Shown in pieces: positions 1 through 32,238 of a stretch of DNA of 32,238 nucleotides (positions within the stretch are counted from its first letter, which is position 1; each line of letters starts with the position of its first letter). Made by a program: the position numbers and the translations under genes. The notes under the pieces were generated by a model. The model made no database searches, was not told the DNA's origin, and saw nothing but the letters and a program-made list of their open reading frames with translations. The stretch is from an uncultured bacterium (GTDB lineage Bacteria; Patescibacteriota; Minisyncoccia; Phycocordibacterales; PALSA-1337). The stretch spans positions 78,716 through 110,953 of the forward strand of contig CAWKMY010000005.1 of assembly GCA_963851055.1 (NCBI GenBank). The letters run 5' to 3'.

Positions 1-479
1 TGCTTGCCATCTTTGTCTACGGCTTTGTGAGCTTTCAGGTTCACCACCTCGAGGATAGTATCTATGCGAGGATCGAGGTCATAGACTTTCTTTCGGCCGC
101 CACTCTCCATTGCATCGGCGAAAAATTCCCGCACCGTCAGTGCCAATTGCTCGCGCGGTATGACTTGGCGGGCTGTGGCTATGGTCGCGCCATTGGTCAC
201 GTGGATGTCGCCTGATTCCGGCTTAATGGACCCGGCGGCACTTTCTTTGTGCCCGCCCGTCCTAGCCATTTCGCCCCCAGCGCCCAAAATGAGCCCGAAA
301 ATCGTCGTCTTTCCTGCCCCATTCTGACCCATGAGTGTTATCTTCGTGCCCGCGCGCACCGTGAATGAAACCTCATCCAAAATAGGCTTATTGTGGCCCC
401 ACTCATACGTCGCATCCTCGAAACGGATGATCGTATCACCCGAAAAGTCTGGTTTGGCTGATTTGACTGTTTTGGCCAT
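1..479 (-). CDS. ABC-type ATPase (ABC-F-like), N-terminal part; the 3' end runs off the window
   Basis: Absent from the ORF track because it is open at the window edge. My translation from ATG 479..477 gives MAKTVKSAKPDFSGDTIIRFEDATYEWGHNKPILDEVSFTVRAGTKITLMGQNGAGKTTIFGLILG..., with Walker A GQNGAGKTT. Confidence 0.8.
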   Translation of the reverse strand, partial: MAKTVKSAKPDFSGDTIIRFEDATYEWGHNKPILDEVSFTVRAGTKITLMGQNGAGKTTIFGLILGAGGEMARTGGHKESAAGSIKPESGDIHVTNGATIATARQVIPREQLALTVREFFADAMESGGRKKVYDLDPRIDTILEVVNLKAHKAVDKDGK

Positions 480-592
480 GGAACATACACATTACGGCAT
501 TTTGGGGCTATTGGGAAGGATATACTAGAAGACATTGACTCTTATTCGTTATAAGGCTAATCTTTCCACAAACAATTGAAAATGAGGTGTAT

Positions 593-1030
593 ATGAATGA
601 ACGATTGATGACATTCGAGGAACTGAGCGACGACAGGTATATATTGGAAAGTGGCTTGGCGGAATGGCCCTACGGGAGCGAGGCGATGCTAGTGGGCAAG
701 GTCATAGGCACTCTCTGGTGGCCAGGCAAGCATATCCGACAAATCCAGTTGGCCGAGTGCTCTTCATGGAGCACGACGGCAAAGAGATGGACCAGGCTTG
801 GTGGACATATCCTGAACTTCAGCGTGGACTTATTCGAGTATTTCTGTGGGCCGTATCAGACTGAAGCAGGAGATATTTTCTTCCTGCAATCCGCAGGACC
901 AAAAACATTCTTCTACGTGCGTTTCTTCGATAACGAGAGCAGGTACAAAGAACCAGTTGGATTGAGGCCCTTGTATGAGGTGCATCGGCGAATCATGGAT
1001 CCTGAACCACCGCCTGGAAAGGTATCCTAG
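593..1030 (+). CDS. hypothetical protein
   Basis: ORF 587..1030. The track start is GTG. ATG at 593 lies 5 nt after GAGG (584-587). I recognise no family. Confidence 0.5.
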   Translation: MNERLMTFEELSDDRYILESGLAEWPYGSEAMLVGKVIGTLWWPGKHIRQIQLAECSSWSTTAKRWTRLGGHILNFSVDLFEYFCGPYQTEAGDIFFLQSAGPKTFFYVRFFDNESRYKEPVGLRPLYEVHRRIMDPEPPPGKVS

Positions 1031-1171
1031 ACTCACACGTCTATTCGAGCGGCACGCAACAATGCGGGCTGCTTTTTTATTATCACTTGCCAATTTCCAT
1101 ATTACGAGTAATGTATGAGCCAGACCGTAACAAACCAACAAAAACCAAAAGCACAATGAAATAAGAAACGT

Positions 1172-2380
1172 ATGAAAACGAAAAAATCGACCTACGAAAT
1201 GCGCGGCGTCTCTTCGAGCAAGACCGACGTCCACAAGGCCATCGCCAAGCTCGACAAAGGCCTCTACCCAGGTGCCTTCTGCAAGATTCTGCCGGACTAT
1301 CTCGGCCTTCCGCCAGACCCACGGGTCTGCAATGTCCTCCACGCCGATACCGCCGGAACCAAGGCTGGGCTCGCCTACATGGTCTGGAAAAAGACCGGTT
1401 CCATCGAAGCAGCTTCGAACGTGGCCATAGACGCCCTCGTCATGAACACCGACGACGTCGGCTGCGTCGGAGCCACTGGCCATTTGCTAGTCAATCAGAC
1501 CATTGGCAGAAACAGCTACCTCATTCCTCAGGAAGTCATTCAGGCAATCATCAACGAGGCACAAGCATTTTGCGACATGTTGTCCAACCACTGCATCCCA
1601 TGCCACTTCGCCGGCGGCGAGACTGCCAGCGTCGGGGACATTGTGAGAACGCTCGATGTCGGCAGCAGCGTAGCGGCTCGCATGTTGCGCAAGGATGTCA
1701 TTGATGCCAGCCGTATCGCCAATGGCGATTATATAGTCGGTTTTAGTTCCACCGGGAGAGCCGTCTGGGAAGATTGTGATAATACCGGCATCGGAGCCAA
1801 CGGCCTCACCAATGCCAGGCATGACTGTTTCTGCGATGAATACCGCGGCGACTCGGAATTGTATGCGCCGCAGATGCCGAAGGAACTCGTCTTCCGTGGC
1901 CCATACCAAGTCACTGACGATTTTCCCGGCGATTCATCGTTCACCGTCGGCGGAGCATTGTTATCGCCGACCAGGACTTATCTGCCGCTCATCAAGAAAG
2001 TTCTGGATGCGGTCGGACGCAAGCATATCCACGCCATCATCCACTGCTCCGGCGGCGGACAAACCAAGATCGGCAAGTTCGGCAACGCCAAGCGTTACAT
2101 CAAAGTCAACCCGTTCCCGATACCGCCGGTATTCGAAATGATCCAGAAGGTCTCCGGCCTGTCCTGGTATGAGATGTATCAGACATTCAACATGGGTCAC
2201 CGACTAGAGATGGTCGTCAACGACAAAGCGGTCGCGCAGGAAGTGATGCATATATCACGGCAAGAATGCCGTATCGAGTCGCGAATGGTTGGTCATGTTC
2301 TCGACCGCGTATCGCCCGGACTCGGTAACACTGTCGAAATCGAAATGCCTTCAGGTGGACGGCTCATGTATGAGGTTTAG
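1172..2380 (+). CDS. PurM-family (AIR synthase-related) protein, long ~400-aa form
   Basis: 402-aa ORF with PurM-like motifs: NTDDVGCVGA, AGGETASVGD, HCSGGGQTK, FNMGHRLE. Followed by an intrinsic terminator. Confidence 0.7.
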   Translation: MKTKKSTYEMRGVSSSKTDVHKAIAKLDKGLYPGAFCKILPDYLGLPPDPRVCNVLHADTAGTKAGLAYMVWKKTGSIEAASNVAIDALVMNTDDVGCVGATGHLLVNQTIGRNSYLIPQEVIQAIINEAQAFCDMLSNHCIPCHFAGGETASVGDIVRTLDVGSSVAARMLRKDVIDASRIANGDYIVGFSSTGRAVWEDCDNTGIGANGLTNARHDCFCDEYRGDSELYAPQMPKELVFRGPYQVTDDFPGDSSFTVGGALLSPTRTYLPLIKKVLDAVGRKHIHAIIHCSGGGQTKIGKFGNAKRYIKVNPFPIPPVFEMIQKVSGLSWYEMYQTFNMGHRLEMVVNDKAVAQEVMHISRQECRIESRMVGHVLDRVSPGLGNTVEIEMPSGGRLMYEV

Positions 2381-2402
2381 GCGCGCTCTAGATATTGCGC
2401 AG

Positions 2403-2430
2403 CGGCTCGCATTTTTGCGGGCCGTTTTTT
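2403..2430 (+). terminator. intrinsic terminator (cggctcgca-ttttt-tgcgggccg plus T6)
   Basis: 9-bp stem with one G.U pair, then a T run, 23 nt after the PurM-like stop. The same module recurs at 4590-4616. Confidence 0.7.
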
Positions 2431-2923
2431 ATTTCATCATATCCTTGGTCAGCCTCAAGCTTAGCTTTGCCTTAAGCGGCCCACCTTTTGATTTTGATTC
2501 CAGGAATTCAATAGCCTCGTGGAGATTCTCTATTCTTTCTGTAGACACGACCAAATTCCTTCGATTCAAGTTATAACCTTTAACAAGATAGTTCCTCAAT
2601 ACACCTGTGGCCCACTTCCTGAATATTATCGCTTTCTTGGAATTAGTCCTGTAGCCGACAGCTAGAATGATATCGAGCGAATAAAGCGTCGGTGGTCGAT
2701 GGGCGTGAGTTATGTGCATTTTTTGCACATTACTGTTTTGATCCACTTCTTCATCCTTGAATATATTATTGATATGCTTGGTGACGACTGAACGTTCCAC
2801 TTCGAAAAGTCGCGCTATCTGTGCCTGCGTCGCCCACAGAGTGTCTTTCTCAATATCCGCACGCAACTCTACATTTCCATACTTATCAGTGTACAAAACG
2901 ATATTGTTTTTTATTTTAGTCAT
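2429..2923 (-). CDS. RhuM-family protein, short (164 aa) form
   Basis: N-terminal region (LYTDKYGNVELRADIEKDTLWATQAQIARLFEV...VGYRTNSKKAIIFRKWATGVLRNYLVKGY) matches the conserved RhuM pattern as I recall it. It is about half the usual length. Confidence 0.65.
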   Translation of the reverse strand: MTKIKNNIVLYTDKYGNVELRADIEKDTLWATQAQIARLFEVERSVVTKHINNIFKDEEVDQNSNVQKMHITHAHRPPTLYSLDIILAVGYRTNSKKAIIFRKWATGVLRNYLVKGYNLNRRNLVVSTERIENLHEAIEFLESKSKGGPLKAKLSLRLTKDMMK

Positions 2924-3074
2924 TTTTTATTAACGATTAATTGATAACACCAAAATCAAAACCCCGCTCATCACGTGAGCTTATTTGAACTTGTTTCATT
3001 TTGGAACAAGTTGGATATCATTGCCTCTCCAGGCGCTAGCCGCGAATGATGACGCGATTGTAACACAAAAAAAA

Positions 3075-3260
3075 TCATACTCTGGGCGGCGGATTGACAC
3101 CCGCCCTCATTAATAGTAGCGTATACCCATTATGCAACAGCATAAGAATAACATCACCCATATCTCTAATATGCCGCGCTTCAAGAACTGCGGTTATATC
3201 CTCGTGTCCGGTGACGACGCCTTCGGCGGCGCACTTACATCCGGTCGTGATGTTTTTCAT
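3075..3260 (-). CDS. small hypothetical protein (61 aa); may be spurious
   Basis: ATG ORF with no SD. The 3' end lies in a GC hairpin (3083-3106) followed by a T run on the minus strand. Only a weak resemblance to small Cys/His metal-binding proteins. Confidence 0.25.
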   Translation of the reverse strand: MKNITTGCKCAAEGVVTGHEDITAVLEARHIRDMGDVILMLLHNGYTLLLMRAGVNPPPRV

Positions 3261-3298
3261 ATGCTTTTGAGCTGATTCTATTCAAACGCTTTAGAAAG

Positions 3299-3328
3299 AT
3301 CCCGACTGGACGAAAGTCGGGATTTTTT
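3299..3328 (+). terminator. strong intrinsic terminator with no upstream plus-strand gene
   Basis: Perfect 9-bp stem atcccgact/agtcgggat with a 7-nt loop, then T6. Lies 68 nt upstream of the MFS start codon. Confidence 0.65.
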
Positions 3329-3395
3329 GTCCCAAGTCCAGGGAAAAATTGAACATTGAAAACAACATATCCGCCAACTGGCGGAGAAAGGAAAA

Positions 3396-4577
3396 ATGAA
3401 AACGAGTAACATTCGTAGGAACATCATCCTGTATAAGCTGTTCGCCCTCTTCAACGAGCCCCTGTTCTGGGGACCGATACTGATCATCTCACTGCAAAAT
3501 CTGGCTCACATGAAGCTTCATGACATATATTTCATGGAGTCAGCCGTGATGATTCTGTGCGTGGTTCTGAATATACCAGCGGGGGCTTTGGCCGATGTCA
3601 TCGGACGCAAGAAAACTCTCATCATCGGCAGGATATTCCTCTTCGCCAGCGAGATCTTCTTTGTAACGATGTCATCGCCGACTGGGGCCTGGGTAGGAAA
3701 TATCCTTTGGGCCTTCGGCTATTCATTGCAAAGCGGAGCAGACGTATCTCTTCTCTACCAAAGCCTCAAAGCGGGAAGATTCCACGGCAAGTTCGTAAAG
3801 ATAGAGGGCTGTGCCGTCGGCGGCAGACTTCTGCTCACGGCATTCTGCTCTCTTCTCGTCGGTCCATTGGCTACTATCGGCTTGCGGGTACCGCTCTATT
3901 GCTGTCTGCCATTTATGGCTATACCGCTCGTAGTGTCGTTCTTCTTTGAGGAACAGACGATCACGGAGCCTTACAGCATAAAAAAGCAGCTGCAGACCCT
4001 GAAGAAAGGCATCTCATACGCCATCCGGAAGCCGGAGATACGCTGGATGGTGGGATTCTCCGCCCTCCTCATGGGCGCTTCGAAAGTCTGGTTCTTCACC
4101 TACAATCCATACTTCGAGGCTGTCGGTATACCGCTCGCATATTATGGTGTAGTATTCTTCCTCCTGAATATCGTGGCCTGGGCCTTCAGTCACTGGGCTC
4201 ATAGGATCAAGGATATGCTCTCGGAGCGATCGTGCATAGCAGGCATGGTTGCATGCGTCGGCATTCCTATTGTGATCATGAGCATCTTGCCCTACCCCAT
4301 CGCGGCTTATCTAGTCGTATGCCAAAATGTAGTGCGAGGTTTCATGCGGCCATTCACGGAAGGCTTCATGAACAAACACATAGAATCAGAAGAGGTCCGC
4401 GTCACCGTGCTCTCAACGCGCTCGGCCCTCTCTGACACAGTGACGGTCATGGCTCTGGCATGGTTCGGCTTTATGGAAAAGGGTCTTGGGCTCTTTGCTT
4501 CATTGGCTGTCCTCGGTCTGGTCGTGCTTGTCCTCGGTAGGATGTGCTATGCGAGATATAGAAAGCTCTTCGGTTAA
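3396..4577 (+). CDS. MFS transporter
   Basis: 393-aa polytopic ORF with an MFS-like loop motif (GALADVIGRKKTLIIG). SD-like GGAG/AAGGA lies upstream. Confidence 0.8.
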   Translation: MKTSNIRRNIILYKLFALFNEPLFWGPILIISLQNLAHMKLHDIYFMESAVMILCVVLNIPAGALADVIGRKKTLIIGRIFLFASEIFFVTMSSPTGAWVGNILWAFGYSLQSGADVSLLYQSLKAGRFHGKFVKIEGCAVGGRLLLTAFCSLLVGPLATIGLRVPLYCCLPFMAIPLVVSFFFEEQTITEPYSIKKQLQTLKKGISYAIRKPEIRWMVGFSALLMGASKVWFFTYNPYFEAVGIPLAYYGVVFFLLNIVAWAFSHWAHRIKDMLSERSCIAGMVACVGIPIVIMSILPYPIAAYLVVCQNVVRGFMRPFTEGFMNKHIESEEVRVTVLSTRSALSDTVTVMALAWFGFMEKGLGLFASLAVLGLVVLVLGRMCYARYRKLFG

Positions 4578-4589
4578 GCATCAATTCAA

Positions 4590-4616
4590 CGGCTCGCATT
4601 TTTGCGGGCCGTTTTT
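4590..4616 (+). terminator. intrinsic terminator, second copy of the 2403-2430 module
   Basis: cggctcgcatttttgcgggccgttttt is identical over 27 nt to the copy after the PurM-like gene. Confidence 0.7.
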
Positions 4617-4637
4617 ATCTGTTATAATTTACCGACT

Positions 4638-5006
4638 ATGACCAAAAAACAAAAGATAACTTATTACGTATTGCTCGTGATCATCAGCCTGCTCTTTCTG
4701 TCCGCATCCATACCGAAACTCCTCGGCATGCAGATAGAAGTCCAGGGCTTCGCCCAAGCGGGTCTGCCCGTCTGGTTCATGTATGTCATTGGCACCGGCG
4801 AGCTCGTCGGCACTATAGGATTATGGACCAGGAAATTCTTCCGCTATGCCTATGAGGGCCTATTCATCGTATTGGCGGGAGCATTCGGCACCACCTGGGC
4901 ATTCATGGGATTCGGACCAGCCCTCTTCCCTGTCGGCGCCGCCGTCATTCTATCTATCATCGTAAAGATGCACCACCGACGTTCAGCCGCGATTCCGACT
5001 ATATAG
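4638..5006 (+). CDS. DoxX-like small membrane protein
   Basis: Track ORF 4602..5006 starts inside the terminator. ATG at 4638 gives MTKKQKITYYVLLVIISLLF..., four predicted TM segments with a DoxX-like layout. Confidence 0.6.
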   Translation: MTKKQKITYYVLLVIISLLFLSASIPKLLGMQIEVQGFAQAGLPVWFMYVIGTGELVGTIGLWTRKFFRYAYEGLFIVLAGAFGTTWAFMGFGPALFPVGAAVILSIIVKMHHRRSAAIPTI

Positions 5007-5019
5007 ATATCTCCGGCTT

Positions 5020-5394
5020 TTACTTCTTCCCTTTCCTGCGATGGATCATTATCTGATTGCCATCCGGATCCTCTATGAGGATCATGGTGCAGACTTTGCC
5101 GTCATATTTGTCCATCAGGAATTTAGCTTTCTTGGCCCGTAATCCTTTGATTGCCTCATCAAAGTCGCCATCCAATTCCAATGCGACAGTGGCACCAGTC
5201 TTGCCCGGCTTGAAATTGGGCGCGCCCATGCCTATAGCCAGAGTATCATGACCTATCTCGTATTCTATGAAAGCATAGCCATCGCCTTCGAATATCGATG
5301 TGGCCTTGAGACCAAGCACGCCCTCATAGAAAGCGCGTGACTTTTTCACGTCTGTTATGGGGTATGAGACGAATGAGAATTCCTTGAATTTCAT
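5020..5394 (-). CDS. VOC/glyoxalase-family protein
   Basis: 124 aa. SRAFYEGVLGLK near the N-terminus and EDPDGNQIMI near the C-terminus are typical of the VOC fold. Confidence 0.75.
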   Translation of the reverse strand: MKFKEFSFVSYPITDVKKSRAFYEGVLGLKATSIFEGDGYAFIEYEIGHDTLAIGMGAPNFKPGKTGATVALELDGDFDEAIKGLRAKKAKFLMDKYDGKVCTMILIEDPDGNQIMIHRRKGKK

Positions 5395-5486
5395 GGGGTG
5401 ATTATAGCAAAGCTTTTCTATAATGGAATGATTGACTTTGGGGCATCAGAGTGGCAGTATGGCCGAGGAACTTATGGGAGTGATTT

Positions 5487-5810
5487 ATGAAAGATGAAAA
5501 TAATATCTCTGAGAAAAGCATCGCTGAATTGATAGGTTTGTTCGAAGATGACATCGTCTTCGGGCGAGGCCACATAGACACGCGCATTGAGCGCTCCGAA
5601 GCCCGCGAGGAACTGATCAAGCGGGGCAAGTCGTCCATGACTGACATAGCCGCGCACCTCAAGGATTTTAAACATGACCCGAATGGCGAGGTGGCATATG
5701 CTTGGAGAAGCCTGCTCGAGGAGATGAGAACCGTCCATGGCCTCCGTGGAGAGCCGAGACACTACTTGGTTCTGGATAGTTGGGTTGAATGGATGCCGCC
5801 GCTCCCATGA
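5487..5810 (+). CDS. hypothetical protein
   Basis: 107-aa ORF with GGGAG 6 nt upstream of the ATG. No family recognised. Confidence 0.5.
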   Translation: MKDENNISEKSIAELIGLFEDDIVFGRGHIDTRIERSEAREELIKRGKSSMTDIAAHLKDFKHDPNGEVAYAWRSLLEEMRTVHGLRGEPRHYLVLDSWVEWMPPLP

Positions 5811-5892
5811 GCGGCTTTTTTGTACCAAAATAAAAATCCAGCAGTTTTCTGCCGCTGGATGAGTCAGATGAATGCCCGACGCCCGGAAAGGC

Positions 5893-6465
5893 TTACCGCC
5901 TGCCGAGAGAAGGAAGGCCGCCAGAGACCATCCAAGGCTGCCCCGAAGGCTGTCGTTCGGTATTTCGAAGCCGATCTTCGAAGCCGCCCTGATCCACAGA
6001 CGCCATGACAAAGACCAGGTTCAGAAAAGCTGGAATGGCCGCTTCCCCGTCCTTTTCCATGAGGTCCTTCAATCCGGGACGATCCACGAGTCCCATAGCT
6101 TCGTATCCGCCCATATCCATATCGGATGGATACACATTATGCAGGAGCAGACGATCCATTTCGATGTACTCATTCAGGTCGAGCACTATCAGCTCTTCAT
6201 AGACGCCACCGCGCGGACCGACGAAGACCGAGACGACTGCCGTGAACTGGCCGGCATGGAACCACATCCTGTAACGCGCCTTCGGCGACACGAAATTGGG
6301 ATCCTTGAACGCTTCACCTTCTTGGTGACTCCGACAGAATAGATCGACTGCCCTGATGAGATCGAGCTCTTTCATAAGTTTTTTTAGACCCACTGGTTGA
6401 ACCGAGATGTTTACTAGAATATATCTCTGAATGCCGCTATTGTCCAGCTGCCTCATGCCTCTCAT
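5893..6465 (-). CDS. hypothetical protein (start uncertain)
   Basis: 190-aa ORF. A minus-strand hairpin plus T run (about 5833-5858) lies downstream. The overlapping plus-strand ORF is Arg-rich and looks non-coding. Confidence 0.45.
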   Translation of the reverse strand: MRGMRQLDNSGIQRYILVNISVQPVGLKKLMKELDLIRAVDLFCRSHQEGEAFKDPNFVSPKARYRMWFHAGQFTAVVSVFVGPRGGVYEELIVLDLNEYIEMDRLLLHNVYPSDMDMGGYEAMGLVDRPGLKDLMEKDGEAAIPAFLNLVFVMASVDQGGFEDRLRNTERQPSGQPWMVSGGLPSLGRR

Positions 6466-6598
6466 TCACAATGATCATTGCCACAAAATAATTTACGTGC
6501 TACACTATGCGCCGCTATTTGTCCTTTGAATTTGAGTGAATTCAGGGCTGCGATCAACCAAAAACAATAGAAGACATAAACAAAAAGAAATTGAGAGT

Positions 6599-6901
6599 AT
6601 GGCAAAAAAAGTATTCGTAAGAACTGTTGACTGGCCGAAAGTGGACGACGGCTTGGGTCCTGTTGTGACACCGAGCGCCATCTTGTTCCGTCTCGCAAGC
6701 ACAACGCCGGAATACGTCTATTTCCAAGGTAAGACTTTTCCCGTCGTCTGCAGGCTGCCGAAAAAAGGAGAAGTGCGCCTATGCATAAGGAATCGTGGAG
6801 CGCAGGGTATGGTCACGCGTGATGTGCCGGAGGGCGAGACTTCTACAGCTGGCATGGTCGGTGACATGAAAACAGTCGGATTTCACCCAAATCATCTCTG
6901 A
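6599..6901 (+). CDS. hypothetical protein
   Basis: Internal ATG 6599 (MAKKVFVRT...) is preceded by GAGAG. A hairpin plus T run follows the stop. Confidence 0.5.
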   Translation: MAKKVFVRTVDWPKVDDGLGPVVTPSAILFRLASTTPEYVYFQGKTFPVVCRLPKKGEVRLCIRNRGAQGMVTRDVPEGETSTAGMVGDMKTVGFHPNHL

Positions 6902-6953
6902 AATTCACCCTCTCACCGCCGGATCCATTAGTGGGCCCGGCTTTTTTATTACA

Positions 6954-7862
6954 TTATTTCCCCTTCCACTTCCTCTCTATAGTAACCAGTAGAGATGAGC
7001 CAAAACAAACCGATGAATATGTACCAGCCAGAATACCGATGATGAGAGCTAGAGTGAAATGCTCTGTGGATGAACCGCCAAAGATGTAGAGAGCGACAAG
7101 AGCGATAAGCACGGTCAAAGAGGTGTTGATGGAACGAGTCAAAGTCTGATTGACTGATTGGCCAACGACTCCAGCGAAGGCGTCTCCGCGAGCGGAAGAA
7201 TTATGAGAAAGATTTTCGCGTACGCGGTCGAAAACGACGATGGTGTTATGGATGGAGAAGCCGAGAATGACTAGAAGTGCCGTGACGAAGAGAGTATCCA
7301 CTTCATAGCCTAGATAGTGACCGAGTATGGAGAAAGCGCCGAGAGGGATGATGATGTCATGAACGAGAGAGGCTATGGCGATCAGACCGTATTTCCATGA
7401 CCGGACTGGCTCAGAGACTTTGCGGAAAGCGAAGGTGATGTACAGAACGATGCCGAGTATAACGAGAATGACGGAGACGACAGCTTTGCGTAGAGCTTCA
7501 GCGCCTAGAACAGGACCGATGGAGTCGAAGCTCTTTACCGTAGGAGTTACATCGCTATTCATAGACAGAGCACTCATGACTTCGGCTTTCTCTGTCTGAT
7601 CTATAGCTTTCATGCGGATAAAGTAATCATTGATTCCGCCGGAGCGTACGGAAACTACCGGGTCTATCGAGGTAAGAGCCGAGGTGATAGCTGACTGGCT
7701 AGGAGTGCTGGTAGCTGTGACTGGATATGAAATCTCTATGAGGGTTCCACCGGCAAAATCGATACCAGGCTTCAATCCCCAAACAGCCAGAGAAATAACA
7801 GAGATAACCACGAGGATGGTTGTGAAGATGTATAGGTATTTTCTGTTATTTATGACCCACAT
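6954..7862 (-). CDS. secF: protein translocase subunit SecF
   Basis: 302 aa with SecF-like topology and motifs (GIDFAGGT, HDIIIPLG). Starts 5 nt after the secD stop. Confidence 0.9.
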   Translation of the reverse strand: MWVINNRKYLYIFTTILVVISVISLAVWGLKPGIDFAGGTLIEISYPVTATSTPSQSAITSALTSIDPVVSVRSGGINDYFIRMKAIDQTEKAEVMSALSMNSDVTPTVKSFDSIGPVLGAEALRKAVVSVILVILGIVLYITFAFRKVSEPVRSWKYGLIAIASLVHDIIIPLGAFSILGHYLGYEVDTLFVTALLVILGFSIHNTIVVFDRVRENLSHNSSARGDAFAGVVGQSVNQTLTRSINTSLTVLIALVALYIFGGSSTEHFTLALIIGILAGTYSSVCFGSSLLVTIERKWKGK

Positions 7863-7867
7863 ATAAT

Positions 7868-9250
7868 TTATTTATTAGCGGACGGCTTTGCGCGGCGGAA
7901 ACCGTTACTGATAAGGAATGTTGACAGCTTCGTCGTCTGTGCCGGAGCCACAGCATAGAGGAACAGTCTCGAAGCTGTGATAGCTGTAAACATAGATACA
8001 AGTACGCCGATGACGAATACTAGAGCGAAGCCTGTGATGATGGCTGTTGAGCCGAAATAGTAGAGGATGACACCGGTGATGATGGAAGAAATGTTGGAAT
8101 CACGGATAGAAGTCCAGGCACGAGCGAAACCTTCGTGCATAGCATCAGAGATGCCGCGACCATTGCGGAGCTCTTCTTTCATGCGCTCAAAGATGAGGAT
8201 GTTAGCGTCCACGGCCATACCTATAGTGATTATGAAACCTGCTATGCCAGCGGCAGAGAGAGTGACGGGGATGAGCTTGAACAGAGCCAACATGATACAC
8301 GTGTAGACTCCGAGAGCTATGACCGCCACCAGACCTGGCAGGCGGTACCAAGCTATGAGGAATAGAGCGATGATGATAAATGAAATGATACCTGCGTATA
8401 TGCCGCCGTGAACAGCTTGCTGGCCTAGAGTAGGACCTATGGTTTGCGTAGAAAGAAGTGATATCGGTACTGGCAAAGCTCCGAAGTTTAGATCACGGAC
8501 GAGAGTCTGGACTTCGGTCAGAGTGAAAGTACCCGTAATCTGAGCTTGGCCGCCAGTGATAGCTGATTGGACTACAGGAGCGGAAATGAGATTGCCATCT
8601 AGAAATATTCCTATGTAGTTGCCGATGTTAGCGGCAGTAGTCGAAGCGAAAAGAGCTGTGCCATCGCTGGTAAAATTGAGACCGACTTGTGGGGCATTCG
8701 TAGTTTGATTGAACTGCACGGAAGCGCGGCTGACCATGCGACCGGTCAGACCTGTGTCTTTAAACATAGCCAGGTAGTCCGCGGCTTGGGTGGTAGTGGA
8801 CTCATTTTGAATAGTAGTCGAAGCTTGGAATGCATTAACTGCGGCGGCTGTGGCTAGACGAAAATCAAGCACGGGAGTCGCGCCGATCTCCTGGACGGCC
8901 TGATCAACATCGGTCACGCCGGGAAGCTCGACGATGAGCTGATAGGCTGACGCTCCAGTAGAGAGTGCTCCCCCGATCTGGGTCTGGACGAGAGGTTCGG
9001 AAACGCCTATGGTATTGACGCGACGCTCTACCACATCGCGTAGAGAGGCCATGGAAGGGCCTATATCAGCGCTAGAGAGCTTGGAGACATCAGCAGAATA
9101 TACTAGGTGCGTGCCTCCGGAAAGGTCTAGACCTAGGCGGAAAGGATGGAAACCGGCCCATGATCCAGGAAGCTGTGAAGCATAGACGAAAAAGCCTACG
9201 AGAAGGGCCAATATGACCACGTAGACGGCTTTTGCGCGCTGTTTGAACAT
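7868..9250 (-). CDS. secD: protein translocase subunit SecD
   Basis: 460 aa. LGLDLSGGTHLVY, a large periplasmic domain, and a C-terminal RND-like 6-TM block (GMAVDANILIFERMKEE). Confidence 0.9.
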   Translation of the reverse strand: MFKQRAKAVYVVILALLVGFFVYASQLPGSWAGFHPFRLGLDLSGGTHLVYSADVSKLSSADIGPSMASLRDVVERRVNTIGVSEPLVQTQIGGALSTGASAYQLIVELPGVTDVDQAVQEIGATPVLDFRLATAAAVNAFQASTTIQNESTTTQAADYLAMFKDTGLTGRMVSRASVQFNQTTNAPQVGLNFTSDGTALFASTTAANIGNYIGIFLDGNLISAPVVQSAITGGQAQITGTFTLTEVQTLVRDLNFGALPVPISLLSTQTIGPTLGQQAVHGGIYAGIISFIIIALFLIAWYRLPGLVAVIALGVYTCIMLALFKLIPVTLSAAGIAGFIITIGMAVDANILIFERMKEELRNGRGISDAMHEGFARAWTSIRDSNISSIITGVILYYFGSTAIITGFALVFVIGVLVSMFTAITASRLFLYAVAPAQTTKLSTFLISNGFRRAKPSANK

Positions 9251-9295
9251 GGGGGCTATTATATAGGTTTTAAGAGGAATTACAAGGGTATTCTT

Positions 9296-10384
9296 CTACT
9301 TTATATACTTGGCATATCTTCCCTCTTTTTTGACGAAAGCTTCCTTCGGCTGCCACTTATATTGGTAGCCATACATGCGAGTGAGCTTCGAACCGTCAAC
9401 AGTGATCGGATATGAGTACGATTTCCAACCGCCTTTGGATGTTGGCACTTTGCCATGAGTGAGATTCCAAGCAAAGAAGAAGACTATGCGCACCATCCAT
9501 GGCAATACTACGAACATCTTCTTGTTTACTGCCTCGGCCATATCTTTACCGAGAACGACCGGGCCGGGCGGACAGACATTGAATACTTCGTAATCGCTCT
9601 TGAGCGGAGAAAATGCCAAACCGGCGACTATGTCAGCGATATCATCTTCGTGTATGAATTGGCGGCACCACTTGGGCGTAGTCGGCACGAATGAGACCAT
9701 GGCAGAGATGATACGGTGGACGAATGATTCTTTGAGCTGTCCTGAAAGGGCCGCCTGGAGACCGAAACGAATGCGCATATATCGACCGCGCGGACCAGTG
9801 ATGGCGGCAGGGCGGATGATGGCGACTTGCGGCACTTGGCGAGCGGTGGTCGAACCATTTTGTACGGCTTTTTTGGCAGCGGCGTATTTCTCCTTCAGAT
9901 GCTCTTCACATATTCTCTTCTCTTCTGCATACAAGTAATCAGTCTTCCTGAATCCTTCAGCTTCAGTGAATCGGTGTTCAATAGTATTCGTAGGATATGC
10001 GCCATATGATGCAACCGTTGAGAAATGTATGAGCTTCTTTACTGATGGAGTATTGAAAGCGAAGTCAAAGACTTTATCAGAACCCGTGATATTCCAATTC
10101 CACTGAAGAGCTTTCTTTCCGTACATTTCACGAATCTGCCAAGCGGTATGTATGACGATATCCGGTCGCGCGTCGACAACCTGCTTCTGCCAAGTGTCAT
10201 CTGCTGTATTGGCCACTATATAAGTCAGATTCGGCGCATCTTTTATGAGGTCCGGCAAAGGCTCTTTATCTATAGCGATAATACGCTCGACGTCTTCCCT
10301 TTTCGAGAATATATCTATGAGCATCGCGCCTACATAGCCGGCTCCGCCGGTGATAAAGAGAGTGTGTCTCGAGGAAGGTTGCAT
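9296..10384 (-). CDS. NAD-dependent epimerase/dehydratase (extended SDR) family protein
   Basis: N-terminal Rossmann motif TGGAGYVG and a YxxxK-like YAEEK. Confidence 0.8.
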   Translation of the reverse strand: MQPSSRHTLFITGGAGYVGAMLIDIFSKREDVERIIAIDKEPLPDLIKDAPNLTYIVANTADDTWQKQVVDARPDIVIHTAWQIREMYGKKALQWNWNITGSDKVFDFAFNTPSVKKLIHFSTVASYGAYPTNTIEHRFTEAEGFRKTDYLYAEEKRICEEHLKEKYAAAKKAVQNGSTTARQVPQVAIIRPAAITGPRGRYMRIRFGLQAALSGQLKESFVHRIISAMVSFVPTTPKWCRQFIHEDDIADIVAGLAFSPLKSDYEVFNVCPPGPVVLGKDMAEAVNKKMFVVLPWMVRIVFFFAWNLTHGKVPTSKGGWKSYSYPITVDGSKLTRMYGYQYKWQPKEAFVKKEGRYAKYIK

Positions 10385-10426
10385 GGGACTAATCTAGCAT
10401 TTTTCGGTCTTAATCTGAAATCTTCA

Positions 10427-11767
10427 TTACATCCCCTCCCTCGACAATAAAGTCCTGAAGGTACGCAAGACGATCTGGAGATCCAGGCCGAGCGAGCGAT
10501 ATTTTATGTAGTAGAGATCATACGACATGCGGAGCTTATTCTCCTCGACGGTCTGCGGCGGCTTGTTCTGATTGATCTGTGCCCAACCGGTAAGGCCGGG
10601 CTTGATGATAGTGCGGACGGAATAGTAAGGAATCTCTTTGGCCAGACGGGCTTCGTTGCCGGATATATCAGATCGCGGGCCGATCAGGGACATGTCTCCT
10701 TTGAGGATGGCCCAGCCTTGGGGTAATTCGTCTATGCGAGTCTTTCTTATGAACTTGCCAACACTAGTGACCTGATTGCCGGTCTGGACGCTTTCCGCCA
10801 CCCATTTACCGGTTTCATTCTTCTGCATGCTTCTGAACTTATAGTAATGCATGTGCACGCCATCTTTTCCTATGCGTTGCTGACGGATGAATATGGACCC
10901 GCGATCTTCTATCTTTATAGCCAAGCCGACAAATGGATAGACTATGCAAGCCGCCACGCTGATAATGATGCCAAATATTATGTCCAGGACCCTCTTCATC
11001 AGGTCATATGCCAGAGGCGCCATCGGAGTGATATGACTCATGACCCATGCATAGTTCATACATGATAGCGGGATGCGATTGAAAGCCTCTTCGTACAGCT
11101 CGTGTATATCTATGACGCCGGTCTTTGGAAAAAATCGACGATAGAACTCCGGTAATAGAGCTTCTATGTGAGGATTATTCACATCGGCGACGATGTATTG
11201 AAATGTAGACCCATTGTCTTCCATGGCGGCGAGAAGGGCCTCTGTGGAAGATTCTGGAGCGAGCTGTCGGCGGCAAGAAAGGCCGAGGCGAGGATTGGTT
11301 GACATCTCGGCTATGAGCTCATCGACTTCAGCACCAGATCCTATGACCAGAGCCGGGTACTTGCGGCGCAGAGAAAAGAGAGAGTATGTGCTAAAGCGCC
11401 AGAGGATGACCAGAGCCGAAGAAAGGAAGAGGTAGGCGAAGAGAGTGACCTTCGGCGTGACATTGAAGGCGGGTATGAAATAGAAGAGGGCGACGGCGAT
11501 AAGGCCGTTCACGATTTGAGCGCGGATGACACTACCGGGGATGGATGAACGGGCCAGAGAGACGGTGCGACCATAGAGGCCTGATATATAGAACACCACT
11601 ATAGAATAGACAAAGATGATGCTGAATGGCGCTATATGGCTTCCTATAAGGCTGGCTGAAGGCCAGCTGTGGTAACGCAGAATGAGCGTCAATAGCAAGG
11701 AAACTGCCAAGATGACTATGTCCACAAAACCCATGATTATTGGCTCCTTTTTATTGACTATTGCCAT
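10427..11767 (-). CDS. polyprenyl-phosphate glycosyl-1-phosphate transferase (bacterial sugar transferase family)
   Basis: 446 aa with N-terminal TM segments. C-terminal domain: KRVLDIIFG...IFIRQQRIGKDG...FRSM...DELPQ...LKGDMSLIGPR. Confidence 0.85.
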   Translation of the reverse strand: MAIVNKKEPIIMGFVDIVILAVSLLLTLILRYHSWPSASLIGSHIAPFSIIFVYSIVVFYISGLYGRTVSLARSSIPGSVIRAQIVNGLIAVALFYFIPAFNVTPKVTLFAYLFLSSALVILWRFSTYSLFSLRRKYPALVIGSGAEVDELIAEMSTNPRLGLSCRRQLAPESSTEALLAAMEDNGSTFQYIVADVNNPHIEALLPEFYRRFFPKTGVIDIHELYEEAFNRIPLSCMNYAWVMSHITPMAPLAYDLMKRVLDIIFGIIISVAACIVYPFVGLAIKIEDRGSIFIRQQRIGKDGVHMHYYKFRSMQKNETGKWVAESVQTGNQVTSVGKFIRKTRIDELPQGWAILKGDMSLIGPRSDISGNEARLAKEIPYYSVRTIIKPGLTGWAQINQNKPPQTVEENKLRMSYDLYYIKYRSLGLDLQIVLRTFRTLLSREGM

Positions 11768-11799
11768 AGTATGCTCTACTCTACAATAAAAAGACTCAT

Positions 11800-12960
11800 A
11801 TGAGAATACTCTTCCTCATCACCAAATCGAACTGGGGTGGCGCCCAGAAATACGTCTACGAATTGGCCACGAGCTTGGCCAGCGAGCGCTATGAGGTCAA
11901 AGTGGCCGCTGGCGGTTCAGGGCCACTTATCCAAAAGCTGAAAGAGGCTGGGGTTGAGGTCATACCTATAGGTTCGCTTGGACGCGATATAAATGTTGGC
12001 AAAGATGCGGCAACTTTCGGCCAATTATGGAAAATCATCCGCCGAGAAAAGCCTGATGTGTTGCACGTGAATAGCTCCAAGGCTGGAGGAATCGGTGCCT
12101 TCGTCGGGCGCATGCTCGGTGTGAAAAAAATCATCTTCACAGCCCACGGCTGGGCTTTCAATGAAGATCGACCATGGTATCAGAGGATTGTAATTAAATT
12201 CTTGCATTGGACTACAATAGTTTTGTGTCATACAACAATAGCCGTCTCCCAAAATATCAAAGATGCCTTCAAGGGCTGGCCATTGGTGGGCGGAAAAATT
12301 GTTGTGGTTCACAATGGGGTCAAAAGCGATACTAGTTATGGCAAAAGCGGTGCTCGCCAAGCATTAGCTGGCATGTTCCCGCAATTGAAGGCCGCACTGT
12401 CTCATAAAGATTTATTCTGGATTGGCACTATCGCCGAGCTTCATCCGGTCAAAAACCTTGATGTGGCATTACAAGCGATAAAATTATTAGTTGGCACTGC
12501 TAATCAACATTTTTTGTACACCATTATGGGTGAAGGCCGAGATCGTGCGCGGCTCGAAAAAATGATCATTGAACTTGGCTTGGCTGAACGAGTATTTCTC
12601 CTCGGGCATGTCCCTGACGCATCCCAATATATGAAAGCTTTTGATGTATTCCTGTTACCATCACGATCTGAAGCGCTTGCTTACGTTATCCTCGAAGCAG
12701 GCGCGCAGGAAACGCCGGTCATCGCTACTGCAGTTGGTGGAATTCCAGAAATCATCGATGACATGAAGTCGGGTGTGCTCGTCTTGCCAGGAAAACCTGC
12801 CGAAATAGCGCATGCTATCCGATTTTATGCTGAACATTCTGACATAGCTCGCGAGCACGCAAATACCCTACACAAACGTGTCTTGGAGCTATTTTCACTG
12901 AAGAAGATGGTCAAGAAGACGGAGGGGATGTATAGGGAGAAAAAAGTAACTAGTAATTAG
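11800..12960 (+). CDS. glycosyltransferase family 4 (GT-B)
   Basis: 386 aa with NWGGAQKYV near the N-terminus and a C-terminal EAxxxxxLEAGAxxxPVIAT motif. Divergent from the sugar transferase across a 32-bp gap. Confidence 0.85.
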   Translation: MRILFLITKSNWGGAQKYVYELATSLASERYEVKVAAGGSGPLIQKLKEAGVEVIPIGSLGRDINVGKDAATFGQLWKIIRREKPDVLHVNSSKAGGIGAFVGRMLGVKKIIFTAHGWAFNEDRPWYQRIVIKFLHWTTIVLCHTTIAVSQNIKDAFKGWPLVGGKIVVVHNGVKSDTSYGKSGARQALAGMFPQLKAALSHKDLFWIGTIAELHPVKNLDVALQAIKLLVGTANQHFLYTIMGEGRDRARLEKMIIELGLAERVFLLGHVPDASQYMKAFDVFLLPSRSEALAYVILEAGAQETPVIATAVGGIPEIIDDMKSGVLVLPGKPAEIAHAIRFYAEHSDIAREHANTLHKRVLELFSLKKMVKKTEGMYREKKVTSN

Positions 12961-13064
12961 TAAGCGGAAAAACCTAAGCGGGAATATGAAAGAATCGTGA
13001 CACCGCCGTGCCGTTTTCTTGATTTCCTCGGCGCAGGAGAGTGTCTCATTTCCTGTGGGTACAG

Positions 13065-13140
13065 TAATTGCAAATCTTTTGCAATTAGTTACGAGAGTTA
13101 GCCACCCCACAGCACCTAGTTGCAACTTTTTTGCAATTAT
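13065..13140. repeat. two ~24-bp direct repeats, each holding two self-complementary TTGCAA hexamers 11 bp apart
   Basis: TTGCAA at 13068, 13079, 13120 and 13131. The units taattgcaaatcttttgcaatta and tagttgcaacttttttgcaatta match at 20 of 24 positions and start 52 bp apart. Confidence 0.6.
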
Positions 13141-13223
13141 CGTACATGAGGGTTTGGGAACTGCCGACGGAGGCGTGGCATCATTGTTCACCTGTTGCGT
13201 GTCGTTGATTTAAGGCCCCTCCA

Positions 13224-14360
13224 CTACTGCGGCCCGATATATTCATTCTTAACCGTATCTTTATGGGCCGGCCTGGCGTATCTGCGTTGGGCCATCAGGA
13301 TCCCGAGAGCCAAAAACTCGGTCATGATGTGCGTGCCGCCATAGCTCATAAACGGCAACGGTGTGCCGGTCACCGGCAAGAGATGGATATTCATGCCCAC
13401 ATTGACCAAAAGGTGGACGATGAAGAAGACGGCCACGCCGGCGCCATACAATATCTCGAAGTTAGTGGCACCGCGCGAAGCATTGACTATGATACGCCAT
13501 ATGATCACGCCATAGAGAACAAAGAATATTAGAATGCCGGCAAAACCCCATTCCTCTGAAAAAGCGGCGAAAATAAAGTCGGTCTGATATTCCGGCAGGA
13601 ATTTGAGGCGAGACTGGGTGCCATAGCCGACGCCCTTGCCGAATAGGCCTCCGGAGCCGATGGCGATTTCCGACTGGTAGGCATTGTAGCCGGCGCCGCG
13701 GATGTCAGAGAGCGGATGGACGAAATTGACGATGCGTTCCTTCTGATAATCCTTGAAGCCAAATGCCCATAGCAGGCTGAATCCTATGGCCACCAAGGCG
13801 ATCAACCCGAACAAGTGCTTCTTGGATATCCCGGAGACCATGACCATGCCGAGCCATATGAGGAACATGATCATGGCCGAACCGAGGTCTGGATGCAGAA
13901 GGACCAGGATGAAGAAACAGAAGGCGTAGACACCGGAGATTATGATGTGACGGACATTGGCGATCTCTATGTGCCTCCTCGAAAAATATTTTGCCAGAAT
14001 GATGACTAGGGCAAGCTTGGCGAAATCCGACGGCTGAAATGAAAAAGCCCCGAAATCGAACCAGTTGGCTGCGCCGTGGGAGACCTTGCCAACCAGAAAA
14101 AGGGCGGCTAGGACAATTATGCAACCGCCGAACAGAGCGGCGGATATAGAGGATAGACGGAGAAATCTGACGTCCGCCGCGGAAACAGCGAAAAACACGA
14201 CCACGGAGACGACTATCCAGAGGAATTGGTGAAAGGCGAAGGAACTGTCTCCGGTGAACGAGTGCATAGTCGACAAGCCAGCCGCCAAAATAGGCAGGAT
14301 AGCCAGAAAGAGGATCCAGTCGATCTTGAAAAAACGCGAGATGCCCGTAGCTTGTTGCAT
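13224..14360 (-). CDS. SEDS-family peptidoglycan polymerase (FtsW/RodA)
   Basis: 378-aa polytopic protein with SEDS-like motifs (QPSDFAKL, EYQTDFIFAAFSEEWGF, LPVTGTPLPFMSYGG). Confidence 0.85.
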   Translation of the reverse strand: MQQATGISRFFKIDWILFLAILPILAAGLSTMHSFTGDSSFAFHQFLWIVVSVVVFFAVSAADVRFLRLSSISAALFGGCIIVLAALFLVGKVSHGAANWFDFGAFSFQPSDFAKLALVIILAKYFSRRHIEIANVRHIIISGVYAFCFFILVLLHPDLGSAMIMFLIWLGMVMVSGISKKHLFGLIALVAIGFSLLWAFGFKDYQKERIVNFVHPLSDIRGAGYNAYQSEIAIGSGGLFGKGVGYGTQSRLKFLPEYQTDFIFAAFSEEWGFAGILIFFVLYGVIIWRIIVNASRGATNFEILYGAGVAVFFIVHLLVNVGMNIHLLPVTGTPLPFMSYGGTHIMTEFLALGILMAQRRYARPAHKDTVKNEYIGPQ

Positions 14361-14364
14361 GGCT

Positions 14365-15120
14365 TCATTCTGCCACAGGCAGGACTTCTATGGAAATGAC
14401 AGCTCCGTTCCATGATGTCGGCCAAGTGAATGGCGCTACAGCCGAACCATAACCTGGTATGCCATCCAATATGGTCTTGGAGAAGCCGAGAGCGTTGCCA
14501 TCCTTGTCATAAAGCACAGCGTATACATCCGTACGACCTATGGCGTAGACTCCTGTATTCTTGAGAGTGACGGAAAGTGAGGCGCTGGAAGAGCTTTCGG
14601 CGTAATTCTTGTCGCCTACGGCTATAGCGGTCAGAGGATCGGCTTGCGATGTCCAATCCGGAGCCGCGGTGAATTCGAATAGGGCTTTGACCGGAATACG
14701 TTTGGCGGTAGAGACGGCTCCATTGAAAGCTAAGGTATTTCTATGCGGCGGTATGGTAATAGTTCCATCGTATTCGGTGATTTCCACCCCTTGATTGTCA
14801 TAGAGGATGACGTGATACGGAACCGCCGATGCACCAACAGAGGCATTTGGGTTAATGATGTAGACGGCGACATTGTAGAGGCCCGGAGCGACTTGTTCCA
14901 ATCTCGTCCAAGCGACGCTAGGCGCCAGGAAGGAATTTGAGCAAAGCCTCTGGCAAGATCCGCCACAGTCTACGCCTGTCTCATCGCCGTTCTTCAAGCC
15001 GTCGAAGCATGTGGGGGCCTTGTAGAACCAGAAAAAAGCCGGCAAGAACACGGCCGCCGCTAGGACGACCACGGTTATGCCGCCATAGAGAAGTTTTCGC
15101 CTTTGGGACCATGATGCCAT
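14365..15120 (-). CDS. membrane-anchored hypothetical protein with a Cys-rich CFDGxxNGDETGVDCGGSC module
   Basis: 251 aa with one N-terminal TM segment. Its stop lies 4 nt before the SEDS gene start. TGaTATAAT lies 7 nt upstream of the ATG. Confidence 0.6.
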   Translation of the reverse strand: MASWSQRRKLLYGGITVVVLAAAVFLPAFFWFYKAPTCFDGLKNGDETGVDCGGSCQRLCSNSFLAPSVAWTRLEQVAPGLYNVAVYIINPNASVGASAVPYHVILYDNQGVEITEYDGTITIPPHRNTLAFNGAVSTAKRIPVKALFEFTAAPDWTSQADPLTAIAVGDKNYAESSSSASLSVTLKNTGVYAIGRTDVYAVLYDKDGNALGFSKTILDGIPGYGSAVAPFTWPTSWNGAVISIEVLPVAE

Positions 15121-15150
15121 CGGTTAAATTATATCATATTGAATACTCTG

Positions 15151-15260
15151 TTCTGGCGGCAAGCTACTTTCGCCCCGAAGGACTATCATCGCCGCAACTG
15201 CGTTTCACTGCCGTGTTCGGAATGAGAACGGGTGGTGCCACAGCGCCAAACCACCAGAAC
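15151..15260 (-). rRNA. rrf: 5S rRNA
   Basis: The minus strand reads ttctggtggtttggcgctgtggcaccacccgttctcattccgaacacggcagtgaaacgc...gccgccagaa, with the conserved CCGAACACGG core and complementary ends. Confidence 0.85.
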
Positions 15261-15273
15261 GGAACATTCAAAT

Positions 15274-15294
15274 TCATACCTCAAAGTAATGCAA
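15274..15294. repeat. 3' arm of the pre-23S processing stem (pairs with 21614-21634)
   Basis: 21-nt perfect inverted repeat tcatacctcaaagtaatgcaa / ttgcattactttgaggtatga bracketing the whole 23S gene. Confidence 0.75.
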
Positions 15295-15555
15295 ACAATG
15301 TGTGATACTAGCGCGATTCGTAGAGTTCCTGATGAGATCGACGGATTAGTACTTCACGGCTCAACACCTTGCGGTGCGTACACCTAAAGCCTATCAACGT
15401 GATCATCTCTCACGGGTCTCGAACGATGCATAATCTTGGGGCTGGCTTCGCGCTTATATGCTTTCAGCGCTTATCCAATCCGAACATAGCTGCCCAGCGG
15501 TGCCGTTGGCACGACAGCTGGTAGACCAGAGGTTCGTTCAATTCGGTCCTCTCGT

Positions 15556-16375
15556 CACATTATCCCCCTATCACTAGGAGTGTAGACTATATCTTTATCC
15601 GTTTTGCCAATTCGGCAAAATGAGGATGTTGGCGTATTACCTATGCGTATCTGCCACCACCTTCAGTTGTGATGACTTTCCAATAGCACATAAGTCCATT
15701 TTCTGGCATAGAGCCATCGAATAAGTCGTTACGGGGTCAAACCTAACATCAGCAACAATTCATTTTTCGTCTTCTTTTTCTTGGTGACGTAATTCTCCTT
15801 CTGAATCACCAGGATGAGATCGACGAGTTTAACGAGTTGCGCATCACTTAGCATCTTGAGTTTAGTCTTCAAAAGGATTTGGCAGGCCTCTTTCAAGGCT
15901 TTTGCTTGAATCCTCTTGAATCTGATATACGGCAACAAACTTGTCAGAATCTCTCTGACCTGTCTGTAACCATTTATTCTCAATTCGGTCATCCCATCAT
16001 TTCTTTTGGAAATATAACCGATATTGAAGACGTCTCTAATCCAATAGAGATCATCTTCGTGTCTGGAATCCTGATAGAAACAGATCGTCGGCATAAATCT
16101 TAGTTTAGATCTATTACCGTCTTTCCGCTTTTTGAGCTGGAGCATAAGGCTCCCGTCACCATCTAGGAATCCCGCGACATATGCATATTTGACATTAGAT
16201 CGACTTCCCACGGTATTGTCTTGAATTTATTGGTCCTCAAGTGTTACATACACTATTGTATCTCTCCCGACGGACCGTCGCAAGAAAGATTATCAACGGA
16301 TACCGATACATTCAAGATTCCACCGTTATTAGCCACATTGTCATCATGGATTACTCCATGAAGTAGCAATACTTT
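15556..16375 (-). mobile_element. group I intron (820 nt) after U2656 (E. coli numbering), in the sarcin-ricin loop
   Basis: Exons read ...gattctagU | intron ...ataatgtG | acgagaggacc, which restores AGUACGAGAGGACC. An S-like element aaagatatagtcta lies at 15583-15596. The junction could shift by 1 nt because of a shared A. Confidence 0.7.
15729..16211 (-). CDS. single-motif LAGLIDADG homing endonuclease, I-CreI-like
   Basis: 160 aa with a GTG start. YVAGFLDGDGSLMLQLKK and IGYISKRNDG...LLPYIRFKRIQAKALKEACQIL parallel I-CreI (YLAGFVDGDGSIIAQIKP ... LQPFLKLKQKQANLVLKIIEQL) as I recall it. Confidence 0.85.
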   Translation of the reverse strand: MGSRSNVKYAYVAGFLDGDGSLMLQLKKRKDGNRSKLRFMPTICFYQDSRHEDDLYWIRDVFNIGYISKRNDGMTELRINGYRQVREILTSLLPYIRFKRIQAKALKEACQILLKTKLKMLSDAQLVKLVDLILVIQKENYVTKKKKTKNELLLMLGLTP

Positions 16376-16438
16376 ACTAGAATCAAACCCCCTCAAGCAT
16401 CAACGCCTGCAGTAGATAGGAGACCAACCTGTCTCACG

Positions 16439-16842
16439 CATGTTACCAACGATTACTCGTTGCATTGGACTATAGCTTAATCCGCTCATTTGATTGAGTG
16501 TGGATCGTTAACGTTTAGTCTCTACGGGCATTGAATCGCAGTAAACCGTAAACGGTAAACTGTAATCAACTTCCCTCGGTATAACCCGCTTTAAACGGGC
16601 TCCACCGAATCTAGTTAACTTGATCTTCTTGTATTACTACAAGAGACCGCCGTGGTTGATTGGTCATTCCTCTCTCTTTACATCATCTCAATGCGATTTC
16701 GCATATGAAATGTTCAATAAAACGAAAATTCTCGAAGTGATTCAGACTGTCGAATATTCAATTCGCAGTCAATGTGACTTCACACATTTACATAGGATTA
16801 ACACTCTCTATGGTCAGCCATCGAAGCATAATTAAATGCTCA
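16439..16842 (-). mobile_element. ORF-less group I intron (404 nt) after U2593, the classic I-CreI / Cr.LSU site
   Basis: Exons read ...gggttcagaccgU | tgagcattt...ggtaacatG | cgtgagacaggttgg. An R-like ccgtagagactaaac lies at 16513-16527 and an S-like aagctatagtcc at 16467-16478. No LAGLIDADG ORF is present. Confidence 0.75.
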
Positions 16843-16874
<32 letters not shown>

Positions 16875-17171
16875 TTGGCGAACAGCCAAACCTTTGGGAG
16901 CTTCTCCACCCCCAGGATGTGGTGAGCCGACATCGAGGTGCCGAACTCCGCCGTCGATATGAACTCTTAGGCGGAACTAGCCTGTTATCCCTAGAGTAGC
17001 TTTTGTCCGATAATCTTCCACCGCATCTAATGCGAATGGTCGGTTCACTTGGCTCCGCTTTCGCGTCTGATCGTCACGTACGACTCTCAGTCAGGCCAGC
17101 TTGTGCCCATACACTATCGCCACGGTTTCCATTCGCGGCTAGCTGACCTTAATAGGCTCCTCCGTTACTCT

Positions 17172-17837
17172 TTAGGCATTTCTGTTACCCATTTTGTTTT
17201 GCATTGAAGGAATTTGTGAAGTATATGGTTCAATCAAATCTCTGAATCTTTCAGCTGATTCTGATTTTATATATAATCTCCAGTATTTTCCTTTTTGTGC
17301 ATGAAGACTTGTCTCGAGTTCAAATTTCTTTTTAAGGGCTTTTTGAACCGATTCAAGGTCTTTCTTACTATATCCAAGGGTATGGATTATGAACGTGTTG
17401 TGTCTATTCGACTTCCACGATCCGTCATCCATAAACCATATGGCTAATGCCATTGGATCCAGTAATTTGTTGATCAATTTAGGAATTTCTTTTTTACCAT
17501 GAGGATAGAATTGTTGAGCATAAAATCTAAATGCGCCGTGAGAATATGTATCAAATAATACATACCCATAGCCATTCTTCTTTACCCTCGAACGAATTCC
17601 ACCTGGTATCCATTCCTTAAACTGATCGTGGATCCATTCTAGATAGTCTCTTTGCGCTACTTGATGTTCAATCTTGAGCCGATAAGTTTTACCCTTATCT
17701 TGCGTCTCAAGGTGACCATCACCGAGCAAAGTACCGACTAAAATAGATCTTTGAACATCATTCAGCGTGAGAGTCTTTTTCAACTCTCGAATTTCTTTTG
17801 TGTTCATTGGGTTCTTACTATTACTAGTAAGCTTCAT
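17172..17837 (-). CDS. double-motif LAGLIDADG homing endonuclease, I-SceI-like
   Basis: 221 aa. LVGTLLGDGHLETQDKGKTYRLKIEH and LDPMALAIWFMDDGSW...LKKKFELE parallel I-SceI ([39 protein letters not shown]...LRNKFQLN). The last 5 nt, including the TAA stop, lie in the 3' exon. Confidence 0.85.
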   Translation of the reverse strand: MKLTSNSKNPMNTKEIRELKKTLTLNDVQRSILVGTLLGDGHLETQDKGKTYRLKIEHQVAQRDYLEWIHDQFKEWIPGGIRSRVKKNGYGYVLFDTYSHGAFRFYAQQFYPHGKKEIPKLINKLLDPMALAIWFMDDGSWKSNRHNTFIIHTLGYSKKDLESVQKALKKKFELETSLHAQKGKYWRLYIKSESAERFRDLIEPYTSQIPSMQNKMGNRNA

Positions 17838-18382
17838 GTCGCCATGAAGATCGGACTATATCATCATCCCCTGCAAAATTAATCGCATTGGATGGCTAGC
17901 GTATAGTCTCTGAGGGTTCAAGCATATGTATTGAATAGTGGAGGAGAGCCCAGGCATGGCACGCCATGAGCTCTCCAAAGTGGATCGTAAACTTCTGGCA
18001 AGTATCCGTTTTAACCATTCACGGGTTGGATCGACCCGGTTTTGCTGAACGGATGTTTCCACGACCTCGCCGAGCTGCGTCAGAATTCGCATCATACTTC
18101 TCAACGGATAGCAAATCCGCCAATCCATACGGTAGATCACCCTGACCAACACTCCTAAAGTCACTCTCCACTATTCAATACACATACAAGTCTTCCCTGC
18201 TGATCCTCCGCACTTCAAGATTTTTACTTTGTTCAAGTACTTGAAGATACTCGGATATTCCAGCATATAGCTAACTTTTCAATGGCCATTGCTGACCAAG
18301 GTCCTCCTTTTTTATTTGTTTCGAGATGACAAATCTCTTGAGGCGCCACGGTTCGAGGATTCGAATAAAATCCAAATCCTCG
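17177..18382 (-). mobile_element. group I intron (1206 nt) after U2262
   Basis: Exons read ...ggggcgctatccU | cgaggattt...acagaaatG | cctaaagagtaacgg. P (atatgctggaa, 18258-18268), Q (atcagcagg, 18196-18204), R (cctcagagactatacgc, 17899-17915) and S (atgatatagtcc) elements are all visible. Confidence 0.8.
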
Positions 18383-18724
18383 AGGATAGCGCCCCACTAA
18401 AACTGTCCATCATATACTGTCTCCCGGCGTTTATGCCGCCGAGGTTAGAACATACAAAATTCAAGAATGGTGTTTCATCGACGGATCAATACTCCCCGAA
18501 AGGAACATCTCAAATCCTCCCATCTACGCTACGCATGAATCACGTATGGTCAATACAAAATTACAGTAAAGCTTCTAGGGTCTTTTCGTCTAACTGCAGG
18601 TAACCGGCATCTTCACCGGTACTGTATTTTCACCGAGCAAGTCTCCGAGACAGTTCTCCAGTCATTACACTATTCAACGCGTCGGAACTTACCCGACAAG
18701 GAATTGCGCTACCTTAGGATCGTT

Positions 18725-19503
18725 CTTTTCTTGGATAGCTGTGTAAAACTTTTATATTACTATTTAACAATTATGCTCGTGTTAGCTTCATGTCGCCATG
18801 AAGATCGGACTATATCATCATACTTTGTTCGTCGGTACCAATTTGTGAACAAAATCTGTCTTGCGTATAGTCTCTGAGGATTTTTCTGTTATTAATTCGG
18901 CTATGTTGTACTTTCTCTTTCTGCCTTTGCCTTCATTGAGAGTTTCTCTCAATCGTACAATTTTCTCGAATCCTTCTTTTGTTAGATGCTCCTTTCTAGC
19001 CATCTTTTTGACTATTTCAGAGAAAATCAAGAAGTTCTTCTTTTTATTGGCCGAAAGAAAAATAAAACGGTTGAAAAATGGAATCACCTTTTCCATCAAG
19101 GAATCGATATTCGTCACTTCAAAATAAACTACTCCATCAGATCTTTCGCGTAATGTTCCGCATCCAAATACTTTCTGAATGCGTTCGAGAATCACACGAT
19201 CTTTCTGGGAGATGTTGAATGAAGCGAGTACTTTCCATTTTCCTACATAATCCCGTCTTTTGATCATCGAGATGTTGAAGCTTCCTTCACCATCCGTGAA
19301 TCCGGCAATATAATTGCCGATAGCGAGATCTATGTTATTAAGCCAATGATTATTCATGGCTTAATTCTAACAGAAATCTTTCCTGCTGATTGTCCGCGTT
19401 TCAAAATTTTCACTACTCGAATTGCTTCAAGTGAGTATTTGAACATGCTCGGGGTTTCCAGCATATGGCAAGATTTATTATCGTAACTACAACGATCAAG
19501 TCT
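18725..19503 (-). mobile_element. group I intron (779 nt) after U1917 (helix 69 loop)
   Basis: Exons read ...gtcgtaactaU | agacttgat...ccaagaaaaG | aacgatcctaaggtagcg. P lies at 19456-19466, Q at 19382-19391, R at 18863-18879 and S at 18807-18818. Confidence 0.8.
18818..19357 (-). CDS. single-motif LAGLIDADG homing endonuclease, I-CeuI-like
   Basis: 179 aa. IAGFTDGEGSFNIS, FNISQKD and LMEKVIPFFNRF parallel I-CeuI (LAGFLEGEASLNIS, FNVTQH, LEEKVIPFYEQY). Confidence 0.85.
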   Translation of the reverse strand: MNNHWLNNIDLAIGNYIAGFTDGEGSFNISMIKRRDYVGKWKVLASFNISQKDRVILERIQKVFGCGTLRERSDGVVYFEVTNIDSLMEKVIPFFNRFIFLSANKKKNFLIFSEIVKKMARKEHLTKEGFEKIVRLRETLNEGKGRKRKYNIAELITEKSSETIRKTDFVHKLVPTNKV

Positions 19504-20983
19504 ATAGTTACGACCGACATTCACCAGGGCTTATAACAGTCACCATGTAATCTTGCGACTACACAACGCCGTTATTTGACCTTCTGGCATTGGTCAAGTG
19601 TCACCCCCTATACATCCTCTTGCGAGTTCGCAGGGAGCTGTGTTTTTGTTAAACAGTTGCCAGAGATACTTTAGCTGCGGCCCCTTCCAACAAAATAAAT
19701 TGTAAAAAAGGGCAAGCCTTATTCCGAAGTTACGGCTGCTTTTTTGCCGAGTTCCTTGGAGACCTCTCACTCGTTCGCCTAGGTCTACTCGACCTAACCA
19801 CCTGTGTCGGTTTGCGGTACGGTTTACGTGAAATTATGCTTAGAAAATTTTCTTGGAAGCGTGCTTTATCCTATTTCGCCTTGCGGCATTTTCGCTCTAC
19901 TTGGGGATCATATCGAAATGAGCATCCGGATTTGCCAGGACACACCCTTATAGCACGAACGTTAAATCCAATTATACGCAGGATATACTACGCTTCGTCC
20001 TTCCATCGCATTTCACGCAAGTCACGGAATATTAACCGTGTATCCATCGGGTGCGGCGTTCGCCATCCCCTTAGGACCGACTAACCCTTGGCTGATATAC
20101 ATTGCCAAGGAAACCTTGGTTTTTCGGCGTGCGGGAATCTCACCCGCATTGCGGTTACTTGTGCCAACATTCTTACTTCGCAACGCTCCACTGTGGGTCA
20201 CCCCTTCAGCTTCAATGCGATGCGAATACTCTCCTACCGCTCCGTTTTTCCGAAGAAAAACGAAGCCCTCAGTTTCGGTACGACATTTGAGCCCCGATTA
20301 TCTGCGGCGCGGAATTTCTCGATGAGTAAGCTGTTACGCTATTTTTGAATGATGGCTGCTTCTAAGCCTACATCCTCATTGTCGAAGAAATTCCACCACC
20401 TTACGTACACTTAATGTCGATTTAGGGACCTTAAATTGAGATCCGGGCTGTTTCCCTTTTGTCCAATGGAGCTTAGCCCCCACAGACTAACTGCCGGATA
20501 ATTACCATACGTATTCGGAGTTTGATAGGTCTCGTGAGCTTTCGCCCGTTCGAGACCTTCCAGTGCTCTACCCCGTATGGGTACATCCGACGCGAACCCA
20601 AAAGTTCTTTCGGAGAGAACCAGCTATTACCAGATTCGATTAGCTTATCACTCCTTACCACACGTCATCCGAGAGTTTTGCACGGCTCACCGGTTCGGGC
20701 CTCCATCCCCCTTTCGGGGAACTTCACCCTGCGCATGGCAAGCTCATCTGGCTTCGGGTCTTTAGCAAACTACGAGCGCCCTGTTCAGACTCGGTTTCCC
20801 TGTGACTCCGTCCTCGCGGACTTAGTCGAGCAGCTTGCTAAAACTCGTTGGCTCATTCTTCAATAGGCACGCCATGACGGTGCTACACAATAAGCATCAA
20901 AAAAATGACGCACATTGTGTAGCACCGCTCTGACTCCTTGTAGGCATATGGTTTCAGGTCTATTTCACCGCCCTTTCGGGCTG

Positions 20984-21023
<40 letters not shown>

Positions 21024-21613
21024 TAGAAAAATATTTAGACTTGCCGGTTAGTTCCGGCGGATTCCCCCGAGCTATTCGTTTCCCGGGGTACTTAAGAATA
21101 GAGACAAAGAAGATCCATTATTTTCAGATAAGGGGCTATCACCCTCTGGGGCTCGTCTTTCCAGACGATTCTCCTAATAAAAGATTTTTTGACTTCTCTG
21201 CTATAAATAGCACGTCTCTACCTTGCAACCCTCAACCAAAATCGCATCGCGTTTCCGCTTCTGCCTTTCGACAGGGCGGAAGCCGCCCTGCGATTTTGGT
21301 TAAGTTTAGTCTTCTCCGCGTTCGCTCGCCGCTACTGACGGAATGCATGTTTGTTTATTTTCCTCCTGGTACTGAAATGTTTTACTTCCCAGGGTACGCT
21401 CCTCTATAGAGTAACTATAGAAGTCGTCGAGGTTCACTCGACGGGGTTTCCCCATTCGGACATCTTCGGATCAAAGGTTGCTCGGCACCTCCCCGAAGCG
21501 TATCGCCGCCACGCCGCGTCCTTCATCGCTTTTTCTAGCCAAGGCATCCACCATACGCCCTTAATTTCCCATCAGGAAATCTAAGAACCGCTACTTAATA
21601 TCACTTACATTGC

Positions 21614-21634
21614 TTGCATTACTTTGAGGTATGA
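21614..21634. repeat. 5' arm of the pre-23S processing stem (pairs with 15274-15294)
   Basis: 21-nt perfect complement of the 3' arm. Imperfect pairing continues inward (tatcac..acattg on both sides). Confidence 0.75.
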
Positions 21635-21782
21635 GATTGTAAAACTGCTGTCGTCCGGGTATTCCGATTCGCCGGAAAAAAGAAAAACCGCTTCTTTAGC
21701 GGCATGAGCAACACTCCATCTCTGGGGTATGGCTATGGCCGCTTTAGACTTGGGTTTTTCATAATCATTCTGTGTGGTGGCT

Positions 21783-21810
21783 AGTATATATTAAGCTGAA
21801 ATAAAGTCAA
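21783..21810 (-). promoter_or_regulatory. candidate sigma70-type promoter for the 23S-5S unit
   Basis: On the minus strand: TTGACT (21805-21810), 16 nt, TATACT (21783-21788). About 200 nt upstream of helix 1. Confidence 0.5.
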
Positions 21811-21887
21811 TGGGTTAGGCCTATACGCCCGGTTGGGGATAAGATGGGGAGAATTGAACTGTCTGATTTTTGAGGAACCTTCAGATA

Positions 21888-21915
21888 TTGCATTTTCCAT
21901 TTGTCTTGTTAGAAT
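21888..21915 (+). promoter_or_regulatory. candidate promoter of the toxin-antitoxin pair (leaderless geometry)
   Basis: TTGCAT, 16 nt, TAGAAT, then 6 nt to ATG 21922. No SD. Confidence 0.45.
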
Positions 21916-21921
21916 ACGACC

Positions 21922-22122
21922 ATGAATATACGCATGAAAGTCAGAAAGGATAATAAAGAACGGACGGTCTCCGTCAGCTTTGACGCAAACCGTTTCGAAC
22001 GAGTGGCGGCTGAATTTGGTATGTTCAATAAGAGTTTTCTCCAAAGCATCGACAGAGCTGAGCGCGATATTCGCGCTGGCCGTATAACCTCTGTCGGCAG
22101 TCTCAAAGAGCTTCGCGCTTAA
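21922..22122 (+). CDS. putative type II antitoxin
   Basis: 66-aa ORF ending 5 nt before a RelE/ParE-like gene. Assigned by position; I do not recognise the family from sequence. Confidence 0.55.
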   Translation: MNIRMKVRKDNKERTVSVSFDANRFERVAAEFGMFNKSFLQSIDRAERDIRAGRITSVGSLKELRA

Positions 22123-22127
22123 ATCCT

Positions 22128-22409
22128 ATGTGGAAGATTTCTGTAGCCGATGAATTCAAGCGGCGCTATAGATTGTTACCCACTGAAGTCCAAAAGAAAG
22201 CAGAGAAACAAGAACGATTATTCCGTCATAATCCATTTTATCCGTCGTTGCATACGGAAAAGATCGAGCCCAAAGGTAAACAGGTTTGGACGATTCGTAT
22301 TGACGTTAGCTACCGCATAGCTTTCCGGTTTCTGGACAAGGATACAGTTGTATTCCTGACATGCGGCACGCATGATTGGATCTATCGGGTTTGGTTGAGA
22401 AATAATTAG
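22128..22409 (+). CDS. RelE/ParE-family type II toxin
   Basis: 93 aa. The pattern W.IRI...YRIAFRF...TVVFLTCGTHDWIYR is typical of RelE/ParE-fold toxins. Confidence 0.7.
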   Translation: MWKISVADEFKRRYRLLPTEVQKKAEKQERLFRHNPFYPSLHTEKIEPKGKQVWTIRIDVSYRIAFRFLDKDTVVFLTCGTHDWIYRVWLRNN

Positions 22410-22461
22410 CCGTGTGACCAACTCGGGGCTCAATTGGAAATGAACCAAGTTTATTTCAGAT

Positions 22462-22645
22462 ATCTACAAACTGTAGATGACTGGGAATTGGAGCCCCAGT
22501 TGTCGACAATTTGTCGATGACTTACTTTCAGTTGTTTACAAATTGAAAACAACTGGAAGTCAAAACCAACCTTCTACAATCTGTAGACAGTTCAGTTGGT
22601 CACAATTTGTAACCAACTCTTCTCAATTGGTGGAAATGAGAAGAG
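22462..22645. repeat. array of six palindromes and three phased direct repeats in a convergent intergenic region
   Basis: Coordinates are in the findings. It contains TCTACA-N3-TGTAGA twice, tcgacaaTttgtcga, a 25-bp near-perfect palindrome, and CAGTTG-N3-ACAAwTTG three times at 32- and 64-bp spacing. Confidence 0.65.
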
Positions 22646-22651
22646 TTCGTT

Positions 22652-23188
22652 TCAACGGATAAATTGGTACCTCAAGTCGTTCGTATTGCCGGAACGCGTC
22701 AATCTTCCATCTCTGGCTAATGCATCCAAATATCTAGAGGCAGTCGCATGCGAAATCCTCAATAGTTTTTGCGCGTCTTCATTAGTAATTTTTCCCTTCT
22801 TCTGCGCCATCAGCATTAGTTTGTCCAGCTTTTTCTGCTTGTTGGTTTGGATCTTGGCTTGTGCCTTTAGAAGAAGGCCATGAATAAAATTCGGCTGGGT
22901 TTGGTCGGTGGCGATAGGCGCAGGTTGCACGGGAATAGTCGGCGGTTGCTCTTCCGTCGGCACAGGCTCGGAAATCGGTTGAGAAGGTTCAGTCGGCGAT
23001 TCAGTGTTTGGCTCGCTTGGAATAGGTCCCGCTTGAACAGGCTCGTCAATGATTGGTGGTTCCGCAATGGGTGGCGTTTCAGTAGTCGATTGCTCCGCTT
23101 CCTTGGCAGGCATTGGCGATTCAATAGCAGGTTCAGATGAAGCTGGTTCGACAATTGGTGTAGCACTTTGTGGAGTTTCGTCGTCCAT
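22652..23188 (-). CDS. Pro/Glu-rich protein with a C-terminal winged-helix DNA-binding domain
   Basis: The track start 23197 is TTG. ATG 23188 gives MDDETPQS... The C-terminus ITNEDAQKLLRISHATASRYLDALARDGRLTR looks like an HTH. TATAAT lies 8 nt upstream of the ATG. Confidence 0.6.
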   Translation of the reverse strand: MDDETPQSATPIVEPASSEPAIESPMPAKEAEQSTTETPPIAEPPIIDEPVQAGPIPSEPNTESPTEPSQPISEPVPTEEQPPTIPVQPAPIATDQTQPNFIHGLLLKAQAKIQTNKQKKLDKLMLMAQKKGKITNEDAQKLLRISHATASRYLDALARDGRLTRSGNTNDLRYQFIR

Positions 23189-23249
23189 TGATGTCAATTA
23201 TAAGGGAAAATGGGGCTTATTTTAAGGGTGGATTTCTGGCCGATTTGGC

Positions 23250-23278
23250 TTGACAGATAGGTTCAATAGTGCTATAAT
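23250..23278 (+). promoter_or_regulatory. perfect consensus sigma70 promoter
   Basis: TTGACA (23250-23255), 17 nt, TATAAT (23273-23278), about 90 nt upstream of ATG 23369. Confidence 0.7.
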
Positions 23279-23368
23279 TACACCAGAGAATACGTAAGAT
23301 TCTGTGAGCCAACGTGTTGGGCTCAGAAAACATCCGACACTGCACATTCAAATAGAAAGTTCCACAAG

Positions 23369-23746
23369 ATGAAAAATAACGTCATCACTCACGCCCTCAT
23401 GCTCCCTCTCGGCACTGATGGGAGTCTCGAAATTATTGGCACAAAGGAAGGACGATTCAATGAAAGCTCGGCCGTGTTCCTTGCGAAAGGAGACATGGCT
23501 CGGTGGCTCTGTCACTCACAGCCTGACTTATTCAAGAAGGTCATCATGACTTGGGCACCGGATCATTCCGCTACGGCCATGCTTATCTTCGAATACACGA
23601 TAGGTAGCCCGTTGCGTAACCCCAGAAAATTGCTTAAATCCGTCCGCAACAAACTGATGCAAGCGGTCCGACGTCAGCAATGTGAGTTCGAGGAGGAAAT
23701 GCACGAGGCGACTGGCGGGAATCTTCCCACTGATCATTGTGTATGA
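23369..23746 (+). CDS. hypothetical protein (125 aa)
   Basis: ATG ORF downstream of the consensus promoter. No family recognised. Confidence 0.5.
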   Translation: MKNNVITHALMLPLGTDGSLEIIGTKEGRFNESSAVFLAKGDMARWLCHSQPDLFKKVIMTWAPDHSATAMLIFEYTIGSPLRNPRKLLKSVRNKLMQAVRRQQCEFEEEMHEATGGNLPTDHCV

Positions 23747-23900
23747 GTTGGTGGAACTCTTTCTAATAATCCACGGGGAATCTATACTGATTCCCCACTC
23801 AACTAGGGCCACGATTCACCGATTGGTGATATGGCGGCCCTTGAGAGCTTTGCTCTTTGGAAAATAAAATCAACAACCATAAAACGAAGAAAGGCAATCT

Positions 23901-24260
23901 ATGCGAACTAATGTAGTGGTGGTCTGGAATGAAAAGAGTTGCTGGCCAATCAGCATTCTCGAAATTCTCGACAATTGGAAGACGGACTGGAAACCTGAGG
24001 TTGGTGGAGCAATACCAACAGAGGTATGTTGCAATCCCGGGTTGTGTGTTGGCACTGCTGAAGGAAAAATCGTCGCAGTGCTTACACCAGAAGAGGAGGC
24101 GTTATTCGACTCCTTGGAAAACCTCGGCAATCTATTCCAGAGCGATTGTGGTGTGAAGTGTCTTCAGGGACTACTGGAAAAGTCTATCAGCATTGCGACC
24201 GGCATCCCAATTCCGGAGTTTAGAACCAGTGACTCAAAGGACACACAGAAGACTGGTTGA
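23901..24260 (+). CDS. hypothetical Cys-containing protein (119 aa)
   Basis: ATG ORF preceded by GAAAGG. No family recognised. Confidence 0.5.
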   Translation: MRTNVVVVWNEKSCWPISILEILDNWKTDWKPEVGGAIPTEVCCNPGLCVGTAEGKIVAVLTPEEEALFDSLENLGNLFQSDCGVKCLQGLLEKSISIATGIPIPEFRTSDSKDTQKTG

Positions 24261-24347
24261 TGGTAATCCGCAATATCGTCCCCGCTCACAAAAGCCGCTT
24301 GGCATTTGTTGAGCGGTTTTTGATACCTGAATTATCTGTAAATAAAA

Positions 24348-24373
24348 GCGACCCCTTTCGGGGCCGCTTTTTT
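24348..24373. terminator. bidirectional intrinsic terminator
   Basis: gcgacccc-tttc-ggggccgc is flanked by an A run upstream and T6 downstream, between convergent genes. Confidence 0.7.
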
Positions 24374-24391
24374 CTAACCAAAATCTATAGA

Positions 24392-25081
24392 CTATTCCTT
24401 CTCCAAAACAGCGTGAGTTGTCTTCTCGATCAAACGAGCCGCAACATCCTTGCCACCGAGGCCGAAGGCCAAACCGATAGCCAATGCGCCACCAGCGAAG
24501 ACTGCTGTGAGGATCATTTGGATGAGTTGAGGAGCGATACCGAGAGTGATGAGGGCTGTGAGGATAGCGAAAATCCAGATAGACCACTTGGTGACGCGAC
24601 CGAGGAGCTCGGCAGACTTGACGTGTCCAGCCTTGGCTGAAGCAACGATGATCTTCTGCAAAGCGCTGGCGACGACGACAGCGATCATAAGGATCAAGAC
24701 CGCGACGATGACTTGAGGAATGTAATTAACTACCTCGCTCAAGAATACGTTGACCTGATCTAGGCCGAGGATGCCGAACGAAGCCATCAAGAATACAACG
24801 ATGACGAACCACTTGACCAAAGCGCCAACGAAGAGCCCAGAGTTCAGGTTGTAACCTGCACGCTTGACTACATCTTCCATGCCTGCGCTCTTGAGTGCCG
24901 CATCGATCTTCAGAGCCTTGAAAATACTCTCTACCAACTTCTCTATGAGAGCCGCTAGGACCCAACCGATAGCGAAGATGATAAGAGCAATAATGAGTTC
25001 CGGTACAAAGCTAGCTACACCGTACCAGACACTCTCTAGTGAACGGGTGAAAACTACACCCCAACTGTCTATAAACATCAT
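24392..25081 (-). CDS. conserved TM-helix repeat membrane protein (mechanosensitive-channel-related family)
   Basis: 229 aa with repeated TM hairpins and a Gly/Ala-rich C-terminal helix. The family call comes from overall pattern only. The start could be the second ATG (25078). Confidence 0.6.
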   Translation of the reverse strand: MMFIDSWGVVFTRSLESVWYGVASFVPELIIALIIFAIGWVLAALIEKLVESIFKALKIDAALKSAGMEDVVKRAGYNLNSGLFVGALVKWFVIVVFLMASFGILGLDQVNVFLSEVVNYIPQVIVAVLILMIAVVVASALQKIIVASAKAGHVKSAELLGRVTKWSIWIFAILTALITLGIAPQLIQMILTAVFAGGALAIGLAFGLGGKDVAARLIEKTTHAVLEKE

Positions 25082-25135
25082 AGTATTATATGACTTAAAT
25101 TAATAATAATGGTTGATAACCTTGTGTACTCAATA

Positions 25136-25708
25136 TTATACCACCCCTAGCCTGTCGAGGAGGGCTACATGGGGATAGTCCAGAATATCCCTTACCAGAC
25201 GGTCGTGGATACCCATACGGTATTCAAAATCCTGAGTTTCAAAGGCTGAATAGGCTATTTCCTTGCCTATCTCGGATTCCACCGTCTTTATGATGGTCTC
25301 TATCTTCGGAATGTTCAAATCATCCCCTACTATCAAGAGGTCCACTCTCGAATCCCAATTTTGTATGAATACTCCAGCCGCTATGATCAGTTTTACCTTG
25401 CCGATATTGGAAAAGCGCTTGGTCAATGACTCATCCGCCCTGATGCTGGCGACAGTGAGCAAGTTCTTCAAAGGCTCAAGGTAAGGGAATTTTTCATTCA
25501 AAGAGTAAGCGGCGCTTTTTGGGCCGCGACGTTTGCGGATGATATCGGCTTTGAGAAGAAGATTCAGCTCTTTTCCGACTGCCGAGCTTTTGACTTTTGT
25601 CCGCAGAGCTATGTCACGCGTCGAAAAAGCCGTTGTTGCATTGAACAAAAACAGGCGAAGTAATTTTACTTTTGCGGTACTGCCGAAAATGGCGGTGAGA
25701 GTTTCCAT
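25136..25708 (-). CDS. putative wHTH transcriptional regulator
   Basis: Internal ATG 25708 (METLTAIFGSTAKVKLLRLF...STRDIALRTKV..SAVGKELNLL) is preferred, because TGtTATAAT (25728-25736) lies inside the longer ORF. Confidence 0.55.
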   Translation of the reverse strand: METLTAIFGSTAKVKLLRLFLFNATTAFSTRDIALRTKVKSSAVGKELNLLLKADIIRKRRGPKSAAYSLNEKFPYLEPLKNLLTVASIRADESLTKRFSNIGKVKLIIAAGVFIQNWDSRVDLLIVGDDLNIPKIETIIKTVESEIGKEIAYSAFETQDFEYRMGIHDRLVRDILDYPHVALLDRLGVV

Positions 25709-25788
25709 AGTGGTTAAGTTAGAATCGATTATAACATAGGAAACATTCTGATGGCAGACCATCGCAGATGATTTTTCAGCAGAAAGGA

Positions 25789-25814
25789 GAAAGGCCTCCT
25801 GCAGGAGGCCTTTC
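25789..25814 (-). terminator. rplL terminator hairpin (26-nt perfect palindrome)
   Basis: gaaaggcctcctgcaggaggcctttc lies 30 nt after the rplL stop, followed on the minus strand by a T-rich tcctttct. Confidence 0.6.
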
Positions 25815-25844
25815 GTGTCTGCTTTCAGAATTTTTCCTGTGCTA

Positions 25845-26258
25845 CTATTTCAACTCCACCTTTCCACCAGCAACCTCGATAGCTTTCTTCATAGCTTCAG
25901 CATCTTCTTTCTTCACGCCATCCTTGAGGAGAGAAGGAGCGGCATCAACGAGGTCTTTGGCTTCCTTCAAGCCCAGGGCCAAAAGCTCTTTGACTGCCTT
26001 GATAACGGCGATCTTAGTAGCTCCGGAGGAGGCGAGGTGCACTGCGAAAGTGCTCTTCTCATCTGCTGCGGCTCCAGCGGCTGCCGGGGCGGCTACGGCT
26101 ACAGCCTGGGCTGAAACGCCGAATTTCTTTTCGAGCAATTTGACCAGTTCCGATAGGTCTATGACGGACATCTTCTCGATGGTCTCGACTATAGACTTGA
26201 ACTTTGCCGGGATCTCGACTGGGGTTACGGGAGTAGCGGGGATATTATTGGTTTCCAT
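25845..26258 (-). CDS. rplL: 50S ribosomal protein L7/L12
   Basis: 137 aa with an Ala-rich hinge and C-terminal [23 protein letters not shown]...GGKVELK. Confidence 0.9.
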
Positions 26259-26291
26259 GGTAATTTCTGTTTACTTATTACTGTTTACTAA

Positions 26292-26774
26292 TTACTTCTT
26301 ACTTATTTGATCCAAGGCCATAACAAAGCCCTGAATAGGCGAATTGATAATATTTACGAACATGCCATGGAGAACATTGAGTGGAGGAATGGAGGCTATT
26401 ACCAACATCTCGTCCTTATTCATGTACTTCGATTCAAAGACTCCGCCCACGATAGCGATCTGGTCTTTGTGCTTCTTCTGGAATTCATAGACTCCACGAG
26501 CCGGGGCCACCAAGTCCTTTCCATAGGCCAAACCGAATTCTCCGACCAATTCAGGCATAGTGCCGGCATATTTCTTGTCGGCCAGTGCCAATGCGGTCAA
26601 AGTCTTTTTGGCGACGAAGAATCCGACGCCGTCCTGTTTGAGCTTGCGGCGCATGGCTGTCGTGTCACCGACTCTGAGGCCGTGGACATTGACGAAGACC
26701 AATGACTTGGCATCCTTCATGATCACATCGAGCTTCTCTACGATCTCTTTCTTTTGTGCTTTTGTGCGGGCCAT
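26292..26774 (-). CDS. rplJ: 50S ribosomal protein L10
   Basis: 160 aa starting MARTKAQKKEIVEKL...VFVNVHGLRVGDTTAMRRKL. Immediately upstream of rplL. Confidence 0.9.
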   Translation of the reverse strand: MARTKAQKKEIVEKLDVIMKDAKSLVFVNVHGLRVGDTTAMRRKLKQDGVGFFVAKKTLTALALADKKYAGTMPELVGEFGLAYGKDLVAPARGVYEFQKKHKDQIAIVGGVFESKYMNKDEMLVIASIPPLNVLHGMFVNIINSPIQGFVMALDQISKK

Positions 26775-26949
26775 TTTATTATAACGATTTGTATTGTCGA
26801 CCTTTATAGGCTGACATGAGGAAAATAGAGGTTACCTCGGAAGGTCTTATTGCTTGTCGCGCCAACTGGCGGATATGCGTGCCTTCTGTCTTGAGCCTTG
26901 TTGGCTAGGTTAGCATATCTATTCTTTAGCTGCAATATTGAGCTTTGTC

Positions 26950-29900
26950 TCACTCGAATTGCGAGACAAAATTATCGAACATATCCCCTACTTCTTGTTT
27001 GTCTGTGTCAGATAAGTTCTTAGACCGGCGGTGCTGCATATATTGGCCAATCTTATCGCTAAAATCATGCAGCTTTTTGAATTTACCTTTCTTGATCAGA
27101 TCTTCTATGTGATCGATGCGGCTGCTGATGCCTTTGCAGAACTGATTTGTATTAGCGGCGTTGCCTGAACTATCGCCTTTGCCTGCTGGTTTAGCGACAT
27201 TCGTATCAAATATGGTGTCGCAAGCCTTCCTCAACGATTCCCAATAAGCCGTCTTGTCCGTCGTGCTTCCCTGCTTAGCCTGAATATCCGGCACGCCATC
27301 GCCATCAACATCGATAGAGAGAGGTTGTATGGTCTTCATGAAAGTAGAGCTGGCAATACCAAATGGAATGCCGGGCGGAGTTGGAATATCAGTCGGGCTG
27401 AATTGGATAGTCGTCGTGGCTATAGTCAAGGGCGTCACCGGCAGGTCTGCGTATTCGGCGTGATCGAGAGTAACTCCACCGCGGATGCGATCGACATCGA
27501 ATGTGAATGAGCCAACGGCCGTGCCATTCAAGACGACCGAATACTTCGTGCCATCGTCTGGTAATGATATATAAGTGTCATAATCCGTATCGTTGTGTTC
27601 GTCGACTCGGAATGAGCTTCCCGGTATTTGATTGTCGTAAGTCCTGAATACATCGGTCGGCATACCGGGTGGCGGCACAGTTTCGCCTGTATGATTTCCA
27701 TGACTGTCATAAACTTGGGGTTGTATAGGTGAATGTGTGCTGACTTGGATATATGTTCTCTCCTTGCTGTAATCTAACGGACCGACGGTCACGCCGGGAA
27801 TAGACATGAGGGCGCGCTCCTTAGCGGCGGCAGGACTGTCTTCGAGGATACCGCTAATGGCATTTTGAGCCGTCACTGATTCCAATATATTTCCGTGAAG
27901 TGTTCCTTTGACGCCTGGCGTCTGTAAATCGATGTTGGTCGTAGTGCCGTCATCATACGCGGCACTTCTGGTAACGACTGTGCCATCGCCCATATTGGTC
28001 TGTACGGTGTCGTGCGCAGGTGTTGGATTTTGCGCGGTGCTTCCCGTTGAAGCGTGATAAACGATGCCTTTCGTGGTCAATGCATTCCAGCCGACGACGG
28101 CCCACCTGGCTATATGAGCCGGCCAGGAGAATAGATCGAGTATGTTGTGCAAATTTCCGGCCGAAGCCATCAGAGCCTTATTACCTTCTATGGGACTTTC
28201 TGTATCGTCTGCGGCAGGAGCGGAGCGGATATTCTTCGAGTCGGTCATGAAGGATGACAAACTCGAAAAAGAAGAGATGCTCGAAGGATAGACGCCATTG
28301 TTAACGGTACGCGGCGTGGTTGAAGAGAATGTTATGACTGGACTCGCTGAAGTAAAATACATAGCCGAAGGCAGGAGCGAATAAGCGCTGGCCATATTTG
28401 CCCCCAGTTGCCGCGCCACGCTCTGCTTCAAAAGCCATCCGTCGGCCAATTCTTCGTCGTCGCCGTGAAGGATTCCACCGACGGCTTCCGGCGTGCCTAG
28501 ATAAGGAACCGCTACCGAGATAACAGAATCGATTAGGTTGTCTTTACCCATATCGGCCAAAGTTTTAGTCAGATATTTCGCTACTAATCCACCGTTAGAG
28601 TGAGCGATGAGAGTCACCTTACCGGTCTTCGAGCTAGAAGCCATGTCGATCAATGTCTGGACTAGAGAAACGGTCGTCGTCGCTTTCTTTTCCGGCCCCG
28701 CAACCACCTCGGCGATCGGTTTGCGCCAATCATAGCCGAAGGCATTCCAATTATTGATCGAGCCTTTGGCCACCAAACCGTCGAGGAACTTCATGAAACT
28801 GCCATAGACGCTATAACCCCAGGCGCTATCTATAGCTCCACCGGAATAGACGGTTTTATCCGCGCTGGATCCGTCCGTATTCAGAAATAGTTTGCGTACA
28901 TCGTCATTCCTATTCGGTTCCCAGAGCATATTCGGACTAGTGCCCGGTCCTATGCCTGAACCGAGTATGCCTTTTTCGTCCCTATAAAGGCGACTGGATT
29001 CGATCCCTGGCAAGAAAAGTATGCTTGAGCAACATTTGGGTTTGTCTGATGAACGAGTGGGATCGTGGTCGAGCCAAGGATTGTAAATGACAAGACCGGC
29101 AATCACACTCGATGATGCATTCAATGAAGAAGCGCCGGCAGAAGCATCCGTGATCGGCCCGTTCGCGCTTCCCCACCAATTATCGGCAGCCATAACCATA
29201 CCGACCGGATCAGTCTCTGTGTTCTTTATGGCATCCGTAGAATTGTCCACAAATGAAGAACCGGAAATAGTCACGACCGCCGGTGGCAAAAGATTACCGG
29301 AAGCAATATCAGAATCTACTGCAATCGTTGCCGGGTGATTGTCCTCTGCACGCAAATCACTAGCGCCGAAACTGACATCGGCATCAGCTACTTGCAATGA
29401 CTTATTCGCCGGCCAATCCATCATCAGGAATACCGGCGCGTATTTCTGAACCCAAATGCCGTAATTATTATTTTCTATCCTGCTGCTCTCGATATTTAAT
29501 GTTCCCGACTGGATATAAATGCCTTGATTCGCGCCGGAAATGGTCGAACTGGAAATAGAGGCGTTGGAGCGCATGAGATACAGACCCTCTCCGCTGGAGT
29601 CGGGATAGATATCGGCGTATGAAATAGTAGCCGTGGCATTGCAGACGTTTATCGAGTATAAGCTTTTTACGGTTATGTGATTGTCCTGATTTCCATTCAT
29701 CGTCAGAGAGCCGTATATCGATATCGACGGAGTATAATCCGGGTCAATGGCCGGATCGGCTTCGATGACTACGCCGGGATCGACCGAAAGGACCGCGCCG
29801 GAAGATACCGTGATCGATTCTTCGAGAATATATGGACTACTGCTAGCCGTCCAGAGAGCGCCATTGGCCACATCGGCGTTGAAGACATGCGTTTCGGCAT

Positions 29901-29988
29901 GGGCGACCGCCGGAATGATCGTGAATACGGCCGGAATAGATAAGATCGCTATTAATAAAGACCAGGTACGCTTGATGATTGTATGCAT
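26950..29988 (-). CDS. secreted multidomain protein: signal peptide, parallel beta-helix repeats, LCAT/PGAP1-like alpha/beta-hydrolase (lipase), C-terminal Asp-rich module
   Basis: 1012 aa. Signal peptide ...PAVAHA/ET. PbH1-like repeats (SGANQGIYIQSGTLNIESSRIENNNYGIWVQ). ILFLPGIESSRLY plus nucleophile elbow IAHSNGG. DVDGDGVPD near the C-terminus. Confidence 0.75.
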   Translation of the reverse strand: MHTIIKRTWSLLIAILSIPAVFTIIPAVAHAETHVFNADVANGALWTASSSPYILEESITVSSGAVLSVDPGVVIEADPAIDPDYTPSISIYGSLTMNGNQDNHITVKSLYSINVCNATATISYADIYPDSSGEGLYLMRSNASISSSTISGANQGIYIQSGTLNIESSRIENNNYGIWVQKYAPVFLMMDWPANKSLQVADADVSFGASDLRAEDNHPATIAVDSDIASGNLLPPAVVTISGSSFVDNSTDAIKNTETDPVGMVMAADNWWGSANGPITDASAGASSLNASSSVIAGLVIYNPWLDHDPTRSSDKPKCCSSILFLPGIESSRLYRDEKGILGSGIGPGTSPNMLWEPNRNDDVRKLFLNTDGSSADKTVYSGGAIDSAWGYSVYGSFMKFLDGLVAKGSINNWNAFGYDWRKPIAEVVAGPEKKATTTVSLVQTLIDMASSSKTGKVTLIAHSNGGLVAKYLTKTLADMGKDNLIDSVISVAVPYLGTPEAVGGILHGDDEELADGWLLKQSVARQLGANMASAYSLLPSAMYFTSASPVITFSSTTPRTVNNGVYPSSISSFSSLSSFMTDSKNIRSAPAADDTESPIEGNKALMASAGNLHNILDLFSWPAHIARWAVVGWNALTTKGIVYHASTGSTAQNPTPAHDTVQTNMGDGTVVTRSAAYDDGTTTNIDLQTPGVKGTLHGNILESVTAQNAISGILEDSPAAAKERALMSIPGVTVGPLDYSKERTYIQVSTHSPIQPQVYDSHGNHTGETVPPPGMPTDVFRTYDNQIPGSSFRVDEHNDTDYDTYISLPDDGTKYSVVLNGTAVGSFTFDVDRIRGGVTLDHAEYADLPVTPLTIATTTIQFSPTDIPTPPGIPFGIASSTFMKTIQPLSIDVDGDGVPDIQAKQGSTTDKTAYWESLRKACDTIFDTNVAKPAGKGDSSGNAANTNQFCKGISSRIDHIEDLIKKGKFKKLHDFSDKIGQYMQHRRSKNLSDTDKQEVGDMFDNFVSQFE

Positions 29989-30021
29989 ATGATAGTAAAT
30001 GAGCTGATAATGCCCACAGAC

Positions 30022-30094
30022 TATCAGATGGAGATAAAGAAACGCTCAAAAAGAAATCAAAAAACGCCTAATTTTTGATAAAAAATCGCCTAAG
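30022..30094. repeat. left arm of a 73-bp imperfect inverted repeat
   Basis: Pairs with 30298-30370. Perfect blocks are tatcaga, gagataaagaaacg and aaacgcctaatttt, and the inner 34 nt match at 28 of 34. Confidence 0.6.
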
Positions 30095-30108
30095 ATTTTA
30101 CGAAACCC

Positions 30109-30249
30109 TTATTTGAACAGGCCGGCAGCCTGCTCGTCCAGCGAGCCGCCCCATTGGCCGACTATATAGAGGATTAGAAATGCCAGCCCCAGGATGCATA
30201 TAAAGCCGATGAAGAATTTAAAGAAATTCCGGTCGAAAGGGTTGACCAT
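30109..30249 (-). CDS. small single-TM protein (46 aa)
   Basis: Internal ATG 30249 (MVNPFDRNFFKFFIGFICILGLAFLILYIVGQW...) lies 9 nt after an extended -10. The longer track ORF would cover the promoter. Confidence 0.4.
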   Translation of the reverse strand: MVNPFDRNFFKFFIGFICILGLAFLILYIVGQWGGSLDEQAAGLFK

Positions 30250-30258
30250 ATCGACACT

Positions 30259-30267
30259 ATTATACCA
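30259..30267 (-). promoter_or_regulatory. extended -10 promoter element TGgTATAAT inside the inverted-repeat-flanked cassette
   Basis: The minus strand reads tgtggtataat. No clear -35, which is acceptable for an extended -10. Confidence 0.4.
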
Positions 30268-30297
30268 CAGAGTGTTTCTCGACGGTCTTGACCGATT

Positions 30298-30370
30298 CTT
30301 AGGCGGATTTTGAGCGAAAATTAGGCGTTTCTTTATCAAAAATTCATCGTTTCTTTATCTCGGTCTGATA
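30298..30370. repeat. right arm of the 73-bp imperfect inverted repeat
   Basis: Reverse complement of 30022-30094 with the same internal spacing. ttaggcg occurs twice, 22 bp apart, in each arm. Confidence 0.6.
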
Positions 30371-30380
30371 TGGTTTATAG

Positions 30381-30581
30381 ATGCCGGAAAATAATCCAAT
30401 GAAAAAGATTAGGAAATATGTTCATGAATTCTATGGTTCAAATCCCAGTAGTAGGATATACGGACGCCTCGATGCTGAAGAAGACGAGGCTCTGCTAGTC
30501 ATATGCATGCTAAGCGGAGCAATGAAGAAAGTCTTCAACGCGTTTTACAGAAGTGCCGGGAAGTATAAGAAGATGTTTTGA
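30381..30581 (+). CDS. hypothetical small protein (66 aa), doubtful
   Basis: ATG ORF with no SD or recognisable family. Confidence 0.2.
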   Translation: MPENNPMKKIRKYVHEFYGSNPSSRIYGRLDAEEDEALLVICMLSGAMKKVFNAFYRSAGKYKKMF

Positions 30582-30740
30582 ACGAAAAATTTCCCGACCT
30601 CGTTCCTGGAGGGGCGGCATATCCCTCATCGAGCGCCCTTTCGGGTGTCCGCAGTGAACGCCTTTCTGCCGTCAGAAACGAGATCGAGAAACTTTTAAAG
30701 GTACGGCGTAATATTAGCAAATGGAGAACACCTGTCAAAT

Positions 30741-30879
30741 CCCCCTGATTCAAGAGATTCCTAGTGCCGGGACCGACTACTCCTATAGGCGAGAGACTGT
30801 GAGCCTTCTGATAAGCCTCTACCGCCATCTTGGTCACGGGGCCGAAATAGCCGCTAACCGGGCCGGAGAAGAATCCATC
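30741..30879 (-). pseudogene. remnant of the 3' end of a peptidoglycan-binding (PG_binding_1) domain gene
   Basis: Encodes ..ADGFFSGPVSGYFGPVTKMAVEAYQKAHSLSPIGVVGPGTRNLLNQG with no upstream coding part. A 1-nt indel removes the stop. About 90% DNA identity to 31861-31942. Confidence 0.65.
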
Positions 30880-30881
30880 GG

Positions 30882-31715
30882 CTATCTTTTTTCAATCTCT
30901 TTCATTTCTTTCCTTCGTCTAGAATCAACAATTTTTAGATCTTCTTCTGGCTTGATAGATTCAGGTTTTATTCCTCTATTTAATAATGCCTGCCTGGTTT
31001 CTCGGCTATTTCTCACTACCTCTATATTCATTGCTTCTTTGCCTTGGATATTCCTCTCTTTGATATTGTGATCAGTCATAGCTAGCGCGAAATCCTTGGC
31101 TTTCAATTCAACATGACTGTCAAAATCAGCCAATGATCTTCCGGAAGAAATCCCTCGTATCTTTTTTAATTGACTTGTCCCGATACCACCATAAAGCGCC
31201 TCGATGTGCTTGTTTTTGAAAGTTGCAAATTCAACAGGAAGCTTTATCCCGCGATGATACACGGTTGACTCGATTTTTGTCTCTGTTTCTTTCAAGTTTG
31301 CCCTGGTTTCGAGTCTTTTTGTTTCCCTTTCCCTTTGCTCGAGTAATTCTTGCTTTCGTGTTTGGGTGGCAAAATATGTCTGAGCAAGAGCAATCTGAGG
31401 CTTTCTAGGGTCGCCATTTTGAGCAATAAGATAGCAAGCATAACGAGTCAGAAATACATCTTCTATTTTGCGTCGGGCACCGGATCCAGTCGACACCAAT
31501 TTGTCGGCGCCGACAAAATGGTCTGGGATAGATTGACCGCTTGTTTTACAGGCCGTCTTCGCTCTTTCTATCGCTTCCGTAAACATGCGCCAGGTCGTGT
31601 AACCTAAATAAGGCATCAAGTCTCGCGCAGACCAAAATTCGGTCATTTGCTGATCATCTGATGTCTTTCTTATTGATTCGAGATTCTGTTGAATTATTGT
31701 TAATGATTTATCCAT
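30882..31715 (-). CDS. dinD: DNA damage-inducible protein D
   Basis: 277 aa. WSARDLMPYLGY...FLTRYACYLIAQNGDPRKPQIALAQTYFATQTRKQEL...ALYGG closely parallels E. coli DinD as I recall it. Confidence 0.85.
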   Translation of the reverse strand: MDKSLTIIQQNLESIRKTSDDQQMTEFWSARDLMPYLGYTTWRMFTEAIERAKTACKTSGQSIPDHFVGADKLVSTGSGARRKIEDVFLTRYACYLIAQNGDPRKPQIALAQTYFATQTRKQELLEQRERETKRLETRANLKETETKIESTVYHRGIKLPVEFATFKNKHIEALYGGIGTSQLKKIRGISSGRSLADFDSHVELKAKDFALAMTDHNIKERNIQGKEAMNIEVVRNSRETRQALLNRGIKPESIKPEEDLKIVDSRRRKEMKEIEKR

Positions 31716-31727
31716 TTGAATAAATAC

Positions 31728-31755
31728 ATTTTATCAACTAGAATCATCTGGTCAA
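31728..31755 (-). promoter_or_regulatory. candidate dinD promoter
   Basis: On the minus strand: TTGACC, 16 nt, TAAAAT, then 12 nt to the ATG. Confidence 0.45.
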
Positions 31756-31798
31756 TATTGTAAAGATATTATTTTTGTTCTGTGGTTTTAAAAATTCC

Positions 31799-32238
31799 TC
31801 ATATCCCCCTATTCAATAGCTCCCTCGTCCCCGGTCCAACCACGCCGATCGGATCTAGGTTGTGAGCTTTCTGATAAGCCTCGACGGCCGCCTTGGTCAC
31901 GGGGCCGAAGTAGCCGCTGACCGGGCCGGAGAAGAATCCGTCAGTGAGCAGGCGCTGTTGCAGGGCGGTGACATCCGGATTGGAGACATTCATGGCAGTC
32001 AGCCCTTGGTAGAGATAATTATCGAAGGAGTAGGAGCCGGCGGAAGTGGTCGCGGCGGAAGACACCGTGGAAGAAGTATTGGCATTCGGCACGCAAGTCA
32101 GGTTGGCGGGACAGGCGGAGGAAGTGATCGTGGTGGTCGTATTGGGGTTTGTGATTGTGTTTGATGCGGTTGAGGCTGGTGCGTTGTTGCCGATAGAGAA
32201 ATATGTCTGTCCGATGAGCCCGGAAGGATTGGTATACG
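31799..32238 (-). CDS. secreted Thr/Ser-rich protein with a C-terminal PG_binding_1 domain; the 5' end is outside the window
   Basis: The frame stays open upstream of the track's GTG to the window edge (YTNPSGLIGQTYFSIGNN...). The C-terminus is DVTALQQRLLTDGFFSGPVSGYFGPVTKAAVEAYQKAHNLDPIGVVGPGTRELL. Confidence 0.75.
   Translation of the reverse strand, partial: YTNPSGLIGQTYFSIGNNAPASTASNTITNPNTTTTITSSACPANLTCVPNANTSSTVSSAATTSAGSYSFDNYLYQGLTAMNVSNPDVTALQQRLLTDGFFSGPVSGYFGPVTKAAVEAYQKAHNLDPIGVVGPGTRELLNRGI

Follow-up and report, generated by a model that had tools for sequence, protein, structure and literature searches.

The window, a 32,238-nt stretch of DNA, comes from a CPR bacterium (Patescibacteria, Parcubacteria-type) with a single 23S rRNA gene, which has a 5S rRNA gene at its 3' side and is interrupted by four group I introns (Table 1). 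Using BLAST against E. coli 23S rRNA, together with direct reading of the minus strand, we placed the limits of exons and introns and found the introns after E. coli positions 1917, 2262, 2593 and 2656, which bears out to the base the four positions given in an earlier note on this DNA. Joining of the exons recovers ...CUAGU↓ACGAGAGGACC... and ...GACCGU↓CGUGAGACAG... (↓, insertion point), the E. coli reference landmarks A2602 and A2660/G2661 fall at their expected places, and in all four introns the final base of the 5' exon is U and that of the intron is G. The 5' flank at 2593, previously read as AACGU, is ACCGU in the window. The L2656 intron splits the sarcin-ricin loop, with U2656 as its 5' and A2657 as its 3' neighbour, and, as the rRNA gene is single-copy, its splicing must be efficient. 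It lies, like the adjacent L2593 intron, in domains V/VI of the 23S rRNA gene.

Table 1. Features of the rRNA genes and of the L2656 intron in the window (positions are those of the window; exon and site numbers are those of E. coli 23S rRNA)
Feature	Position	Strand	Basis
5S rRNA, 3' of 23S rRNA gene	15258..15151	-	Rfam 5S match
23S rRNA gene with four group I introns	15325..21574	-	Rfam LSU_rRNA_bacteria, BLAST vs E. coli 23S; 3' end approximate
Exon up to 1917	ends 19504	-	BLAST, direct reading
L1917 group I intron	19503..18725	-	Rfam Intron_gpI 36.1 bits
LAGLIDADG_1 ORF of L1917 intron, 179 aa	19357..18818	-	Pfam
Exon 1918-2262	18724..18382	-	BLAST, direct reading
L2262 group I intron	18381..17177	-	Rfam Intron_gpI 45.3 bits
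LAGLIDADG_2 (I-SceI family) ORF of L2262 intron	17837..17172	-	Pfam, I-SceI match
Exon 2263-2593	17176..16843	-	BLAST, direct reading
L2593 group I intron, 404 nt, ORF-less, I-CreI homing site	16842..16439	-	Rfam Intron_gpI 38.7 bits, junction GACCGU↓CGUGAGACAG
Exon 2594-2656, 63 nt	16438..16376	-	BLAST, direct reading
L2656 group I intron, 820 nt	16375..15556	-	Junction CUAGU↓ACGAGAGGACC, covariation, Rfam Intron_gpI 24.1 bits on 3' part
Exon 2657 onward	starts 15555	-	BLAST, direct reading
Internal guide GCUA (P1)	16364..16367	-	Direct reading; pairs with exon UAGU, U·G pair at splice site
P2 hairpin UCAUGGA GUAA UCCAUGA	16344..16361	-	Both-side changes in 5/7 pairs
P3 5' strand UGGC (partner GCCA, 15633..15630)	16332..16335	-	100% cells paired, double changes in 2/4 pairs
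P4 5' strand ACGGUG (partner UACCGU, 16215..16210)	16321..16326	-	Invariant, fully paired 22/22; direct reading
Invariant 11-mer CUUGAGGACCA in P5 extension	16231..16241	-	Invariant alignment columns C140-A150
P6 5' strand AAGUCG (partner CGACUU, 15728..15723)	16201..16206	-	Nucleotide conservation at ORF ends
Single-motif LAGLIDADG homing endonuclease gene, 160 aa, GTG start, looped out of P6	15729..16211	-	Pfam, PDB matches, AlphaFold2, Foldseek
P7 5' strand GGACU (partner AGUCU in AAGAUAUAGUCU, 15595..15584)	15693..15697	-	97% cells paired; Rfam J8/7-P7 alignment
P7.1/P7.2 extension between P7 and P3', IA-type feature	15642..15692	-	P7.1: 6/6 pairs with double changes, 95% cells paired
P8 hairpin	15597..15627	-	Outer stem 94% cells paired, double changes in 3/4 pairs
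P9.0 (ACA/UGU), P9 hairpin, terminal G at 15556	15556..15583	-	P9.0 double changes in 3/3 pairs, 100% paired; P9 100% paired

The L2262 ORF, whose stop codon lies 5 nt into the 3' exon, matches I-SceI with an E-value of 1e-25, in keeping with the I-SceI-like label given to it before. At L1917 the position and the presence of a LAGLIDADG_1 ORF hold, but the I-CeuI label does not, since I-CeuI is absent from the 60 best PDB matches of this ORF, which comprise I-OnuI/I-SmaMI-type domains, I-Vdi141I and I-TnaI. The suggestion that these two enzymes had undergone the same shift of site as that proposed for the L2656 enzyme now looks weak: among bacterial introns, L1917 is a classical site with an endonuclease clade of its own (Haugen 2007, PMC1995217), and the L2262 insertion recurs in a Taylorbacteria genome, with an enzyme 77% identical, and also, ORF-less, in an organelle-like LSU gene.

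Against Rfam RF00028 the L2656 intron scores 24.1 bits (E 0.001-0.006), and only over the part 3' of its ORF, while the other three introns score 36-45 bits; none of the four reaches the gathering score of 50, which suggests that the one Rfam model has low sensitivity for the introns of this gene. As Rfam alone could not certify the L2656 intron at 24 bits, we built its structure and tested it by covariation in an alignment of 22 introns, using slid partner columns and 500 shuffles as controls. Pairing was observed in 87% of cells, compared with 36-48% when the partner columns were slid, and both sides had changed in 52 of the 74 pairs, with the observed values reached by none of the 500 shuffles. 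Helices P2, P3, P7.1, P8, P9.0 and P9 covary, and P4 and P7 are invariant. The splice ends in the window read CUAGU↓A...GUG↓ACGAG; TTGCTA around the guide is kept in all aligned introns, and the terminal G likewise in all aligned homologues. Covariation supports an IA3-like ribozyme with the ORF looped out of P6, and the intron has both the P7.1/P7.2 extension between P7 and P3', a feature also reported for L2593 introns (Haugen 2007, PMC1995217), and the short P2 of that type. When introns stripped of their ORFs were aligned locally as nucleotides, nothing beyond the universal GAUAUAGUC element emerged and intron types could not be told apart; a covariance model of the 3' half of the L2656 intron (R1) was used instead. 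This model scored L2500/L2504 and L2593 introns at 35-45 bits, compared with 10-21 bits for L1917/L1931/L1951 introns.

Both ends of the L2656 ORF are embedded in the ribozyme. The GUG start codon shares bases with the 3' strand of P4, the 5' strand of P6 lies within codons 2-4, and the 3' strand of P6 follows directly after the stop codon. At the nucleotide level, GUGGGAAGUCGAUC at the ORF start is kept in most of the 22 introns, with GUCAAUC in four, and CCGUAA-CGACU at the ORF end is kept in 21 of them.

The encoded protein has one motif stretch in its 160 aa and scores 38.3 bits with Pfam LAGLIDADG_1 (cut-off 23.1). Its best PDB matches by phmmer are I-MsoI, I-CvuI and I-CreI, and with an AlphaFold2 model (pLDDT 90.5) the best 44 Foldseek matches in PDB are all I-CvuI, I-CreI or I-MsoI (TM 0.73-0.82, E 1e-12). 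These searches point to an I-CreI-type protein, as had been claimed from the letters of the DNA, and the model predicts the alpha-beta-beta-alpha-beta-beta-alpha fold of I-CreI. Residues D19, Q47 and K99 align with the catalytic residues D20, Q47 and K98 of I-CreI, and an alignment across the L2656 and I-CreI-type families shows no variation at D19 and K99 and almost none at Q47. The GTG start is conserved among relatives. With dN/dS at 0.05-0.26 (median about 0.12) the ORF is under purifying selection, which would also fit a maturase role. A palindrome scan showed the symmetry of the target DNA to be weak, with at most 5/11 half-site positions matching compared with 7/11 in the native I-CreI site, and any target register or cleavage position proposed for this enzyme is therefore a guess.

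A search with the protein gave 2,598 matches at E<=1e-3, and over 5,117 clusters matched a profile at E<=1e-20, with hosts among Taylor-, Yonath-, Zambryski-, Nomura- and Chisholmbacteria. In 27/27 related GTDB-species loci, introns of 770-869 nt carry the ORF and are flanked by ...CTAGT and ACGAGAGGACC; four subfamilies at 40-48% identity, one of them from Chisholmbacteria (Microgenomates), are also at L2656, which is the site of every relative examined, to identities as low as about 40%. The window copy is an ordinary member of a very large and deep CPR family always at L2656. The closest long contig, from a groundwater CPR bacterium, is syntenic with the window, and its rRNA exons are 86-94% identical; it carries an L1931 intron and is without L1917 and L2262, while L2593 and L2656 are common to both. 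Because the L2656 intron is common to nearly all relatives examined, recent homing of the window copy can only be inferred.

The view that 2656 had not been described as an intron site does not stand. Tsurumaki et al. 2024 (J Bacteriol, PMC11270868) count position 2657 (23IS14) as one of 14 sites at which CPR 23S genes frequently carry insertions, there mainly with LAGLIDADG_1 ORFs. The window element fits 23IS14 in its CPR host, its insertion at 2656/2657, its group I-like nature and its LAGLIDADG_1 ORF, and it corresponds to that site. The earlier note had itself named catalogue entries with the same endonuclease clade as evidence against its proposal, and such entries exist; the claim of a novel intron site fails, the site having been catalogued in CPR bacteria in 2024. 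The article does not mention the sarcin-ricin loop and, in the text available, contains no ribozyme model for 23IS14. A literature search on L2656, and on the sarcin-ricin loop together with group I introns and homing endonucleases, returned no relevant report, and the 2656 site is absent from an archaeal group I intron survey.

We read L2656, with a probability of about 0.85, as a mobile IA3-like group I intron with a homing endonuclease gene in the sarcin-ricin loop, an ordinary member of its CPR family, and L2593 as an ORF-less group I intron, as throughout related genomes. The L2656 protein would dimerise like I-CreI, and the dimer would bind intron-less sarcin-ricin-loop DNA around TCTAGT↓ACGAGA and cut both strands near the insertion point, presumably with 4-nt 3' overhangs. 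The break would be mended with an intron-carrying copy as template, which would install the L2656 intron, and the ribozyme would excise itself from the pre-rRNA, restoring the essential loop. We give about even odds to the further proposal that the L2656 enzymes are natural I-CreI-fold homodimeric meganucleases for sarcin-ricin-loop DNA that share an ancestor with the L2593 enzymes I-CreI, I-CvuI and I-MsoI.

These three form the nearest other family with a determinable insertion site (25-34% identity; best Foldseek matches). In a neighbour-joining tree, which is rough, midpoint-rooted and without support values and was used solely for the separateness of clades, the L2656 enzymes form a clade apart from, and not nested in, the L2593 clade. 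Membership of the enzyme in the L2593-specific I-CreI clade was considered and rejected, given this separate clade, the level of identity and the location at 2656 of the enzyme and its relatives examined. Sequence comparison suggests a sister family of the L2593 enzymes, linked to I-CreI by deep ancestry. The idea of an I-CreI relative retargeted to the sarcin-ricin loop survives in that sense, but the enzyme belongs to a large site-faithful clade of its own. Word-indexed search with I-CvuI returned relatives of at least 50% identity (with two weaker exceptions) and none from the L2656 family, and the relationship was scored by local comparison and exhaustive search of representatives; when 60 retrieved members of the I-CvuI family were compared with the window protein, 59 scored 51-74 bits, and both of the two checked for site are at L2593.

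One route to such kinship is an ancient ectopic move, in which the L2656 intron and endonuclease derived as a unit from the L2593 unit, came to lie 63 nt downstream at an early stage of CPR evolution and later acquired a new DNA specificity; we hold this as a tentative possibility, somewhat short of even odds. In its favour, no enzymes of solved structure are closer in sequence and fold than those of L2593, the I-CvuI-family scores and sites are as given above, in both units the gene lies in P6 and directly follows a shared AAUACCG(A/U)GGGAAG junction, and P7.1/P7.2 and the ACGCCAAC...GAAGAUAUAGUC core elements occur in both (with Haugen 2007). Closely related enzymes at different sites are also reported by Tsurumaki et al., who suggest ectopic transposition (PMC11270868). 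The identity of 25-34% and the separate, non-nested clade argue against such a move. Moreover, R1 scores L2500/L2504 introns as high as L2593, so that the donor site is not identified, and L2593 is nearest only among the site-determined families, with several nearby families falling outside.

We consider it unlikely that a maturase function is the main reason for retention of the ORF, or that the ORF encodes an inactive endonuclease, in a vertically inherited intron whose homing has ceased. Presence of the intron in all 27 related species loci, where empty target sites may be rare, would agree with such a history, as would the embedding of the ORF ends in P4 and P6, and some LAGLIDADG proteins, such as I-AniI, do act as maturases. 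However, the equivalents of the catalytic Asp, Gln and Lys are conserved, the intron complement differs between close relatives, and I-ShaI, a related CPR enzyme that belongs to a different 23S site, cuts its target in vitro (PMC11270868).

Recent retargeting in the window lineage, with an I-CreI-type gene leaving the 2593 intron for the sarcin-ricin loop, is very improbable, even though the two introns are 63 nt apart and the gene-less 2593 intron adjoins the I-CreI-like gene. Thousands of relatives down to 40% identity, in both Parcubacteria and Microgenomates, are already at L2656, and the window L2593 ribozyme is without P7.1/P7.2 and scores 18 bits with the L2656 model. The 2593 intron was correctly described as lacking an endonuclease ORF, as any ORF in it falls short of 60 aa; about 14 L2593 introns of related genomes whose flanks could be read are likewise ORF-less, none with an endonuclease gene, and tblastn for remnants of such a gene in the ORF-less L2593 introns of the window and related genomes found none. 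Loss of an endonuclease at 2593 is plausible, and the lack of remnants speaks neither for nor against it. That the insertion is instead an intervening sequence whose removal is not followed by ligation and leaves the 23S rRNA in fragments is hardly credible: sequences removed by RNase III do occur in some bacterial 23S genes (PMC11270868), but the covarying group I core, P1, P9.0, the terminal G and the U at the 5' splice site speak against it, and a break at this point would destroy the sarcin-ricin loop, which is essential.

As a discovery the L2656 intron adds little, since rRNA introns with LAGLIDADG genes are known to be characteristic of CPR bacteria and the site is already catalogued. 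Its use lies in the insertion inside the sarcin-ricin loop, whose sequence is among the most conserved in biology and which the catalogue paper does not mention; in a very large family, under purifying selection, as a candidate source of meganuclease specificity on an I-CreI-like scaffold; and in an L2656 unit that resembles the L2593 unit closely enough for studying site change of homing elements. If active, the enzymes would add a natural specificity that is new to the engineering scaffold studied best so far, and would illustrate how specificity can change greatly once an element has moved ectopically; in principle they could recognise the rDNA of very many organisms.

Among known systems, 23IS14 shares with the window intron its host group, position, group I nature and Pfam family, with no essential difference. 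The L1917, L1931, L1951 and L2593 rDNA introns of Thermotoga, Synechococcus, Coxiella and Simkania (Haugen et al. 2007, PMC1995217) likewise carry LAGLIDADG genes, with several endonuclease-bearing group I introns per bacterial 23S gene, each enzyme clade tied to its site and ORFs reaching into ribozyme helices, although 2656 and 2262 are absent from those compilations. I-ShaI ('Ca. Shapirobacteria', 23IS7; PMC11270868), the only CPR rRNA-intron endonuclease known to have been characterised biochemically, is also a single-domain LAGLIDADG_1 enzyme, a homodimer by cross-linking that cuts its own insertion-site DNA in vitro; it differs in its site (1917-1931 region) and clade and is 42% identical to I-CeuI. 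The homodimeric I-CreI, I-CvuI and I-MsoI of L2593 introns in green-algal chloroplast LSU genes have in common with the L2656 enzyme a length of ~160 aa, a single motif, the predicted fold, the catalytic Asp/Gln/Lys equivalents and a gene in P6 of an IA3-type ribozyme with P7.1/P7.2. The two differ in sequence and clade, in the L2656 site lying 63 nt downstream inside the sarcin-ricin loop, and in target DNAs that are unrelated apart from a central GTAC(GA), and the L2656 enzyme, unlike the I-CreI group, has a GUG start overlapping P4.

Using Rfam we located on the minus strand an interrupted bacterial 23S rRNA gene, in several pieces, together with a 5S rRNA gene, while neither tRNA nor 16S rRNA was detected by Rfam in the window, so that the 23S-5S pair is unlinked to a 16S gene here. 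An E. coli 23S gene (L001:1183-4086, 2904 nt) was used as the numbering reference, with BLAST placing the A2602 and A2660/G2661 landmarks as expected, and insertion boundaries were set by BLAST against this gene and by direct reading. In all four insertions a U closes the 5' exon and a G closes the insert, and joining the exons regained conserved rRNA sequence. Coordinates assigned in an earlier note were thereby found exact to the base, the sole slip being AACGU as the 5' flank at 2593, where this organism has ACCGU. Upstream, ~2.8 kb separate the 23S start from a mechanosensitive-channel gene (window 21575-24391), compared with ~0.45 kb in L030, a groundwater CPR contig, and an ORF of 181 aa in this region matches MarR/winged-helix proteins weakly, under the Pfam cut-off.

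Insertions and associated genes at the 23S rRNA locus
Feature	Window position	Strand	Remarks	Method
Insertion after 1917	19503..18725	minus		BLAST + direct reading
Insertion after 2262	18381..17177	minus		BLAST + direct reading
Insertion after 2593	16842..16439	minus		BLAST + direct reading
Insertion after 2656	16375..15556	minus		BLAST + direct reading
ORF in 2656 insert	16211..15729	minus	160 aa; GTG start; LAGLIDADG_1, one motif	
5S rRNA	15258..15151	minus	after 23S	Rfam

By sequence, the top solved relatives of the protein encoded in the 2656 insert are I-MsoI, I-CvuI and I-CreI, which all belong to L2593 introns, followed by I-OnuI-type domains, and the earlier observation of an I-CreI-like endonuclease intron in the sarcin-ricin loop is confirmed. 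Likewise, the 221-aa product of the 2262 insert is, as had been proposed, I-SceI-like: it is assigned to LAGLIDADG_2 and matches I-SceI at E 1e-25. The 1917 insert encodes a 179-aa LAGLIDADG_1 protein that had been called I-CeuI-like, but its best PDB matches are I-OnuI/I-SmaMI-type domains, I-Vdi141I and I-TnaI, and I-CeuI is absent from the best 60. No ORF of ≥60 aa was found in the 2593 insert, in line with its description as ORF-less. The LAGLIDADG_2 ORF of L2262 crosses the 3' splice site (window 17172-17181, minus strand), with the intron ending in ...AAUG and the UAA of exon CCUAAAGAG serving as stop codon, and this read-through is also kept in a Taylorbacteria genome (L002, about 1565-1585) whose enzyme is 77% identical. 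A 102-aa ORF upstream of the endonuclease gene in the same intron (window 17856-18164, minus strand) overlaps the ribozyme core, has no Pfam match and is probably not a gene.

The Rfam group I model gave 36-45 bits for the other three inserts and 24.1 bits for the 2656 insert, covering only the part 3' of the ORF, and because the latter score is below the gathering score of 50 we tested the structure directly. In an alignment of 22 homologous inserts with the ORF removed, a model comprising P2, P3, P4, P5/P5a/P5b, P7, P7.1, P7.2, P8, P9.0 and P9 has 87% of cells paired, a share that sliding the 3' partners by 1-3 columns lowers to 36-48%, and both-sided changes occur in 52 of 74 pairs, with the observed values reached in 0 of 500 shuffles. 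Covariation is clean in P2, P3, P7.1, the outer P8 stem, P9.0 and P9, and P4 and P7 are invariant. P1 is formed between GCUA, conserved in all introns, and exon UAGU, and the 3-bp P9.0, with compensatory changes in every pair, directly precedes the terminal G. Most of the 22 introns keep the nucleotide sequence GUGGGAAGUCGAUC at the ORF start (four show GUCAAUC instead), and CCGUAA-CGACU after the stop is kept in 21. Since the GUG start lies within the 3' strand of P4, and AAGUCG pairs with CGACUU as P6, the entire gene is an insertion in the P6 loop. An 11-nt stretch of the P5 extension, CUUGAGGACCA (window 16231-16241, minus strand), is invariant in all 22 introns, lies downstream of a mostly conserved GGUCC and includes GAGGACC, which is found in the 3' exon too; it may form an internal helix, make a tertiary contact or mimic the exon.

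When one genome was scanned for each GTDB species, 27 loci were recovered whose proteins are 63-77% identical; the hosts are Taylor-, Yonath-, Zambryski- and Nomurabacteria and other Parcubacteria. At each of these loci ACGAGAGGACC, the 3' exon, is downstream of the ORF, and the 5' exon ends in ...CTAGT wherever the upstream flank is readable. A large protein database returned 2,598 matches at E<=1e-3, of which the best 120 all have 67-93% identity and mostly span the full length of about 160 aa, and an exhaustive search of 50%-identity representatives returned 633 at the same threshold. The next-nearest full-length groups share 40-48% identity; one relative from each of four was located on long contigs and all four are at 2656, including one from Chisholmbacteria (Microgenomates), and a profile of these groups matched >5,117 clusters at E<=1e-20. 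The L2656 enzymes are a very large, old family, constant at one site.

An AlphaFold2 model of the protein, built from 70 sequences, has a mean pLDDT of 90.5, and its best 44 Foldseek PDB matches are I-CvuI, I-CreI and I-MsoI (TM 0.73-0.82), followed by I-PanMI, I-TnaI and I-Vdi141I. In a joint alignment with I-CvuI-family proteins D19 and K99 are invariant and Q47 nearly so, which we take to be equivalents of I-CreI D20, K98 and Q47. Pairwise dN/dS across 22 genes, excluding helix-overlapping codons, is 0.05-0.26 (median 0.12, with synonymous sites often saturated), which indicates that the gene is maintained by selection. We infer that the protein has endonuclease activity and dimerises, and predict its intron-less target DNA to be TTGATTCTAGT followed, across the insertion point, by ACGAGAGGACC. 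The best symmetry of this target covers 5 of 11 half-site positions, compared with 7 of 11 in the native I-CreI site; its centre is the insertion point, its middle bases are GTAC, and it is not a dependable guide to the cleavage register. The central GTACGA of the target is presumably identical to that of the palindromic I-CreI target C1221.

Where flanks could be read in related genomes, ~14 of these carry ORF-less L2593 introns (263-591 nt), six have intact sites and none has an endonuclease gene at 2593, and tblastn with 180 LAGLIDADG proteins found no gene remnant in the ORF-less introns. The L2593 intron of the window has the UACCGAGGGAAG and CCCGUAGAGACU elements of gene-bearing L2593 introns but is without their P7.1/P7.2, and a reasonable reading of these sequences is that a gene would have been lost long ago. 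A Zambryskibacteria 23S gene (L024, about 1000-2275) carries one more intron, inserted after 2584 and containing a LAGLIDADG_2-like ORF; between it and the L2593 intron lies a micro-exon of 9 nt, UCAGACCGU (2585-2593). L030, from Hainich groundwater, is the closest long relative; set against window 13200-21600 it is syntenic, and its rRNA exons show 86-94% identity. Its introns are at 1931, 2593 and 2656, with none at 1917 or 2262, and the window has none at 1931, so there is turnover of the intron set among close relatives. Between the window's L1917 and L2262 introns three segments match: 41 nt at 97.6% identity (18781-18821 and 17827-17867, minus strand), made up of GAUAUAGUCC and the hairpin after it, 96 nt at 72%, and 26 nt at 88%. 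The ORFs of these two introns come from separate Pfam families and are differently placed, and the sharing suggests a common ribozyme origin or recombination between introns. Furthermore, in an organelle-like LSU gene (L034) with an I-CvuI-family enzyme at 2593, positions 2262 and 2263 are separated by an ORF-less insertion of 357 nt (1389-1745), so site 2262 is not confined to CPR bacteria.

Of 60 retrieved I-CvuI relatives, 59 score 51-74 bits against the window protein, and the two that were checked are both at L2593 in organelle-like LSU genes. Identity between the L2656 and I-CvuI families is 25-34%, and a rough neighbour-joining tree sets the L2656 clade apart from that of I-CreI, I-MsoI and I-CvuI. 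The P7.1/P7.2 and short P2 of the L2656 intron are traits given for L2593 introns by Haugen et al. 2007 (PMC1995217). A covariance model of the intron 3' half gave 40-54 bits for distant L2656 introns, 42.5 bits for one organelle-like L2593 intron and 40-45 bits for L2500/L2504 introns, with 10-21 bits for L1917, L1931 and L1951 introns and 18 bits for the window's own L2593 intron. Judged by these scores, the L2656 ribozyme is of the IA3-like kind seen at L2593 and L2500, a test that names no donor site. Organelle-like L2593 and L2656 introns both have the junction AAUACCG(A/U)GGGAAG just before the gene, P7.1/P7.2, and the ACGCCAAC and GAAGAUAUAGUC elements, which makes it plausible that both intron-plus-gene units descend from one ancient ancestor; however, introns of the L2500 type reach equal scores and, among neighbouring protein families, several have no assigned site, and we therefore place this shared ancestry short of probable. 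That the element moved recently out of the adjacent 2593 intron in this lineage is effectively excluded.

Literature searches found nothing linking the sarcin-ricin loop, group I introns and homing endonucleases, and the 2656 site is absent from an archaeal group I intron survey. L1917, L1931, L1951 and L2593 are classical bacterial sites (PMC1995217). Tsurumaki et al. 2024 (PMC11270868) describe a survey of 348 CPR 23S genes that defined 14 frequent insertion sites, with group I introns at 23IS9, 10, 11, 13 and 14 given as previously unreported in other bacteria. In that survey LAGLIDADG_1 predominates at 1917, 1931, 1952, 2593, 2604 and 2657 (23IS6-8 and 12-14), same-site enzymes cluster, with some close relatives at different sites, and the sole enzyme tested, I-ShaI, comes from 23IS7. 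Position 2656 had been put forward as an undescribed site, but 2657 (23IS14) is catalogued there in CPR bacteria, mainly with LAGLIDADG_1; by the criterion set in the earlier note that claim fails, since the L2656 element is an ordinary member of this catalogued CPR family.

Follow-up and report, generated by a model that had tools for sequence, protein, structure and literature searches.

Homing endonuclease genes and group I ribozymes can be mobile independently of each other (the gain-loss cycle): ribozymes of common kinship at separate rDNA sites harbour endonuclease genes that are unrelated and inserted in different peripheral loops, and empty forms occur as well. Among the closest described systems are the L1917 introns of Synechococcus sp. 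C9, Thermotoga subterranea and green-algal organelles, which are 743-774 nt long and encode proteins of 168-181 aa (PMC1995217). In these introns the reading frame opens in P6, continues across P7, P3 and P8, and extends into the 3′ part of the core (PMC1995217). In the accessible part of a survey by Tsurumaki et al. (2024, PMC11270868), rRNA insertion sequences of CPR bacteria occupy fixed 23S sites, designated 23IS6-14 and including position 1917, and encode LAGLIDADG_1 proteins of ~180 aa or LAGLIDADG_2 proteins of ~210 aa. Tsurumaki et al. also describe forms with and without an ORF at one site, with very similar non-ORF sequence, and propose ORF gain or loss (same part of PMC11270868).

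The two introns considered here, at L1917 and L2262, lie 342 nt apart in one 23S rRNA gene, which is encoded on the minus strand of the window (the whole stretch of DNA analysed, 32,238 nt) from a Patescibacteria (CPR) genome and is split by four group I introns (Table 1). Compared by description with the introns of Haugen et al. (2007, PMC1995217), the L1917 intron has the same site and layout and a similar size (779 nt) and protein length (179 aa), and is alike in its single-motif ORF, absent P2 and complex P5. Its host, a CPR bacterium, is different, and its stop codon is read in J8/7 instead of P9. By its insertion after E. coli U1917 and its core-overlapping ORF that starts in P6, it fits the L1917 intron/endonuclease family. 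Like the elements in the accessible part of the CPR survey (PMC11270868), both introns are group I introns at fixed 23S sites with LAGLIDADG_1 or LAGLIDADG_2 genes, and they are members of these known kinds. That part of the survey differs in containing no position 2262, no cross-site comparison of cores and no placement of ORFs within the intron structure; the site numbers had no match in the supplement of PMC11270868, and a literature search on an intron at 23S position 2262 returned no relevant publication. The L2262 protein matches I-SceI, encoded by the omega intron of yeast mitochondrial LSU rRNA, over nearly its full length (phmmer, E 1e-25), a likeness known from that E-value alone; the host and the rRNA target site differ.

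Table 1. Features of the L1917 and L2262 introns (positions in the window).
Feature	Positions	Strand	Description
Group I intron, 23S position L1917	18725-19503	-	779 nt; 19503 is the initial intron base; exon flanks correspond to E. coli 1911-1917 and 1918-1931
LAGLIDADG_1 homing endonuclease ORF (L1917)	18818-19357	-	179 aa; Pfam PF00961, E 2e-21
17-nt block in L1917	18863-18879	-	P6 3′ strand, J6/7, P7 5′ strand (18868-18872), first two P3′ bases
38-nt block in L1917	18784-18821	-	J8/7, P7 3′ strand, J7/9, P9 hairpin (18786-18803) with GCGA loop
Group I intron, 23S position L2262	17177-18382	-	1206 nt; 17177 is the final intron base; excision restores a 1:1 match to E. coli 2250-2270
Probable internal guide sequence (GGAGGA) of L2262	18302-18307	-	Predicted pairing of AGGA with exon UCCU (P1) and GG with exon CC (P10)
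P6 extension of L2262	17924-18185	-	Inverted repeat; 20-bp closing helix 17924-17943 with 18166-18185
17-nt block in L2262	17899-17915	-	P6 3′ strand, J6/7, P7 5′ strand (17904-17908), start of P3′
38-nt block in L2262	17830-17867	-	J8/7, P7 3′ strand, J7/9, P9 hairpin (17832-17849) with GCGA loop
P9.1 hairpin of L2262	17814-17831	-	Between P9 and the start codon; arms differ yet stay complementary in related L2262 introns
P9.2 5′ strand (ACCCA)	17808-17812	-	Directly before the start codon; predicted to pair with 17187-17191
I-SceI-like LAGLIDADG_2 homing endonuclease ORF (L2262)	17172-17807	-	211 aa; Pfam PF03161, E 1.4e-47
P9.2 3′ strand (UGGGU)	17187-17191	-	Within the last ORF codons, 10 nt upstream of the 3′ splice site

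The ends of the introns correspond to E. coli 1917 and 2262, and each intron follows a U and ends in G. In the L1917 intron, P1 is formed between exon AACUAU and intron GUAGUU, with a U.G pair at the splice site, and P10 between GAUCGUU and AACGAUC. All L2262 introns compared have either GGGGG or GGAGG at the guide position; in one of them (G013) the exon changes from U to C and the guide correspondingly from A to G. The best candidate guide gives a U-A pair at the splice site here, where most relatives have U.G. The Rfam group I model RF00028 matches L1917 at 18786-19069 (36.1 bits, E 1.8e-6) and L2262 at 17832-18377 (45.3 bits, E 3.3e-9), each alignment spanning model positions 1-253; both scores, lowered by the large insertions (ORF and P6), are under the gathering score of 50. 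RNA contigs that join 18723 to 19503 omit the 779 nt of L1917, and contigs from three metatranscriptomes that join 17175 to 18382 omit the 1206 nt of L2262; with flanks of just 22-33 nt, these contigs may derive from intron-free relatives. Metatranscriptome depth over the introns is near zero, and this lack of cover carries no evidential weight by itself. The maximum share of sampled words found in any sequencing run was 0.30. From the sequence, we infer that both introns self-splice.

The preliminary description of this locus held that the two introns share exact repeats of 38 and 17 nt and one ribozyme scaffold, and both statements are borne out. A repeat search recovered 17827-17867 against 18781-18821 (41 nt with one mismatch, 38 nt identical) and 17893-17918 against 18857-18882 (26 nt at 88%, 17 nt identical). 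Exactly two copies of the 38-mer are present in the window, against an expectation of 0 from 100 dinucleotide shuffles. The P-Q regions of the two introns align as had been described, at 70% over 114 nt, and the R-to-P9 regions at 72% with gaps in P8. Rfam aligns the L1917 38-nt block to model positions 219-253, and places the R blocks and the S-P9 blocks of both introns at identical model positions. The GCGA-looped hairpin noticed earlier within the 38-nt block is P9 in both introns, according to Rfam and RNAalifold.

Comparative evidence supports the same assignment. Base pairing of P3, P4, P6, P7 and P9 is retained across 32 related introns through compensatory substitutions; pair counts over these introns, which represent three sites, give 3-4 pair types per position in P3 and up to 5 in P9, with all cells paired. 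RNAalifold predicts P7, P8 and P9 from 25 R-to-P9 segments, with compensatory changes in 10 of the 18 pairs. P3 is nonetheless site-specific in sequence: UCUUGC/GCAAGA in L1917, GUUAGC/GCUAGC and variants in L2262, and UCUGAC/GUCAGA in L1931. The structural check set beforehand, by Rfam, RNAalifold and pair counts, places the blocks in homologous elements, and the shared blocks are the same core elements of one homologous scaffold in both introns. The L1917 and L2262 introns would form one structural ribozyme family: P3-P4-P5-P6 and P7-P9 make up the core of both, P9 is capped by GCGA and the tail carries UAACA. L2262 would add a P2 region, the P6 extension and P9.1/P9.2. The 17-nt and 38-nt blocks are probably the most constrained parts of the core, comprising the guanosine-binding P7, the strands that join it, and the hairpin P9.

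The L1917 ORF scores 77.2 bits against PF00961 (curated cut-off 23.1), and its translation contains a single motif, GFTDGEGSF, with an acidic residue at the motif end. Relatives in the PDB include the halves of I-SmaMI and I-OnuI and the homodimeric I-Vdi141I and I-CvuI, and 2378 relatives were found at E<=1e-10. The ORF starts in the P6 loop and passes through P6′, J6/7, P7, P3′ and P8 to a TGA stop in J8/7, and the first complete codon within the 38-nt block is this TGA. The ORF had been placed between Q and R with its stop opening the block; its start and stop agree with that placement, but the reading frame also crosses R/P7, P3′ and P8. The last ~30 codons and the stop of this single-motif enzyme gene would be supplied by the ribozyme core.

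The L2262 ORF scores 162.2 bits against PF03161 (curated cut-off 25) and encodes two LAGLIDADG-type motifs, GTLLGDGHL and WFMDDGSW, each with an acidic residue; its TAA stop (17172-17174) falls in the 3′ exon. NCBIfam holds no model for either protein. Both proteins appear by sequence to be LAGLIDADG homing endonucleases, from which we infer cleavage activity. The earlier proposal of different endonuclease families in different loops holds for the loops, but the two families, LAGLIDADG_1 and LAGLIDADG_2, are branches of one superfamily rather than unrelated.

The longest L2262 ORF (17172-17837) begins at an AUG (17835-17837) on the 3′ side of the 7-bp hairpin with the GCGA loop. Most of the best 120 protein relatives begin at the equivalent of residue 11, which corresponds to a conserved AUG at 17805-17807, 30 nt downstream and directly after the 5′ strand of P9.2. 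In homologous introns the P9 arm often lacks an AUG, whereas the downstream AUG is conserved. The L2262 start codon is therefore probably 17805-17807. A start within the 38-nt block, as first described, applies to the longest ORF but not to the conserved start, and the suggested competition between folding and an AUG in the P9 arm is not supported by these homologues. A conflict between folding and translation is plausible instead at P9.2, which abuts the conserved start codon.

P9.2 occupies the same position, in at least 4 sequence versions, in 13 endonuclease-bearing L2262 introns, and L2262 introns without an ORF contain P9.2 as a hairpin and continue into the same UAACA...AUG tail. This covariation suggests that a long-range helix, P9.2, forms near the 3′ end and encloses the I-SceI-like gene in its loop. 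The two-motif I-SceI-like enzyme would be encoded in the P9.2 loop, with its stop supplied by the 3′ exon.

The P6 extension of L2262 has a 222-nt interior that is richer in G+C and occupies the loop where L1917 holds its endonuclease gene. Its folding z-score is -6.5. No DNA relative of the interior was found in 300 genomes of the order, a lone 27-nt match (E 8.6e-4) being disregarded, and the 102-aa ORF of the insert has no Pfam match. Related introns have other P6 inserts or none. The idea that the extension is a decayed L1917 endonuclease gene is unsupported in a partial test: intron-to-intron blastn gave no similarity, and the base composition differs.

Kinship was assessed with a tree of 124 core columns, covering L1917, L1931 and L2262 introns from CPR only. 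L1917 introns form a clade with support of 96/97 and L1931 introns a clade with 100/100; L2262 introns are not resolved as one clade. The window L1917 intron is nearest to that of G004 (99% core identity) and the window L2262 intron to that of L050 (90%). The two window introns share 103 of the 124 core positions (83%), and the mean over all L1917 x L2262 pairs is 74%; the most similar pair, from two different genomes, reaches 85.5%. Hardly any variation occurs in the R block across all L1917 and L2262 introns. P3, P2, distal P5, P8 and the tails are site-specific. The scaffold is also common to the L1931 introns of the genus. By sequence comparison, introns group by insertion site with no sign of copying in this genome, and any inter-site move would be old. 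Their kinship is, on this comparison, an old and widespread family relation rather than the product of a recent copy in this genome.

Endonuclease genes are distributed independently of this scaffold. All four combinations of P6 insert and endonuclease gene, each present or absent, occur among L2262 introns, and an endonuclease-free L1917 intron of 337 nt is found in G033. Since endonuclease-free introns occur at both sites, the enzymes have been gained or lost independently of the ribozyme; the independent association proposed from the window is thus supported by the search of related genomes. Compared with other systems undergoing the gain-loss cycle, this one involves three 23S sites in one CPR genus, and the L2262 gene lies in a 3′-terminal P9.2 loop. 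Exchange between site lineages does occur, because the P5 domain of the G016 L1917 intron is 88-91% identical to that of L1931 introns. An old exchange of the P9 block between site lineages may likewise have taken place.

The identity of the blocks is proposed to result from common descent and purifying selection, and no copying event is needed in this genome. A recent duplication or ectopic transposition of one ribozyme within this lineage, for instance by reverse splicing, followed by endonuclease invasion, would also produce a common scaffold and identical blocks, and the existence of endonuclease-free forms would allow invasion after the move. Such an event is improbable, because the tree groups the introns by site, a grouping strongly supported for L1917; both intron lineages recur in many CPR genomes, and the endonuclease families number >1600 members each; and P3, P2, distal P5, P8 and the tails differ by site. 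The duplication or transposition to a second rRNA site suggested in the preliminary description is accordingly not upheld in or near this genome, where introns cluster site-wise and have closer relatives at the same site, but is compatible with an old move.

Recent gene conversion between the two introns could explain why identity is so patchy, with two perfect blocks (R and J8/7-P9) beside an unalignable P8 and a diverged P3′. The introns are merely 342 nt apart in one gene, and the P5 domain of G016 provides a precedent for module exchange between site lineages. Against conversion, the 38-nt block is identical in the L1917 intron of G004 and the L2262 intron of L050 and has one mismatch in the L2262 intron of G005 and the L1917 intron of G045; at least G004 (L1917 only) and G005 (L2262 only) are single-intron genomes. 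In G066, which carries both introns, the P9 sequences differ. The near-invariance of the R block and the finding that cross-genome pairs are as alike as the within-genome pair also make conversion very unlikely. Assembly chimerism, in which an assembler collapsed or swapped the repeat between the two sites, has to be considered for a metagenome-assembled genome with a repeat that exceeds common k-mer sizes. Independent single-intron assemblies hold the same block in the same structural context, and in each intron P7 and P9 are complete only with both blocks. A separate contig from a soil run (X1), a run that may be the source sample, matches 18645-18904 without mismatch, from the exon through the block to R. 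The check for chimerism thus rules out an artefact for practical purposes, and its probability is minimal. The most probable explanation is an old common family maintained by purifying selection, in which each intron is mobile by its own LAGLIDADG enzyme and enzymes are gained and lost independently of the ribozymes. Each intron would move through its own site-specific endonuclease, as predicted from the gene content.

A more extensive proposal is tentative and less likely correct than not. One scaffold may have colonised at least three 23S sites (L1917, L1931 and L2262) in Patescibacteria, forming a pool in which recombination still swaps the P5 module and perhaps P9, with P1/P3, the endonuclease and the tails remaining site-bound. 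L2262 would then represent an undescribed layout, with an I-SceI-like gene in a 3′-terminal P9.2 loop, a start codon that abuts the helix and a stop codon in the exon, such that translation and 3′ splice-site choice would be mutually exclusive.

These findings do not change the understanding of group I introns or homing endonucleases. For annotation, the 221-aa model of the L2262 gene probably includes 10 codons too many. P9.1/P9.2, the start codon and the exon stop are new structural detail for L2262, absent from the accessible part of the CPR survey. The two introns provide a clean, checkable case of a ribozyme and an endonuclease evolving as separate modules in bacterial rRNA introns.

The minus-strand 23S rRNA gene, after which a 5S gene comes next (Rfam), returned four group I intron matches in a permissive Rfam search, each below the gathering score. 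The L1917 and L2262 introns, named for their sites in E. coli numbering, are each preceded by U and end in G, and excision of either leaves a gap-free match to conserved rRNA.

Coordinates of the 23S rRNA gene and of two of its introns in the window
Feature	Position	Length	Strand	Basis
23S rRNA gene	18625-21560 + 18387-18567		minus	Rfam LSU matches
L1917 intron, after U1917	18725-19503	779 nt	minus	exon flanks read against E. coli
L2262 intron, after U2262	17177-18382	1206 nt	minus	exon flanks read against E. coli

The identical blocks of 38 and 17 nt noted in the preliminary description were recovered by a repeat search. The longer repeat spans 41 nt with one mismatch, of which 38 nt are identical, and the shorter spans 26 nt at 88% identity, of which 17 nt are identical; the 38-mer has two exact copies in the window, where shuffles predict none. 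On direct alignment of the two introns, only two stretches can be aligned: P3 to the start of P6 (70% identity) and P6' to P9 (72%, with P8 gapped). The 5' region, distal P5, P6 interior, P8 and 3' tails were unalignable in this comparison. The Rfam covariance model places both copies of the 17-nt R block (P6 3' strand to the start of P3') on the same model positions, and likewise both J8/7-P7'-P9 blocks.

Pairing was counted in 32 introns (8 L1917, 18 L2262 and 6 L1931) from the window's genus and from CPR genomes reached via the L2262 protein, using four fixed windows cut around the conserved core segments P, Q, R and S. Related loci include Candidatus Paceibacterota, Taylorbacteria and the Parcubacteria group, which places the window's small genome among the Patescibacteria (CPR). 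In P3, P4, P9 and the bases of P5 and P6, every proposed pair is formed in 30–32 of the 32 introns, with three to four pair types per position in P3 and up to five in P9. The outer three pairs of P7 are formed in all 32; its inner two are formed in the 26 L1917 and L2262 introns and not in the six L1931 introns. RNAalifold, applied to 25 R-to-P9 segments, predicted P7, P8 and P9 unaided, with compensatory changes at 10 of 18 pairs and no broken P9 pair. By the Rfam model, pair counts and RNAalifold, which agree, the shared blocks are homologous elements, and the proposal of one ribozyme scaffold in both introns holds. The sequence of P3 is specific to the insertion site and fully compensated between sites, as expected if the introns descend from one ribozyme.

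The two introns farther downstream in this 23S gene (15564-16737) have no P/Q anchor match to this scaffold and differ in P9 in the Rfam alignment, so the gene contains at least two ribozyme types. A second, much smaller type of L1931 intron (205–217 nt), found in genomes G006, G025 and G016 (loci L036, L013 and L021), also lacks the scaffold's P/Q anchors.

The identity of the blocks is not recent. Assembly chimerism between the two sites, which the preliminary description had named as a possible source of the identity, is ruled out by genomes with one intron only: G004 has an L1917 intron with an identical 38-nt block and no L2262 intron, and G005 has an L2262 intron with one mismatch in the block and no L1917 intron. 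The identical block also occurs in the L2262 intron of another CPR genome (locus L050). In G066, both introns are present and differ in P9 sequence. In a tree built on 124 core columns, the L1917 introns form a clade (96/97), as do the L1931 introns (100/100), and the L2262 introns are unresolved around the L1917 clade. Identity between the L1917 introns of the window and G004 is 99%, and the window's L2262 intron is nearest to that of L050 (90%). The two window introns agree at 103 of 124 core positions; all L1917–L2262 pairs average 74%, and their maximum of 85.5% falls between different genomes. Recent conversion or duplication in the window's genome is therefore very unlikely, since relatives hold the block and introns group by site, and the suggested duplication or transposition does not stand as a recent event there. 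The R block is nearly invariant in both lineages, and the blocks are therefore the most slowly changing segments of an old scaffold common to both.

The L1917 intron of G016 (L021:578-1274) has a P5 domain 88–91% identical to the L1931 P5 of three other genomes and at most 77% identical to any further intron compared, the remaining L1917 introns among them. The pattern suggests a module swap between introns 14 nt apart.

As first described, the introns carry different endonucleases in different loops; the two enzymes belong to different LAGLIDADG branches. The L1917 ORF encodes a LAGLIDADG_1 protein of 179 aa that starts in the P6 loop and ends at a TGA in J8/7, its final ~30 codons forming the P6 3' arm, J6/7, P7, P3' and P8. 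Its nearest solved structures are halves of the I-SmaMI/I-OnuI type and the homodimeric I-Vdi141I and I-CvuI; I-CeuI is absent from its best 60 matches. The L2262 ORF, near the 3' end, encodes a LAGLIDADG_2 protein with a near full-length match to I-SceI (E 1e-25). Metagenome relatives at E<=1e-10 number 2378 for the L1917 protein and 1656 for the L2262 protein.

Independent association of ribozyme and endonuclease gene was borne out among relatives, where forms with and without the ORF occur at both sites. L2262 introns have neither P6 insert nor endonuclease gene in G017 (388 nt) and G025 (258 nt), the insert alone in G066, G020, G013 and G009, the gene alone in G067, L047, L048 and L053, and both in the window, G005, L049 and L050. 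These four combinations, with an endonuclease-free L1917 intron of 337 nt in G033, indicate separate histories of ribozyme and cargo.

The AUG in the 3' arm of the P9 hairpin (17835-17837), previously taken as the L2262 start, is missing from several related introns (e.g. CAUAGAG in L045). Downstream of P9, related introns have a second hairpin, P9.1, with arms that vary yet remain complementary; a short spacer then leads to a conserved AUG. Among the 120 best protein relatives, most begin at the position matching residue 11 (MNTKEI...), and the window gene's own database entry begins there too. The start codon is therefore likely 17805-17807 rather than 17835-17837. Directly before this AUG, ACCCA (17808-17812) can pair with UGGGU (17187-17191), 10 nt upstream of the 3' splice site. 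Each of the 13 L2262 introns with an endonuclease gene that were examined has a helix at this P9.2 position, and its sequence comes in at least four versions; shuffle tests on single sequences were modest, between 1 and 98 of 500 shuffles doing equally well. In L2262 introns that lack an ORF, a P9.2 hairpin takes this place and the same UAACA...AUG tail follows it. The endonuclease gene thus appears to sit in the P9.2 loop, and the P9.2 helix would return the 3' splice site to the core. The proposed competition between translation start and folding is not supported at P9 but plausible at P9.2, adjoining the likely start. At 17172-17179 the ORF crosses the 3' splice site and stops at an exon UAA that close relatives keep; some distant relatives have their stop within the intron (L055) or an exon with CCC AAA, where the reading frame stays open (L052).

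Small cassettes occupy the P6 loop of other L2262 introns (L032:2056-2319 in G066, L014, L008, L046, L049 and L050), each with a strong ribosome-binding site (AAGGAGG), ATG, an ORF of 42–105 aa and a hairpin. Between genomes these ORFs are unrelated, while the P6 stem that flanks the cassette is conserved and base-pairs with the ribosome-binding site. The window's insert (17924-18185) is unlike these cassettes, being G+C-richer (49%), closed by a 20-bp helix and much more stably folded than shuffled sequences (z -6.5); it contains no clean ORF ending ahead of the core and has no DNA relatives in 300 genomes of the order. With the best candidate guide, GGAGGA (18302-18307), the L2262 splice-site U pairs with A instead of the usual G, as also in G005, L047 and L050; other L2262 introns have GGGGG, giving the usual U.G. 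One compensatory change, in G013, supports this assignment. Intron segment GUGGCGCC (18342-18349) can pair with the 5' exon stretch GGCGCUAU, which lies immediately upstream of the P1 pairing; the intron segment is conserved, with variants AUAGCGCC or AUGGCGCC, in most L2262 introns with a long 5' region.

Contigs of three metatranscriptomes contain a 17175-18382 junction (1206 nt skipped), and those of two of the three an 18723-19503 junction (779 nt skipped); both equal the predicted introns, given 1-nt ambiguity. Depth is high over exons and approximately zero over introns. As flanks are short and no sequencing run holds the organism well, the contigs may come from intron-free relatives, and they only hint at splicing of the window's introns. 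DNA run X1, which may be the source sample of the assembly (571 kb, 6 contigs), contains pieces identical to both introns, one spanning exon, L1917 block and R.

Related ribozymes at different rDNA sites, with different endonuclease genes in different loops, are an established theme. The original observation is confirmed and its interpretation partly supported. The L1917 intron of Synechococcus C9 (Haugen et al. 2007, PMC1995217) has an ORF running from P6 into the 3' core; by this published description, the window's element has the same layout and similar size, and it belongs to the described L1917 intron/endonuclease family. Tsurumaki et al. 2024 (PMC11270868) report that rRNA introns of CPR bacteria occupy fixed sites and carry LAGLIDADG genes, and they also describe ORF-less siblings and ORF turnover. 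The 2262 site is not named in any paper found by literature search. To this theme the locus adds detail on how P9.1 and P9.2 are arranged in the L2262 intron and shows that, within a single genus, three 23S sites carry the same scaffold.
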